From positions 32,001 through 96,000 of the forward strand of contig CAVQUB010000033.1 of the NCBI GenBank assembly GCA_963716725.1: DNA of 64,000 nucleotides, in the 5' to 3' direction. A program made the translations under genes and the position numbers. This DNA is from an uncultured delta proteobacterium (GTDB lineage: Bacteria > Myxococcota_A > Polyangia > Polyangiales > Polyangiaceae). The notes beneath the pieces were generated by a model. It did no database searches and had not been told where the DNA came from. It saw only the letters and a list, made by a program, of their open reading frames with translations. Of the stretch, positions 1 through 64,000 are shown one piece after another. Position 1 is the stretch's first letter. Each line of letters starts with the position of its first letter.

Positions 1-148
1 GCGTCCAGCCTACGCCGGGCTTCGAACGAGGTCGAGCGTCGCCGGTGGGCGACCGGCGCACTCCATCCAGGGGCTTGGCCCCCCGTTCGGAACAACGGGG
101 TCCGGAGCGGTCTCGCGCTGGCGCGCCGTCGAGGTTCGACTTCGCGCT

Positions 149-1060
149 ATGCTCGCCGCGACGATGCCTCTCGGCCCGCATGACGGCGTGCTCTTGGTCG
201 CCCACGGCACGGTGAGCGATCTCGACGATCTGCCTGCGTTCCTCGCCCAGATCCGACGGGGTCGGCCTGCGCCGCCCGCGCTCGTGGCCGAACTGCGCCA
301 CCGCTACCAGACCATCGGCGGCTCGCCGCTGCTCGACATCACCCGCGCCCAGGCCACGGCGCTCTCGAAGCGCCTCGACGCGCCGGTGCTGGTGGGCATG
401 CGCCTCTGGCGTCCAACCGTCGAGGACGTGCTGCGCGGGATCGCCGGGCTGAAGCTGCGCCGCCTGTGCGTGCTGCCCCTCGCGCCCTTCTCGGTGCACG
501 TCTACCTGTCGGCGGCCCAGGAGTCCTTCGCCGCCATGCGGCAGGAGCTCGGTCCGCTCGCGCCCGAGCTGGTTCCCACCGAGCCCTGGGGAACCGAGCC
601 GGCCTTCGTCGAGGGACTCGCGGAGTCGATCCGCGCTCGCCTGAGCGACAACGCCAAGACGACCAGCGTGGTGCTCACGGCGCACAGCCTGCCGACCCGC
701 GCGATCCGCGAGGGCGATCCCTACGAGGCGCAGTTCCGCGCCTGCGCGACCGCGGTCAGCGAGCGTCTGGGTCGTCGATGCGTGGTGGCCTTCCAGAGCC
801 AGGGCGCCGACGGCGGCGACTGGCTCGGTCCGGATCTGAAGAGCGTGCTCGAGGGCGAGCGCGCTGCCGGAAGCGAGCGCGTGGTGCTGGCCCCCATCGG
901 CTTTCCCGCCGAACACGTCGAAACGCTCTACGATCTGGACGTGGAGGCGGCGGGCTGGGCCCGGGAGCTCGGGCTCGAGTTGTCGCGCGTGCGTGCCCTC
1001 GACGACGACCCTCGGTTGATCGACGCGCTCGAGTCGGTGGTGCGTCGCGCTTTCGGCTGA
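149..1060 (+). CDS. hemH: Ferrochelatase
   Basis: Motifs YxxIGGSPL, TAHSLP..GDPY, FQSQG...WLGP and PIGFxxEHVETLYDLD; start may be the ATG at 164. Confidence 0.93.
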   Translation: MLAATMPLGPHDGVLLVAHGTVSDLDDLPAFLAQIRRGRPAPPALVAELRHRYQTIGGSPLLDITRAQATALSKRLDAPVLVGMRLWRPTVEDVLRGIAGLKLRRLCVLPLAPFSVHVYLSAAQESFAAMRQELGPLAPELVPTEPWGTEPAFVEGLAESIRARLSDNAKTTSVVLTAHSLPTRAIREGDPYEAQFRACATAVSERLGRRCVVAFQSQGADGGDWLGPDLKSVLEGERAAGSERVVLAPIGFPAEHVETLYDLDVEAAGWARELGLELSRVRALDDDPRLIDALESVVRRAFG

Positions 1061-1097
1061 GCTTGTGCCCCGCGCTCGCTCTCCGTAGCATTGGGGC

Positions 1098-3254
1098 ATG
1101 AGCCTCTCGAAGCGCAGCATCATCGCCGTAGCTCTCGCCGCGTTTGCACTCGCCCACGCCTGCGGAGGCGATGAGGGCGGCGGCGTCGCCGGCAACACCG
1201 GCGGATCGCTCAACACGGGCGGCAACGGCGCGACGGGTGGCAGCGGCACCGGCGGCGACGCAAGCTTGAACTTCGACGGGCCGCAGGGCGAGGTCGAGTC
1301 GATCAGCATCGAGCCGTCGACGGCGGTGATTGACGTGGTCAACGGCACCAGCACGCCAGCGCAGTTCAAAGCCGTGGGCAAGCTCAAGACCGGCGGCGCC
1401 GCGGCGGTGCCCGCGACCTGGAGCTTCGACCGCGTCGATCTCGGGGTGATCTCCTCGGCCGCTAGCCTGAAGGCTCACGGCAACAAGGGCGGATCCGGGA
1501 CCGTGACGGCGACCTTCGGCACGCTCACCGCGACGGCCACGGCCACCATCAACCTGAAGCTCGAAGACGACACCGCCAGCCTGACGCCTGCCGACAAAGC
1601 GAAGTTTGCGACGCCCGATTCGAACCCCAGCGGCACGCTGCTCTACCCCTACGACAAGACCGTGTTCGCGCGGGGCATCTTGGCGCCCGAGTTGATGTGG
1701 AGCGGCGGCGGGGCGGGGGACAAGTACAAGCTCGAGATCAGCGACAAGGGCGTGTCGCTGGTGGCCTACTTCAGCGCCGATCCGCCCAGCCGCTTCACGA
1801 TGAAGAAGGAGTGGTGGACGGCGCTCACCGAGAGCAGCGACGGCTCGCCGGTCAGCGTGAAGCTCTCGCGCCTCGACGCTGCCGGTACCGCGCATCAAGC
1901 CATGGCGCAGACTTGGAAGATCGCGCCCGGCAGCTTGCGCGGCACCATCTACTACTGGGCGGTGAACCTCGGGCAGATCGTCAAGATCAACCCGGGCGCT
2001 GCCGCCCCGGTGCCGGCCTTCGATCCGGGAGTCGCGAGCCAGCTGGGCAACCCCGCGCCGGTCGGCGGCTACCAGAACGAGAACCCGCCCTGGGACTCTG
2101 CGGGCGGCGGCAAGCGCTGCGTGGCCTGTCATACCGTCAGCAAAGACGGCTCGACCTTGGCGGCGAGCTTCAGCGCTTGCGAGAAGGCCAAGACCGGCTG
2201 CGCCCGACCCTGGGGCATCGTCGACACCGCCACCGAGAAGATCAAGCTCATCAGCACCTATCAGCCCGCGCCGGCCATCTACTCGGCGCTGAACCCCGAC
2301 GGCAAGCGGCTGGTCACGGACACCACGAGCTTCAAGATGAACATGTTCGACTCGGCGACGGGCGCGCCCATCGCGTCGGCCCTCGACGGCTACTCGCAGG
2401 TCGCCGTTCCGCAGTTCTCCCCCGACGGCAAGCTGATGGCCTTCGCGTCGAACACCACCGGCGCCTATCCGGTGGAGTTCAGCAAGTCCGATCTCGACGT
2501 GGTCGACGTCGATCTCGCCACGGCGCCGTATTTCACCAATCGACGCACGATCCAGGTGGCGGCGGCGTCGAACGAGGTCATCAGCTTTCCGAGCTTCTCG
2601 CCGGACAGCAAGTGGGTGTTCTACCAGCGAGGCAACTACAGTCGGGCCAGCTACCAGACCGTGGCGGGTGGCCCGCTGCTCACCGGGTTCAACGACTTGT
2701 TCATGGCGGACGTCGACAAGAACCTGGGCCAGATCAAGCTCGCGCTGGCCAATGGCGAGGGCACGCTGCCGGCCAAGGAGGCCAAGCGCAACTACCAGCC
2801 GCGGGTGAACCCCGTGGCCGTCGGGGGCTACGCCTGGGTGGTCTTCGTCAGCCCCCGCGACTACGGCAACCGGATGCAGTCGGCGAGCGACGCCACCGTC
2901 GAAAACCGCAAGCAGCTCTGGGTCGCGGCCATCGATCTGAACCCGGCGCCCGGCGCTGATCCGAGCCATCCGGCCTTCTGGTTGCCGGGACAGGATCAGA
3001 AGACCATCAACATGGACGCCTACTGGGCCCTCGAGCCGTGCAAGCAGAACGGACTCGACTGCAACGAAGGCTACGAGTGCTGCACCGGGTTCTGCCGCGA
3101 TCAGGGTGATGGCACCTTCAAGTGCGTTCCGCCGCCCACCAACGACTGCGCCTTGGTCAGCGAGAAGTGCACCACCACGGCCGACTGCTGCGTGAAACCC
3201 GGCTCCAAGATCCAGTGCATCGGCGGGTTCTGCGCCTTGCCGGGACCGGCCTGA
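1098..3254 (+). CDS. Lipoprotein with Ig-like domain, TolB/PD40-like beta-propeller, CxxCH motif and Cys-rich C-terminus
   Basis: Lipobox (LAHAC), Gly-rich linker, PQFSPDGK and PSFSPDSK PD40 repeats, CVACH at 2118-2132. Confidence 0.7.
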   Translation: MSLSKRSIIAVALAAFALAHACGGDEGGGVAGNTGGSLNTGGNGATGGSGTGGDASLNFDGPQGEVESISIEPSTAVIDVVNGTSTPAQFKAVGKLKTGGAAAVPATWSFDRVDLGVISSAASLKAHGNKGGSGTVTATFGTLTATATATINLKLEDDTASLTPADKAKFATPDSNPSGTLLYPYDKTVFARGILAPELMWSGGGAGDKYKLEISDKGVSLVAYFSADPPSRFTMKKEWWTALTESSDGSPVSVKLSRLDAAGTAHQAMAQTWKIAPGSLRGTIYYWAVNLGQIVKINPGAAAPVPAFDPGVASQLGNPAPVGGYQNENPPWDSAGGGKRCVACHTVSKDGSTLAASFSACEKAKTGCARPWGIVDTATEKIKLISTYQPAPAIYSALNPDGKRLVTDTTSFKMNMFDSATGAPIASALDGYSQVAVPQFSPDGKLMAFASNTTGAYPVEFSKSDLDVVDVDLATAPYFTNRRTIQVAAASNEVISFPSFSPDSKWVFYQRGNYSRASYQTVAGGPLLTGFNDLFMADVDKNLGQIKLALANGEGTLPAKEAKRNYQPRVNPVAVGGYAWVVFVSPRDYGNRMQSASDATVENRKQLWVAAIDLNPAPGADPSHPAFWLPGQDQKTINMDAYWALEPCKQNGLDCNEGYECCTGFCRDQGDGTFKCVPPPTNDCALVSEKCTTTADCCVKPGSKIQCIGGFCALPGPA

Positions 3255-3348
3255 CCTCCGCCCGACTCGGCAAGGGGAGGGCTATCCTCCGGCCCGCGTA
3301 GAACGACATGTGTCGCAGAGCGCGAAGAACCACGCTAGAAGAGGCGCC

Positions 3349-4425
3349 GTGAAGAAGCGGCGCAGGCAGCCCACGCGAGTCGTTCCCCTCCGACTGCGGC
3401 TCTTCGGGCTGCTCTGCGTGCTGGTGCTCGGGGTCGGCTGTCCTTGTGTGAAGGGACCCGTCAACGCCAGCCCCGGCCTTCGCTGGTGGCTGTTCTCGAA
3501 CTTCGGCGCGCAGAAGGTCTGTCCGGAGATGCTCAAGCGCGGCGCGCCGCTGAAGCTGACGCCCACCGGCAACACCATCGGGCGCTTCTTTCCCACGCGC
3601 TGCCAGCACGAGATCCACGACGACCGCAAGGCCATGACCTTGCACTTTGGCGGGACGGGCTTTGCCTGGACACCGGTCGCGGGGCGCGTCGGGTTCTCGG
3701 TGGAGACCTCCATCGAATACAATTTCGACTTCTTCATGTCGGACGACGACATCTATGTCTGGGCCAAGCAGCCGCAGATCCTCCGTGGACCGGATTTTCA
3801 AGTGGGCTCCGTCGAGAACACGGTCGTCAACTGGGGCCTGAAGTCGCCGGCCGGATCGATGGTCAATCAGTTCGGCTCGCAGATCGTGTCCAGCCAGCTC
3901 GCGAGCGGCTTCACGGTGCTGCACGGCGACGACGGTGACGACTTCACCTTGGGCATCTTGCAGCCGCCGCAGAAGCCCCGGCACCCCTACGACACGTCCA
4001 AGGGCGAGCGCTTCGTCTTTGCCAACGAGACCACCGAAATCCGCGCCAACCAAATGGACTTCCTCGGTCCCTTCGAGGTCGCGGACGACGAGCAAGCGCT
4101 GTTCTTCCGCATGCGCGTGGACGGGCCCGCGGTCGAAGCCATGCTCTTCCCGCGAGGCACGGCCGATCTCTGGCGCGAGGCGCTGCAGAAGGGCGCGCCC
4201 CTCGGTCCGCCGCCCGGTCCGCCGGTCACGGGCTTTGCGCTGCAGCCCGGAGTGGATCTGAAGAAGCGCATCCCGGTGCGCCAGGGTCAGTACTACCTGG
4301 TGGTCGACAACTCGGCTGCGGTGGGTCAAGTCTCGCCGCCGTGGAACCCGCTCGCCGTCGTCGGCGGCGCCGCAGCGGTGGTCTCGTACGTGGCAGAGAT
4401 CGGCGACGACGACGACGAGTTCTAG
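3349..4425 (+). CDS. Hypothetical lipoprotein
   Basis: GTG at 3349 after AGAAGAGG; basic N-terminus, hydrophobic stretch and VGC lipobox; strong GC3 bias. Confidence 0.7.
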   Translation: MKKRRRQPTRVVPLRLRLFGLLCVLVLGVGCPCVKGPVNASPGLRWWLFSNFGAQKVCPEMLKRGAPLKLTPTGNTIGRFFPTRCQHEIHDDRKAMTLHFGGTGFAWTPVAGRVGFSVETSIEYNFDFFMSDDDIYVWAKQPQILRGPDFQVGSVENTVVNWGLKSPAGSMVNQFGSQIVSSQLASGFTVLHGDDGDDFTLGILQPPQKPRHPYDTSKGERFVFANETTEIRANQMDFLGPFEVADDEQALFFRMRVDGPAVEAMLFPRGTADLWREALQKGAPLGPPPGPPVTGFALQPGVDLKKRIPVRQGQYYLVVDNSAAVGQVSPPWNPLAVVGGAAAVVSYVAEIGDDDDEF

Positions 4426-4490
4426 GGAGATTCCGCTCCTGGTGCGAGCGCACCCGGCTCCTGCTCAGCGGAGCCGGAAGACGAGCTTGC

Positions 4491-5447
4491 CTACGGCAAG
4501 AACCGATACGTGAACGAGATCCACGGCAGGGCCGCGATCTCGGGCTCTTCTTCGGTGTCGAGGGGCCGCAGCAGCGCGAGATCGAGGGACCAGGTGCGAT
4601 ACGGGAAGCGGAAGCCGCCGCCCGCGAGCACGCCGCTGTACTCGCCGATCTCGCCGCCGAGGGGCACGGCCGTGTCGACCTCGACCAAGAGCGCGGCGCC
4701 GTCGGAGATGCGCCAGATGGCCCCCGCTCCGTTGACCATCATGGTGCCTGGGCCCGCGAGCATCACGTGACTCGAGAGGCTCGCGCTCGACTCGCATTCG
4801 TGATCGAAACACAGCTCGGCGACCGCGCCCACTCGGCCGAGCACGAAGTTGCCTTGATCGACGCCGAAGATCCCGGAGGCCGACCCCAGCGCCGCGAGGC
4901 GAAGCGGACCCTTTCGCACGAAGGCGCCTTTGAGGCTCAGATCGAAGAAGTAGACGCGGTCCGGACCATCCGAGATGGGTGGCACTCCGGTCAGCGTGAT
5001 CTGCGTTGCGTCGCTGATGGCGTAGCCCGCCTGCAGCAGCACGATCTCGTTGCTCGTGAAATACAGCGTGCCCTCGGGGTGCGTGTAGGCCGTGGGCAAG
5101 AGCAGGACGCGATCGGCGTGGGCATTGGCGACGCGTGCGTCGCGGCGCGGCGCCAGCGAAGGCGCTGGAGGAGTCCAGGGCGCGTAGGTCGGGGGCGCGT
5201 AGGTCGGGGGCGCGTAGGCGGGCGCCGCGTAGGCGGGCGCCGCGGGGTGGCCGGGTGGGGTGTACGCCGGCGCCGCCGGCGCGGGTGCCGGCGTGGCCGG
5301 CAGTTCACTCGGAGGTGTGACCCCGGGTTGGGGGGCAGGCGCGTCGGTGGCGGCGGTCGCGGGCTGCGCGATCGCTGACGCCATGGACACGAAGCACGCG
5401 CTCGCGGCCGTGATCGCCTGGGATCTCATCCGTGTCGTTCTGTGCAT
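4491..5447 (-). CDS. Putative outer-membrane beta-barrel protein with Pro-rich N-terminal region
   Basis: Signal peptide, YAAPA/YAPPT repeats, amphipathic strands, terminal ISFTYRF. Confidence 0.6.
   Translation of the reverse strand: MHRTTRMRSQAITAASACFVSMASAIAQPATAATDAPAPQPGVTPPSELPATPAPAPAAPAYTPPGHPAAPAYAAPAYAPPTYAPPTYAPWTPPAPSLAPRRDARVANAHADRVLLLPTAYTHPEGTLYFTSNEIVLLQAGYAISDATQITLTGVPPISDGPDRVYFFDLSLKGAFVRKGPLRLAALGSASGIFGVDQGNFVLGRVGAVAELCFDHECESSASLSSHVMLAGPGTMMVNGAGAIWRISDGAALLVEVDTAVPLGGEIGEYSGVLAGGGFRFPYRTWSLDLALLRPLDTEEEPEIAALPWISFTYRFLP
5179..5243. repeat. 15-bp coding tandem repeat (YAPPT/YAAPA)
   Basis: GGCGCGTAGGTCGGG x2, then GCCGCGTAGGCGGGC-type units. Confidence 0.7.
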
Positions 5448-5520
5448 CGGGGTGCTCGGGGCTCGGTGGTCAAGATCTGCCCGAGCTGCTACTTTCGCTC
5501 ATGTCGGGCCCGGTGTGGAC

Positions 5521-5536
5521 TGGTTCCGGCTTTGCA
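5521..5536 (+). promoter_or_regulatory. Putative sigma54 -24/-12 promoter
   Basis: TGGTTCCGGCTTTGCA has exact GG-N10-GC spacing, about 33 nt upstream of ATG 5569. Confidence 0.5.
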
Positions 5537-5568
5537 TTCACGTCGTGTTCCAACCCGAGCTCCCCGTG

Positions 5569-6168
5569 ATGCCCTCCCGCATTCGCCGCTTGATCCGCCT
5601 GGGATTGCCCCCGCTGGGGGCGGTGTTGCTGGGCCTCGCCTGCGGTCGCAGCGGGCTCGAGGCCGACGACTACGAGTGGATCGACGGTCAGCAGCCGCGG
5701 CCGGATGCAGCGGTGCCCGTTGGCCCGGACGCCCAGCAGGGTCCGTGTGTGCCCAGCGAAGAAGTCTGCAACGGTAAGGACGACGACTGTGACGGCCTGC
5801 TGGACGAGCTGTCACCCCTCCCGTGTCCCGACGGGGGGGAGCGCTACTGCGTGGGCGGGGCATCGAGCGCCTGCCCAGAGCGCTGCGAGGAGTGCATGCC
5901 CGGCAGCGAACGCATCTGCTTCCTCTCGTTCTGCAAGCACTGGGCGGTGCAGACCTGCACGGCCGACGGCAAGAGCTTCGGCAAGTGCCACGAAGAAGAT
6001 CCGCCGCCCGAGTGTGCCTCGGTGGCGAAGGACAAGAAGTACTCCAAGGAGCTCGAGCAGTGCTGTCTCGACAACGGCTACTGCTGTCGTGACACCTTCG
6101 ACCTCGACGACGACGGCAACACCGGCGAAATGCTCGGTGACTGCGAGGAAGTCCTGTGCAAGCCGTGA
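5569..6168 (+). CDS. Cys-rich lipoprotein with MopE-like putative metal-binding motif
   Basis: Lipobox LGLAC; EEVCNGKDDDCDGLLDE motif. Confidence 0.7.
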   Translation: MPSRIRRLIRLGLPPLGAVLLGLACGRSGLEADDYEWIDGQQPRPDAAVPVGPDAQQGPCVPSEEVCNGKDDDCDGLLDELSPLPCPDGGERYCVGGASSACPERCEECMPGSERICFLSFCKHWAVQTCTADGKSFGKCHEEDPPPECASVAKDKKYSKELEQCCLDNGYCCRDTFDLDDDGNTGEMLGDCEEVLCKP

Positions 6169-7019
6169 GGCGCTGCGCACAGGTGACCCTCGCGCTCTCG
6201 GCTCTGCTCGCTCAGCACCCGGCCGAGGCCGCGTGCAACCGCCCGGACATCCAGTTCGCGGTGCCGCCGGACGGTGCGGACGGCGTGCCGCCCAACGCCA
6301 AACTCTTCGCGCGTTACCGATCCAACGCCGAATATACCGGCGAAGAGATCAACTTGGAGCAAGTCGGCGGGAGCACGCAGCAGCTCACCGGCGAGTGGAG
6401 CTCTGCCGAGACCCTGCTCGGGGTGGTGCCTTCGCTGGAGCCGGGTGAGAGCTACAGCATCGACTGGCCGCGCCTTCGAGGCGTCAACTCGGCGAGCCTG
6501 GGCAAGGGCAAGACCGTGGCCTTCGACGTCGGATCCAGCCTCGACGAAGCGCCGCCCGAGTTCGGCGGCCTGTCGGGTGTCTCCTGGGACGTGGATCGCG
6601 AGCGCGACGACTGCACCGACAGCCTCGAAGAGCGCTACGTCTTCGACTTCGATCTGGGGCCGGCCAGCGATGACGGCGGACGCGAGTCGCTGATGGTGCT
6701 CCTGTTCCAAACCAAGGGCCCACACGTGAAGGGCGACGCTCCGGAGCCCGTCAGCGTGCAACGCATGCCACGAGCCGGAGACACGCTGCGGCTGACCCGG
6801 ACCCTCGACGACGGCGAAGGCGACGTGTGCTTCGCTGCGGTCGCGCGGGATCTGACCGGCAAGGTCAGCGCCAGCGGGGCAGAGGAGGTCTGTGTCGAGA
6901 CGGTGGCGCCGCCCTTCTTCAACGGCTGCAGCGCCACGCGGTCGCCCGCGCGAGGCGCTGCGCTCGCGCTCCTCGGCCTGCTGCTCGCGGGAGCCGTGCG
7001 CCGCCGGAGCCGGCGGTGA
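6165..7019 (+). CDS. Secreted Ig-like protein with MYXO-CTERM-like sorting tail
   Basis: GTGA overlap with upstream stop; signal peptide; C-terminal GC..hydrophobic..RRRSRR. Confidence 0.7.
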   Translation: MRRCAQVTLALSALLAQHPAEAACNRPDIQFAVPPDGADGVPPNAKLFARYRSNAEYTGEEINLEQVGGSTQQLTGEWSSAETLLGVVPSLEPGESYSIDWPRLRGVNSASLGKGKTVAFDVGSSLDEAPPEFGGLSGVSWDVDRERDDCTDSLEERYVFDFDLGPASDDGGRESLMVLLFQTKGPHVKGDAPEPVSVQRMPRAGDTLRLTRTLDDGEGDVCFAAVARDLTGKVSASGAEEVCVETVAPPFFNGCSATRSPARGAALALLGLLLAGAVRRRSRR

Positions 7020-8053
7020 GATCCCGCGCGGCGGCGCTCGTCGCGCTCTCGACCTTGGCGGCGCGGGCCCAAGAAGCGACCCCTCCGCCCGTGCCCGCGC
7101 CCTCGATCGCGCCCTCGGCCGCACCCACGCCTCCGATCGTGCCCGCACCCGCACCACCGAGCGCACCCGCGACCCCTCCCGACCCCCCAGCCATGGGTCC
7201 TCCCGTCGCCGTCTTCAACGTGCACCTGGCGCCGGGCATCGATCCCAGCCTGACCTCGCTGGTGGAGCGACAACTCGTCAAGAGCGCGCGCGAGCTCGGT
7301 TATTCGATCACCGATCCGCAGACGACGGCGCGAGTGCTCGCCGGGATGTCCGGCGGGCTGACGGCCGATCGCGCCTCCGCGCTGGTGCGCGACAGCGGAT
7401 CCGCCTTCGGTCTGTTCGCGAGCGTGACCAGCCTGCCGGGCCGCTATCGCGTCAGCGTGCAGGTGGCGCCGCGGGACGGTCCCGCCCGGACCGCCGAGGC
7501 CTCCGGGGTCTCGTCGGATCTGTACGCGTCGATCGACGTGGCGCTGCGTTCGATCTTGCCGGCGCCCGCGCCGCCTGCGCAGTCCGCGCCCGCACTGGCG
7601 CCTGCACTGGCGCCCTCTTCCGAGCCTTGGCCCGATGGCAGATTTCGTCTCGCCTTCGGTGGGGCTGCGGCCTTCGGCGTTTCACCGGGGCCCTTTCAGA
7701 ACTATCTCGCGGGCCTGCGCGCCGATCGCCGATTCAGCGACGACGCCTCCCTCGGCGTTGGCGTGTACTACGCCAACCTGAAGGGCAAGGACGGTCGCGC
7801 GCACAACTGGTTGCCCTGGGCGCTCTTCGAATATCGCGTGGATCTCGGGGCCGGCTGGGCGCTGCCGTTCCGTTTCGCCAGCGGCTATTTGCCCAAGAAC
7901 GGCCCCGTCGTGAAGACCGCCGTCGGTGTCGCGCTGCCGATCGGCGACGACCTCGAAATCAGCACCGAGCTCTTCGCCCCGACGGTGTGGATCACCCACG
8001 AACGCGCGGTGGTGTCGCTGGATGTCGCGGCCGAGGTCGGTATCACGTTCTGA
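7016..8053 (+). CDS. Putative outer-membrane protein (Pro-rich linker, C-terminal beta-barrel)
   Basis: GTGA overlap; signal peptide ending ARA-Q; terminal EVGITF. Confidence 0.6.
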   Translation: MRSRAAALVALSTLAARAQEATPPPVPAPSIAPSAAPTPPIVPAPAPPSAPATPPDPPAMGPPVAVFNVHLAPGIDPSLTSLVERQLVKSARELGYSITDPQTTARVLAGMSGGLTADRASALVRDSGSAFGLFASVTSLPGRYRVSVQVAPRDGPARTAEASGVSSDLYASIDVALRSILPAPAPPAQSAPALAPALAPSSEPWPDGRFRLAFGGAAAFGVSPGPFQNYLAGLRADRRFSDDASLGVGVYYANLKGKDGRAHNWLPWALFEYRVDLGAGWALPFRFASGYLPKNGPVVKTAVGVALPIGDDLEISTELFAPTVWITHERAVVSLDVAAEVGITF

Positions 8054-8068
8054 GCGCACAGCTTCGCG

Positions 8069-8084
8069 CGGCACGCACTTTGCT
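8069..8084 (+). promoter_or_regulatory. Putative sigma54 -24/-12 promoter
   Basis: CGGCACGCACTTTGCT is near-consensus TGGCACG-N4-TTGCW, upstream of the 8205 gene. Confidence 0.6.
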
Positions 8085-8204
8085 GGAGTTTGTTAGAGGC
8101 TGAACTGGCGTAGCGGGTTGCGTTCGCACCGGGTGAGCGAACACAATGCGGCCTTCGGGCCCTACCGATCGATGTGGCTCGGGCTTAGGTGTTTGGGGGA
8201 GACC

Positions 8205-8714
8205 ATGGAAAACGCCAAACCGCACGTCTTGCATCGCGTGGACGCGGTGGCCTTCGTGGAGAACGACATCGTCGCGTGTCGCACCTTCGAGATCGGGGTC
8301 GACGGAGCCAGCGTGAGCGCGGCCGCGCCTCACGCCACCGGGACCTTCGTTCGCCTCCAGTGCCACCTCGACGAGACCCACTGGTTGGACGCCGACGCGG
8401 TGCTGAACGAATGCACGCGCTACGGGGACGAATGGCATTGGCGGCTGCACTTCGTCTGCGTGAAGGCGCCCTCGCCCAGTGCTTTCGACCTCTTCCTCCG
8501 ACAGCGGGTGCGCCCCGTGTCGACCCAAGCACCGGCGCGTGGATTGGGACCACAGGCCAGTCCGAAGCCGACCCGCCCTCGGGAGTCTTCGCCGCCGCCG
8601 CGCCCGACCGGCCCGCCGCCTCGGCACCGGAGCGGCCCCGCGCCGGTCGCCTCGGATCAGGAGCTGGCCGCGCTGTATCGGGAAGCCCTCGACGCGCTGA
8701 AGACCAAGCGCTGA
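8205..8714 (+). CDS. Degenerate PilZ-like domain protein
   Basis: GGGGGAG RBS before ATG 8205; pattern CRTFEIGVDGASV...GTFVRL...WRLHF resembles the PilZ barrel. Confidence 0.5.
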   Translation: MENAKPHVLHRVDAVAFVENDIVACRTFEIGVDGASVSAAAPHATGTFVRLQCHLDETHWLDADAVLNECTRYGDEWHWRLHFVCVKAPSPSAFDLFLRQRVRPVSTQAPARGLGPQASPKPTRPRESSPPPRPTGPPPRHRSGPAPVASDQELAALYREALDALKTKR

Positions 8715-8725
8715 CTCTCTGAGCT

Positions 8726-9229
8726 TCACTCCGCCGGTGGGGGCGCCACGACCACCGAGTCGATGAGCCAGCCGTCTTTGGTCTTGGCAAACCCAAAGCT
8801 GACCCGGCGCTGGTCGCGTTGGGTCCCGCTGCCTCGGTCTCCGACCAGAGTGGCGCTGCCGCTCACCATCGCGCTGGAGCCGCCAGCGATCAGGTCCACC
8901 GAGCTCGCGTCGATCTCGACGTCCGCGCTGCGGAAGATGGTGCCGGCGCGGGTCGCCACCCCCACGAGTTCGGTCCGACCGGAGGAGATCTGCGTGAGCT
9001 CCGAAATGTCGACCCGCACGTTGGGCACGAAGAGCTTCTCGAATTTGTCGTGGAGGCGCTTGCCGCGAAAGATCGGGTTCTCGTCGGGACCGGACACGCG
9101 CACGGCCTGGGCGAGCTGGTCGAGTTGCTCGCGGATCAGCTCCTCGTCGGACTTCTTGGCGAAGACCGCGTAGAGCAGGATCGCGATGCCGAGCACGGCG
9201 GCGGCCACGGCGAGCGCGCGCCGATTCAC
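8726..9229 (-). CDS. Membrane-anchored NTF2/SnoaL-like hypothetical protein
   Basis: N-terminal TM helix; C-terminal FxKxxDGWLI motif typical of the NTF2 fold. Confidence 0.55.
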   Translation of the reverse strand: MNRRALAVAAAVLGIAILLYAVFAKKSDEELIREQLDQLAQAVRVSGPDENPIFRGKRLHDKFEKLFVPNVRVDISELTQISSGRTELVGVATRAGTIFRSADVEIDASSVDLIAGGSSAMVSGSATLVGDRGSGTQRDQRRVSFGFAKTKDGWLIDSVVVAPPPAE

Positions 9230-10264
9230 TCAGTTCCTCGCGAGCTTCACGCGCCAGTCTACAGGCAGATCCAAGAAGCCCTCGAGGCACAAGAAGTCGT
9301 AGATGCCATCGCAGATGACCTCGGCGGTATCGCTGAACAGGTGCGGATCGGTGAAGAAGCGCACGGTCTCTTCGAGGAACGCCTCTTCGCTGTTCGACAG
9401 GCGCGCGAGCAACTCATCGCCGCAGTAGTTGACCATCTGCTCCATGAAGATCCGCTCCCAATGGGCGCGAAACTCGGGAAATTGGCTGCTCAGGACCTTG
9501 TAGTTGACGGCCCCGGCGCCGCGGCCCGTTTCGGCGGAGCGCAGGGTCGCGCGGCACATGGCCTCGAGGCGTGGGGGCAGGTGCTTCTGCAAGAACTCGA
9601 GCAGCACGCTGCTGTGGATGTGCATGACCCGGTTGAGCTCGGGGGACCGTCGCGACAGGAAGCCGACCTGCAGATCGCGCTCCATCTTGGTGAGCAGCTC
9701 GAGCGTGAGCTGCTTGACGTCGTTGCTGGCGTACTCGAATCCGTCGAGCTCGGCGCGCAGGCGGTTCTTGTACCGACTCAGCACGTAATACACGCCTTGT
9801 TCGGGGTGGCGGATGATGCGGTCCTTGTCGCCGCGGGTCTTCTCGTGCAGCTCGCTCTCGAAGAACAGCTTGGCGATCCGCCGTCCGATGGTCTTCAGGT
9901 TCTGCGTCGCGAAATTGCCCTCGACGGCGAACAGTCTCGCCAAGAGCCGCGACATGGTCTTGGTCTGTTGATCCTCGAGCAGGTCGGGTGAGGAATCAGG
10001 ACTCGCGCTGGAGCCCAGCGCGGCTTGCATGCCCTTGATCTGGGCGACGACCTGGGCCGTGATGGCGTCGAGCTCCGGGCTGGTCTCGAGCTCGCCTTTG
10101 TAGTGGACGATGCGCGCTTGGACCTGCTCGTTGAGCAAACCCAGCGCCTGGAAGGTCAGCTTCTGCTTGTCGGTCTCCGACATGGTCGGCTGATCGCGCC
10201 GTGGTGGCGGTGGGCGCTGGGGGGGCTTCGGCGGAGGCTTTCGGGGCGGCGCGTCGTCGGTCAC
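9230..10264 (-). CDS. Hypothetical helical cytoplasmic protein
   Basis: Long ORF with strong GC3 bias; start GTG 10264 or ATG ~10183 avoids overlap with the 10355 gene. Confidence 0.7.
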   Translation of the reverse strand: MTDDAPPRKPPPKPPQRPPPPRRDQPTMSETDKQKLTFQALGLLNEQVQARIVHYKGELETSPELDAITAQVVAQIKGMQAALGSSASPDSSPDLLEDQQTKTMSRLLARLFAVEGNFATQNLKTIGRRIAKLFFESELHEKTRGDKDRIIRHPEQGVYYVLSRYKNRLRAELDGFEYASNDVKQLTLELLTKMERDLQVGFLSRRSPELNRVMHIHSSVLLEFLQKHLPPRLEAMCRATLRSAETGRGAGAVNYKVLSSQFPEFRAHWERIFMEQMVNYCGDELLARLSNSEEAFLEETVRFFTDPHLFSDTAEVICDGIYDFLCLEGFLDLPVDWRVKLARN

Positions 10265-10354
10265 AATCGCGGAGGATAGCCGAGCTCCGCCCGAGAGTCG
10301 CCCTGGTCGTATGCGCGGTCGCCGGCCGCCCGACCTTGAGGTAGCGTCGCGGCC

Positions 10355-12454
10355 ATGCGCCTTGGAATTCGCCCCCTCGTTTTGACCAGTCTGCTCGGCT
10401 TGCTCGCCATCGGCTGCGCTCGCGGCCCCAACGTCTCGACCGATCAGCTCCCGCTCAAGCGCGTGGTCGTGTATCGGAACGGCGTCGGCTACTTCGAGCG
10501 GTCGGGCCACGTGGACGCGGACGCCGTGACCTTCAAGATGCGGCAGCGCATGGTCGGGGATTTCTTGGCCACGCTAGCCATCGTCGAGCGGGGCGGTAGC
10601 TCGGTGCGCTCCGCGTCCTTCCCGCTGGAGATCGAGGACGACGACGACGATACGCAGCTGGATCCGCGGCTGCAAAGCATGCTCAAGCCCTGGCCGGGCC
10701 CGCCGAAGAAGAAGGAAGAGAACCCACTGCGCGAGGTGATTTTGCGCCTCGACGGCAAAGAACACGATCTCTCCATCGGCTACGTCTCCGAGACGCCGGT
10801 GTGGCGGCCGTCGTACCGGCTCGTGGTGCAAGAGAGCGGCAACGCGGATCTGCAGACCTGGGGCATCGTGCAAAACGTGTCCGGAGAGGAGTGGAAGGAC
10901 GTCGACCTGGTGCTGGTGGCCGGTGCGCCGCTCGCCTTCGAGTCGACGCTTGGCGATCCGGTCATCCCCCAGCGGCCCATCGTGACCGACACCGGTGAGG
11001 TGATCGCCGCGGTGCCCACCGGAGTGACCAGCCTCGGGCAGCGCAAGAACGCGGAGCTCGAGCGCTTTGGGGGTGAGAGCGCCGACCAGCCGGCGCCCAG
11101 CGAGCAGATGGGCGAAGGCGGCCTCGGACTTCGGGGTACGGGGCGCGGCGGCGGCGGGAAGGGGGACGCAGCCCCAGAGGACCTCGAGGAAGCCGACGAG
11201 GACCAGGGCAAGGAGGCGGCCGATCGCAGCGGAAAGTACAAGGACAAGAAACCCGCGCCCAAGCGCGCGGCTTCGAAATCCGTCCGCTACCCCGGCGCGC
11301 CTCCCGCCGCCGAGCCGGCCCCGAGCGGCGCAGCGGGGCCCCGTCCGCCGAGCCCCGACCAGCGTCGGCGCATGGCCCTCGAAGAGGCGAAACGCGAAGG
11401 GCTCTCGGCTCCGCGACGCATGAGCGCGCTGGCGGCGGTGGCTGTCGAGGCCGGCGCGACTCGCTACGAGATCCCGACCCCGATCACCGTCCCCAATGAG
11501 AGCGCCACCATGGTGCTGCTCTTGAACAAACGCGTGCCCGGGGAGGCCGTGTTCCTCTTTGCGCCCGATGGCGGCGTGCCCCAGTCGACCACCCACCCGT
11601 TCCGAGTGGCGCGCTTCACCAACGCGACCAATGGCTTGCTCGAGCGCGGCCCCATCGCCGTCTTCGAGAAGGGATCGTTCCTGGGTCAGGGCATGCTCGA
11701 TTCGCTGCCGCCGAAAGCGACCGCGGTCGTGCCCTTCGCGCTCGAGCGAAGCCTCGCGGTGGCCATCGACCGCAAGTACGACGAGCAAGGCGCCCGCGTG
11801 TTCAAGATCGAAGCCGGAGAGCTGTGGATCGAGCGCGACAGTGTGCAGAAGACCCTGTACACGGTCTCGAACGGCGGGGACAAACCCGGCAAGGTGCTGG
11901 TCAAGCATGCCCGCGCGGCGGGCACGCGCTTGTTCAAGCCAGCGCCTGGCACCGAAGACAACGCCGGCCTCGGGCATGCGCTGGTGCCGATGAGCGTCAA
12001 GGCCTACGGCAAGAGCGAGCTCACCGTCGACGAGCGGCGCGCTCACCAACAGATCGCGAGCTGGCTGTCGCCGCTGGCTGACGAGGCAGTGAAGGCGTTC
12101 CTTGCGGACAGCCGCGCCAGCGCGCAGGTGCAAGCTCAACTCAAGAACGCCTGGGCGGTCCGCGAGGTTTGGAAGAAGAGCGTGGACGAACAGCGCAAGC
12201 TGGTCGACGAGCAGGCAGAGCTCGAGAAGGCCGCAAACGAGACGCGCCTTTCGCTGCGGGCCATCGAGAAGAACACCCAAGCCGCGGATCTGCGCGTCAA
12301 GCTCACCAAACGGCTCGACGAGGTCACCCGGCGCATGGAGCAGATCACCAAGCGGCTGATCGAGGTGAAGATGGCGATGAACGAACAGGAAGTGCGCTTC
12401 CGGGACGCCGTCCGCGAGATCAAGCTCCTGGCGCCCCCGCCGCCCAAAGACTGA
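10355..12454 (+). CDS. DUF4139-family lipoprotein with C-terminal coiled coil
   Basis: LPLKRVVVYRNGVGYFER, WRPSYRL and VQNVSGEEW..VDLVLVAG motifs. Confidence 0.8.
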   Translation: MRLGIRPLVLTSLLGLLAIGCARGPNVSTDQLPLKRVVVYRNGVGYFERSGHVDADAVTFKMRQRMVGDFLATLAIVERGGSSVRSASFPLEIEDDDDDTQLDPRLQSMLKPWPGPPKKKEENPLREVILRLDGKEHDLSIGYVSETPVWRPSYRLVVQESGNADLQTWGIVQNVSGEEWKDVDLVLVAGAPLAFESTLGDPVIPQRPIVTDTGEVIAAVPTGVTSLGQRKNAELERFGGESADQPAPSEQMGEGGLGLRGTGRGGGGKGDAAPEDLEEADEDQGKEAADRSGKYKDKKPAPKRAASKSVRYPGAPPAAEPAPSGAAGPRPPSPDQRRRMALEEAKREGLSAPRRMSALAAVAVEAGATRYEIPTPITVPNESATMVLLLNKRVPGEAVFLFAPDGGVPQSTTHPFRVARFTNATNGLLERGPIAVFEKGSFLGQGMLDSLPPKATAVVPFALERSLAVAIDRKYDEQGARVFKIEAGELWIERDSVQKTLYTVSNGGDKPGKVLVKHARAAGTRLFKPAPGTEDNAGLGHALVPMSVKAYGKSELTVDERRAHQQIASWLSPLADEAVKAFLADSRASAQVQAQLKNAWAVREVWKKSVDEQRKLVDEQAELEKAANETRLSLRAIEKNTQAADLRVKLTKRLDEVTRRMEQITKRLIEVKMAMNEQEVRFRDAVREIKLLAPPPPKD

Positions 12455-12500
12455 CGGACCGGGTTGACAAAGCTGACCTTAGGTAGCATTTGAAGCCCGC

Positions 12501-12752
12501 ATGATGGCGCCGGAAGCGGTTCAAGCCCTGCTCACGCAGGCCTTCCCCGACGGGGACATCCACGTCGAGGACACGACGGGGACCCTCGATCATTTTGAAG
12601 CTCGCATCGTCTCCGAGGCGTTTGCGGGCAAGAGCCGCATCGAGCAGCATCAGCTGGTGTACGCCGCCCTGGGCGAAGCGATGCACGGCCCCATTCACGC
12701 GCTCGCACTCAAGACCTACACCCCAGAGGCGTGGGCCAAGATCAAAGGTTAG
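12501..12752 (+). CDS. bolA: BolA/IbaG family protein
   Basis: DHFEARIVSEAFAGKSRIEQHQLVY and IHALALKT. Confidence 0.92.
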   Translation: MMAPEAVQALLTQAFPDGDIHVEDTTGTLDHFEARIVSEAFAGKSRIEQHQLVYAALGEAMHGPIHALALKTYTPEAWAKIKG

Positions 12753-12755
12753 GCC

Positions 12756-13070
12756 ATGGACGACACACTCCGTCAGAAGATTCAGGAAACCATCGGTGAG
12801 AGCGGCGTCGTGCTGTTCATGAAGGGCAGCAAGATCTTCCCCCAGTGCGGCTTCTCGGCCCGCGTGGTGCAAGTCCTCAAGGAGGTCGGCACCGACTTCC
12901 GCGACGTGAACATCTTGAACGACCCCGATCTGCGTGAGGGGCTGAAGGCCTACTCGAATTGGCCGACCTTTCCCCAGCTGTACGTGAACGGGAAGCTCAT
13001 CGGTGGCTGCGACATCGTGAACGAGATGTTCGAGAACGGCGAGCTCGCCGGGCTGGTCAAGAAGTCCTGA
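12756..13070 (+). CDS. grxD: Monothiol glutaredoxin Grx4
   Basis: FMKG..PQCGFS, WPTFPQLY, GGCDI. Confidence 0.95.
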   Translation: MDDTLRQKIQETIGESGVVLFMKGSKIFPQCGFSARVVQVLKEVGTDFRDVNILNDPDLREGLKAYSNWPTFPQLYVNGKLIGGCDIVNEMFENGELAGLVKKS

Positions 13071-13129
13071 GCGGGGCCGATCGCCGTCCTGGCTTCGGGC
13101 AAGGTCGTGCGCCTCTGGCAGAGCCGCGG

Positions 13130-13282
13130 CGGGGCGAACTACGACTGGCCCGACGCGTTCGGCGCCGGGCTGAGGATCTCGGCGTCACGGGCAACGCCCT
13201 GACGAAGGAAGGCATCGCGGCGCTGAAGAGCAGCCCGCACTTCTCCAAGACGACGATCGCCGTCGACGCCCCGAACCCCTAG
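13130..13282 (+). pseudogene. Possible remnant of an LRR-protein C-terminus
   Basis: EDLGVTGNALTKEGIAALKSSPHF resembles an LRR unit; no plausible start. Confidence 0.3.
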
Positions 13283-13405
13283 CGTGGCTCCCGGGAGGCG
13301 CTGCGTCCGCCGGACTACGCGCTCGTCCGCGTCGTTCCGCCCTCGTGCTGGGCGCTGCCGAATCCGATCTGGAGATGTCCTGAGGTGACGCATCCGAGTG
13401 AGCGC

Positions 13406-14560
13406 TCACTCGGTGCAGCACACCGTCGTTGGCCCCGTCGGTGTCACCGTCCCGTTTGGCGCGCCGCCGCTCTGTTGGCACGTCGCCCCAACCAGGCTGG
13501 CGTTCGCGACGAAGTACCCCGAGCCCGGCGGCTTGGGGACGCAGCCGGGCACCGCTCCCGATCCCAAGTTGTTGCCCGTGCAGCCTACACCCGACCGCAG
13601 CGCGAGCGTGCCCTGGCAGCTGCCGCCGCTGGGGGTTCCGCAAGAGCAGGCGCTGCACCCCCGCGTGTCATCGGCGCCACCGTAGACCACCCTGCGCTTG
13701 GCGTAGGGCCCGGCTGGACATGGCAAATCGCCCGCCTGCCGCACGCACGCCCCGGAAGCGAACGGCGCGCCCGGCTGCGGGACACAGACGTTACCGCCCG
13801 CGCAGCCGCCGGGTGCCAGTGAGAGCGAGCCGCAGCCGAGCACCGCCAATTTCCAACTCGGGGAAGGTGGAGCCACGGTGTTCTCGACCGCCGCGCACGA
13901 AGCGCTGCTGGTGGCGGTCACGCTGGCTTTCCACGCTACGATCGGCGCGGTGTTGGCCGTGGAGCAGGTGCCGGAGATGTAGGGGTAGCAGGTCCCGAAC
14001 TCGAGGGAATTCGAGCCGCCGGCGCAAGATGGAGCGGGGCAGCTGGCTTGCGCGTAGTTCTGCAGGCTGTAGGAGCCCTTGCACGAGGTGCCCTTGAGCT
14101 CACAGGTGCACGAGCACTGCGCAGGATCGGGCGTCGCGAGGTCCGCGTTTGCTGCCAGCGCGCTCACGGCCATGGACGGCGGACAACCCGGCGCGGGGGC
14201 TTGACCCGAGTACAAGACGATCGGACCCGTCCATCCGGCCGGCGCGGGTGCCGCGCATACCCCTCCACCCTCGCAGCTCGCGGGCGCTCCGCCCGTACCG
14301 CCTGAGTTGCCCCCGCCGCCCGTCGCGCTACCAGCGGCACCGCCGGAGGCCGTTCCAGCGCTCCCACCCGTTCCGGCGCCGCCCACTGCGCCGGTTGCGC
14401 CGGTTGCGCCAGTTGCGCCAGTCCCGCTCGCCGCGGTTCCTCCTGCTCCTCCCGTCGCCGTACCGCCCCCACTGCCACCCGAGCCTCCTCCTGAGCACGC
14501 GGAGAAGAGACCGGTTGCGAAACACGACAGCAGGAACGCGAGGGACGGTCGAGCTAGCAT
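13406..14560 (-). CDS. Cys-rich secreted lipoprotein
   Basis: Lipobox FSAC, Gly-rich linker, many Cys (CSCTC, CSACSC). Confidence 0.75.
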   Translation of the reverse strand: MLARPSLAFLLSCFATGLFSACSGGGSGGSGGGTATGGAGGTAASGTGATGATGATGAVGGAGTGGSAGTASGGAAGSATGGGGNSGGTGGAPASCEGGGVCAAPAPAGWTGPIVLYSGQAPAPGCPPSMAVSALAANADLATPDPAQCSCTCELKGTSCKGSYSLQNYAQASCPAPSCAGGSNSLEFGTCYPYISGTCSTANTAPIVAWKASVTATSSASCAAVENTVAPPSPSWKLAVLGCGSLSLAPGGCAGGNVCVPQPGAPFASGACVRQAGDLPCPAGPYAKRRVVYGGADDTRGCSACSCGTPSGGSCQGTLALRSGVGCTGNNLGSGAVPGCVPKPPGSGYFVANASLVGATCQQSGGAPNGTVTPTGPTTVCCTE

Positions 14561-14758
14561 GAAACCACCTTTCGGAGACCATCATCTCACGCTGGGCGCG
14601 AGGAGGCTACGGCAAGCCCGGCGCGCAGGGCGAGCGCGGATGGTTGCACGGTCGTGATCGACTGCGCCGGAGAGATCCAGCACTACAGGTGAGTTGCAGG
14701 GCTGCGACGGAGTTCCGCGGAGTGGGGTGGGGCGCGGTCAGCCCCGCGACGGGAAGCA

Positions 14759-15586
14759 TCACGCTCCCATCGCGCCCTGGAGGCGCTGGTTTGGCGTCGC
14801 CGCGAGTGGAGGGGTCGCGCTCCGGCCGCCGGCGCGAATCATGCGCTTCCACGCGCGTCGGTCGCTTTGGCCGAGGTAACGCAGCCGGTCCCGCGCCAAG
14901 GCGGCGGCGGCGCGACTCGAGCTGCGGAGCGCGCACACCGCCAGGACCAGCGGTGGGAGCCGGGGCCCGATGGATCGGATGACGGCTTCGCGGTGGTCGG
15001 GATCTTCGCTGCCGAGCAGGACCCACGCTGCGGCCGCGCGAACCTCGGGCGTGCGTGCCGCGTTTCGAAATGACCCGAGCGCCAGCGCCCAGTCTCGGGC
15101 CTGCCTGCGGTACGCGTCCCCAAGCGAGGGGTCCGGGCCTGCGTCGACGCGTTCCAGCCAGTCTTCCAAGCGTGCGTCGCCGCGCTCGAACCCCGTCGGA
15201 CTGCCATCCGCCGAAGCGACTGCCGCCTCGATGGCCTCGAAAGTCTGTATGGCGCGGGCCGTCACGATGCCGTAACTGCGGCATAGCACGCTGCCGCGGG
15301 CATCGCGGGCGACCAGCTCCCGGCCTTCGAACTCGAGCCGGTCGATGCGACCGTAGGGCACGTAACGATGCACGAGTCCGAGCGTGTCGTCGGTCATCAG
15401 GCCCCCTTCGTCGAGGGTGAGGTTTTGGCGACGCAACATCCGGGCGAACACGAAAACGATCACACCTGGGCACGCCAGCAATGCGAAGAAAGGGTGCAGA
15501 GAGAACAGCACCACGCAAGTTCCCAGGGTGACCGCGACGTACCGCAGAATGACGCTAAATCGACCATCGCGCTTTTGGTCTTCCAT
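14759..15586 (-). CDS. Hypothetical membrane protein (two TM helices plus PH-like region)
   Basis: GGAGG RBS upstream; two N-terminal hydrophobic segments. Confidence 0.6.
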   Translation of the reverse strand: MEDQKRDGRFSVILRYVAVTLGTCVVLFSLHPFFALLACPGVIVFVFARMLRRQNLTLDEGGLMTDDTLGLVHRYVPYGRIDRLEFEGRELVARDARGSVLCRSYGIVTARAIQTFEAIEAAVASADGSPTGFERGDARLEDWLERVDAGPDPSLGDAYRRQARDWALALGSFRNAARTPEVRAAAAWVLLGSEDPDHREAVIRSIGPRLPPLVLAVCALRSSSRAAAALARDRLRYLGQSDRRAWKRMIRAGGRSATPPLAATPNQRLQGAMGA

Positions 15587-15698
15587 ACGATCCTCCGGGG
15601 CGGTGCGCAGAGCAGCGGCCCAGACGCTCCATCGGCGCGTGCCTCGGCCCAGTTGCGGCCAAAGTTTGGGTGGCCTGGTGGCCTGGCTCGATCTCGAT

Positions 15699-18056
15699 CT
15701 ACCGCTCGACGCCGACTTCGCTCACCCGAGCCAGTTCGAAGCTCGCCCGGGCGGCGCGATTGGCGTCGGCGAAGGCGAAGGTGAGGGTGGCCGGACCCTC
15801 GGCCTTGCCCGTGATCATGCCGTCGAACTGGCCGACGATGGCGCGCACCTTGTTCCGATCCAGGGACTGGGACTTCTCGGAGATCCGGCCAAACGCCCCG
15901 GAGGCCTGCAGGTCACCTCCGCCGTCCGGGAAGAGCACGGACTGGCGCACCTGGGCCGGATCGGCAAAGGCGCCGATCCAGTAGACCAACGACGCCGCGG
16001 CCCCGCCGGGGCTCGGGCCGAGGAACCACGCGCCCATGTGGTGCGTCGTGCCCAGCGCGCAGCGGGCGTAGAGCGCTCCGTGGGTCGCGCCGAGCTTCTC
16101 GGCCAGGGCGTTGGCGACCTTCAGGTAGGCGCGGCGTTCTCCCGAGTAGAAATAGGGCGTGACGTACTTGCCGGCGAAGGTCATTCGCACGCCGTGAGGC
16201 GAGCTGTCGAGGGGGACGAGCTCGGGGGCGACGCTCACCTCGGTGCCAAGGCCTTCGTGTCCGGAGATTTCGGCGGCCTCTTTCCAGACGAAGCGCGTGC
16301 CGCTGACGAAACTGGAGAGCCCCGGATCCTTGGCGGGATTGGGGGCCACGCGGCCAAGGGCGATCTCGACGACCCAGCCCTCGACCTCGGTCGGGCCGAT
16401 GGCAGCGCCGCGCATGATGCGCGAGCGCGTGGCTTCACACACCCGTTGCGCGCGTGCGACGCGCTCACGTTCGTAGTCGTCCGCGCTGATGGCCGGGGCC
16501 GTGGTGCTCGGCGTGGTCCAGGGCCATTTGGCGCCGGGCGCCAGGTATTTGTAGGCGGCGCCGACGCCGGCCGCGGCCACGGCCAAGACGGCGAGCGGCG
16601 CGAGCCAAGACGGAAGCCATCGCCCTCGGGACCTGCCGCTGTCTCCGACCGCTTCACGGCGGGCCTGTACCAAGCGCCGCGCAAGATCCGAGGCGCGCCG
16701 CTGCTTCAGCTCGGGCGCCAGAGTGCCCCAGCCTTCGGTGGCCGCGCCCAGCGCGCACGACGCCTCGGGCCCGGAGCCCACCAGGCGGATCCGGTCGGCT
16801 TCGACCAGCGCCCGGCCCGCCATGCCGAAGCGAGCCACGGCCTCGCTCACCAGCGCTTCCAGATCGGCCTGCGCGTAGGGGTCCTCGGCCGCGACGGGCG
16901 TCGGCACGCTCACTCGGGCGCCATGTTCGAGATCGACGAACAGATCGAGGTTCGCGGCGCTCGGGCTCGCCTCGCGTCCACGTTCCGTGGGTGCCGAGGG
17001 CGAGGCGGGAAGTATCAGATCAGGGACCTCGAATGCCCCGTCGGTATCGACCTCGGGCATCGAGGGCCGCTGGTCGCCGGCGCGCACCCGGCGCAAGAGC
17101 TCGCGTTTCTGCGCGGCGCGGTCACGGAAGAGGCCTTGCATCAACTCAGCGAGCGCTTGCGTGGCGTCGGCGGCACCCAGCGTGTCGTGGGTGACAGCGA
17201 GCAGATCGCTCCGCATTTCTGCTGCCGTCGAGTAGCGGGCCGCGGGGTCGCGCTCCAGGGCCCGGGCCACCACCCGTTCGAGAGACGGCGGGCAGTCTCG
17301 GGCGACTTTGCTTGGCCGGGGGATCGGGTCTTTGGTGATGGCCTCGAAGGTCGCGAGCATGCTGTCCCGCTTGAACAGCCGCCGGCGCGCGGTCAGCTCG
17401 TAGAGCACGACGCCAAGGGCGAACACGTCGCTGCGGCGATCGAGCGGGAGGCCGCGCACCTGCTCCGGCGACATGTACTCGGTCTTGCCCTTGAGCTCGC
17501 CGGTGTTGGTCTCCGGCGAGACCCTCACCACCGCTTTGGCGATGCCAAAGTCGAGGAGCTTGACCTCGCCCGAGTAGGTGACCAGCACGTTCTGCGGCGA
17601 GACGTCGCGATGGACCAACTCGAGTGGCTGGCCGTCCTCCCCGCGGAGTTCGTGGGCGGCATGCAGTCCCGCGCAGGCCTCGGCGACGATGTATGCGGTG
17701 AGTCCGTAGGGGAGGCTCTGCTCCTCGGTCAGGCTGCGCTTGATCAGGCTCGCGAGGTTCTCGCCTTCGAGGTACTCCATCACCAAGTACAGGTGCTCGC
17801 CGCTGTGACCGAGGTCGGTCACCTGCACCACGTTCTTGTGCTGAATGCTCGCAGCGATGCGAGCTTCGTCGAGGAACATGTCGACGAAACGCGGCTGCTC
17901 GGCCAGGTGGGGCAAGATGCGCTTGATCACCACCGGCCGCTCGAACCCGCTCGGTCCGTTGATGCGGCCCAAGAGGATTTCCGCCATGCCGCCCTTGGCG
18001 AGCTGCCCGACGATCTCGTATCTGCCGATCTCTGAAAGGCTGCTGGTGGACCCCAT
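15699..18056 (-). CDS. Transmembrane eukaryotic-like Ser/Thr protein kinase
   Basis: GGMAEI, VVIKRI, HRDVSPQN, DFGIAK, YMSPEQ; TM helix followed by an extracytoplasmic domain. Confidence 0.92.
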   Translation of the reverse strand: MGSTSSLSEIGRYEIVGQLAKGGMAEILLGRINGPSGFERPVVIKRILPHLAEQPRFVDMFLDEARIAASIQHKNVVQVTDLGHSGEHLYLVMEYLEGENLASLIKRSLTEEQSLPYGLTAYIVAEACAGLHAAHELRGEDGQPLELVHRDVSPQNVLVTYSGEVKLLDFGIAKAVVRVSPETNTGELKGKTEYMSPEQVRGLPLDRRSDVFALGVVLYELTARRRLFKRDSMLATFEAITKDPIPRPSKVARDCPPSLERVVARALERDPAARYSTAAEMRSDLLAVTHDTLGAADATQALAELMQGLFRDRAAQKRELLRRVRAGDQRPSMPEVDTDGAFEVPDLILPASPSAPTERGREASPSAANLDLFVDLEHGARVSVPTPVAAEDPYAQADLEALVSEAVARFGMAGRALVEADRIRLVGSGPEASCALGAATEGWGTLAPELKQRRASDLARRLVQARREAVGDSGRSRGRWLPSWLAPLAVLAVAAAGVGAAYKYLAPGAKWPWTTPSTTAPAISADDYERERVARAQRVCEATRSRIMRGAAIGPTEVEGWVVEIALGRVAPNPAKDPGLSSFVSGTRFVWKEAAEISGHEGLGTEVSVAPELVPLDSSPHGVRMTFAGKYVTPYFYSGERRAYLKVANALAEKLGATHGALYARCALGTTHHMGAWFLGPSPGGAAASLVYWIGAFADPAQVRQSVLFPDGGGDLQASGAFGRISEKSQSLDRNKVRAIVGQFDGMITGKAEGPATLTFAFADANRAARASFELARVSEVGVER

Positions 18057-18122
18057 CCGTCGTCCGCCGGTTCAGGGTAGTCGACAGCGGCCCCGAGTTG
18101 TGCACTTTTTCATGGCGCCGCC

Positions 18123-18902
18123 ATGACCCATCGCCCCTTGATCCTGCTCTCCAACGACGACGGATATCGATCGCGCGGGCTCTCGACGCTGCGCGAAGCG
18201 CTGACGCGAGTCGCCGACGTCGTCGTGTGTGCGCCCGAGACCGAACAGAGCGCCGCGAGCCACGCGCTCAGCCTGCACCGACCGCTGCGGCTGTACCGGC
18301 ACGAGCCCGGGGTCTTTTCGGTCGATGGCACGCCAGCCGACTGCGTCTACGTCGCCCTGGCCGCGGGCGACCGAGTGCTCTCCAGAAGACCCGACGCCGT
18401 GGTCAGTGGCCTGAACCACGGCCTCAACCTCGGCGACGACGTCTTCTACAGCGGGACAGTGGCGGCGGCGCGGGAGGGCGCCCTCAAGGGGCTGCCGACG
18501 CTGGCGGTCTCGGCCGGCGCAGGTGCAGACTTTGCGGCTGCAGCGGAGACGTCGGCCCGCTTGGCGCTGGCGCTGATCGCAGAGCACAGTGGCCGCGGCG
18601 TGCTCTTGAACGTGAACTTCCCGGCGGGAGCCGGCTGGCCCGTGCGCGCGACCCGCCTCGGACGGCGCGAGTACGAGGAGAGCATCGAGTTCCGGCGGGA
18701 CCCGCGCGGGCGAGAGTACCTCTGGATCGGCGGCCCGCTGCGCGAACATCGCCATGTGCCAGGTTCCGACACCGAGGCCTTCGACCAAGGCGTGGTCGGC
18801 GTCACACCCCTGGTGCTCGACCTCTGGGGTCGTCACAAGCAAGAGCAGGCCGAACGTGTCGTGGCGCGCTGCGATGAGAGCTTGGGGGACGGGGAGAAAT
18901 GA
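18123..18902 (+). CDS. surE: 5'/3'-nucleotidase SurE
   Basis: ILLSNDDG, GTPADCV, SGLNHGLNLG..YSGTVAAA. Confidence 0.95.
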   Translation: MTHRPLILLSNDDGYRSRGLSTLREALTRVADVVVCAPETEQSAASHALSLHRPLRLYRHEPGVFSVDGTPADCVYVALAAGDRVLSRRPDAVVSGLNHGLNLGDDVFYSGTVAAAREGALKGLPTLAVSAGAGADFAAAAETSARLALALIAEHSGRGVLLNVNFPAGAGWPVRATRLGRREYEESIEFRRDPRGREYLWIGGPLREHRHVPGSDTEAFDQGVVGVTPLVLDLWGRHKQEQAERVVARCDESLGDGEK

Positions 18903-18919
18903 ACTATTGAAGGCGACTC

Positions 18920-19588
18920 ATGGCCGCCCGAAAGCGTTCTGCCCCGAGCCCCAAGACCCGACCGCAATCCCGGGAGAAGCTCACGCCCCGCGGCGGGCGC
19001 AAGAAGGCGGCGGTGCGCAAGGCCCCGAAGCACGCCTTGCCGCACATCGCCTCGGAGTTGGTCGACGGGTTCAGCTACGTGCGCAACCTGATCCGCGAGA
19101 TCCCCAACTTTCCCCAGCCGGGGGTTTTGTTCAAGGACATCACGCCGCTGCTCGCCAACCCCAAGGCGTTTCACATCGTGCTCGACGCCATCGCCGAGCG
19201 CTTCATGGGCGAGCACATCGACGCGGTGGTGGGCATCGAGTCCCGCGGCTTCATCTTCGGTGGAGCGCTGGCGGCGCGGCTCAACGCCAGCTTCGTGCCC
19301 GTGCGCAAGCCCGGCAAGTTGCCCTACCGCACCGACAAGGTCAGCTACTCACTCGAGTACGGTGAGAGCGAACTCGAGATGCACCGCGACTCGCTCTCGG
19401 AAGGCAGCCGCGTGCTGGTGGTCGACGACCTCTTGGCCACCGGGGGCACCGCAGCCGCGGCGGGCGAGCTGGTACACCGCCAAGGCGCCTACGTGGCGGC
19501 CTATGCCTTCGTGGTCGAGCTCTTGTCCTTGGACGGCCGCGATCGGCTGATGCCCACGCCGGTCATCTCGTTCTTGCAGTACGACTGA
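18920..19588 (+). CDS. apt: Adenine phosphoribosyltransferase with basic N-terminal extension
   Basis: FKDITPLL, ESRGF, RKPGKLP, VDDLLATGGT. Confidence 0.95.
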   Translation: MAARKRSAPSPKTRPQSREKLTPRGGRKKAAVRKAPKHALPHIASELVDGFSYVRNLIREIPNFPQPGVLFKDITPLLANPKAFHIVLDAIAERFMGEHIDAVVGIESRGFIFGGALAARLNASFVPVRKPGKLPYRTDKVSYSLEYGESELEMHRDSLSEGSRVLVVDDLLATGGTAAAAGELVHRQGAYVAAYAFVVELLSLDGRDRLMPTPVISFLQYD

Positions 19589-19630
19589 GCGTGCCTTTCG
19601 GATCCTGGCAGATCCCGCTATGATCGCCCG

Positions 19631-22132
19631 ATGGCGTTTCGGGGATGGTGGGTTCTAGGGCTTGGTCTTGCGCTGCCGCTGGCGACGCAGGGCTGTGACG
19701 ATGGCGCGTACGAAGGCGGCGACGGCACCGGCGGCAGCGGCGGCGGCACGCCCATCACCGGCGGCGGAGTCGGCGAGAGCTGCAGCGGGATCGACCCCTG
19801 TCGCAAGGGCCTGGCCTGCGTCAACGGAGCCTGCGAGCTCGGCCGTTCGACGCCCGAGGGTGAGGTGTGCGTCATCGGCGGCGAGTGCCAGGACGGCCTG
19901 CAGTGCCTCGGGGGCAAGTGCCTGAAGGGTGGCGCGGGCGTCGCCGGCGAGAGTTGCAGCAGCGACGTGGACTGCAAGAGCGGCTTCCGCTGCGTGCTCG
20001 CCGGTTTTTCTGCCCAATGCGCGCCGGAAGGAACCGGCGACCTCGGCGCGAGCTGCAAGGTGGCGGGCGACTGCTACTCCGGGCTGACCTGCACGCTCGG
20101 CAAGTGCGGGCAGCCGTTGCCCGGCGCGCCCACCTTCGGCATGCCGACCTGGCAGGGCGTGAGCTGCGAGGCTGAAGCCGCGGGCAAGGTCCGCGCCTAC
20201 TTCGAGGTGCCCGGCGCGACCCCGAAGGGCAAAGAGGGTGACTTCTTCCGGCTGCCCTTCCCGAACGACGCGCGCATCAAGGGCGGGTGGGTCGATCTGT
20301 CCGGCTTCCCCACGCCGGGGCCCGAGCTTCTCGGCTTTGATCCGGTGAAGCTCTACGTCGACGCGCTCCAGAAGAACGAGAGCGCTTGGGGCACGACGCC
20401 GACGGTGATCTTCCGCTTCTCGGGCGAGCTCGATTTCGACAGCTTCAAGACCGAGAAGAACGGCGTCTTTCCCATCCAGTGGGTGGACATCACGAAGGGC
20501 ACGGCCGAGTACGGCACGAGCGTGGGCCTGTACTTCGTCTACGACCCGAACAAAACCAGCTACATCTGCCCCTACGCCGTCTCCGTGCGCCGCCCGCTGG
20601 GGGCACCGATGGTGCCGGGCCACCAGTACGCCGTGTACATGACCACCGCGGGCACGGGCAAAGGCGGCGCGACCATCGAGCGCTCCGAGCACCTGGTCGC
20701 AATGCTCGGCGACGCAGCGCCGTCGGACGGCGCGCTTGCCGCGGCCCACGGCAAGTACGCCCCCTTTCGCGACTACCTGAAGGACAAGCTGATCGGGACC
20801 GAGTTGGTGCTCACCGCGTCGGTGATCACCGCGGGCAAGGTGCGCGAGCCCATGCAGCAGCTCGCCACCGCCCTGGCGACCCAGGGCGTTCCGACCGCCA
20901 AGGGCTGGGTCAAATGCGGCGGCGGCGCCAAGTCACCCTGCCCGCAGGCCGAAGGTGATCGCGCCTGTGGCGACGGCAGCTCGGTGGACTTCGACGAGTA
21001 CCACGCGCTGGTGTCGCTCCCGATCTTCCAGAAGGGCACGCCGCCCTACGCGGAGTCCGGCGGAGACGTCAGGATCGACAAGCCGGAGCGCAGCGAAGAC
21101 GTGTGCATGGCGCTCACGGTCCCCAAGGGGACCATGCCGACCGGCGGGTGGCCGCTGGCCGTTTACGGCCACGGCACCGGCGGCTCGTTCCGGAGCCACG
21201 TGCGCGCCGAGATCGCGGGCGCGCTCGCCAAGGCCGCGACAACCTCGGGTACGGTCGGGTTTGCCGTGCTCGGCATCGATCAGGCGCAGCACGGCCCTCG
21301 CCGTGGAGCGTCGACGGGGTCGCCCAACGATCTCTTCTTCAACTTCAAGAACCCGGCGGCGGCCCGCGGCAATCCGCTTCAAGGCGCGGTCGATCAGCTG
21401 TCGCTCGCGCGCTTCGCCGCGGCGCTCGACGTCGACGCTGCAACGAGTGGGGGCGACGCCATCAAGGTCGATCCGGCCGCGATCGTCTTCTACGGACACT
21501 CGCAGGGTTCCACGGAGGGCAGCCTCGCGTTGCCCTTCACCGACACCTACAAGGCAGCGGTGCTCAGCGGCAACGGCGCGAGCTTGACCCACTCGCTCCT
21601 GGCCAAGAAGCAGCCGGTGAACATCGCCGGAGCGTTGCCCTTCGTGCTGGCCGACATTGGCGACGCCGGTCAGCTTCGCGGCGGCGACATGCATCCGGTG
21701 CTGACGCTGCTCCAGATCTGGGTCGATCCGGCCGATCCGCTCAACTTTGCCCGTGTGATCGGCGCCGCGCCGGAGACCGGCAAGGCCCCGAAGCACATCT
21801 TCCAGACCTACGGGATCGGCGACACCTACAGTCCGGCCAAGACGCTGGCGGCCTTCGTGCTCACCGCGGGGCTCGAACTGGCGACTCACGACGCCAGCGC
21901 CAAGGATCCGGAGATGATCGGCGATCCGCCGGGACTGGCGCAGAAAGCCTTGCCCCTGGCGGGCAACGTGAAGGTGGGCACTGCGTCGGTCACCTTGGGA
22001 GTTCGGCAGTACGGCCCCCCGACCGGCAAAGACGGTCACTTCGTGGCGCTCGACGTGCCCTCGGCCATGGCGGACATCGCTCGCTTCTTGGGCATGGCGG
22101 CCGAAGGCGCCGTGCCTCAGATCGGCAACTGA
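19631..22132 (+). CDS. Lipoprotein alpha/beta hydrolase (lipase-like) with Cys-rich N-terminal repeats
   Basis: Lipobox TQGC; C-x5-C-x2-GL-x-C repeats; LPFPND; HGTGG; GHSQG nucleophile; terminal DGH. Confidence 0.75.
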   Translation: MAFRGWWVLGLGLALPLATQGCDDGAYEGGDGTGGSGGGTPITGGGVGESCSGIDPCRKGLACVNGACELGRSTPEGEVCVIGGECQDGLQCLGGKCLKGGAGVAGESCSSDVDCKSGFRCVLAGFSAQCAPEGTGDLGASCKVAGDCYSGLTCTLGKCGQPLPGAPTFGMPTWQGVSCEAEAAGKVRAYFEVPGATPKGKEGDFFRLPFPNDARIKGGWVDLSGFPTPGPELLGFDPVKLYVDALQKNESAWGTTPTVIFRFSGELDFDSFKTEKNGVFPIQWVDITKGTAEYGTSVGLYFVYDPNKTSYICPYAVSVRRPLGAPMVPGHQYAVYMTTAGTGKGGATIERSEHLVAMLGDAAPSDGALAAAHGKYAPFRDYLKDKLIGTELVLTASVITAGKVREPMQQLATALATQGVPTAKGWVKCGGGAKSPCPQAEGDRACGDGSSVDFDEYHALVSLPIFQKGTPPYAESGGDVRIDKPERSEDVCMALTVPKGTMPTGGWPLAVYGHGTGGSFRSHVRAEIAGALAKAATTSGTVGFAVLGIDQAQHGPRRGASTGSPNDLFFNFKNPAAARGNPLQGAVDQLSLARFAAALDVDAATSGGDAIKVDPAAIVFYGHSQGSTEGSLALPFTDTYKAAVLSGNGASLTHSLLAKKQPVNIAGALPFVLADIGDAGQLRGGDMHPVLTLLQIWVDPADPLNFARVIGAAPETGKAPKHIFQTYGIGDTYSPAKTLAAFVLTAGLELATHDASAKDPEMIGDPPGLAQKALPLAGNVKVGTASVTLGVRQYGPPTGKDGHFVALDVPSAMADIARFLGMAAEGAVPQIGN

Positions 22133-22153
22133 TCAGCAAGCATCAGCTTGCGT

Positions 22154-23362
22154 TCAGATGGTGTCCCGAGGGAAGGCTTGAACGTCGCGGATTGTCGACA
22201 GCCCGAGAGCGAGCGCGACCAGTCGATCGACCCCCAGGGCGTTGCCACCGGCCGGTGGCATGCCCTCCTCGAGGGCGGCCAGGAACCGCTCGTCGAGATC
22301 GTAGACCGGCCGTCGCGCACGCCGTCGCGCACGTCGATCGGCCTCGAAGCGCGCGCGCTGTTCAACGGGGCAGGTGAGCTCACCGAAGCCGTTGCAGAGT
22401 TCGACGCCGCCCAGATAGAGCTCGAAGCGCTCCGCGACGCTCGGATCGTCGGGACAGCGCCGGGCGAGGGAGGCTTGATTCGCCGGGTATTCGACGAGGA
22501 ACACCGGCCGACGTCGCTTTGCCAGCGCCGGTTCGACCACGTCCACCAAGAGCTGGAAGAAGCGGTCCTCGTCCGTCGCCGCCAGATCCACCGCGTCCAT
22601 CAGGCCGGCGTGGCGTCGGAAAGCGTCGCGCACCGTCAACCGAGCGAAGGGCGCGCGGACATCGATGCGCCGGCCATCGGCGAGGACGACGCGCGGTTTG
22701 CCGGACACCCGCGTGACCACTCGCTCGACCACGGCCTCGGTGTCGGCCATGACCTCGGCGGTGCCCGCGAATGCGCGGTACCACTCGAGCATCGTGAACT
22801 CGGGTTCGTGCAGCGCGCCGAGTTCTTCTGCACGGAAACAGCGCGCGAGCTGAAAGCAGCGAGGGAGGCCGCCCACCAGCAGGCGCTTCATCTGGAACTC
22901 GGGCGAAGTGGACAGGAAGCCGCCTTCGGCTCGGAGTGCGTCGACGTGCAGGTCGAGTCCGGGCGCGCGCACCCGCGCCGGCGTGTCGATCTCGAGGAAG
23001 CCCGCTCCCGCGAAGTAGTCGCGGATTTCGGCCATGGCTCCGGCGCGGGCGGCTAGGTGCTCGCCGACCGACCGCCAAGTGAAGCGAGCGATCTCGCCGG
23101 CTCCGCGGGGGGTGGGGTAGGGGAAGCGATCGCGGAGCTCGGCGTCGACCAGTTGCCTGCCACTCCAGCGACCGACCACGACCACCAAGTCGCCCGGGCG
23201 TGCTTCGCTCGGGCGCACGAGAGTGACGTCCACGCTCGCCAACGCGTCGGAGAGCACGAGCCGGGGGCCCTCCGCGGCCGCGACGCGTCCGCCCACGGCG
23301 ATGCGTGCGCGGCGCGCGCGGAATCGCGCTCCGAGGTCGCTCGGCGCGACGACCGAGGTCAA
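22154..23362 (-). CDS. epmA: EF-P lysine aminoacylase with N-terminal extension
   Basis: LSTSPEFQMKRLL, CFRAEE...HEPEFTMLEWYR, ERFELY, ELCNGF, GNALGVDRL; TTG start overlaps the sctS stop. Confidence 0.88.
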   Translation of the reverse strand: MTSVVAPSDLGARFRARRARIAVGGRVAAAEGPRLVLSDALASVDVTLVRPSEARPGDLVVVVGRWSGRQLVDAELRDRFPYPTPRGAGEIARFTWRSVGEHLAARAGAMAEIRDYFAGAGFLEIDTPARVRAPGLDLHVDALRAEGGFLSTSPEFQMKRLLVGGLPRCFQLARCFRAEELGALHEPEFTMLEWYRAFAGTAEVMADTEAVVERVVTRVSGKPRVVLADGRRIDVRAPFARLTVRDAFRRHAGLMDAVDLAATDEDRFFQLLVDVVEPALAKRRRPVFLVEYPANQASLARRCPDDPSVAERFELYLGGVELCNGFGELTCPVEQRARFEADRRARRRARRPVYDLDERFLAALEEGMPPAGGNALGVDRLVALALGLSTIRDVQAFPRDTI

Positions 23363-23616
23363 CCGCCCGCGAACACGCGCGCGGCGAAGGCGGCGATTTG
23401 AGAGCCCATCCATGGTCCGGCGATTGCCAGCACAACGGCTACCACGACCAGTCGGGGAAGATGCGCGATGGTGACGTCCTGGACCTGAGTCGCAGCCTGC
23501 ATCACCGCGACGGCGAGGCCGATCACGGCGGCAGCGCCGACCACCGGGAGCGACACCGCCACGGCCAAGAGCAGCGCTTCTTGCGCATTGTTGATCAAGT
23601 GCGCCGAGGTCGGCAC
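23359..23616 (-). CDS. FliQ/SctS family export apparatus subunit
   Basis: 85 aa; GLAVAVMQAATQVQDVTIAHLPRL...GPWM signature. Confidence 0.85.
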   Translation of the reverse strand: MPTSAHLINNAQEALLLAVAVSLPVVGAAAVIGLAVAVMQAATQVQDVTIAHLPRLVVVAVVLAIAGPWMGSQIAAFAARVFAGG

Positions 23617-23619
23617 GAC

Positions 23620-24063
23620 TCAGTCCACCGCCGCGTCGCCGGCAGCATCAGCGCTGTCGGAGGTTGCGTCGGTCGAGCCCCCGTCGCTGCCCGCGCTTCC
23701 GCCGCTGCCTGCGCTTCCGCCGCTGCCTGCGCTTCCGCCGCTGCCCGCGCTTCCGCCGCTGCCCGCGCTTCCGCCGCTGCCGCCGGTTCCTGGTGGAATG
23801 GGCGGCGCGTCCACCGACGGATCGGGCTCGTAACTCTCGACCTTGGCCAGACACGCGTTCGCTGAAGCCTTGGCGGGAGGTGCCGGACAGCAGACCGAGT
23901 CCTTCGAGCGGACCTCCCAGGTTCCGCGACAGATCAGGCCCTCGTCGCAGTCGTCGTTGCCGTTGGCGAGATCACAGCCCTCGCCTTCGCCCGCGTCGCC
24001 GCACGCGCCGAAGGCGATCAAGGTGAACGCCAGCGCGCCGATTTGAGCGAAGCGCTTCGTCAT
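23620..24063 (-). CDS. Small Cys-rich lipoprotein with GGSAGS repeats
   Basis: Lipobox FGAC; GEGEGCD...DCDEGLIC...CCP. Confidence 0.75.
   Translation of the reverse strand: MTKRFAQIGALAFTLIAFGACGDAGEGEGCDLANGNDDCDEGLICRGTWEVRSKDSVCCPAPPAKASANACLAKVESYEPDPSVDAPPIPPGTGGSGGSAGSGGSAGSGGSAGSGGSAGSGGSAGSDGGSTDATSDSADAAGDAAVD
23685..23780. repeat. 18-bp coding tandem repeat x5 (GGSAGS)
   Basis: CGCTGCCYGCGCTTCCGC units. Confidence 0.9.
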
Positions 24064-24521
24064 CAATCCCCTCCGGAGTCGCTGGACGTGCCCCCGCTGC
24101 CGGAGCTGCCGTCGTTGCCCGCGTCGCTGCCGCTGCTGCCGCCACTGCCGCCGCCGCCGGACGCGCCGCCGCTACCGCTGCTACCGCCGCCGCCGGACGC
24201 GCCGCCGCCGCCAGACGCGCCGCCGCCAGACGCGCCGCCGCCGCCAGACGCGCCGCCGGTGCCGCCGGTGCCGCCGGTGCCGCTCGTGCTACTGGGCAAG
24301 CAACTGTCGACGCTGATGGGCTGGCCCTCGGGAGGGCAGCAGCGATCGGTGATGTCGTTGATCAGCGAAGCTGCGGGCGCGCAGACCAACCCCGTCTCGC
24401 AGTCTTGATGTCCGTTGCGGTTGAAGTCACAACGGTCTCCCTCGCCCTGCTTGGAACAGCCCGGGACCCAGAGCAGGAGCGACAAAGGCAGGACGCAGAG
24501 GCGGGGCAGGAGGCGGTTCAT
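24063..24521 (-). CDS. Small Cys-rich lipoprotein with Gly/Ser tail (paralog of its neighbour)
   Basis: Lipobox VPGC; GEGDRCD...DCETGLVC...CCP. Confidence 0.75.
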   Translation of the reverse strand: MNRLLPRLCVLPLSLLLWVPGCSKQGEGDRCDFNRNGHQDCETGLVCAPAASLINDITDRCCPPEGQPISVDSCLPSSTSGTGGTGGTGGASGGGGASGGGASGGGGASGGGGSSGSGGASGGGGSGGSSGSDAGNDGSSGSGGTSSDSGGD

Positions 24522-24606
24522 CTGGGGGCTGTGCTTAGCACGTTTCAGTGGTGTGCTGTCAGGGGTTGTCTGGGGTGCGCACCGGTCTTTGTGCTCCATT
24601 TCGGCC

Positions 24607-25308
24607 TCACTCGCCGCCCACCCGCCGCTGCTTGGCTTCGACGGCCTCGGCAAACAAGCCGACGTACTGGAAGGCGCTGGTGAGCGAGAAGAAGAGCGAG
24701 ATGTAGACCAGGGTCCGCCCCACCACGACCAGGTCCACCACGCCGAGATCGATGGGCCCCAGCGACAGGTGGTACGGGTAGCCGACGATGAGCGCGATGA
24801 TTCCGATCATCTGGAGCGCGGTCTTGCTCTTGCCGTCGTCGCCGGCAGCGATGACCACGCCCTCGCTGCTGGCGATGGACCGCAGCCCCGTGATGCTGAG
24901 CTCTCGCGCCAAGAGCAGCGCAACCGCCCACTCGGGGATGCGTCCCATGGGCACCATCCAGACCAGCGTCGCCATCACGATCAGCTTGTCGGCGAGCGGG
25001 TCGAGGAACTTCCCGAGTACGCTCACCACGCCGAGCCGACGCGCGAGATAGCCGTCGAGCAGATCGGTGATGGCCGCCGCGCCGTAGACGATAGCCGCCC
25101 AGGTGCAGTCCGTCGGTGTGCCGCTCGAGAGCAACCAGAGGACCAGCGGGATGACCGCGATGCGCCCGAAGGTCAGCAGGTTCGGCAGGTTGAGCGCGTC
25201 CTCTTTCAGCGAGCGTCGTCGCTCGGCCCGGACCTTTGGGTCGAGCTTCGGCTTACGACGGCGGGGCCGGCGCGAGCGGCGGGAGGGCGGCGCTGCCGAA
25301 TTGGGCAT
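24607..25308 (-). CDS. pgsA: CDP-diacylglycerol--glycerol-3-phosphate 3-phosphatidyltransferase
   Basis: NLPNLLT.GRI, TDLLDGYLAR...GKFLDPLADK, RELSITGLR. Confidence 0.93.
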   Translation of the reverse strand: MPNSAAPPSRRSRRPRRRKPKLDPKVRAERRRSLKEDALNLPNLLTFGRIAVIPLVLWLLSSGTPTDCTWAAIVYGAAAITDLLDGYLARRLGVVSVLGKFLDPLADKLIVMATLVWMVPMGRIPEWAVALLLARELSITGLRSIASSEGVVIAAGDDGKSKTALQMIGIIALIVGYPYHLSLGPIDLGVVDLVVVGRTLVYISLFFSLTSAFQYVGLFAEAVEAKQRRVGGE

Positions 25309-25385
25309 CGGGGGCGGGCAGCATACCGCACCTCGAGCCAATTGGACCGGGTGACCTGGCGGCGTGCTTCTCGTACGCTCTGGGT

Positions 25386-27017
25386 ATGCGGCAAGGCATG
25401 CGGGCGGTGGTGGCGAGCGCGCTGGCGATGGGGACCCTAGGGCTGACGGGTGTGGCGTCGGCCGCGACCTACAAGGTCGGCCCCAGCCAGCAGTACAAGC
25501 AGCTGTCCGCGGTCAAGGCGCTGCTCAAACCCGGCGACGTCGTCGAGGTCGATGGCGACGCCAGCTACGCCGGGGGCGTCGTCTTCGATCAGCCTGGCAG
25601 CGCCGCGAACAAGATCACCATCCGGGGCTTGCGCGTGAACGGCAAGCGCCCCGTGATCAGCGGCGCTACCAACACCATCGAGGCGCAGGCCGATCACTAC
25701 GTCTTCGAGGGGCTCGACATCACGGGCGGATCGTTCCGGTGCTTCTATCACCACGCCCACGACATTACCTTGCGTGACTCGGTGATCCACGATTGCGCCA
25801 AGCACGGGCTGCTCGGCGCCGATCAGGACTCGGGCTCGCTGCTCCTCGAATACGTCGAGGTCTACAAATGCGGAGGCGGCACCTTCGACCACCAGATCTA
25901 CATGGCAACGGACGAGACCGCGCACCCGAAGAGCGTCTTTCGCATGCAGCACTGCTACGTGCACGACGCCAACGGCGGCAACAACGTGAAGTCCCGCGCC
26001 GAGCGCAACGAGATCTATTACAACTGGATCGAAGGCGCGCAGTACCACGAGCTCGAGCTGATCGGCCCCGACGGGCAGACCGAGGCGCTGGCGCGCGAGG
26101 ACTCGGACGTGGTGGGCAACGTGCTGGTGAAGACCGCGACCACCTTCGTCGCGCGCTTTGGCGGTGACGGCACCGGTCAGACCCACGGGCGCTACCGCTT
26201 CGTGAACAACACCGTGGTCACCCAACCGGGCGGCAGCGCGGTGTTCCGGCTCTTCGACGGCATCGAGAGCGTCGAGATGCACAACAACGTGTTTTGGGCC
26301 ACGGGCTCCGGCACGGTGAACCTGGTGCGGATGGTCGAAGCCACGTGGAAGAGCGGCAGCGCCGTGATCGGCGGCAGCGCCAATTGGTACAAAACCGGAT
26401 CGACCAACGCGCCGAGCCAGTGGACCGGCAGCCTAAACGGAGCAAATCCGGGTTTCATCGACGCGACCACCTCGGATCTCCGGCTGACCGCCGGCAGTCC
26501 GGCCATCGACAAGGGCGGCACCACCGCGAGCCCGAACGGCTATGCGTTCCCGTCGCCGCTCGGAGCGCCCGGCTATCACCCGCCGCTGCACACCGTGATG
26601 GCCAGCGGCAGCGCGCCACCGCGGCCGAGCGTCGGCGCCATCGATCTGGGCGCCTTCGAATACGGCACTGGCACGGGCGGCACCGGCACGGGCGGTACCG
26701 GCACGGGCGGCACCGGCGGTGCTGGTGGCAGCGCAGGATCAGCGAGCGGCGGCAGCGCCGGGGGCGCCGGCGCCCCCAGCGGCGGTGCGGCAGGAAGCGG
26801 CGGCGCGTCGAGCGGTGGCGTGACGAGTGGTGGCGCGTCGAGTGGCGGCGCGTCGAGTGGCGGCGCCCCCGGAACGGGGGGCAAGGCGAGCTCGAGCGGC
26901 TCCGGGGACGACGACGGTGGCTGCGGTTGCCGCGCGAGCGGCGGCGATCGGACCAGGTTGCTGGGCGCGCTGGCGTTGTCGTTGCTGCTCTTGGGTCGGC
27001 GGCGCCGCCAGCGTTGA
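25386..27017 (+). CDS. Right-handed beta-helix secreted protein with MYXO-CTERM tail
   Basis: Signal peptide; beta-helix repeats; DLRL..GSPAIDKG..DLGAFE; GGCGCR..hydrophobic..RRRRQR. Confidence 0.8.
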   Translation: MRQGMRAVVASALAMGTLGLTGVASAATYKVGPSQQYKQLSAVKALLKPGDVVEVDGDASYAGGVVFDQPGSAANKITIRGLRVNGKRPVISGATNTIEAQADHYVFEGLDITGGSFRCFYHHAHDITLRDSVIHDCAKHGLLGADQDSGSLLLEYVEVYKCGGGTFDHQIYMATDETAHPKSVFRMQHCYVHDANGGNNVKSRAERNEIYYNWIEGAQYHELELIGPDGQTEALAREDSDVVGNVLVKTATTFVARFGGDGTGQTHGRYRFVNNTVVTQPGGSAVFRLFDGIESVEMHNNVFWATGSGTVNLVRMVEATWKSGSAVIGGSANWYKTGSTNAPSQWTGSLNGANPGFIDATTSDLRLTAGSPAIDKGGTTASPNGYAFPSPLGAPGYHPPLHTVMASGSAPPRPSVGAIDLGAFEYGTGTGGTGTGGTGTGGTGGAGGSAGSASGGSAGGAGAPSGGAAGSGGASSGGVTSGGASSGGASSGGAPGTGGKASSSGSGDDDGGCGCRASGGDRTRLLGALALSLLLLGRRRRQR

Positions 27018-27039
27018 CGGACAGGATCCGGTTTGACCG

Positions 27040-28554
27040 TCAGAGCGCGTCCACGAACACCGCGCCGTCGCCGTTCATGTGAACGAGTCCCGCCTGCGCT
27101 GCGGCCAAATCGCCCGGCGACGCGGCCTGCGGCAAGATCCGACCGACCCAGCCGACGACCGTCGCGCCCCGCAGCACGGCGGGGCGCTCGGCGCTGACCT
27201 CCACCGCGAACAGCGCCTTGCTCGTCGCGAGCGCCAGCAGTCCCTCGCCCGACAGTTGCACCATCGGTACGTGCTCCATGGCGCCGATGGAGAGCCGGCC
27301 GCTCTCGTGGCGCAGCGAGAGGTCGAAGCCGATCACGCGGTCTTCACGCGCGTAGAACAGCTCGCGCTCGAGGCGTGTGACCAAGAGGTTGGGCTCCGCG
27401 GACACCACCAGCGAGCCGCGCCCGTCGAGAACGACCAGCGGCGTGCGCATGCCCCCGAGCGGCTCGTCCAGATCCCGCCCGCGAGCGCGACGATGGATGC
27501 TCGACTGAGTGAAGGGACCGGCCTCGGGCAGCAGCGCCCGGACGCGGTCGAGGCGGACCGCAAATGAGCCATCGAGGCGGATCAGCGCGACCTCGTCGCT
27601 GCTGCGAGCCACCCGTCCTTCGCTTGGCGGCGAGAGCATGAGCCGGGCAGCCAGTTGGCGGGGCGAGCTCTGGGCGGGGGCCTTCGGCTTCGGGGCGGCG
27701 TCGACCGGGACACCGACGTCGACTGCGGAAGGCGGCGCGAGGGGTGGCGGCGGCGGGGCGGAGGGCCGCGATCGTGACGATCGCGACGGCGGCGGCAGAT
27801 CGCCGCCGAGCTCGTGGGGATGCCAGTGACCGGCGAAGCCGGGCTCGGCCTGGCCAGAGACGGCGCGGCTGAAGGCGTGCGCGTCCGTGTCGAGCTCGTG
27901 CACCGCGTCGGCGGCGACGGCCCGCACTGCCTGCATCTCCGGGCTCGGTCCGGGCTCGATCAGATCCTGAAGTGTTTCGTGCATGCGCCGGGCGAGGTGC
28001 GGCTGCCCCGCCCGCTCGAAGGCCGACGCGGCCTGTTCGAACTCACCCAGGCGCTGGTGAGCGAGGCCGAGGTAGCCGGCGGCGCGCTTGTGCTTCGGGC
28101 TCAGCTCGAGCAGTTCGCCGAGGGTGTCGCGTGCGCGGAGCAGCTGTCCCGTCTTCAGGTAGCAGAGCCCGAGATTGAGACGCGGGGTCTCGGCCTCCGG
28201 CCGCGCATGCACGATCTCTTCGAAGATGTGAATGGCACGCGGATACATGCCCAGGCGGAAGTAGACGACGGCCAAGAGCCCTTGGCCTTCAATGTCTTCG
28301 GGTTGAAACCCCAGCGCGCGCTCGAGCTCTTCCTTGGCCTCGCCCACGCGGTTCTCTTCCAGGAGCTCGCTGCCGCGATACAGATGGAACAAGAAGTCTT
28401 CGGCGGCGAAGGTTCCGCTGGTCGGCAGCTCCGACTCGCGCGGGCCGGTGCTCGGCTCGGCGCCCACGATGGGCTCTTTCCCGGCAACGCGGGCGCTCTC
28501 CGCTTCGAGGGAGGGCAGGGCGCCGGGGTTGGAGCCAAGGCCGGGGCGGGTCAT
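27040..28554 (-). CDS. TPR protein with C-terminal AIM24-like domain
   Basis: TPR motifs (LAVVYFRLG, NLGLCYLKTG); C-terminal LDGRGSLVV / VQLSGEG repeats. Confidence 0.7.
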   Translation of the reverse strand: MTRPGLGSNPGALPSLEAESARVAGKEPIVGAEPSTGPRESELPTSGTFAAEDFLFHLYRGSELLEENRVGEAKEELERALGFQPEDIEGQGLLAVVYFRLGMYPRAIHIFEEIVHARPEAETPRLNLGLCYLKTGQLLRARDTLGELLELSPKHKRAAGYLGLAHQRLGEFEQAASAFERAGQPHLARRMHETLQDLIEPGPSPEMQAVRAVAADAVHELDTDAHAFSRAVSGQAEPGFAGHWHPHELGGDLPPPSRSSRSRPSAPPPPPLAPPSAVDVGVPVDAAPKPKAPAQSSPRQLAARLMLSPPSEGRVARSSDEVALIRLDGSFAVRLDRVRALLPEAGPFTQSSIHRRARGRDLDEPLGGMRTPLVVLDGRGSLVVSAEPNLLVTRLERELFYAREDRVIGFDLSLRHESGRLSIGAMEHVPMVQLSGEGLLALATSKALFAVEVSAERPAVLRGATVVGWVGRILPQAASPGDLAAAQAGLVHMNGDGAVFVDAL

Positions 28555-28593
28555 CGCTGGCCAGGGTAGCGAAGATCCCTCGGGAGGACGAGT

Positions 28594-29313
28594 TCAGCCG
28601 CGTGTTCGAGCCACGGCGTCGCTCAGGCTGAAGCGCCCCTCGTGCAGCGCGCGGCCGACGATCGCCGCCGCGATGCCGCCCGGCGCCCCAGATAGCGCGC
28701 TCAAGTGGTCGAGGGTCCCGACGCCGCCGCTGGCGATGACCGGGATGGACGTGCTTGCGGCGAGCCTGGAAGTCGCCTCGACGTTGGGACCCACCTCGGT
28801 CCCGTCGCGATCGATGTCCGTGTACAGGATGCCCGCGAGCGGGAGCTCCGACAGTTCGTGGACCAGATCTTCCACGCGTCGGTCGCTGGTCTTCTCCCAG
28901 CCCTCAGTGGCGACCCAGCCGTCTTTTGCGTCGACGGCGACGATGATTCGCTGCGGGTGGGTGAGGGCTGCGCTCCTCACCAACTCGGGCTCGCGGATGG
29001 CCGCGGTGCCGAGCACCACGCGCTCGACGCCGAGCGCCAGATAGCTCTCGACGGTCTCGATACTGCGCACTCCGCCGCCGACCTGAACGCCGGGGCCGAA
29101 GGCCGCGGCCACGCGCCGGACCAGCTCCTGCTGCACGGCGCCGCCCGCGCGTGCGCCGTCGAGATCCACCACGTGCAAGCGCGACGTGAGCGCGCGCCAC
29201 TCGCGGGCAATGTCGGCGGGGTCGCGCTCGTACTGGGTGACGTCGTCGTAGTTGCCGCGGCGAAGGCGCACTGCCTTGCCCTGCAACAGATCGATGGCGG
29301 GGATGACTTCCAC
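28594..29313 (-). CDS. hisA: ProFAR isomerase
   Basis: IPAIDL..GKAVRL, LHVVDLDGA, QVGGGVR, YTDIDRDG, ASGGV. Confidence 0.95.
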   Translation of the reverse strand: MEVIPAIDLLQGKAVRLRRGNYDDVTQYERDPADIAREWRALTSRLHVVDLDGARAGGAVQQELVRRVAAAFGPGVQVGGGVRSIETVESYLALGVERVVLGTAAIREPELVRSAALTHPQRIIVAVDAKDGWVATEGWEKTSDRRVEDLVHELSELPLAGILYTDIDRDGTEVGPNVEATSRLAASTSIPVIASGGVGTLDHLSALSGAPGGIAAAIVGRALHEGRFSLSDAVARTRG

Positions 29314-29320
29314 GGTCAGC

Positions 29321-29953
29321 TCAGCTTGCGACGAACGCGGCCAGGAGCGCGAGGCCCGGATCTTGGCTCTTCTCGGGGTGAAACTGCACGGCGAACACGT
29401 TGTCCCGGCCGACGGCCGCGGTGACTCGGTGCGGACCGTGGCTCGACGTCGCCAAGACCAGCGTCGGATCGCTGGGGACCGCGTGGTACGAGTGCACGTA
29501 GTAGACCCAGGCGCCGGGGCCGCCCGCAGCTCGGAGCAGCGGGTGCCCAGCGCCCACCGGCTCGAGTTGGTTGTAGCCCATGTGCGGGATCTTCACGCCG
29601 ACGGGGCTGAGGCCTTCGACCCGACCCCCGAAGTGGCCGAGCCCGGCCACGCCTTCGGCTTCGGCGCTGGAGTCGAACAAGACCTGGAGGCCCAGGCAGA
29701 TGCCCAGATAGGGCGTGCCCGCCGCGATGCGCTCGAGGAGCGCCGCGCCGAGGCCCGATCCGAGCGCGATCATGCAGTCGCGAAACGCGCCTTGTCCTGG
29801 GAAGACCAGCTTGTCGGCGCTCCGGAGTCGGTCAGGATCCGAGCTGCGTTCGAGCTCGAGACCCGCCACGCCGGCCCGCTCTGCCGCCACGACCAGGGCT
29901 TTCTCCACTGAGCGCAGGTTGCCGAGCCCAGTGTCGACCACGAGCACCCGCAC
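29321..29953 (-). CDS. hisH: Imidazole glycerol phosphate synthase glutaminase subunit
   Basis: GNLRSV, FPGQGAF, GICLG, PHMG, YVHSY, QFHPEKS. Confidence 0.95.
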   Translation of the reverse strand: MRVLVVDTGLGNLRSVEKALVVAAERAGVAGLELERSSDPDRLRSADKLVFPGQGAFRDCMIALGSGLGAALLERIAAGTPYLGICLGLQVLFDSSAEAEGVAGLGHFGGRVEGLSPVGVKIPHMGYNQLEPVGAGHPLLRAAGGPGAWVYYVHSYHAVPSDPTLVLATSSHGPHRVTAAVGRDNVFAVQFHPEKSQDPGLALLAAFVAS

Positions 29954-30543
29954 TACAGGACGCCCTTGGTCGACGGGACGCCGGCGGCGCGCGGATCGCG
30001 CTCGACCGCGACGCGCAGCGCGCGAGCGAAGGACTTGAAGCAGATCTCGACGATGTGGTGCAGGTTCTCCCCGGAGTGCATCACCACGTGCAGGTTGGCC
30101 TCGGCGCTGCGGGCAAAGGCCTCGAAGAACACCTCGGCGAGCTCGCTGTCGAACTCGCCGATCTTCGCCTTCGGCAGCGGGACTCGCCACACGAAGAAGG
30201 CTCGCCCCGAGAGATCGAGGGCTGTGGTGACCAAGGCCTCGTCCATGGGCAAGGTCGCCGATCCGTAGCGGCGGATGCCCGCGCGGTTGCCCAGCGCCTC
30301 GAGCACGGCCTTGCCCAGCACGATGCCCACGTCTTCGGTGGTGTGGTGCCCGTCGACCTCGACGTCGCCCGTGGCCTTCACCTGCAGATCGATGGCGCCA
30401 TGACGCGCGATCTGCTCGAGCATGTGGGACAAGAAGGGAAGCGGCGTGTCGATGCTGCTCTCGCCGGTCCCGTCCAAGTCGACCTCGACCGTGATGGAGG
30501 TCTCGCGGGTCGTGCGCTCGACGCGCGCGGTCCGCCCGCTCAC
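29953..30543 (-). CDS. hisB: Imidazoleglycerol-phosphate dehydratase
   Basis: HHTTED, PMDE, NLHHIVE, PSTKGVL. Confidence 0.96.
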   Translation of the reverse strand: MSGRTARVERTTRETSITVEVDLDGTGESSIDTPLPFLSHMLEQIARHGAIDLQVKATGDVEVDGHHTTEDVGIVLGKAVLEALGNRAGIRRYGSATLPMDEALVTTALDLSGRAFFVWRVPLPKAKIGEFDSELAEVFFEAFARSAEANLHVVMHSGENLHHIVEICFKSFARALRVAVERDPRAAGVPSTKGVL

Positions 30544-31220
30544 CGGAACTCCTCGATCTTCCAGAGCCCGTGCTCACGGAGGAGTTCGACGGTTCCTCCG
30601 GCGCCGTACGACATCGTCGCTCGCTCGCCGATTCGCTCGAACTTTGCGGTGGGCAAGGCCGCCGCAAGCGCCTGGGTCAAGCGCGAGGTCTCCTCCTTCT
30701 GCTCGCCTTCCCAGGTCTTCTCGAGCTTCGCCGCGTCGAGCCCCTCGCGCTTGGCGTCCGGCACGAAGCGCATCAGCACGTCCCACCGCTTGTTCTCGAA
30801 GGCGCGGATGAACGCGCGCACCGCGGCCTCCGGTGACGCCTGGCTGTACAGGTCGATGGCCGAACCGTCGACGCGCCAACGCCCGGCCTCGTACACGAGC
30901 AACAGAGATTCGCCGTTGGGTGCTGTCACGGTCGCGGTGACCAGCGGGGGCCCCGAAGGCCGGCCCAGAGCCCGGGAGATGTCTCTGACCTCTTCGGGGT
31001 TCTCCTTCACCATCCGGGCGAAGGCCTCGTAGGGCAGCTGCTTTTTCGCCTCGTCACTCAGGAGCGCATAGGCCTCCTCCACCCGGCCGGCTGCCAGGGC
31101 GTTGGCGTAGGCGTCCAACGTCTCTTTGGGGCCGTGGGCGGGCTTTTGCGCGGCGCAGCCCAGCGCAAGCGAGGCGATGGCGGCGGCCAAGGTCGGCAGG
31201 CGGAGGCCGATGGGATTCAC
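30540..31220 (-). CDS. Hypothetical lipoprotein with two NTF2-like repeats
   Basis: Lipobox ALGC; repeated E.G.W[RK][VI] ends. Confidence 0.7.
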   Translation of the reverse strand: MNPIGLRLPTLAAAIASLALGCAAQKPAHGPKETLDAYANALAAGRVEEAYALLSDEAKKQLPYEAFARMVKENPEEVRDISRALGRPSGPPLVTATVTAPNGESLLLVYEAGRWRVDGSAIDLYSQASPEAAVRAFIRAFENKRWDVLMRFVPDAKREGLDAAKLEKTWEGEQKEETSRLTQALAAALPTAKFERIGERATMSYGAGGTVELLREHGLWKIEEFR

Positions 31221-31294
31221 GCCGCCCGGATACCACAGGCCGGGCGGAGCGTCAGCGTACTGGCCTTTGCCCATGGGCGTACTACTGTCTGGGT

Positions 31295-33701
<2,407 letters not shown>

Positions 33702-33705
<4 letters not shown>

Positions 33706-35993
33706 AGCCCGAGCTCGGACCGTTCTTCCGCTCACGTCCGCTGCTGATTGGCCAGGCCATCGGCGCCGTCGGTTGCTTCGCGAGTGGGTTTCTCCCGTTG
33801 TTCGGCGGCCCGGGCTACGAGGCCGCGCTCTTCGCCGGAGTCTTGCTGCCGTCGACGGCGGCCGTCTCGGCGGCGATCGCGGTTTCGTCCCCGCGGGTCG
33901 GCGCCTTCGACGCGCTCGGCCGGGGCGTGGCCCAGGGTCTGTGCCTCGCGGGCGTCGGGCTCGCGCTCAGCCTGATCCACGGCCTGCGCGTCGGCTTCTG
34001 CGATCTCTGGGACGGAGCCGCGGTGTTTTGCCTGGGCCCCGGGGTGGGCGCCGTGCTGGGCGGCGCTTTCGGCGCGGGCGCGGGTCTTCTGGCGTCGCTC
34101 GCGTCAGCGCGCTGGAAGCGCTTGGCCTGGGCGGTGCTGATCGCCCTGGCGGGTCCTCTCGGATCGATCGGCCTGAGCCTCTGGAGGTTCTGGTCGAGCC
34201 CGATGGTATTTGCCTTCGATCCCTTCTTCGGCTTCTTTGCCGGACCGCTCTACGACACCGTGATCGAGCCGCTCGAGCGGCTCCGGAGCTACCGGGTGGG
34301 CTCCCTCCTCTCGTTGCTCGGCGCCGCGGTGTTCGGGTTTCACCTCGACCGCCGGGAGCGTGGCTTCGTCCTGGTCGGACGGGGCCGACCGGGTGTCGCT
34401 CTGGCCGGGGCGCTGGCGATCGCGGGCTCGCTCTTCGTATCGCTTTCGGGGGCGCGGCTCGGGCACTGGAGCACCAGCGCGAGCATCCGCGGCGAACTCG
34501 AGCGCAGCCTGCTGAGCGAGCGCTGCGAGATCGTGTACGCGCCCAGCATCCCCGAGCACGAGGCCAAGCTCTTGGCCCGGGAATGCGACGGTCACGTGCG
34601 CGAGATCGAGGGCTGGTTTCAGACCCGTGGCCCGGATCGCATCTCGGTGCTGGTCTTCGAGTCCGAGGCCCAGAAGGGCCGCTTGATGGGCGCCGCCAGC
34701 ACCTACATCGCCAAGCCCTGGCGTCGCGAGGTCTACGTGCAGTTTGCGCGCTACCCGCATCCAGTGCTTGGACACGAGCTCGCCCACGTCATCGCGGGCA
34801 GCTTCGGCGCTGGCCCGTTCCGAGTCAGCGGACCCTTCGGTGGGTGGCTGCCCGATCCGGGGCGCATCGAAGGCGTGGCCACCGCGGCGGCTCCATCCGA
34901 CAGCGCGCTCACGCTCGCGCAGTGGTCGCGGGCGATGCTCGATCTCGGGATTTTGCCGCCTTTGTCGGCGGTGTTTCGCCTGAGCTTCTTGGGAGAAAAC
35001 AGCAGCAAGGCGTACACCGTGGCCGGCGCGTTCATCGAGTGGCTGCACCGCGCGCACGGCGCGGCCGCAGTGCGCGGTTGGTACGCGGGCACTGAGCTGC
35101 CCGCGCTGACTGGGGGCAAGGACCTCGCTCAGCTGGAGTCCGACTGGCGCGCGTCCCTCGCTGGAGAGGTGCTCTCGCCCCGAGTGCTGGAGGCGGCGCG
35201 GGCGCGCTTCGACCGACCGGCGATCTTCGGACGCAAGTGCCCGCACGTCGTCGATCGCGCCTTGGACGAAGCGAACGGGCGGCTCGGGGTGGGCGACGTC
35301 CGCGGCGCGCGTGAGCGCTTCGAGCACGTGACAGCGCTGGATCCCGGGCACTTCGGGGCGCGAGTGGGCCTCGGCAGCTGCTCGGCGCGGGCGGGCGACG
35401 AGGCGGACGCACGCCGTCGCTTCGAGGAGCTTGCGAACGATCAGAAGCTTCACGCCGTGCTCCGACTCGCGGCGGAGGAGTCCCTGGCCGATCTCGACCT
35501 GGCGTCCGGACGCAGTGCCGCGGCCGTCGAACGCTACCGCCGCATCGAAGCCGGCGTGGCAGACGAGGACCGGCTTCGCACGCTGGATGTCAAGGCCGCT
35601 CCCACCACCGAGCCGAGCCGGGCAGCCATCGCCGCGCTGCTGGTGGGCGACCCGGTGATCGGTCGCGACTTCGGCGAAGCCGCCGCGCTGATCGGCGAGT
35701 GGGCCGCCACCGAGCCACGCGACGGCCTGCCCGAGTACCTGCTCGGGCGCAATTTCTACAATGCGGGGCGGTACCGTGAAGCGGCCCGCCGGCTCGATCG
35801 CGCGCTCGACAAGGGGCTGGCGCTGCCCCGGGTGCAGCGCGAGGCCCTGCGCCTGCGCGTGGTGCTTTCCTGTGCGCTCGAAGACCCGGCGCGGGGTCAG
35901 GAAGTGCTCGATCGCTATCGGAAGCTCGAGGGAGTGGAACCCGCGGCCCGACTCGGCGTGGAACGCATGGCGCGGCGCTGCGGGCTTCAATGA
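33702..35993 (+). CDS. Multi-TM membrane protein with gluzincin-like peptidase domain and TPRs
   Basis: Several N-terminal TM helices; HELAH at 34773-34787 and downstream IEG; start either CTG 33702 (overlapping the lon stop) or TTG 33798. Confidence 0.65.
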
Positions 35994-36020
35994 ACTCGGG
36001 GCGCCACGCAACCAACGACC

Positions 36021-36890
36021 ATGGCCCTGGGGCGCTCGCTATTCATCGCGCTGGCGATCCACGCCGGAGTCGCGCTCGCGGGTCGCCGCTGGGTCCCGGG
36101 GCCGGACGTCGTGCTCCCGCCCGCGCCGCCTGCGAGCTACGAGGTGAACGTCGTCGAGCTCGCGGCTGAGCCGAGGTCTGAGCGCCCGGAGGGCAGAGGG
36201 GCGACCGCAGCGGATCGGCGCGGGTCGCGGATCGCCATCGGGAAGTCGTGGGCTTCCGTGGGGGCGCCGACGGTCCTGCGCGGCACAGCGGGGGACGGCG
36301 TCGGGATCCCGGAGGCCGCGCCGATCGACGACGCCGTCCAGGACGCAGCGTCCGATCCGAAGCGTGCCGTCGATCTCGGCCTCGGGCGGATCTGGTTGAC
36401 ACCGTCGCTGCCCGATCGCCCGCGCGGTGAGTGGCAGTCCGGTGCACGGGCTGCCGGTGGGCTGGGTCAAGGGCTCGAAGATCGCGACCGCGCGCGCGGG
36501 CTCGGACGCGGCGGCGTGGTGGCTACCCTGGCGCGGAGCGCCGCCATCGCCGCCGGCCCGCAGACAGGGGAGGGCAGCTTTCTGGTGATCACGGATCGCG
36601 GTGGTCGAGTCGTGAGCGTGACGCTCGGCGAGTCCGTCGGCGCGGGTTGGGCCGATGTCGCCCGGGCGCTGCAGCGCGCGCTCGCGGCGAAGCGGCTACG
36701 CGTCCCGGTCGGAGCCAATGGGCTCAGCGTGCGAGTGCAGGTGCGCTCCAAGGTACAACTCCCGAGCGGAGCAGATCCGAATAGCCCGGCGCGCATTCGA
36801 GGGCCCGGAGCCGAGTTCGACGTGGCCGACATCGGCGCGCGCGCAACCCGAGTCGTGTCGGCGCAGATCACGGACGAACGGCTGCTCTAG
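36021..36890 (+). CDS. TonB-like membrane-anchored hypothetical protein
   Basis: N-terminal SLFIALAIHAG anchor (SxxxxxxH-like); C-terminal TDRGGRVVSV. Confidence 0.5.
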   Translation: MALGRSLFIALAIHAGVALAGRRWVPGPDVVLPPAPPASYEVNVVELAAEPRSERPEGRGATAADRRGSRIAIGKSWASVGAPTVLRGTAGDGVGIPEAAPIDDAVQDAASDPKRAVDLGLGRIWLTPSLPDRPRGEWQSGARAAGGLGQGLEDRDRARGLGRGGVVATLARSAAIAAGPQTGEGSFLVITDRGGRVVSVTLGESVGAGWADVARALQRALAAKRLRVPVGANGLSVRVQVRSKVQLPSGADPNSPARIRGPGAEFDVADIGARATRVVSAQITDERLL

Positions 36891-36955
36891 TGCCGCGCGG
36901 CAGAAGTTTCGCTGGTTTCTTTTCCGTGTGCGTGTCGTCGGTGTAGTGGGGTGAC

Positions 36956-37382
36956 ATGATCGACTACAGCGCGTTCGCGGGTCGAGCGCACGGTGGTCGT
37001 CCGACGGTTCCGCTCGCGCTGAGGGCTGAAGAGCGCGCGCGGATCGAGGAGGCGTTGCGACCCGCCAGGGCGGAGCAGCGGCTGGTTCGTCGGGCGCAGG
37101 CCGTGTTGATGATGGCGGACGGAGTGCCTGCGACGGACATCGCCCGGCTCCTCGGGGTGCACGTGCGCACGGTGGACGACTGGCGCAAGCGCTTCGACTG
37201 CGCGGCACCTAGCGAGAGACTGGCGGACGCCCCGCGCTCGGGACGGCCGCCCTCTCTCTCTCGGACACCGTAGCGGCTCGAGTAGAAGCACCGACGACCT
37301 CGCGGCGAGGATCGACGCGTACGTCGCGTGGTATCTGCAGACCGACCGACCCTTTCGCTGGTCGTACCGCCCCAAGTCGTGG
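36956..37382 (+). pseudogene. IS630 transposase remnant: HTH N-terminus joined to the C-terminal tail, DDE core deleted
   Basis: RRAQAVLMMADG..DIARLLGV..RTVDDWRKRF..LADAPRSGRP, then in another frame STDDLAARIDAYVAWY..RPFRWSYRPKSW. Confidence 0.8.
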
Positions 37383-37459
37383 GCCGAACCCAGAAAAATC
37401 CCCTCACTTTCTGCGAAGAAAGCCGCAACTGTTTCGGAGTGAGGCCCGACCACACGGGG

Positions 37460-37954
37460 ATGGCACAGGAAGGGCGAAAGCTCGGAAGATTTGGGGATGG
37501 GACGGACGAGGTGATCGGTGCGCTGATCGAGGTGCATCGGCATCTCGGTCCAGGGCTGATGGAATCCGCACATGAGGCCTGTCTATCTGCCGAGCTGTCC
37601 GAACGACGGCTCAAGTTCGAGCGGCAGCGACCGCTACCAATCCGCTTCAAAGGCGTACACCTTGACTGCGCCTATCGCCTCGACCTGGTCGTTGAAGCTC
37701 GTATCCTCCTGGAGCTCAAGGCGGTCGAGCGGCTGCTCCCGATTTACGAAGCGCAGGTCATCACCTATCTGCGCCTTTCGCGGTTGCCCGTCGGCCTGCT
37801 CGTCAACTTCAACGTGACCGCGCTCAGAAATGGCCTGCGGAGGCTAACGCCTGACCACCCCAAATCCTTCCGCTCTTCCGCCCTTCCTGTGAGAGCCCAA
37901 ATGAGCGCAGGTCTCAGGGGCGAATCCACTCGAACTTCGGCCGCGCGGCACTAG
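37460..37954 (+). CDS. GxxExxY family protein (PD-(D/E)XK nuclease superfamily)
   Basis: VHRHLGPGLMESAH, YRLDLVVE..ILLELKAV, AQVITYL..GLLVNF. Confidence 0.9.
   Translation: MAQEGRKLGRFGDGTDEVIGALIEVHRHLGPGLMESAHEACLSAELSERRLKFERQRPLPIRFKGVHLDCAYRLDLVVEARILLELKAVERLLPIYEAQVITYLRLSRLPVGLLVNFNVTALRNGLRRLTPDHPKSFRSSALPVRAQMSAGLRGESTRTSAARH
37464..37891. repeat. 33/34-bp inverted repeat pair enclosing the GxxExxY core
   Basis: Left arm 37464-37496 CACAGGAAGGGCGAAAGCTCGGAAGATTTGGGG; right arm 37858-37891, reverse complement CACAGGAAGGGCGGAAGAGCGGAAGGATTTGGGG. Confidence 0.85.
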
Positions 37955-37977
37955 CCGCAGTCCGATTTGATCGCGGC

Positions 37978-38418
37978 TCAGTCGTACTTCTTCAGCCGCT
38001 CGGCGATCTCGGTCCAGGCTCCCCCGAGCACGTTGTCCGCCATCGGATAGAGGATGCCCTCCTCTTTCACGTTGTGCTGCTGGATCAGCATCAGCAGGGT
38101 GTCACCTTGGTCGAGCGCCGCGCCCAGATCACCGCGATCGACCGCGGCGTTCATCTCCTCGAGCATGTGCTTCATCTGCGCGTGCTCCATGCGCATCACG
38201 TGGGTCGGCCCTCCGCCGTGCATGCCCGTCGCGTCCTCGAGGGCGGGGAAGAGGACCTCTTCTTCCATGGCGAAGTGGCGGCGCATCGCCTTGTCGAAGG
38301 TGGTCCAGCGCGCGCGGGCGGCGGGCAGATCGTCCGCGACTTCTTCGATCTGGGCCCAGAGTTCGTCGCAGCGTCGGTGATCGGGGATGAAGAGGGCTCC
38401 GGGACTGTCTGCGCTCAT
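37978..38418 (-). CDS. Hemerythrin domain protein
   Basis: DHRRCD, HFAMEEEVLFP, MRMEH, HNVKEEGILYPM. Confidence 0.9.
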   Translation of the reverse strand: MSADSPGALFIPDHRRCDELWAQIEEVADDLPAARARWTTFDKAMRRHFAMEEEVLFPALEDATGMHGGGPTHVMRMEHAQMKHMLEEMNAAVDRGDLGAALDQGDTLLMLIQQHNVKEEGILYPMADNVLGGAWTEIAERLKKYD

Positions 38419-38438
38419 GATTGGACTCCGTCGGGCTT

Positions 38439-38460
38439 CATGTTATCGGTCGATAACATG
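38439..38460. promoter_or_regulatory. Perfect 10-bp palindrome, putative TetR operator
   Basis: CATGTTATCG-GT-CGATAACATG between divergent genes, overlapping the TetR ATG. Confidence 0.75.
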
Positions 38461-39543
38461 GTGTTGGGATTCCGGCGAGCGAAAACTGATGTGCGGCGGG
38501 GGCAAATCGTCGAGGCGACGCTGACCCTGCTCGCCGACTCGCCGCTCGATCAGCTGAGCACCCGGCAGATCGCGCGCGAGCTGGGGATCTCGCAGCCCGC
38601 GCTGTTCCGACACTTCGCGTCTCGGGACGCGCTGCTCTTGGCCGTGATCGTCGAGACCTCGGAGCGGCTCGGCACCCTGGTCGAAGGGGTCCTGGGCCCG
38701 GAGGGTGGCGCCCTGGCTCGGCTCGAAGCGCTCGGCGTCCAGTTGCTCCGGCACCTGGGTGAACACCCTGGTCTGCCACGCCTGCTCTTCGCGAACCTCG
38801 CCAGCGGAACCGGCCCGGTGTTCGACGCCCTGCGGCGCCTGTACTCGATGCAAAGCTCCCTCGTGGCGGAGCTGATTCGGGACGGTCTTCGCGCCGGTGA
38901 GATCGATCCGGCCATTGATCCGCGAGACGCCGCGACGCTCTTTGTGGGCGTGCTCCAGAGCGTCACCTTGATCCGGCGCCTCGAAGCGCGGAGCGAGCCG
39001 CTGGAGATCGAGGGTCGACGGCTACTCTCGATCTGGATCCGCGGCGTGCGCGCTGCCCCTGGCAGTGCAGCGCAGGAGCCCGTGCCGACGCCTCCCGGCG
39101 AGGGGATCCGCACCCTCGACGTCCGCCCGCTGCTGGGCAGGGGGACGGATCCGTTCGACGCGATCACGGCCGCACTGGCCGAGGTGGGAGCCGCAGGCGT
39201 CCTGGTGGTCACCGCGCCCTTTCGCCCCGCACCGTTGATCAAGCTGCTCACGGGTCGGGGTCACGCGGTGCAGGTGCAAGTGCTCGGCCCTCGCCACTTC
39301 GTGATCGAGGTGATCCACCGCGGCGGCCCCGAACCCGAAGATCTCCGGGATCTCGAGCCGCCGGAGCCCCTCGAGCGAGTGCTGGTCGCCACCCGCGATC
39401 TCGCGCCAGGCGGCGTCTATCTCGCTCGCCTTCCCCGCCACCCGCGGCTCTTGCTGCCACGCCTCGAGGAGCGCGGGCTGGGTTTCCGAGTCCACGAGCA
39501 CCACGACGGCACGGCGTTGCTCCGCGTGCACAGGTCGCCATGA
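38458..39543 (+). CDS. TetR family regulator fused to two DUF2249-like domains
   Basis: STRQIARELGISQPALFRHF HTH; LDVRPLL..G.DPF..I..APFRPAPL; DLRDLEPPEPL. Confidence 0.8.
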   Translation: MVLGFRRAKTDVRRGQIVEATLTLLADSPLDQLSTRQIARELGISQPALFRHFASRDALLLAVIVETSERLGTLVEGVLGPEGGALARLEALGVQLLRHLGEHPGLPRLLFANLASGTGPVFDALRRLYSMQSSLVAELIRDGLRAGEIDPAIDPRDAATLFVGVLQSVTLIRRLEARSEPLEIEGRRLLSIWIRGVRAAPGSAAQEPVPTPPGEGIRTLDVRPLLGRGTDPFDAITAALAEVGAAGVLVVTAPFRPAPLIKLLTGRGHAVQVQVLGPRHFVIEVIHRGGPEPEDLRDLEPPEPLERVLVATRDLAPGGVYLARLPRHPRLLLPRLEERGLGFRVHEHHDGTALLRVHRSP

Positions 39544-40847
39544 GCGCAGGCATGTCCATGGCCGGCCTCTCGCCGGACCAAGGCCCGCCGCTGGCCATCC
39601 CGGCCAGCTTCTTCGTGACGGCACCGATGGCGGTGATCGCTGCCGGTGCACTGCTTGCTGCTGGTGGGTCGTCGCTGCTCTGGACGCGCTTCGCAGGCGC
39701 GACGGTCGCGTTCGTGCACCTCGGAACCCTGGGGCTGCTCGCTTGCGTGATGTTGGGATCGCTCTATCAGCTGATCCCCGTGGTCGCTGGCGCGTCGGTG
39801 CCCTTCGTGCGGGTGGCGCACGCGGTGCATGCGGGGCTGGTGTTGGCGGTGAGCGCGCTGGCGTGGGGCTTCGCCATGAATCAACGCGTCTTCGTCGTGG
39901 TCGGCGCGGACCTCCTGTCGTTGGTCTTCGTCGTGTTCCTCTTGCCTGTCGCCGTCGCTCTGGCTCGCGCGCCCGCTCGCGGCGCGACTCTCGCAGGCAT
40001 GCGAGTCGCGGTGCTCGGCCTCGCCTTGGTGGTCGGGCTCGGCGTTTGGCTGGGGCACCTTCGCGGCGCGGGAACTGCGTCCCCAAGCTACTCGAGTGTC
40101 GTCCTCGTCCACCTGAGCGCGGGGTTGGTGGTCTGGATCGGCGGGCTCATCGCCGGAGTGAGCTTCCAAGTCGTGCCGATGTTCTACCTGGCGCCGGCGT
40201 TTCCTCGCGCGGTCAGCTGGATCTTGGTGGGCAGCTTCGCGCTCACGCTGCTCGGCCTGATCGGGGCGCTCGCCACGGGCGCGGGTCCGACTGCCATCGC
40301 CGGGGCCGCGCTGCCCGGGGCCATCGCAGCCTGGGTCGTGCATCCGATCACCGCGCTCTGGGTCATCGTTCGCCGACGCCGCAAGCGATTTGACGCCAGC
40401 CTCGGCTTCTGGAAGGCAGGCCTCGCGAGCGCGCTCTTGGCCTTGCCCTGCGCGCTGCTCGCGGTCCTCGGCGACGATCTGCGCGCTCCGGTGCTCTTCG
40501 GCTGGATTGTGCTCTGGGGATGGGCTGCGATGATCGTGCACGGCATGTTGGGGCGCATCGTGCCCTTCTTGGTGTGGTTTCACCGCTTCTCGAGGCGGGT
40601 CGGCGTCGAGCCGGTTCCGTCGATGAAACAGCTCTTGCCAGACCTGTTCCCGCGAGTCGGCTTCGCGCTGCACCTCTCGACGCTGGTGCTCGGCGTGGTG
40701 GCCCTCGCGACCGGTGTGGATCTGGTGGCACGGGCCACGGGCGTGGGCCTCGTGGCCACGGGCGCCGCCATGTTCGTGTCGATCGTTCGCCCGCTGCGGC
40801 ACGGCCGCCGACGGGCCTACCAGTCTGGAAACCAAACGCCGTCGTAG
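39540..40847 (+). CDS. Polytopic membrane protein of the type often found with DUF2249/hemerythrin genes
   Basis: About 12 TM helices; HLGTLG..GSLYQLIPV, HL..GVSFQVVPMF, GMLGRIVPFLVW. Confidence 0.7.
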   Translation: MSAGMSMAGLSPDQGPPLAIPASFFVTAPMAVIAAGALLAAGGSSLLWTRFAGATVAFVHLGTLGLLACVMLGSLYQLIPVVAGASVPFVRVAHAVHAGLVLAVSALAWGFAMNQRVFVVVGADLLSLVFVVFLLPVAVALARAPARGATLAGMRVAVLGLALVVGLGVWLGHLRGAGTASPSYSSVVLVHLSAGLVVWIGGLIAGVSFQVVPMFYLAPAFPRAVSWILVGSFALTLLGLIGALATGAGPTAIAGAALPGAIAAWVVHPITALWVIVRRRRKRFDASLGFWKAGLASALLALPCALLAVLGDDLRAPVLFGWIVLWGWAAMIVHGMLGRIVPFLVWFHRFSRRVGVEPVPSMKQLLPDLFPRVGFALHLSTLVLGVVALATGVDLVARATGVGLVATGAAMFVSIVRPLRHGRRRAYQSGNQTPS

Positions 40848-41791
40848 TCTTCGAAGGACATGGGCAGATCCAAGCGAGGCTCGCGGGGGAAGCACTCGCG
40901 AACCAGCACTCGCGCGCCGGGCGCAGCGATGCGGGCGCGGTCGAAGCGGGTCGGAAAGTAGTTGAGTTGGAGCAGCGCGGCCCCCGCCTGCTCGGCCAGC
41001 GTCGGCTGCGTGCGGATCTCGTCCCTCGCGGCCGGGTGGCGACAGGCCGAGATCACCAGCTCGATGGCGGTTGCATCCCAGACCGTGGGCTCGGGGTCGG
41101 CCTCGAGGTCGTGGCCCCGGGCGGGCACCGGATCGTTGTGCTGGCGCCAGAGCGAGGGCTCGTCCCGACCCACTGGCGTGAAAGGGTCGACGTACTCGCC
41201 GTTCAGCCAGGTGTTGAAGTGCACGTGAGGGGGCGCCCAGGGAAAGCCCACGAGGGCGTCGATGCCGCTGTAGCCCGACAGCGCGATGGGCTCGCCGCGC
41301 GCGACGCGCTGCCCGGGCGTGACCAGGGCCCGGGCCAGGTGATTCGAGGTCGTCACCAGGCCGCGCCCGTGGTCGAGCATCACTTTGAGCCCGCCGCGGT
41401 GGTACTCGCTCGAGACTCGGAGCACGACGCCCGGTGCCGCGGCGAGCACGCGGGTGCCCGGAGGCACCGCGAAGTCGGTGCCGTTGTGGCTGTCGTAGGT
41501 GTTGCGCCCGCCGCGGAAGTCCTCCACGTCGGTGACGCGCACGCTCCAGCCGAGCTCGGGGGGTGGTTGTCGGTAGTTGAAGAGATTGGTGATCGGCACT
41601 CGGCGACCCATGGGACGGCGTCCGAGCCAGAGAGGCAGCGAATAGCGCGGATGGAATTGCCGCAAGCTGCTGACTCCGAAGCGGGACTTCGGAGTGGTGC
41701 CATCGCCGCGCACGACGAGCCAGGCCTCACTCAGGGTCTTTGCCCAGGGCCGCACGCCCAGGGCTTCGAGCAAAGAAACGCGCCGCTTCAT
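40817..41791 (-). CDS. M23 family metallopeptidase
   Basis: HNGTDF, AAAPGVV, SNHL, PHVHF. Confidence 0.85.
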   Translation of the reverse strand: MKRRVSLLEALGVRPWAKTLSEAWLVVRGDGTTPKSRFGVSSLRQFHPRYSLPLWLGRRPMGRRVPITNLFNYRQPPPELGWSVRVTDVEDFRGGRNTYDSHNGTDFAVPPGTRVLAAAPGVVLRVSSEYHRGGLKVMLDHGRGLVTTSNHLARALVTPGQRVARGEPIALSGYSGIDALVGFPWAPPHVHFNTWLNGEYVDPFTPVGRDEPSLWRQHNDPVPARGHDLEADPEPTVWDATAIELVISACRHPAARDEIRTQPTLAEQAGAALLQLNYFPTRFDRARIAAPGARVLVRECFPREPRLDLPMSFEDYDGVWFPDW

Positions 41792-42942
41792 CGCATCCTC
41801 TCGGGCTTCGGTCGTGCCAAGACCTCGACGTAGCTCTCGGCGCTCTTGGCCAGGTACACGCAGCTGTCGTCGACCGCGAGATCGCCCACGCCACTGCCCA
41901 TGACCACGTCGTTGACTTGGAAGAACTCGATCTCTTTGCCGCGGCCGCCGCTCAGCGGGATCTGCACCAGCGAATGGCGCATGCCGTAGGCCTCGCCGTT
42001 GAAGACGAAGAACTCCGCGCCGTCCCAGGCGAAAAAGTGGAAGGGCGTCGCGCCCCAGTCGCTGATGTTCTTGGCCTCGCCGCCGGCCTTCGGAACTCGA
42101 AATAGGCCGCCCTGGGCTTGAAAGACCAAGTCGGCGGGCTCCACGGCGATCCGACCCGGAAAGGGCCGCTTGCTCGCCAACTCGCGCAGCGCCCCGTCCT
42201 TTCGGGAGACGGCCAGGACGCGCCGCGAGGTCCAGTCGTCCATGTAGAAGTCTTCTGGAGTGATCGCGAGATCACCGTACTGACAGCCTTTGCCCGGCGT
42301 CGTGCGGGGCCAGCTCGCGCGGGAGGTGGCCTCCCCGCCGGCGCGCGGCAGACTCATCAGCTCGTCCTGCTTTTCCTTGGAGTTGCACTGCACGAACCAG
42401 AGCGACTCTTCGGCCAGCGTGATGGGACGTATCACGCCTTCGCGCAGCGTGGTGCTCGGTCCGCCCGCGAGCGGGATCTTCACCAGCGACTTACCGTGCA
42501 CGAAGTACGCGGCGTCGTCATCTAGGACCAGGTTGGGGCCCACCCGGCCGGGGCCTTTCGAGTGACCGACGACGCGCGCGCCTTCGCCGTCGCGCCCGAA
42601 GCGCTTCAGGGTCGCGGTCGCTGCCGGGACGCTGAAGGCCACCAGGTAGACGCTGCCCGCGCGTGCGGCCAACGCGCCGAACTCGCCGGCTTGGGTCCCG
42701 AGCCCGACGAGCCTCTTCTTCGTGACGGCCTTGCAGGGCAGCATCGGAGGCGGTGGCGCGGCGGTTGCGATAGCGTTCGCGCTGGTCGTTCCCGCGCCAG
42801 TCGCGGAGGGGGCGCCAGTCGCTGGTGAGGCGGTGGTGGCTGGCGAGGCGCCAGTCGCGGTGGGCGTCGCCCCGGACTCGCCTCGTGGTTTGCACGCAAC
42901 CAGGGCCGCCAGGGAGAGCCCCAGGAGGGCCGAGGCATGCAT
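41788..42942 (-). CDS. Lipoprotein with beta-propeller (DUF5050-like)
   Basis: Lipobox LVAC; repeated DDDAAYF / RVPKAGGE blades. Confidence 0.7.
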   Translation of the reverse strand: MHASALLGLSLAALVACKPRGESGATPTATGASPATTASPATGAPSATGAGTTSANAIATAAPPPPMLPCKAVTKKRLVGLGTQAGEFGALAARAGSVYLVAFSVPAATATLKRFGRDGEGARVVGHSKGPGRVGPNLVLDDDAAYFVHGKSLVKIPLAGGPSTTLREGVIRPITLAEESLWFVQCNSKEKQDELMSLPRAGGEATSRASWPRTTPGKGCQYGDLAITPEDFYMDDWTSRRVLAVSRKDGALRELASKRPFPGRIAVEPADLVFQAQGGLFRVPKAGGEAKNISDWGATPFHFFAWDGAEFFVFNGEAYGMRHSLVQIPLSGGRGKEIEFFQVNDVVMGSGVGDLAVDDSCVYLAKSAESYVEVLARPKPERMR

Positions 42943-43068
42943 GGCCGAGACCATGCCGAGATCGGCGCTTGCTCGCAACCGCGCGGGGCTGCCGCCGCTT
43001 GGCCTCGACAAAACCCAGACTGCCGCGTGGCCCTCGCTGGGGCCCTTGACCCGAGCTCCGGGTCGCCC

Positions 43069-43102
43069 TACTGAACTTTCAGAAGTTACTGAAAGTTCAG
43101 TA
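43069..43102. promoter_or_regulatory. Perfect 14-bp inverted repeat operator upstream of the men operon
   Basis: TACTGAACTTTCAG-AAGTTA-CTGAAAGTTCAGTA; TTGACC at 43046. Confidence 0.8.
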
Positions 43103-43105
43103 CGC

Positions 43106-43648
43106 ATGAGCGACTCGCTCCAGCACTCCGCTCTCTTGGCCGCCGACGCCATCGGCGACGTGATCGAGCATTGGGGGTTCCGCAAGGCCTTTGGCCGAGT
43201 CTGGACCGTGCTCTACCTCGAGGACGGGCCGCTCTCTGCCGCGGAGATCGCCGAGCGATTGAGCATGAGCGCCGGGGCCGTCTCCACCACCGTCAGCGAG
43301 CTCCAGCGCTGGGGCGTGCTCAAACGGGTGTGGCAGCCCGGGCAGCGCAAGGAGTTCTTCGAGGCGGAGACGGACTTCTGGAAGATGATCTCTCGGGTCG
43401 TCAACGAGCGGGAACGCGCGCTGGCCGAGAGCGTCAGACTGCGACTCGAGCAGGCGATCGAGGTGGCCTACGACGCGCCCCGATCTGCGCAGCGCAGTCA
43501 TGTGACCGACCGCCTCAAGCGACTGGTCTCGTTTGCGCTGGTGGGACAGACGGTCATCGATTCGTTCGTGAAGTCGCAGCGCGCCGACTTCCAGAAGTTT
43601 GGCAACCTCCTGAGCCTGGCTCGCGAGAAAGTCTCGCGCCGGCGCTGA
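43106..43648 (+). CDS. GbsR/MarR family transcriptional regulator
   Basis: WGFRKAFGRVWTVLYL..PLSAAEIAERLSMSAGAVS..ELQRWG..GQRKEFFEAETD. Confidence 0.85.
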   Translation: MSDSLQHSALLAADAIGDVIEHWGFRKAFGRVWTVLYLEDGPLSAAEIAERLSMSAGAVSTTVSELQRWGVLKRVWQPGQRKEFFEAETDFWKMISRVVNERERALAESVRLRLEQAIEVAYDAPRSAQRSHVTDRLKRLVSFALVGQTVIDSFVKSQRADFQKFGNLLSLAREKVSRRR

Positions 43649-43659
43649 AAGACAGACCC

Positions 43660-44643
43660 ATGATCGTCACGCTGGCGGACAACGCGGACGTCGACCACGT
43701 TCGACGCGAGTTGACCGGGCTCGGCCTCTGGCTCGAGGGACTCGAAGATTCCGATCGCGGCCCCGTCCAGCTGGTGGTCGGACCGGGATCGGTGGCCGTG
43801 ATTGACGCGGCGCTCTTGGCCGTGCGCGGCGTGGCGGCAGTCAGCCGAGCGAAGTCCCGGCACCCTCGGGTGGATCAGCAAGCGTCACGGCTGAAGATCG
43901 GCGCGCACGAGTTCGGCGGAGCATTGCCCACGGTGATCGCCGGGCCCTGCGCGGTCGAGAGCGAGGAACAGATCGCACGCATCGCGGCCGCGCTGGCACG
44001 ACGCGGCGTTCGCGTGCTGCGCGGCGGCGCCTTCAAGCCCCGGACGAGCCCCTACGATTTCCAGGGCTGCGGCAAGAACGCCCTGCGCTGGCTGCGTCGA
44101 GCGGCCGACGCCGAGGGCATGAGCGTCGTGACGGAGGTCATGAGTGAGCGCGACTTGGACGCCGTGGCAGCCGTCGCCGACCTCTTGCAGATCGGCTCGC
44201 GCAACATGCAGAACTTCGCGCTGCTCGAGGCCGTCGGCCGCAGCGGCAAGCCCGTGCTGCTCAAGCGCGCCATGGCCGCGACCGTGGACGAGTGGCTGAG
44301 CGCCGCGGAGTACCTGCTCGTGCACGGCGCCAGCGACGTCGTGTTCTGCGAGCGCGGGCTTCGCGGCTTTGATCGCTCGACGCGCAACCTGCTGGATTTG
44401 GGCGCGGTGGCCCTGCTGGCGCAGGTGCACGGACTCCCGGTCATCGCGGATCCCTCGCACGCCGCCGGGCGGCGCGAGTTGATCCTGCCGCTCGCTCGCG
44501 CCGCGCTGGCGGCTGGCGCTCACGGCGTGATGATCGAGGTGCACGACGATCCCGCCGCGGCTCGCAGCGACGGAGCGCAGGCGCTCGCGCCCGAGGCGCT
44601 CGACGGCTTGATGACGGAGCTGCGACCGGCGGTGGTCGGATGA
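43660..44643 (+). CDS. aroF: DAHP synthase (type I beta)
   Basis: IAGPCAVES, RGGAFKPRTSPY, QIGSRNMQNF, CERG, DPSH. Confidence 0.92.
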   Translation: MIVTLADNADVDHVRRELTGLGLWLEGLEDSDRGPVQLVVGPGSVAVIDAALLAVRGVAAVSRAKSRHPRVDQQASRLKIGAHEFGGALPTVIAGPCAVESEEQIARIAAALARRGVRVLRGGAFKPRTSPYDFQGCGKNALRWLRRAADAEGMSVVTEVMSERDLDAVAAVADLLQIGSRNMQNFALLEAVGRSGKPVLLKRAMAATVDEWLSAAEYLLVHGASDVVFCERGLRGFDRSTRNLLDLGAVALLAQVHGLPVIADPSHAAGRRELILPLARAALAAGAHGVMIEVHDDPAAARSDGAQALAPEALDGLMTELRPAVVG

Positions 44644-45353
44644 CTCCCGACCCCGGAGCCCCGGTCCTGCCGGGCAGCGGCGAGATGTTCGACGCCATCG
44701 CTGATCGCTACGATCTGCTCAACCGGATCATCTCCCTCGGCATCGACCAGCGCTGGCGGGACCAGGCGGTCCGGGCTCTGGAGGTCTCGGGCGCAGCCCG
44801 GGTGCTCGACGTAGCGACCGGCACCGGGGATCTGGCCCTGCGCATCGCGCGAGCGCTGCCCGAGGCTGAGGTCGTCGGGGTGGATCCTTCGACACGCATG
44901 CTCGAGATCGGTCGCGCGAAAGTCGAGAAGGCGGGCCGAGGTGGGCGCATCACTTTGGAGCAGGGCCGGGTGGAGTCGTTGCCCTTCGCCGACGCCAGCT
45001 TCGATGGCGTCACCATCGCCTTCGGGATCCGCAACGCCACGGATCGGGCGGGCGGGCTCCGCGAGATGAGGCGCGTGACCCGGGCGGGCGGCAGGGTGGT
45101 GGTGCTCGAGCTCGGAGAGCCGGAGGGCGGGCCCTTCGCGGGCATCGCGCGCTGGCACATCCACAGCGTCGTGCCCTGGCTGGGCGGCGCGCTCTCCGGG
45201 AGGCGCGAGTACGAGTACCTGCAACGATCCATCGCCGCGTTCCCGCCGCGCGCAGAGTTCGCCCGCATGATGTCGGACGCAGGGCTCGAAGACCTGAGCG
45301 TCGAGCCGCTCACCTTGGGCGTGGCGACGCTGTTCGTGGGGCGCGTGCCGTGA
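44640..45353 (+). CDS. menG: Demethylmenaquinone methyltransferase
   Basis: MFDAIADRYDLLN, LDVATGTGD, AFGIRN. Confidence 0.9.
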   Translation: MTPDPGAPVLPGSGEMFDAIADRYDLLNRIISLGIDQRWRDQAVRALEVSGAARVLDVATGTGDLALRIARALPEAEVVGVDPSTRMLEIGRAKVEKAGRGGRITLEQGRVESLPFADASFDGVTIAFGIRNATDRAGGLREMRRVTRAGGRVVVLELGEPEGGPFAGIARWHIHSVVPWLGGALSGRREYEYLQRSIAAFPPRAEFARMMSDAGLEDLSVEPLTLGVATLFVGRVP

Positions 45354-46681
45354 GCTTCGAGCGGGCGCTGCGCGCCGCGCGTTCGCGCTCCAGGTCGGGC
45401 GCCGACTGGGTTGCGATCACCGGCGAGGTCGAGGTCGAGCCAACGCAGGTCTCGGTAGCGCGTGGCGTCGAGTGGTCTCTCTGGGACACGCGTGATCGCG
45501 GCGATCTTCCCAGCGAAGTCTGTCTGGGCGTGGGGGCCGCGGCGGTGGTGGAGAGCTCTGGCCCGTCGCGCTTCGGCCTGGCACGAGCGGAGCTCTCCGA
45601 GCTCATGATGCGCATCGACGGCGCCGTCGAGGCTCGGGTGCGCGCGTTCGGCGGTTGCGCCTTCGAGCCGGGGTCGCTGGGACCATTCCGAGCGTTCGGG
45701 GATCTGCGCTTCGTAGTGCCACGCTGGACCTTCTCGCGGGCGGGGTCGCGGACGATGGCCACGCTCGTGACCGAGCCGAGACAGCTCGCCCTGCCGGACC
45801 CTCTGCTCCGGGAACTGGATGGATTGCTGGCTCGCCGGCCTCAGTGGAGCGCGACCGCGACTCGGGTGAGCGACGACGGGAGAGCTCGCTTCCTCCGGAC
45901 CGCGCGCGAGGCCGTGGCCAGCGTCGAGGCCCATCGAGTCGACAAGGTCGTGGTGGTGCGCCGGGTCGTGGTCGAAGGCGCGATCGAGCCGCGCCAGCTG
46001 CTGGACGCGCTCGGAGAAGAATCTTCGGTGACCCGCTTTGCACTCTCGACCTCGGAGCATTGTTTCGTGGGAGCAACCCCCGAGCTGCTCGTCGCCTGGG
46101 ACGGGCGCCTCGTTCGGAGCGAAGCGGTCGCCGGGACTCTCGCCCGAGGTCGCGATCTGCGCGAGCTTCGAGAGAGCGCCAAGGATCGACGTGAGCACGC
46201 CTACGTGGTTCGGGCCATCCACGCCGCCCTGGAGGGCGCGGGTGCGATTGTCTCGGCGGTCCGTGAGCCGGAGATCCGCAGCCTGCGCCACGTGCACCAC
46301 TGGGTGACGCCCATCGACGGGCGGCTCGGCGCCGACGTGCACGTGCTCGATTTGCTGCGGGCGCTGCACCCAACGCCGGCGGTCCTGGGCGTGCCGGCAG
46401 ACGCGGCGCGGAGCTTCTTGCGCCAGTTCGAGGGCATTGAGCGCGGTTGGTTCGCCGCGCCCGTGGGCTTCGTCGACGCGGGCGGCCGCGGGATCTTCAT
46501 GGTCGCGCTGCGCTCGGCGTTGCTGTCGCCGAGGCGAGCCTGGGTCTTCGCAGGCGCGGGCGTCGTGCGAGGCTCGGTGGCCGAGGTCGAACTCGCGGAG
46601 ACCGAGGCAAAGCTGACGACGATGCTCTCCGCGCTCGCCGCTTCGCGTCCGAGCCCGGACCAAGCACTGGGTGCACTTTGA
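45350..46681 (+). CDS. menF: Isochorismate synthase
   Basis: KVVVVR, GATPELL, AVAGT, KDRREH, LHPTPAV, RGWF. Confidence 0.88.
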   Translation: MSFERALRAARSRSRSGADWVAITGEVEVEPTQVSVARGVEWSLWDTRDRGDLPSEVCLGVGAAAVVESSGPSRFGLARAELSELMMRIDGAVEARVRAFGGCAFEPGSLGPFRAFGDLRFVVPRWTFSRAGSRTMATLVTEPRQLALPDPLLRELDGLLARRPQWSATATRVSDDGRARFLRTAREAVASVEAHRVDKVVVVRRVVVEGAIEPRQLLDALGEESSVTRFALSTSEHCFVGATPELLVAWDGRLVRSEAVAGTLARGRDLRELRESAKDRREHAYVVRAIHAALEGAGAIVSAVREPEIRSLRHVHHWVTPIDGRLGADVHVLDLLRALHPTPAVLGVPADAARSFLRQFEGIERGWFAAPVGFVDAGGRGIFMVALRSALLSPRRAWVFAGAGVVRGSVAEVELAETEAKLTTMLSALAASRPSPDQALGAL

Positions 46682-48402
46682 CCACGTCGCTGGCGACGCG
46701 ATGGGCGCGCTCCTTCATGAGCGCCCTCTGTAGCGCCGGCGTGACCTCGGTGGTCGCCAGCCCAGGTTCACGCTCGACAGCCTTGGTCTTGGCGGCGGCG
46801 GCGGAGCCTCGCCTCCGGATCGAGATGATCGTGGACGAACGGAGCGCGGCCTTCTTCGCCCTGGGCCAGGCCCGCGTCAGCGGTCGCCCCAGCGTGCTGG
46901 TGTGCACTTCCGGCAGCGCAGCGGCGCACTACTTTCCGGCCATCCTCGAGGCAGAGCGCGCGCTCTTGCCGCTGATCGCCGTGACCGCGGATCGCCCCTG
47001 GGAGCTCGGCATGTTCCACGCGAACCAAGCCTTCGACCAGACCAAGCTCTTCGGGGGGCACGTGAAGGCCAGCCTCGATTTGGGCGAACCGGACCCAGGG
47101 CGACTTCGCTACGTGTCGCGGGTCGCGGCGCTGGCCGTCCAACGGGCGACGTCTTCCGCTCCCGGTCCGGTGCATGTCAACGCGCGTTTCCGAAAGCCGC
47201 TCGAGCCCTCGGAACCCAGCTGGAATGACCTGAGCCCGGAGCCGCCCTGCATCGCGCACGCCGCGCCGGCATCGTCCTTCATCCCCGAAGCCGTCACGCA
47301 GGCGGTGAGAGGTGCCCGGCGCGGACTAGTGGTCATGGGGCCACGGCTCGGATCGTGTTGCCAGGACGAGCGCCAGCGCCGAGCTGTCGCCCGATTCGTG
47401 GTCGAACGGCGATTCTTGCTCGTGGCCGAGGTGACCAGCGGCGTTGCGCATGGGGCGACCTCTGCGCGACACGTGCTTCCGGCCTTCGACTCTTGGATCG
47501 AGCTAGCATGCGACGCGGGGGACGCTCCCGATCTGATCTTCGAGATCGGCAGCCCACCGACTTCCAGTGCCTGGGAGCGGGTGAGCCCCCGACTTGGCCG
47601 CATTGAGCGCATCGTGGTCGGGCAGTCCGGGCTGATCGATCCCACCGGCACGGCGAGCCAGGTGGTGATGGCCGATCCCGCGGGGTTTTTCGAGCGGCTC
47701 GAGACCGGCGGCGGCTGCGACGAGGCCTGGTGCGCGCGCATGACGGCGCTGGCTCAATCCGCCGAGGGCGCCCTGTCCGAGGCGCTGTCGGGCGCAATGC
47801 TGAGCGAGCCCTTCGTCGTGCGCAGCGTCATCGACAGCCTCCCGAGCGGCGCAGCTCTCGTGCTGGGCAACAGTTCGCCGGTCCGCGACGCCGAGCTGTT
47901 TGCGTCCCGATCCGAGCGCGACATCCGCGTATTGCACCAGCGCGGGCTGTCGGGGATCGACGGCTTGATCGCGGGCGCTGCCGGAGCCAGCACCGAGCTG
48001 CCCGCGGGCGTGCCGCTCGTGGCCCTGATCGGTGACGTCAGCGCGCTGCACGACGTCGGCTCGCTCGCGGTCGCGGCGCGAGTTCGAGCGCCGCTCACGC
48101 TCGTCGTGATCGACAACGGCGGCGGTCGGATCTTCTCCGAGCTCCCGGTGGCGGAGGTGATCGCCGCGACGGAGCTGGAGCGCCTGTTTCTGACGCCTCC
48201 GCCGGACTTCTTGCAGCACGCGGCCCGCGCGTTCGGGATCGCGTACGAGCGCATCGAGACCCGCGCCGCTCTGGCCGAGTCGCTGGCGCTGACTCCGGAC
48301 GGCGCTCGCCTGCTGCACGTCGTGGTGCCGCCCGATGACGGCCGCCGGCGTCGTCGCACGGCTCGCGCCGCCGTGGCGCAATTCCACGGAGCGCAGCGGT
48401 GA
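46678..48402 (+). CDS. menD: SEPHCHC synthase
   Basis: [41 protein letters not shown]. Confidence 0.92.
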
Positions 48403-49193
48403 AGCCAAACTCGATGCTTCGGCAGGCGCGAGACGCCGCGGCCCCGCCGCTGGTGCTCTTGCACGGCTTCATGGGAGCGCCCGCGTCGTGGTCGAGCGTG
48501 GTCGAGGCGTTGACGCACGCGGGCGCCGTGCATGCGCCTCTGCTCGCGGGTCACGGCTGCCCGCCTCGGGCCTTGCCTCGCGCTTTCTGGGACGTCGTGG
48601 ACCAGTTGGCCGCGGAGCTGCCCGCGCAGTTCCACCTGGTCGGCTACTCGCTCGGTGGGCGACTCGCCCTGGGCCTCGCATGCCGCCATCCAACGCGCTG
48701 TCTGGGTCTGGTTGCCGTCGGCGCTCACCCCGGGATGGCAGTGCCCGAGCGAGCCGCCCGGGTGCGCTGGGAAGACGAGCGAGCGCTCGCGCTCGAGACC
48801 CAGGGACTGCCGGCTTTCGTCGACGGGTGGGAGGCGTTGCCCCTGTTTGCTTCTCAGGCCGCCTTGCCCACGGCGACGCGCCGGGCGCAGCGGCGCATTC
48901 GCGAGGCCCACGACGCCGGCGCGCTGGCGCAGGTGCTGCGCGTGCTCGGCACCGGCCGCATGCCAGAGCTCGAGCTCGAAGAGTGCCGTGCGCCGATAGT
49001 CTTGGTCAGCGGAGAATACGACCCGAGCGATGCCGCGGCCGCGGCGGTGGCGCGAATGCCGCGCGCCCGGCACGTCACGCTGCCGGGCGTCGGCCACAAC
49101 CCCCTGATCGAAGCGCCGGAACGTCTGGCGCGGCTCATCGACGAAAGCTGCGGAGTCGGCTCCGAAGCTCGAACATTGGAGAATCACGCATGA
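48399..49193 (+). CDS. menH: SHCHC synthase
   Basis: LHGFMG, GYSLGGR, GHNP; position in operon. Confidence 0.85.
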
Positions 49194-50011
49194 CACTACC
49201 GAATTGGCAGAGGGCCGCCGGCTTCGAAGACGTGGTCTACGAGACCGCCGAAGGCATGGCAAAGATCAGCATCAACCGTCCGGAGGTGCACAACGCCTTC
49301 CGCCCCCAGACCATCAAAGAGCTGATGCGCGCCTTCGAGGCGGCTCGCGAAGATCCCGAGGTCGGGGTGGTGATCTTGACGGGAGTCGGCGACCGGGCGT
49401 TTTGTTCCGGTGGCGATCAGCGCGTTCGCGGCGACGCCGGCTACGTCGGCGCCGACGGCGTGCCGCGGCTCAACGTGCTGGATCTCCAGCGGCAGATCCG
49501 CACCTTGCCCAAGCCCGTCGTGGCAATGGTGGCCGGCTTCGCCATCGGGGGCGGTCACGTGCTGCACGTCGTCTGCGATCTGACCATCGCCGCGGACAAC
49601 GCGCGTTTCGGTCAGACGGGTCCCAAGGTCGGGAGCTTCGATGGCGGCTACGGCGCGTCGTATCTGGCTCGGATCGTGGGCCAAAAGAAGGCACGCGAGA
49701 TCTGGTTCCTGTGCCGTCAATACGACGCCCAGGCGGCACTGAGCATGGGACTGGTCAACGCGGTCGTTCCCCTCGAGCGACTCGAAGAAGAGACCGTGAG
49801 CTGGTGTCGTGAGATGTTGGAGCTCAGCCCGCTGGCGCTGCGTTGCCTCAAGGCTTCGCTGAACGCCGACTGCGATGGTCAAGCGGGCCTTCAAGAGCTG
49901 GCAGGCAACGCCACGCTGCTCTTCTACATGACCGCCGAAGGGCAAGAAGGGAAGAACGCCTTCCTCGAGCGTCGCAAGCCCGAGTTTGGGAAGTTCGGAC
50001 GCCTGCCGTGA
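49190..50011 (+). CDS. menB: 1,4-dihydroxy-2-naphthoyl-CoA synthase
   Basis: [31 protein letters not shown]. Confidence 0.97.
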
Positions 50012-50937
50012 ATCCTGGGGAGCAGGCGGAGAGCTTCGCGGGCCCGGCGCTGCCCGAACCGGGCAGCATGGGCGCTTGGCTCATGGCGGCGCGGCCCCAG
50101 ACGCTGCCCGTGGCGGTGGCGCCGGTGTGCGTCGGTATTGCCTTGGCGAGTGCGGCGGGCCGTGTGCGCCTTGGACCCGCGCTGGCGGCGCTCTTGGGCG
50201 CTCTGTTGATTCAGATCGGGACCAACTTTGCCAATGACGTGTTCGACCACGAGAAGGGCGCGGACAGCCACGACCGTCTCGGCCCGGCCCGGGCGGCGGA
50301 GCGTGGGCTCTTGTCGGCGCGGGCACTCAAGCAGGCGATGGCGCTGGCCTTTGCCTGCGCGGTTCTGGTCGGTGTCTACCTGACCCAGATCGGCGGGTTG
50401 CCCATCGTGGTCATCGGACTCGCGTCCATTCTCAGCGGCGTCGTCTACACGGGGGGGCCCTTTCCGCTGGGCTACCACGGTCTGGGTGATCTGTTCGTGC
50501 TGGTCTTCTTCGGCTTCGTCGCGGTCTGCGGCACGACCTGGGTGACGGCGGGCATGCTGCCGCCGGCCGCCTGGGTCGCCAGCATCTCGGTCGGCGCGCT
50601 GGCGACCGCGGTGCTGGTCGTCAACAACGCGCGGGACGTCGTGACTGACCGTCGCGCGGGCAAGCACACCCTGGTGGTGCATTTCGGCCGGCGTTTTGCC
50701 AGCTTCGAATACGCGCTGCTGGTGGCCTCGGCCTACCTCGCGCCGCTGGCGATGGTCGGGCTCGGGCTCGCGCACCCCAGCGTGCTGCTCAGCTGGCTGA
50801 GCCTGCCTTGGGCCATCTGGCTGTGCCGCGCGTTCGCCAAGCGTCACGGTCGAGAACTGGGCCCGCTGCTGCCCGCCACGGCTCGGCTGCTGTTGGCTCA
50901 CAGCGCGCTGTTCGCGCTGGGCATCGCTCTCCGATGA
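50008..50937 (+). CDS. menA: DHNA polyprenyltransferase
   Basis: [25 protein letters not shown]...GK.TL. Confidence 0.92.
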
Positions 50938-51995
50938 GCCGAAGCTTCTCTTGGCACGTCGAGGCCTGGGGCGGCGCGACGACCGGAGTCGCCAGCGCTC
51001 GCCGCGCCTTTGATCGTCGCGACGGGCTGCTGGTGGGTCTTCGCGATGCCGACGGAGCGCTCAGCTTCGGCGAGGCCACACCGCTGCCGGGCTTCGGTCA
51101 CGACCAGCTGGAGGACGCACGTCGCGAGTTGGAGCCGGGTCGACTGCCGGCGCCGGTCGACGACGTGGCGGGCGTGCAGGCGGCGATATCGAGCTTCCGA
51201 TCTGCCAGCGCGCGCTTTGCCGTCGAGGTCGCGCTGCTCGGGCGCTTGGCCCGGCTCCGCGGGCTCTCACTCTCGGAGCTGCTCGGCGCCACCGCGACCA
51301 CGGCCTCGCGCAGCGTGCTGGTCGGCTCGCTGGCGGACGACGAATTCATCGAGGCCTCGCGCACCGCGGCACGCCGGGGCGCCCGAGCCGTCAAGCTCAA
51401 GGCGACGGGCAACGATCTCGCGGAAGAGGCGCGGCGCCTCACAGAGCTCGGCCGAGCCCTCGGTCCCGAGGTCGCCCTGCGCCTGGATCTCAACGGCGCC
51501 CTCGACGTCTCCGGGGCGCGCGTCGCCCTTGGCGTGTACGCCCGCGCCAAGGTCGAGCTCTGCGAAGAGCCCTGCGCTGGCGAGGCGCTGTTGTCGCTCG
51601 AAGACTGCGCGATTCCGTGGTTCGCGGACGAGTCGGCGCACTCCGATGAGTTGTTTGGGCGATTCGTCGCGCATCCGAGCTGCTCCGGCGTCGTGCTGAA
51701 GCCCACGGTCGTCGGCGGACTCGGTCGATCGCTGGTCCGAGCCCGAGACCTGCGCCGGGCCGGCAAGGACGCGCTGGTGACGCACGCCTTCGAGGGACCG
51801 GTGGCCCTCGCCGCCGTCGCGGAGCTCGCGCTGGCCGTTGGAGGAAGCCGCGCGCATGGCGTCGATCGACACGCTGCGCTCGGCGCCTTCCCCCATGCCG
51901 AGCTGCCGCAGCTCCCGCACCAGGGACGCCCCCTGTCCGTGATCCGTGCGCAGGCCCCGAGCATGGTCGAGTGGGAGGGCTCCTGGACGCACTGA
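50934..51995 (+). CDS. menC: o-succinylbenzoate synthase
   Basis: GEATPLPGF, KLK, LRLDLNG, EEP, ADES, VLKP. Confidence 0.85.
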   Translation: MSRSFSWHVEAWGGATTGVASARRAFDRRDGLLVGLRDADGALSFGEATPLPGFGHDQLEDARRELEPGRLPAPVDDVAGVQAAISSFRSASARFAVEVALLGRLARLRGLSLSELLGATATTASRSVLVGSLADDEFIEASRTAARRGARAVKLKATGNDLAEEARRLTELGRALGPEVALRLDLNGALDVSGARVALGVYARAKVELCEEPCAGEALLSLEDCAIPWFADESAHSDELFGRFVAHPSCSGVVLKPTVVGGLGRSLVRARDLRRAGKDALVTHAFEGPVALAAVAELALAVGGSRAHGVDRHAALGAFPHAELPQLPHQGRPLSVIRAQAPSMVEWEGSWTH

Positions 51996-53368
51996 GACTC
52001 CGGGAGGGTTCCCACTTCTCCCTGATCATCGGCGCGAGGGTTCTCGGCGGCGCGACGCTGATCGAGGCAGCGAGGCGCGTGCAGGGCGTGCTCGCTCGGC
52101 TCGGAGTCGAACCCCGGACGGTGATCGCCTTCGTGGCTCGGCTCGACGAACCGACGCTGCTGCTCACGGTCGCGGCGTTGGACGCCGGGATTTCGTTCTT
52201 GCCTCTGCACCCCCGGGCCTCGGCCTCGGAGCACGAGCACCTGATCCGCGCGGCTTCAGCGGTGGTGGTGGAGCCAACGGAGCTCGACCTCGGGCACCTG
52301 GTCGACCCCGGATGGCTCGCGCGGATGGCGGACGCTGCGCGGCAGCCCAGAGCAACGGCGGCGCTGGTCGCCACCTCGGGCACCTCCGGCGAGCCAAAGC
52401 TGGCGGTGCTGAGCCGCAAAGCATTCGTCGTGAGCGCCCACGCGAGCACGGCTCACCTAAGACTGCGCTCCGACGATCGCTGGCTCATGGGTCTGCCCTT
52501 TGCGCACGTTGGCGGGCTGTCCATCTTGACCCGAGGCCTCGTCGCCGGGCGCAGCGTCGTCGTTCACCGGGGGTTCGAGCCCGAAGCCGTCCTCGACTCG
52601 CTCGCGCGGCACGATGTCACGCTGATTTCGGTCGTCCCGTCCATGCTCGAGCCACTCCTCTCGGTCGACACCCGCGGCCTGCTCTCACGCCTCAGGGTGC
52701 TGCTCGTGGGCGGCGCTCACTGCGCGCGAGAGCTCCGACGGGAGGCCACCGCTCGGTGCCTCCCGCTGATCACCACCTACGGGTTGACCGAAGCCTGCTC
52801 GCAGGTGACCGCTCAGCGCCCGGGCAGCGCCCACGATCCTGACGGTCTCGACTCTGGTCACCCGTTGCCGGGGGTCGAGGTGCGCGTGGTCGACGGAGTC
52901 ATCCAGGTCCGAACTCCGGCGTTGATGAGCGGGTATCACGGTGACGCTCCGCGCTCATGTGACGAGTTCTTCACCACCGGGGACTGCGGGGAAATTGACG
53001 CTTCAGGACGCTTGATCGTCTCGGGGCGATCCGATGACGTGGTCATCACCGGCGGCGAGAACGTGCACCCCGAGGCGGTCGAGCGGGTGCTCCGGGCCCA
53101 GCCCGGTGTGCGCGACGCGATCGTGTTCGGGGTGCCGCATCTGCGCCTGGGCCAGCAGGTGGCGGCGCTGCTGGTCCCCGAGCCGGGTCACCCCCCGCTC
53201 GCGGTGATGGAGCGGGCGCGCCGGGGAGCGGCCGCGGCGCTGGCGGGCTTTGCGCTTCCCCGGGCCGTCGCCTGCGTCGGCGCGGTGCCGCTGAACGCTC
53301 TTGGAAAACCCGACCGACGTCGCGCTCGGGAGGAGCACGCCTCGGCGCTCGAGCCCTGGGAGCAATGA
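51971..53368 (+). CDS. menE: OSB-CoA ligase
   Basis: TSGTSGEPK, YGLTE, TGD, GRSDD..ITGGENV. Confidence 0.88.
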   Translation: MGGLLDALRLREGSHFSLIIGARVLGGATLIEAARRVQGVLARLGVEPRTVIAFVARLDEPTLLLTVAALDAGISFLPLHPRASASEHEHLIRAASAVVVEPTELDLGHLVDPGWLARMADAARQPRATAALVATSGTSGEPKLAVLSRKAFVVSAHASTAHLRLRSDDRWLMGLPFAHVGGLSILTRGLVAGRSVVVHRGFEPEAVLDSLARHDVTLISVVPSMLEPLLSVDTRGLLSRLRVLLVGGAHCARELRREATARCLPLITTYGLTEACSQVTAQRPGSAHDPDGLDSGHPLPGVEVRVVDGVIQVRTPALMSGYHGDAPRSCDEFFTTGDCGEIDASGRLIVSGRSDDVVITGGENVHPEAVERVLRAQPGVRDAIVFGVPHLRLGQQVAALLVPEPGHPPLAVMERARRGAAAALAGFALPRAVACVGAVPLNALGKPDRRRAREEHASALEPWEQ

Positions 53369-53370
53369 GC

Positions 53371-55572
53371 TCACTCGCGCAGTGACTGGACCTCGGCGTC
53401 CGTGCGCCGCAGGCGCCGGGCCAAGGCCCGGGCGAGACGGGCAAAGACCGTGGCGCCCACCACGGGATGGGCGCGGGACAGCTGGTTGACGCGCTCGCGG
53501 GACAGCACGAAGACGTCCGTGCGCTTCAGCGCCACGGCGTCGGCGGAGCGCGGTTCCCGGTCGAGAAACGCCATGTCTCCGAAGAAGTCACCGCGACCGA
53601 AGGACGCGACGTGCAGCGTCTTGCCCCCGGCCAGAGGCAAGAGAATGCGGACGGTGCCTCGGCGGATCACGAACAATTCGTCGCCGTGGTCACCGATGGA
53701 GAAGACCTTCTCGCCGGCCTCGTAGGACTTTTCTTCCAAGCAGGCAGCGACCTCGTCCAGGGCGCCGTCCTGCTCGATGTCGCGAAAGAGCTGGATCTGA
53801 TCCAGCGTCAGCACGGCGGTGCGCGGCGGACGATTCGGCAGCGCCTGCTCCAGCACCTGATCTTCGACCCACTCCAGTGCTGCGTCCAGATCGTCGAAGG
53901 TCTCGATGCCTCCGCTGTCTTTCCCGATGTCCAGAGCCGCGAAGTAGGTCCGGACGTCCTGGCCCGTGGGGAGATTCACCGGGATGCCGCTCAGCACCAG
54001 ACGACCCCCGTGCTCCTCGAGTCGCTGGTCCATTTGATCGAGCAGGCGCGCCGCTGTGTAGTCGACCCCTTGCAGACGGTGCAGGTCCAAGACGACGAAA
54101 TCCTGAGTCTCGAGATCCTTGGCCAACTCGGTGAAGAGGCGGTCCGTGGTGCCGAAGAAGAGACTGCCCTGTAGCTCGCAGACCGTGGTGCGTGCACCGC
54201 GCTCGGCGAGCACGGCGGTCTCTTCGTCGACGCGGCGCTGCTTGGAGAAGATGCGGTCGCCATGGGTCTTGCGCCGCACGACCGAGGCGGCCATCTGCTC
54301 CCGCGCAAAGAGCAGCACCGCCAGCCCGAAGCCTGCGGCCGACGCCTGGACCAAGCCGACCGCCACGGCGACGATCACCACCGCCGAGATGACGGCGAAG
54401 TCGAGCAAGGTCGAGCGGTTCTTGAGCAGCCCGAAGACCTTGCGATCGACCATGCGCACCGCGATCACCAGCAGGATGCCGGACAGCGCGGCGACCGGGA
54501 TCCAGGCCACGACGCGGGCCAGCGCGAGGAAGGCGATCAAACAAAAGATGCCCTCGAAGGTGCCGGAGAGACGTGTGCGCGCGCCGCTGGTGACGTTGAT
54601 CAGCGTCGGTCCCATGGTCCCCGCCCCAGGCACGCCTCCGAAGATCGCGGTGACGGTGTTGCCGATGCCCTGGGCGCGCAGTTCTCGATTGGAGTCGCTG
54701 CGTGAGCGCGTGAGCGCGTCCACGATCACCCCGGTCTTCAGCGTGTCGATGGAGAGCAACGCGGACAGCGTGAGCGCCGGGACCACCAGGCCTCCCAGAT
54801 CTGCCAGGCGGAAGCCGGCCAATGCGGCACCGCGCTCCTGAAGCCCTGACAGGACGCCGCCCAGCGAAGCGTTCAGGCTGCCCACGACCAGCGGGTTGCC
54901 AGTCAGCGTCCGCAACGACGGATCGATGGCGGCGAGCCCGGCGTAGGCCGCGCCTCCGCTGAACAGGCCGATGATCGCGGCGGGCACGGCTTTGGTGATG
55001 CGGGGCGCCAGCACCACGCCAGCCACGGTGATGAGACCGACCACGATCGACGGCACGCGCCAACCTTCCGGCGCGCTCAGCGCGGTGAGAAGTCGTGTCC
55101 CCGAGGCCACCCCGAGCAGCCCGGGGAGTTGCTTCACGAAGATCAACACCGCGACGCCGCTCATGAAGCCCGAGACGACGGGGTAGGGGATGTACTTTAT
55201 CACCTTGCCGCCGCCGAGCAGTCCATAGGCGATCTGGAGCAACCCCGAGAGCAACGCGACCGACGTCATCAGCAAGAGCGCCGCTGCAGGATCGCGATCC
55301 CGAACGAGCTCTCCAGCGAGCGCGCCCATCACCGCTGCGGCAGGAGCGCAGGGAGCGGAGATCAACCGCTGGGTTCCACCGAGCAGGGGGTTTACCACGC
55401 CCAAAAGCACCGCTCCGAGCATGCCGGCGACCGCGCCCAGCGCCGCGTTCGATCCGCCGAGAGGCGCGTAGATCGCAACCCCAAAGGCGATGGAGGACGG
55501 CAAGGCAACCAGCGCGGCGGCCAAGCCGCCCCAGGCGTCGGCGCCGAGGTCACCCGAGCGAGAGGTCGTCAC
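53371..55572 (-). CDS. SulP/SLC26 anion transporter with STAS and cNMP-binding domains
   Basis: PYPVVSGF, NRELRAQGIGN, GSLFFG, FFGDMAFLD..PRSADA. Confidence 0.9.
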   Translation of the reverse strand: MTTSRSGDLGADAWGGLAAALVALPSSIAFGVAIYAPLGGSNAALGAVAGMLGAVLLGVVNPLLGGTQRLISAPCAPAAAVMGALAGELVRDRDPAAALLLMTSVALLSGLLQIAYGLLGGGKVIKYIPYPVVSGFMSGVAVLIFVKQLPGLLGVASGTRLLTALSAPEGWRVPSIVVGLITVAGVVLAPRITKAVPAAIIGLFSGGAAYAGLAAIDPSLRTLTGNPLVVGSLNASLGGVLSGLQERGAALAGFRLADLGGLVVPALTLSALLSIDTLKTGVIVDALTRSRSDSNRELRAQGIGNTVTAIFGGVPGAGTMGPTLINVTSGARTRLSGTFEGIFCLIAFLALARVVAWIPVAALSGILLVIAVRMVDRKVFGLLKNRSTLLDFAVISAVVIVAVAVGLVQASAAGFGLAVLLFAREQMAASVVRRKTHGDRIFSKQRRVDEETAVLAERGARTTVCELQGSLFFGTTDRLFTELAKDLETQDFVVLDLHRLQGVDYTAARLLDQMDQRLEEHGGRLVLSGIPVNLPTGQDVRTYFAALDIGKDSGGIETFDDLDAALEWVEDQVLEQALPNRPPRTAVLTLDQIQLFRDIEQDGALDEVAACLEEKSYEAGEKVFSIGDHGDELFVIRRGTVRILLPLAGGKTLHVASFGRGDFFGDMAFLDREPRSADAVALKRTDVFVLSRERVNQLSRAHPVVGATVFARLARALARRLRRTDAEVQSLRE

Positions 55573-55613
55573 CGCGCGGTTCTGCCTCTGCCGAAGTCTT
55601 CGGTCAATCCGGA

Positions 55614-56453
55614 TCAGGTCTTGCTGGCGACCGCGCGCAAGAGATGCCGCTGCGCAAATGCGAACACCACCAGGGCCGGCGCGCTGAGCAATACGTTGCC
55701 GGCCATCACGATGTGCCAGCGCACGCCGGTGCCCTGCTCCCGCAGGAGCGCGATGCCCAGGGGCAGGGTGCGGACGGCGTCGTCGGTGGTCATCACCAGC
55801 GGCCAGAAGTAGTCGTTCCAGTGGTAGACGAAGCTGAACAGGAAGAACGAGACCAGCGTTGGCTTGAGCATGGGCCCGAGCAGGCCGTAGATGATGCGCA
55901 GCTCGCTGGCGCCGTCCATGCGCGCGGCCTCGATCAGCGAGTCCGGGACGCTCATCAGCGCCTGCCGGATCAAGAACGTGCCGAACGCACTGACGCCGAA
56001 GGGCAAAATCAGCGCGGTCATGGTGTTGACCAGGCCGAGATCGGCGAGCAGGGCGAAGACCGGCACGAAGCGAACCTGGGCCGGGATCAACAGCGTGGCG
56101 ACGACCAGAGCAAAGGCCAGGCCGCGCCCGGTGAACTGCAGCTTGGCGAGGGCGTAGCCGGCGGGCAGCGCCACACCGATCTGAACCGCCGCGATGCCGA
56201 GGGCCATCAGCGTGGTGTTCCAGAAGTAGCGAGCGAGCGGCATTGCCTCGAGCACCGCTCGATAGGCCCCGAGCTCGAAGCCCGAGGGCAGCGGTGCGGT
56301 CGGAGCCTTGACGATCTCGGGCAGCGTCTTGAAGCTGGTCGAGAGCATCCAGAGGTAGGGCAGGAGCCAGACCGCGGCGACGAGCAGCAGGACGAGGTTG
56401 ACGATGCCGTCTCGCAGCGGGCTCCGAAGGGTTCGGCTCTCGCGAGTCATCAA
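55614..56453 (-). CDS. Carbohydrate/G3P ABC permease (UgpE-like)
   Basis: EAARMDGA loop, WNDYFWPL. Confidence 0.9.
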   Translation of the reverse strand: MMTRESRTLRSPLRDGIVNLVLLLVAAVWLLPYLWMLSTSFKTLPEIVKAPTAPLPSGFELGAYRAVLEAMPLARYFWNTTLMALGIAAVQIGVALPAGYALAKLQFTGRGLAFALVVATLLIPAQVRFVPVFALLADLGLVNTMTALILPFGVSAFGTFLIRQALMSVPDSLIEAARMDGASELRIIYGLLGPMLKPTLVSFFLFSFVYHWNDYFWPLVMTTDDAVRTLPLGIALLREQGTGVRWHIVMAGNVLLSAPALVVFAFAQRHLLRAVASKT

Positions 56454-57316
56454 GCGGCCCCCTTCTTGCGCCAGGCCCAGAGCTGCAGCGCCGTGAGCAC
56501 CAGCAACAGCAGGAAGAACACGACGACCAGGGCGCTGGCGCGACCGACCCGCAGGTTCAGGAAGACCTGCTCGTAGATCGCGTACACGAACACACTGGTC
56601 GAGCGCACCGGACCTCCCTGGGTCATCACCCGGACCACGTCGAAGACCTGAAAGCTGATGATCAGGCTGGTGGTGCCGACGAAGGCGGCGGTGGGTCGGA
56701 GCAGCGGCCAGGTGACGTTGACGAAGCGTTGCCAGGCGCCGGCGCCGTCCAGCGACGCCGCCTCGTAGAGCGAGCGTGGGATGTCCTGCAGCCCGGCCAA
56801 GAACAGGACCATCGAGTAGCCGGCGATCTTCCAGATCGTGACGCCGCTGAGGGCGTAGAGCGCCGACTTGGGATTTCCGAGCCAGTTGGTGGTGGGGATG
56901 CCCAAGGCGCGACAGAGCGCCGTGAACGCGCCGGCGTCAGCGTCGAGGACCCAGAGCCAGAGCAGCGCGACGCTGACCCAGGACACGACGTAGGCACTGA
57001 ACACGGCGCTGCGCACGAAGCCGGCGAAGCGCGTCGGTCGATTCAGGGCAAGGGCCAGCGCCAGCCCAAGGGCCATGGACCCCAGCACGACGACGGCGCT
57101 CATGATAAGCGTGGTGCTGAGCGCGTGGCCAAGCTCGCCGGTGTCGATGAGCGCGCGGTAGTTGTCGAGCCCCACGTAGCGGGGCGGCGTGAGCAAGTCC
57201 CACTCGTAGAGGCTGCTCTTGGCCGCCTGGAGCAGCGGCACGAAGAAGAACACCACGAGCAGGACCACGGTCGGCGCGAGCATCCACGCCGGATCGATGC
57301 GGCGGCTCGGTCGCAT
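56450..57316 (-). CDS. Carbohydrate/G3P ABC permease (UgpA-like)
   Basis: LAGLQDIP..LYEAASLDGA, TQGGP. Confidence 0.9.
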   Translation of the reverse strand: MRPSRRIDPAWMLAPTVVLLVVFFFVPLLQAAKSSLYEWDLLTPPRYVGLDNYRALIDTGELGHALSTTLIMSAVVVLGSMALGLALALALNRPTRFAGFVRSAVFSAYVVSWVSVALLWLWVLDADAGAFTALCRALGIPTTNWLGNPKSALYALSGVTIWKIAGYSMVLFLAGLQDIPRSLYEAASLDGAGAWQRFVNVTWPLLRPTAAFVGTTSLIISFQVFDVVRVMTQGGPVRSTSVFVYAIYEQVFLNLRVGRASALVVVFFLLLLVLTALQLWAWRKKGAA

Positions 57317-58582
57317 CAGCGCCACCTCTTGGCGAGCCTGCGCGCCTCGTCGAGGGAGGCCCGCGTGTCCTTGCCGCCGAGCACCGCGCCCTCGAGTCGC
57401 GGCTGTACGATCTCGCGCTGCACTCGGAAGAGCTCTGGCGACCAGGGCCAAGGGCGGGCGACGTCGAGCTGGTCGAGGGCCACGCGATCGTTGGGGTGCC
57501 TCGCGTAGTAGCCGTCGGTCTCGAGCTTTGCGATGGCAGCGCGCGTCACCGGCATGTAGCCGGTCTTGGTCGCCCAGGAGATGGCGTTTTCGGTCTGGTG
57601 CATGAAGCGCAGAAAGGCCCAGGCGGTCGGTTTTTGCGCCTGGGGTGCGGCGCGCAGCATGATCCAATGGGTGCCACCGGTCGGCACCGCTCGTCGGATG
57701 CTCAGCCGGGCAGCGGCGCCGCGACGACGGGAAAGGGCGCGTTCTCTTCCAGGTATTTCAGGAACGCGGTGCTGGTCCAGATCATCGCCACACGCGAGCC
57801 GAGGAAGTCCTGGTTGGTCTGCTCCCAGGCGTTGTAGTCGCGGCCCGGTGGCGGCTTCATCGAGCGGTCTTCGAGCACGAGCGTCTTCCAGAAGTCGAGG
57901 GCTCGGACGCCGGCCTCGCCGCCGAGGCTCACGCTGCCGTCGGGCTCGACCACGTCGCCGCCGGCCTGACCGACCAGCGCCGCCCAGAACCACCAGTCGA
58001 TGGGACAACCGAAGCCGTAGCGCGTGGTGCGTCCGCCCTGGTTCTCGGTGAAGGCCCGCGCCGTCTCGCGCAGCTCGATCCAGGTCTTGGGCGCGGAGAG
58101 CTTTCGCTCGGCAAAGAGCTTGCCGTTCAGATAGGCGATCGGCGTCGAGCGATTGAAGGGCAGGGTGACCAGCGGCCGATCGGCCCCGCCGATCCACGAT
58201 CCGGCCTGTCCGAGGGCCGGCACGATGTCGAGGTCTGCCGCGCCCGGATAGGCGTCGAGGGGCTCGAGCACGTCGGCCTGCGGCCAGATAGGGCACGACC
58301 TCACCGACCACGTGGGAGAGCGCCGGGGCGCTTCGAGCTGCGATGGCCGTGCGCAGTTTCGCCAGGCCTTCGAAGTAGTCGCCCTGATAGATGGCGCGTG
58401 ATCCAGTGCTCGCTCTGCGACTGGTTGAACGCCTTGACCAGTCCCTCGAGCACCTGCCGATTCTTGCCGCCGTAGGTGAACCAGAGCGGTGCGCTCTTGC
58501 GGCCGGGCGGCGCAGCGCCCGAAGCGCAGCCCGCCAGGCTCGCGGCAGCCAGCGCGAGGAACGCGCGGCGGCCGACCGTCAC
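57316..58582 (-). CDS. ABC substrate-binding lipoprotein (UgpB-like), three apparent frameshifts
   Basis: RRAFL Tat signal and LAGC lipobox; PFNRSTP..YLN; TGYMP; frame breaks at ~58397, ~58283, ~57705. Confidence 0.8.
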
Positions 58583-59640
58583 AGCGCCTTCCCCGTGTCC
58601 CGATCGAACCAGCGCACGTGCTCCCGAGAGAAGCCCACCGGGACGGATTCGTCGACGCCCGGCGCATCGAAGCCGGCGACCTTGGCGCGCAGCGTGACCG
58701 CGTCGATGGCGAGCTCGAGGTGGGACTCGCTGCCGTGGGGCTCGCTGCTCACCGCCCGAGCCTCGGCGCGAACGAGGCCATCGGCGTCGGCGCCGACGCG
58801 CAGGTGCTCGGGCCGGATCCCGAGCACGAGCCGTTCCCCGCTCGGCAGGAGCCTCGAGCGCAAATCCGCCTGCGCGCACGCGATCACCGTCGCGGTCGGC
58901 GTCGATCAGGTTCATCGGGGGCGAGCCGAAGAAGCTCGCGACGAAAGTCGTGGCCGGCGCCTCGTAGATGCGTCGCGGCGTGTCGACCTGCTCGAGGCGA
59001 CCCGCGCGGATGACCGCCACCCGATTCGAGAGCGTCATCGCTTCGGCTTGATCGTGGGTCACGTAGAGCGCGGTGGCCTCGAGCCGGCGCAGCAGCTTGC
59101 CGAGTTCGACGCGCAGCTCCGCGCGCAGCGCGGCGTCCAGGTTCGAGAGCGGCTCGTCGAACAGGAACACCGCGGTTCGCGCACGATGGCGCGGCCCATC
59201 GCCACGCGTTGCTGCTCGCCTCCGGAGAGCTCGGCGGGTCGGCGGTCGAGCAAGCGCGTGATGCTCAGCAGCTCGGCGGTCTTCGCCACCGTCGCCTCCC
59301 GCACGCTCGCGGCGACGCCGCGCATCTTGAGCGGAAAGCCCATGATCTCCCGGACTCGCATGTGCGGGTAGAGCGCGAAGCCCTGAAAGACCATGGACAC
59401 GTCGCGGGCCTGCGGCGGCACTCGAGTCATTTCCTTGCCGCCGATCAGGACCTTGCCCCGGTCTGGGAAGTCCAGGCCCGCCACCATGCGAAGCGTCGTG
59501 CTCTTTCCACAGCCGCTCGGCCCGACCAGGCTCACCACCTCGCCCCGAGCCACCTCCAGGCTGACGTCATCGACGGCTGGGCGATCCGCCCCGGAAAAAC
59601 GTCGTACCAATCCTTCGAGCTGGACGTCGGAAGCGGGCAC
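58579..59640 (-). CDS. ABC ATPase (UgpC/MalK-like), two apparent frameshifts
   Basis: [36 protein letters not shown]; frame breaks at ~59172, ~58845. Confidence 0.88.
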
Positions 59641-61331
59641 GCGGGAGGTATACGGGAAAACGTCGCGGAGCAGGAAATTCGCGGGTTATGCCCTCGCGCT
59701 CCTCGCAGCGGCAGGCCCTGACGCCGCGCCTCGGACGCACGCCGAATGCTCCGGGCCCGAACCCGTGGTCGGGCTACGACCACTCGCCGGGACACTCACC
59801 CGTGGGAACGTATTCGCCGGAACGAATGCGGGAGATCGCGGTGGTTTTCACGCGGCGGCGATCCGGTCCAGCGCCTTGCGCGCGCTGTCGGCGTCGACGA
59901 TGATGATGGCGGCTGTCCCAACCGCAACCAAAAGAGGCGAAGATGGAGCCGACCTTTCCGCATGTCTCCCTTGCCCTGTCGCTTTCGATGGGACTCGCAC
60001 TCAACATCGCCGCGTGCGGGGGCGACGACGGATCCGGCAGCGAGGGCGGAAGCGCAAGCGGCGGGGTTGGCGGTACCGGCGGACTGGGTGGGGCGAGCGG
60101 CGGCGCGGGTGGTGCCGGCGGCACCGGCGGCATCGGTGGTGGCGCGGGCGGCACCGGCGGTAGCGCGGGCGGTGCGGGCGGTGCGGGTGGTGCCGGCGGC
60201 GCGGGTGGCGCCGGCGGTGGCAGTGGGGGTGCAGTGGCCCGCCCGAGCTACAACACAGGCAAGGGTTTCTTCACGCTCGACGGCAAGCTCTACGACGCAA
60301 ACGGCGTCGAGTTTCGCATCAAAGGCGCAAATCGCGCGCACTACGACGTTGCGCCGAAGGGTGCCGCGCTAGCGAAAATCAATGCGTTCCGCCTCGGGAC
60401 TCCGCTCTGGTCGGGCCCGGGGGCCGCAGTCATCGCGGACGTCGATGCCATGATCGCAAATCACATCGTACCCATCCTGGGACTGTGGTTCACGACCTCC
60501 GACTACTCCGAGGCGGGCAACGTGACGTGCAAGCCCTCCACGGGCGCCGGCCTCAACGTCTTCAACACCGCGGTGAGCCAGTGGGTCACTTGGTATTCGA
60601 CCTACCAATCCAAGGGCTACGAAAAGTACATGCTGCTCAACATCGCCAACGAGTGGGGGAGCGCGTGGAGCGCTGGAGATACCAGCTTTCTCACGGCCTA
60701 TCAGGGCGCCATCGACACCCTGCGCCAGAAGGGCTTCCTGGCGACGCTGGTCATCGATGCCGGCGGGTGCGGACAAGACCCAGCCTCGCTGTTGAAGTTC
60801 GCACAAGCCCTGTACGACCACGATCCCCAGCACAACATCCTCTTCGATTTGCACATCTACGGGAACTTCTGCGAGACCAGCCAGGGCGTTTCGTGTCAGT
60901 CGTGGCAGACGCCGCTCATGGCCACGTTCGACAGCTTGAAGGCGATCAAGTCGCCGAGTCATGGCGCCATTCCTTTTCTCGTCGGCGAGTTCGGGCCGGG
61001 GAAAGGCATCGGTCCGTCTCCGACCCAGCTCACCCCTGGCTACATCATTCAGCAGGCGAACACGCATGGCTTTGGCTGGCTGGCGTGGGCTTGGGACGAC
61101 AACAACTTGCCGAACTGCTCGGCGAACGACGACGGCTTCGGCATGCTCACCCATGCCTGTCAGGGCTATGCCGCGAGCGCCGATCTCACCGCCTTTGGCA
61201 AGGACGTCATCGAAACCCCAAGCTATGGCACCCAGGCCAACGCCGTCCCGGCGACCGTCTTCTAGTGGCGCGCCCCCGGACGCGTCCGGCGGGCACGCGG
61301 TACGGAAAGGGTCGCGGAGCAGGAAATTCGC
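59633..61331 (+). repeat. Imperfect direct repeat pair bracketing the GH5 gene
   Basis: GCGGGCACGCGG at 59633 and 61289; identical 21-mer GTCGCGGAGCAGGAAATTCGC at 59662 and 61311. Confidence 0.85.
59943..61265 (+). CDS. Glycoside hydrolase family 5 lipoprotein (mannanase/cellulase-like)
   Basis: GKLYDANG.EF, NIANEW (acid/base), IDAGGCGQ, LHIY, VGEFG (nucleophile), WLAWAW. Confidence 0.85.
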   Translation: MEPTFPHVSLALSLSMGLALNIAACGGDDGSGSEGGSASGGVGGTGGLGGASGGAGGAGGTGGIGGGAGGTGGSAGGAGGAGGAGGAGGAGGGSGGAVARPSYNTGKGFFTLDGKLYDANGVEFRIKGANRAHYDVAPKGAALAKINAFRLGTPLWSGPGAAVIADVDAMIANHIVPILGLWFTTSDYSEAGNVTCKPSTGAGLNVFNTAVSQWVTWYSTYQSKGYEKYMLLNIANEWGSAWSAGDTSFLTAYQGAIDTLRQKGFLATLVIDAGGCGQDPASLLKFAQALYDHDPQHNILFDLHIYGNFCETSQGVSCQSWQTPLMATFDSLKAIKSPSHGAIPFLVGEFGPGKGIGPSPTQLTPGYIIQQANTHGFGWLAWAWDDNNLPNCSANDDGFGMLTHACQGYAASADLTAFGKDVIETPSYGTQANAVPATVF

Positions 61332-61334
61332 CGG

Positions 61335-62594
61335 ATGCGCCAGAAACATCACCCCGGAGAGGTCATCGGCCTCGCGCTCTTCGCGGCCCTGGGCTGTGAC
61401 TCCCGCACTTCCGACGCGCCTGCTCTCGCCAACCCGGCGGCGGCCCCGGACCCACTGACGGCGACGGCCCGAGCGAGCAGCAGCTCCGGCCCCGCCACCA
61501 GCGCCGGCGCGCCGGCCGCGTCGAGGCCGCCGGTCTCGGCGAGCTGCGCTGCGGGAATGGCGAAGATCCAGGGTGGTCCGTTCAAGGTCGGCAGCGACTC
61601 GCCGAGTTCAGCCCTCGAAGAGAGGCCCCGCTTCGAGACCGAGGTCGCGGCCTTCTGCCTCGATCTCACCGAGGTGACCGTCGACGCGTACGCCGCCTGC
61701 CAGGGCTCGGGGAAGTGCGACGCACCGAGTGCCGAAGGACGATTCTGCAACACGCGCTTCGAGGATCGCGGCGACCATCCCATGAACTGCGTGTCCTGGT
61801 ACCAGGCCAAGGCCCACTGCGAGGCGCGCGGCGCGCGCTTGCCAAGCGAGCTCGAGTGGGAGTACGCGGCCCGTGGCGGCGGCGAGTACCGCGCGTATTC
61901 CTGGGGCCCGGAGCCGCCCGATGGCCGCACCTGCTGGAAGCACATCGGTGGCTCATGCAAGATCAAGAGCTTCGCTACAGGGGCCTTCGGTCTGTACGAC
62001 ATGATCGGCAACGTCTGGGAGTGGACCGACGATTGGTTCGGCGACTACCCGTGGCCGCCTCCGACGGGCAGCAACAAGGTCTACCGGGGCGGGAGCTGGA
62101 GTCGGCGCTTCGAGAAGTGGATGAGCCCGAAGCTCCGAAATCGTTGGCCGCCCAAGCTGTCGGGGTCGCACCTCGGGTTTCGCTGCGCATCGACGCCCGC
62201 AGATGCCGCCTGCCCATTCGGCCGGAGCGCGGACGGAAAGCGCTGTCTGCACGGGATCCGCTCCGTCACCTGTGCGGGACGCACGCGGTGGAACGGACAG
62301 CGCTGCGCCAACGATGGCCAGAGCGAGTGCCCAGCGGGGCGCGAAAAGCTCGCCGGTCACGGCTGCGTGCTCAGGCTCGACCCGAGGGGCCCGGCGCCCT
62401 CCACGGGTGCGTCGCCCGTGACGCGTGCGCGCACGCCGGGCTTCGACGCGGACTGCCAGGCGAACAAGCCCGGGCGACCGAGCGCCTACCGCTACAGCGG
62501 CGGGACGCATCATGGGCGTAACCAAGTGAGCGCCCGCGCGGGTTGCTCCAATCGTGATGTCGGAGTGGGATGGAACTCGACTTGTTGCCCATGA
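61335..62594 (+). CDS. FGE-sulfatase (SUMF1/EgtB/PvdO) domain lipoprotein
   Basis: TEVTV, HPMNCVSW, RLPSELEWEYAARGG, GLYDMIGNVWEW, RGGSW, GFRC. Confidence 0.88.
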   Translation: MRQKHHPGEVIGLALFAALGCDSRTSDAPALANPAAAPDPLTATARASSSSGPATSAGAPAASRPPVSASCAAGMAKIQGGPFKVGSDSPSSALEERPRFETEVAAFCLDLTEVTVDAYAACQGSGKCDAPSAEGRFCNTRFEDRGDHPMNCVSWYQAKAHCEARGARLPSELEWEYAARGGGEYRAYSWGPEPPDGRTCWKHIGGSCKIKSFATGAFGLYDMIGNVWEWTDDWFGDYPWPPPTGSNKVYRGGSWSRRFEKWMSPKLRNRWPPKLSGSHLGFRCASTPADAACPFGRSADGKRCLHGIRSVTCAGRTRWNGQRCANDGQSECPAGREKLAGHGCVLRLDPRGPAPSTGASPVTRARTPGFDADCQANKPGRPSAYRYSGGTHHGRNQVSARAGCSNRDVGVGWNSTCCP

Positions 62595-63343
62595 AGCGTT
62601 TGACCCTCGCGTTGGCGGTGATGGCTGGCTGCGCCGGCAGCGCGCCGTCGTCCCCGACCCAGCCGGTGGCCAGCGCGCGTGCCAGCGCTGCGCCCGCGCC
62701 CAGCGCGATCCCCAGCGCCGAGCCCGCGGCGGCGCCCGCGGCGGCGCCCAGTTCGAGCAGCGCCCCTCCGCCCGTCGAGCCCGCGCCCCCCGCGGTGTCG
62801 GAGCCGGCGCCGCTGCCCCAGGACACCGTGGTGTTGCACGTCGGCGACTCGATGGCGGGTGCGCTGGGCGTCGCGCTGAACGAAGAGTTCAAGCGTCACA
62901 AGGTCAAGGGCATGCTGCGTTTCAAGACGGCGAGCTACATCCCGGGCTGGGCGGGCGGCATGGAGTTGCCCTTGCACCTGTCGCAGCTGAAGCCCGATCT
63001 GGTGCTGATCACGCTCGGCACCAACGAGGTCAAAATGCCCGACCCGACGCAGCGCGCGCCGCTGGTGAAGAAGATCGTCAAGATGATCGGGGATCGCCCC
63101 TGCGTGTGGATCGCGCCGCCGATCTGGACCCAAGAGCGGGGCCTCTATCAGGTGATCCGTGAGAACGTCGCGCCCTGCCGATACATGGACACCGAGGTCG
63201 TGTACCCCGAGATGCCGCGCCTCAACGACAAGATCCACCCCACGATCAACGCCCGAAAGGAGTGGGCCAAGCGCGTGGTGGCGTGGCTCGCGCGAGAGCG
63301 GCGGCCGGTGCCCGGGAAACCTTGGGCCTTGGCGCCGGAGTGA
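62591..63343 (+). CDS. SGNH/GDSL hydrolase lipoprotein
   Basis: VGDSM, LGTNE, DKIHP. Confidence 0.82.
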   Translation: MKRLTLALAVMAGCAGSAPSSPTQPVASARASAAPAPSAIPSAEPAAAPAAAPSSSSAPPPVEPAPPAVSEPAPLPQDTVVLHVGDSMAGALGVALNEEFKRHKVKGMLRFKTASYIPGWAGGMELPLHLSQLKPDLVLITLGTNEVKMPDPTQRAPLVKKIVKMIGDRPCVWIAPPIWTQERGLYQVIRENVAPCRYMDTEVVYPEMPRLNDKIHPTINARKEWAKRVVAWLARERRPVPGKPWALAPE

Positions 63344-63367
63344 GCGAGCGGCGGCCGCGCGACAGGA

Positions 63368-64000
63368 TCACCAGCGCTGGCCCGGCGGCGCGCCCAGGAG
63401 CGGGGGAGCGCCTCCGACCACGGGGCGGGTGACGATGGTCCGGGACAGCTCGGCGTAGAGTGCCTTCATCCGTGCCAGCTCCTTCGGGTGGGACTGGGAC
63501 AGTTCCCGGGTCTCGGCGAAATCTTTGCTGACGTCGTAGAGCTGGAACCGCCAGTCGTCCCCGAAGGCGATCAGCTTGTAGTCGCCGTCGATCAGCGCGC
63601 GGCGCCGGTCCATCAGATCGCAGCGCGGCAAGTCGACGATGACCGGGCGCGGGCGAGCTTCGGCGCCGAAGACTTCGGGCACGAGACTCGTGCCCCGGTA
63701 GTGGTCCTTCAGCGGCAAGCCCAAGAGGTCGGCCATGGTCGGCGCGAGATCGATGGCCCCCCGCGAAGCCTCGATGCGCCGGGCTTCCGCGCCCGGGACA
63801 TAGATGAAGAGCGGGACCCGAACCAACGCCTCCCAGACTTCATAGGCGTGCCGCTGATGATCGTGCTCGCCGAAGCCTTCGCCGTGATCGGCGGTGATCA
63901 CCACGGCCAAGTTCTTGCCCCAGGGCTGCTTCAGGCACCAATCCACCAAGTCGCCCACCCACCGATCAGTGAAGTGCACCTCGTTGTCGTAGAGATCGCG
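63368..64000 (-). CDS. Sulfatase-like hydrolase, C-terminal part (5' end outside window)
   Basis: YDNEV..TD, ITADHGEGFGEH, VPL, DLAPT, LYD..D..E. Confidence 0.85.
   Translation of the reverse strand, partial: RDLYDNEVHFTDRWVGDLVDWCLKQPWGKNLAVVITADHGEGFGEHDHQRHAYEVWEALVRVPLFIYVPGAEARRIEASRGAIDLAPTMADLLGLPLKDHYRGTSLVPEVFGAEARPRPVIVDLPRCDLMDRRRALIDGDYKLIAFGDDWRFQLYDVSKDFAETRELSQSHPKELARMKALYAELSRTIVTRPVVGGAPPLLGAPPGQRW

Follow-up and report, generated by a model that had tools for sequence, protein, structure and literature searches.

In REP/RAYT systems, the gene of a Y1 HUH transposase is accompanied by inverted short repeats, and many dispersed gene-less doublets of these repeats occur elsewhere. 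Elements of the IS630 family of insertion sequences (IS) obey a CTAG/TA target rule; those that carry passenger genes combine IS630 ends and CTAG termini with a two-frame transposase (a helix-turn-helix part and a DDE part) and an extra gene between the ends, and they include non-autonomous deletion derivatives. A further kind of small gene-bearing unit is the intervening sequence (IVS) of 23S rRNA with its own open reading frame (ORF), as in Coxiella burnetii and Leptospira. In the excerpt of its description used here (PMC4990558), the Coxiella 23S IVS is 428 nt long and has a 28-bp terminal stem, within which RNase III cuts, and three tandem heptamers before the start of the S23p gene; the number of repeats varies among Coxiella strains, and the same excerpt treats the origin and purpose of gene-carrying rRNA intervening sequences as an open question. 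The function of the GxxExxY/PDDEXK_3 family is given as unknown in the part used of a 2012 survey of the PD-(D/E)XK superfamily (PMC3424549). In the literature on this family and on ORF-bearing IVS, no description was found of repeat-framed cassettes of the kind reported below.

A GxxExxY Gene Framed by Inverted Arms

The window, a stretch of 64,000 nucleotides, belongs to a genome of 7.9 Mb in 35 contigs (84% complete); coordinates without a contig prefix refer to it (Table 1). A first-pass annotation had described, from the letters alone, two inverted arms bracketing a GxxExxY gene, and the gene is indeed there: its product scores 136.7 bits against TIGR04256 (cut-off 35) and 133.2 bits against PF13366, PDDEXK_3 (cut-off 22), the latter being its only Pfam match. 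E35, D75, E85 and K87, invariant in 48 GxxExxY sequences, are all present in the window protein. The motif tyrosine (Y38), conserved in at least 90% of the family alignment, is replaced in frame by a histidine in the window copy, where codon 37571 reads CAC; other IS copies have TAC (...ESAYE...). The best DNA run also has TAC (Tyr) at this position, at all depth. The AlphaFold2 model of the protein has a mean pLDDT of 87.2 and a pTM of 0.79; no match at E <= 0.001 was returned by Foldseek with this model, the best fold matches all being weak and mostly PD-(D/E)XK nucleases such as Cas4, Hjc and AddAB, and a PDB sequence search with the protein found no relative at E <= 1.

The arms are confirmed to be real and above chance: they match at the 30 of 34 positions first counted, as 22 of the first 25 without a gap and, past a 1-nt bulge, eight of eight, and the ungapped score of 16 exceeds all 200 flank shuffles (mean 7.2, maximum 13). 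A repeat search extends the pair to 44 nt (37457-37500 and 37855-37898, 77% complementary, with 354 nt between). The 8-nt period read into both arms is called by Tandem Repeats Finder in the right one (37866-37887, period 8, 2.8 copies, unit CCTTCCGC), whereas the more degenerate left arm received no call at a minimum score of 30. The proposed long stem can form, as the arms are paired in the minimum-energy and centroid structures with z = -4.2 as RNA and -4.3 as single-stranded DNA, and none of 100 shuffles folds as well as the arm-bearing sequence. Also as described, the arms are translated as low-information protein ends; both lie within the ORF yet outside the residues covered by TIGR04256, and the ends are the sole low-confidence parts of the AlphaFold2 model (pLDDT below 50 at residues 1-7 and 138-145).

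Table 1. Positions of the features in the window and of related genes and arrays in the same genome.
Feature	Position	Strand	Remarks
IS630-family insertion sequence	36887-37954	+	1068 bp; internally deleted non-autonomous copy; limits from blastn similarity
Left terminal inverted repeat of IS	36887-36909	+	CTAGTGCCGCGCGGCAGAAGTT...; same end in 25/25 copies; matches reverse complement of right end
Transposase orfA, helix-turn-helix part	36956-37273	+	105 aa; PF13384, PF13551, PF13518; NF033545 positions 1-57
Transposase orfB remnant	37272-37442	+	residues 243-298 (last 56); TGA stop 37440-37442; deletion junction near 37290
GxxExxY cassette	about 37394-37918	+	about 525 bp; stretch common to IS-free cassettes of sister genome and Phycisphaerales MAG
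Outer inverted repeat, decayed left copy	37394-37413	+	perfect 20-nt repeat in sister genome
GxxExxY ORF	37460-37954	+	164 aa; stop codon included; domain = residues 15-128, nt 37502-37843
Left arm	37464-37497	+	CACAGGAAGGGCGAAAGCTCGGAAGATTTGGGGA; three 8-nt units CACAGGAAG / GGCGAAAG / CTCGGAAG plus ATTTGGGG
Right arm	37858-37891	-	reverse complement = CACAGGAAGGGCGGAAGAGCGGAAGGATTTGGGG; three 8-nt units CACAGGAAG / GGCGGAAG / AGCGGAAG (complement) plus GATTTGGGG
Outer inverted repeat, decayed right copy	37899-37918	-	from four-way alignment
Right terminal inverted repeat of IS	37932-37954	-	final CTAG supplies TAG stop of GxxExxY ORF
Related-unit arrays without GxxExxY gene	C15:210302-210436, C18:147454-147530 (tandem sets), C2:243899, C2:245746, C10:105328, C32:339575
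TIGR02436 genes with downstream arrays	C11:376055-376354, C32:306170-306469, C32:307168-307467

The Carrier Is an IS630-Family Element

The setting of the cassette, which the first-pass annotation missed, is a multi-copy IS630 element. When 36500-38300 is compared with its own genome by blastn, similarity among the copies begins at 36887 and stops at 37954, and the flanks are unrelated at each of the 25 copies examined. The inverted termini read CTAGTGCCGCGCGGC(A/C)GAAGTT... at both ends, with CTAG first and last in all 25; a target duplication could be told apart from these CTAG ends only at an empty site. By length, the copies form four classes, of 1736, about 1255, about 1068 and about 644 bp. 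In the 1736-bp copies, the helix-turn-helix orfA is accompanied by an orfB of 298 aa in a different frame, whose full-length product is an IS630 transposase (NF033545, 181.5 bits, cut-off 100; a PF13358 DDE_3 match). In the window copy, of the 1068-bp class, orfA is followed by a remnant (37272-37439, which is C33:69272-69439 in contig coordinates) that is 91% identical to the end of orfB; as only orfA and the last 56 orfB residues are kept, this copy is a non-autonomous deletion derivative. The GxxExxY gene sits between the transposase stop and the right IS end.

The carrier is thus an ordinary IS630-family element, like others in its ends, its CTAG termini, its two-frame transposase, its extra gene and its deletion derivatives. 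Unlike an ordinary IS630 passenger, the gene here belongs to a repeat-framed cassette that is found IS-free in other genomes and that contributes the final 14 transposase codons together with the stop. No cassette-less copy of the IS was found in its own genome, and the nearest transposases in 20 relatives are merely 33-37% identical.

The 56 GxxExxY profile matches in the window's genome resolve into 33 gene loci, of which 32 have both arms, at a spacing of 385-414 nt, and all of these are IS-borne; the remaining paralog (C14:2117-2464) has no arms. The cassette has been spread to these 32 sites by the IS. The nuclease gene itself is often broken: a single common frameshift, which lies between the Asp and Glu-x-Lys motifs at profile position 67/68 (window ~37690-37700), is present in 21 of the 32 IS-borne copies, where a 9-nt stretch stands in place of the 8 nt of the window copy (C20:68158-68500 and C5:258061-258403 are examples). 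Four of the five copies of about 1736 bp carry it; the fifth (C7) is single-frame with a low score, 87.5 bits. Since the gene is frameshifted in 21 of 32 copies and the window copy has exchanged its motif tyrosine for histidine, the spread of the cassette in this genome is the work of the IS and not of the nuclease; the cassette would probably be passive cargo here, with the IS630 transposase doing the moving. The six copies of 644 bp (C1:35501-36140 and five others) have the 9-nt version together with an upstream duplication of about 13 nt, and are single-frame once more.

The idea that gene-less pairs of the arms might be dispersed through the genome did not survive, as a search with up to 5 mismatches in 26 nt returned none beside the 32 gene-enclosing pairs. 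A looser pattern finds arrays of the related unit CACAGGAAG-NCGGGAAG-NCGGGAAG without a GxxExxY gene at six further places in the same genome, one of which (C2:245746) folds back as a mini-hairpin around a loop of about 20 nt; these few arrays do not amount to a REPIN-like population. The locus therefore resembles REP/REPIN and RAYT systems in layout only, a small nuclease-type gene between inverted short repeats that recurs in many phyla. Unlike a RAYT, the enzyme has the PD-(D/E)XK and not the Y1 HUH fold, and unlike REP/REPIN sequences the arms have no gene-less doublets in this genome, where the mini-hairpin and the solo arrays are of a related unit.

Two independent deletions stop immediately 5' of the base of the arm stem (window 37452-37453): in the 644-bp IS class 37017 is joined to 37453, and in a contig from an RNA library 37374 is joined to about 37452. 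The stem base could be a hotspot of breakage or slippage.

A Cassette Independent of the Insertion Sequence

The GxxExxY gene and its arms together make up a self-contained cassette of about 525 bp in the last part of the IS630 element, with the arms as its inner inverted repeats. By blastn, window 37398-37918 is 79% identical to two loci (L033 and L037) of a same-genus genome, the sister genome, and window 37459-37905 is 81% identical to a locus (L050) of a Phycisphaerales MAG; an IS630 transposase of the window's type is absent from all 99 loci of other genomes (L031-L129). As the cassette occurs without the IS in both the same-genus genome and the MAG, it must have entered the IS. In the sister genome its limits coincide with a further, perfect inverted repeat of 20 nt, of which the window has decayed copies. 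It ends 36 bp inside the IS end, and the transposase's final 14 codons and stop lie in DNA homologous to the cassette, with NF033545 coverage of the full-length protein stopping at residue 261 of 298.

One cassette of the sister genome (L033:1331-2130) has a partial second copy of 160 nt behind it, and 28-nt direct repeats of GATACCCGAC units flank the two together; a congener of that genome has just ~12 nt between the same two genes. Taken as an empty site, this congener locus is about 780 nt shorter, but its borders are diverged and reveal neither clean limits nor a target duplication, which counts against the reading preferred below; beside the partial second cassette, further short repeats lie in the filled site. 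The second sister-genome locus has no usable orthologous flank for such a comparison.

The Same Frame in Other Phyla

A single-protein query against one genome per species gave 80 homologous loci at 53-88% protein identity, of which 78 are testable and two lie too near a contig end. In each, the 120 nt to the left of the gene were compared with the reverse complement of the 120 nt to its right, and 293 shifted placements at the same loci served as controls. The flanks form an inverted repeat above the 95th percentile of the controls in 61 of the 78 loci and above the control maximum in 36, with a mean score of 37.5 versus 16.6. Typically, each arm is a tandem run of three 8-9-nt units that have the 7 nt CRCNGAG as their core. 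Each side has two or more of these cores, in inverted orientation, in 56 of 78 loci and in none of the 293 controls; the 56 loci span 14 named phyla. The same frame, three tandem 7-9-nt units per side in inverted orientation, is thus built around GxxExxY genes in many phyla. Among the 50 loci classified by core type, median pairwise protein identity is 64%. The clade of the window uses a variant unit, ..GGAAG in the window and the Phycisphaerales MAG and ..GGGAG in the sister genome.

Four of the 78 loci (L077, L081, L100 and one other) have everted arrays, with the pyrimidine strand 5' of the gene and the usually outer 'TTCAC' prefix facing inward; such a gene may be flanked by two adjacent hairpin repeats. 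Identical arm pairs were seen in MAG contigs labelled Verrucomicrobia subdivision 3 (L053) and Methylomirabilota (L057), the result of either a recent inter-phylum transfer or a binning error.

Two Proposed Readings: Sites Read by Sequence or a Paired RNA Stem

Two explanations had been offered for the arms, a long stem like that of an rRNA IVS and iterated binding sites for the encoded protein; each gains some support. The reading preferred here, with a rough probability of 0.45, is that the units are read by sequence, as DNA-level iterons or terminal repeats. They would be cis-acting recognition sites, most likely recognised on DNA, and would tell a nuclease or recombination protein where the cassette begins and ends, in the manner of transposon terminal repeats, the cassette's own PD-(D/E)XK protein being the first candidate for the reader. 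The ability to fold into a long stem would then be a consequence of the inverted arrangement that may also be put to use. The strongest competitor, on balance doubtful, is an RNA stem for processing: the cassette would be transcribed within a host transcript, here the transposase mRNA, and its duplex of ~34-44 bp would be cut by host RNase III, which would release the cassette RNA and limit harm to the host transcript.

The pairing of the arms in both RNA folds is what such a stem predicts, as is the consensus fold of the window and three close relatives, in which a 33-pair arm stem is kept with two double changes from A-U to G-C and seven one-sided wobble-compatible changes. This stem also has about eight broken cells, and a single motif change, GGAAG to GGGAG in the sister genome, accounts for the two double changes; compensatory changes across homologs thus exist at 2 of 33 pairs but are limited to that genome. 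Of the mismatches in the arms of 61 loci, 250 in all, 54 would still allow G.U pairing in the sense RNA and 61 in the antisense RNA, and transversions, numbering 135, dominate; as there is no sense G.U excess, there is no sign of tolerance at the level of RNA. In the 50 canonical-core loci, units that would pair are identical at the variable core position with a frequency of 0.68; the figure is 0.65 for non-partners on opposite arms, 0.63 for units of one arm and 0.31 for units of different loci, so that partners are no more similar than non-partner units. For the spacer nucleotides, the figures are 0.50 versus 0.43. The six units of an element are kept alike as a set and not as pairs. The repeat core is conserved across 14 named phyla while the spacers vary, and a plain stem needs neither three periodic units nor a phylum-wide core with free spacers. 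Mismatch types, partner similarity and the conservation of core over spacer together favour units that are read by sequence, and iterated binding sites suit the comparative data better than the resemblance to rRNA IVS does. The solo arrays of a related unit, which have no partner arm, also speak for this reading.

The context of the cassettes points the other way, towards the RNA stem. The cassette runs in the direction of its neighbours in 34 of the 37 loci whose neighbours agree (by crude open-frame calls), which suggests that the transcription context matters for it, and within 36800-38050 no sigma-70-like promoter was found; nor does this interval match Rfam at E <= 1. Three RNA-labelled libraries were considered: one yielded two contigs of 151 nt, at depth 2, that cover 37260-37488 (with a 77-nt deletion variant) and 37505-37655, and another a single contig over 37756-37955 that is probably DNA; this material does not demonstrate transcription and is uninformative on ends or processing. 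On the side of the protein, alignment columns 33-34 track the core variant with a mutual information of 0.5-0.9; with the tree offering just 3 and 9 changes, and its supported branches 2 and 1 independent pairs, this covariation is inseparable from shared ancestry.

That the arrays have no present function, and are either a mutational by-product (of slippage and hairpin-templated repair that enlarge an inverted repeat) or the relic of an insertion, carried neutrally here by the IS, is improbable. Cargo decay in this genome, with its common frameshift and a histidine in place of a near-invariant tyrosine, fits such neutrality, as do the homogenisation of units within an element regardless of partner, the variable repeat number in the Coxiella excerpt and local rearrangements of the arms: the left arm is tripled with a 74-nt period in one copy of the same genome (C14:36309/36383/36457), and the right-arm region is doubled, 125 nt apart, in another (C4:85173/85298). 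A by-product would not, however, hold a 7-nt core in 56 of 78 loci and 14 named phyla at ~64% protein identity while the spacers drift, nor would it recur around a second gene family. That the arms matter as coding sequence for purine-rich N- and C-terminal peptides is very improbable. This reading draws on the window and its closest relatives, where an ATG is found 4 nt 5' of the left arm and the ORF continues across the right one. Over 61 loci, however, the stop codon precedes the right arm 28 times, falls within it 17 times and follows it 16 times; a 1-nt indel alters the C-terminal tail between window and relatives, and the ends are outside the family profile and predicted to be disordered. 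With start and stop codons in no fixed place relative to them, the arms are not kept for the peptides that they may encode.

Four-Helix-Bundle Genes and rRNA Intervening Sequences

The second gene family is that of the four-helix-bundle proteins of TIGR02436 ('23S rRNA intervening-sequence protein'). In 150 genomes of the same phylum, 29 loci of this family were found, of which 25 are testable; the flanks form inverted repeats above the control 95th percentile in 15 of the 25, with tandem 6-8-nt units of many sequences. The window's genome itself has three such genes with triple 9-nt units downstream, and their CGCAGAG or CGCGGAG cores are of the type that frames GxxExxY genes in other phyla. 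As the same packaging is found at 15 of 25 four-helix-bundle loci, the frame is not specific to GxxExxY, and a host factor acting on RNA would be the simpler explanation; packaging independent of the cargo is a point for the RNA stem. It also weakens the case for the encoded protein as putative binder, because an unrelated cargo family is packaged in the same way.

The likeness to ORF-bearing 23S IVS, as far as the excerpted description of these goes, is a substantive one in anatomy: both are units of ~430 nt with an inverted-repeat stem of ~28-44 bp and one small ORF, sense to the host transcript, and three tandem 7-8-nt repeats stand just before the start codon. This Coxiella anatomy, with the RNase III cut inside the stem, supports the RNA-stem reading by analogy. 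Unlike the 23S IVS, the cassette carries a PD-(D/E)XK GxxExxY protein in place of the four-helix S23p and has an IS630 element as host site in place of helix 45 of the 23S rRNA. The window's genome has only one 23S gene that was found (C8:110029-113031), and none of the 32 cassette copies is in it, which counts against the RNA stem; the resemblance to rRNA intervening sequences first proposed thus stands for the anatomy but not for the site. By analogy, the cassette may work like an ORF-bearing rRNA intervening sequence, yet it is no member of that class.

Implications

The arms are a candidate substrate for a protein of the GxxExxY/PDDEXK_3 family. A bolder extension, speculative and on present evidence unlikely, is that GxxExxY cassettes are undescribed autonomous mini mobile elements: a 115-aa PD-(D/E)XK nuclease would recognise its own three-iteron inverted arrays and move or home the cassette co-directionally into transcribed DNA, ORF-bearing rRNA intervening sequences would be a special case, and the cassette here would be a parasite of IS630, amplified 32-fold. 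If this is true, the window holds a mobile element nested in a mobile element. As the nesting in IS630 shows, a working nuclease is not required for the cassette to spread, and the 32 copies are natural replicates of the arms within one genome. The locus belongs to a much larger set of IVS look-alike cassettes that lie outside rRNA and carry a nuclease as cargo.
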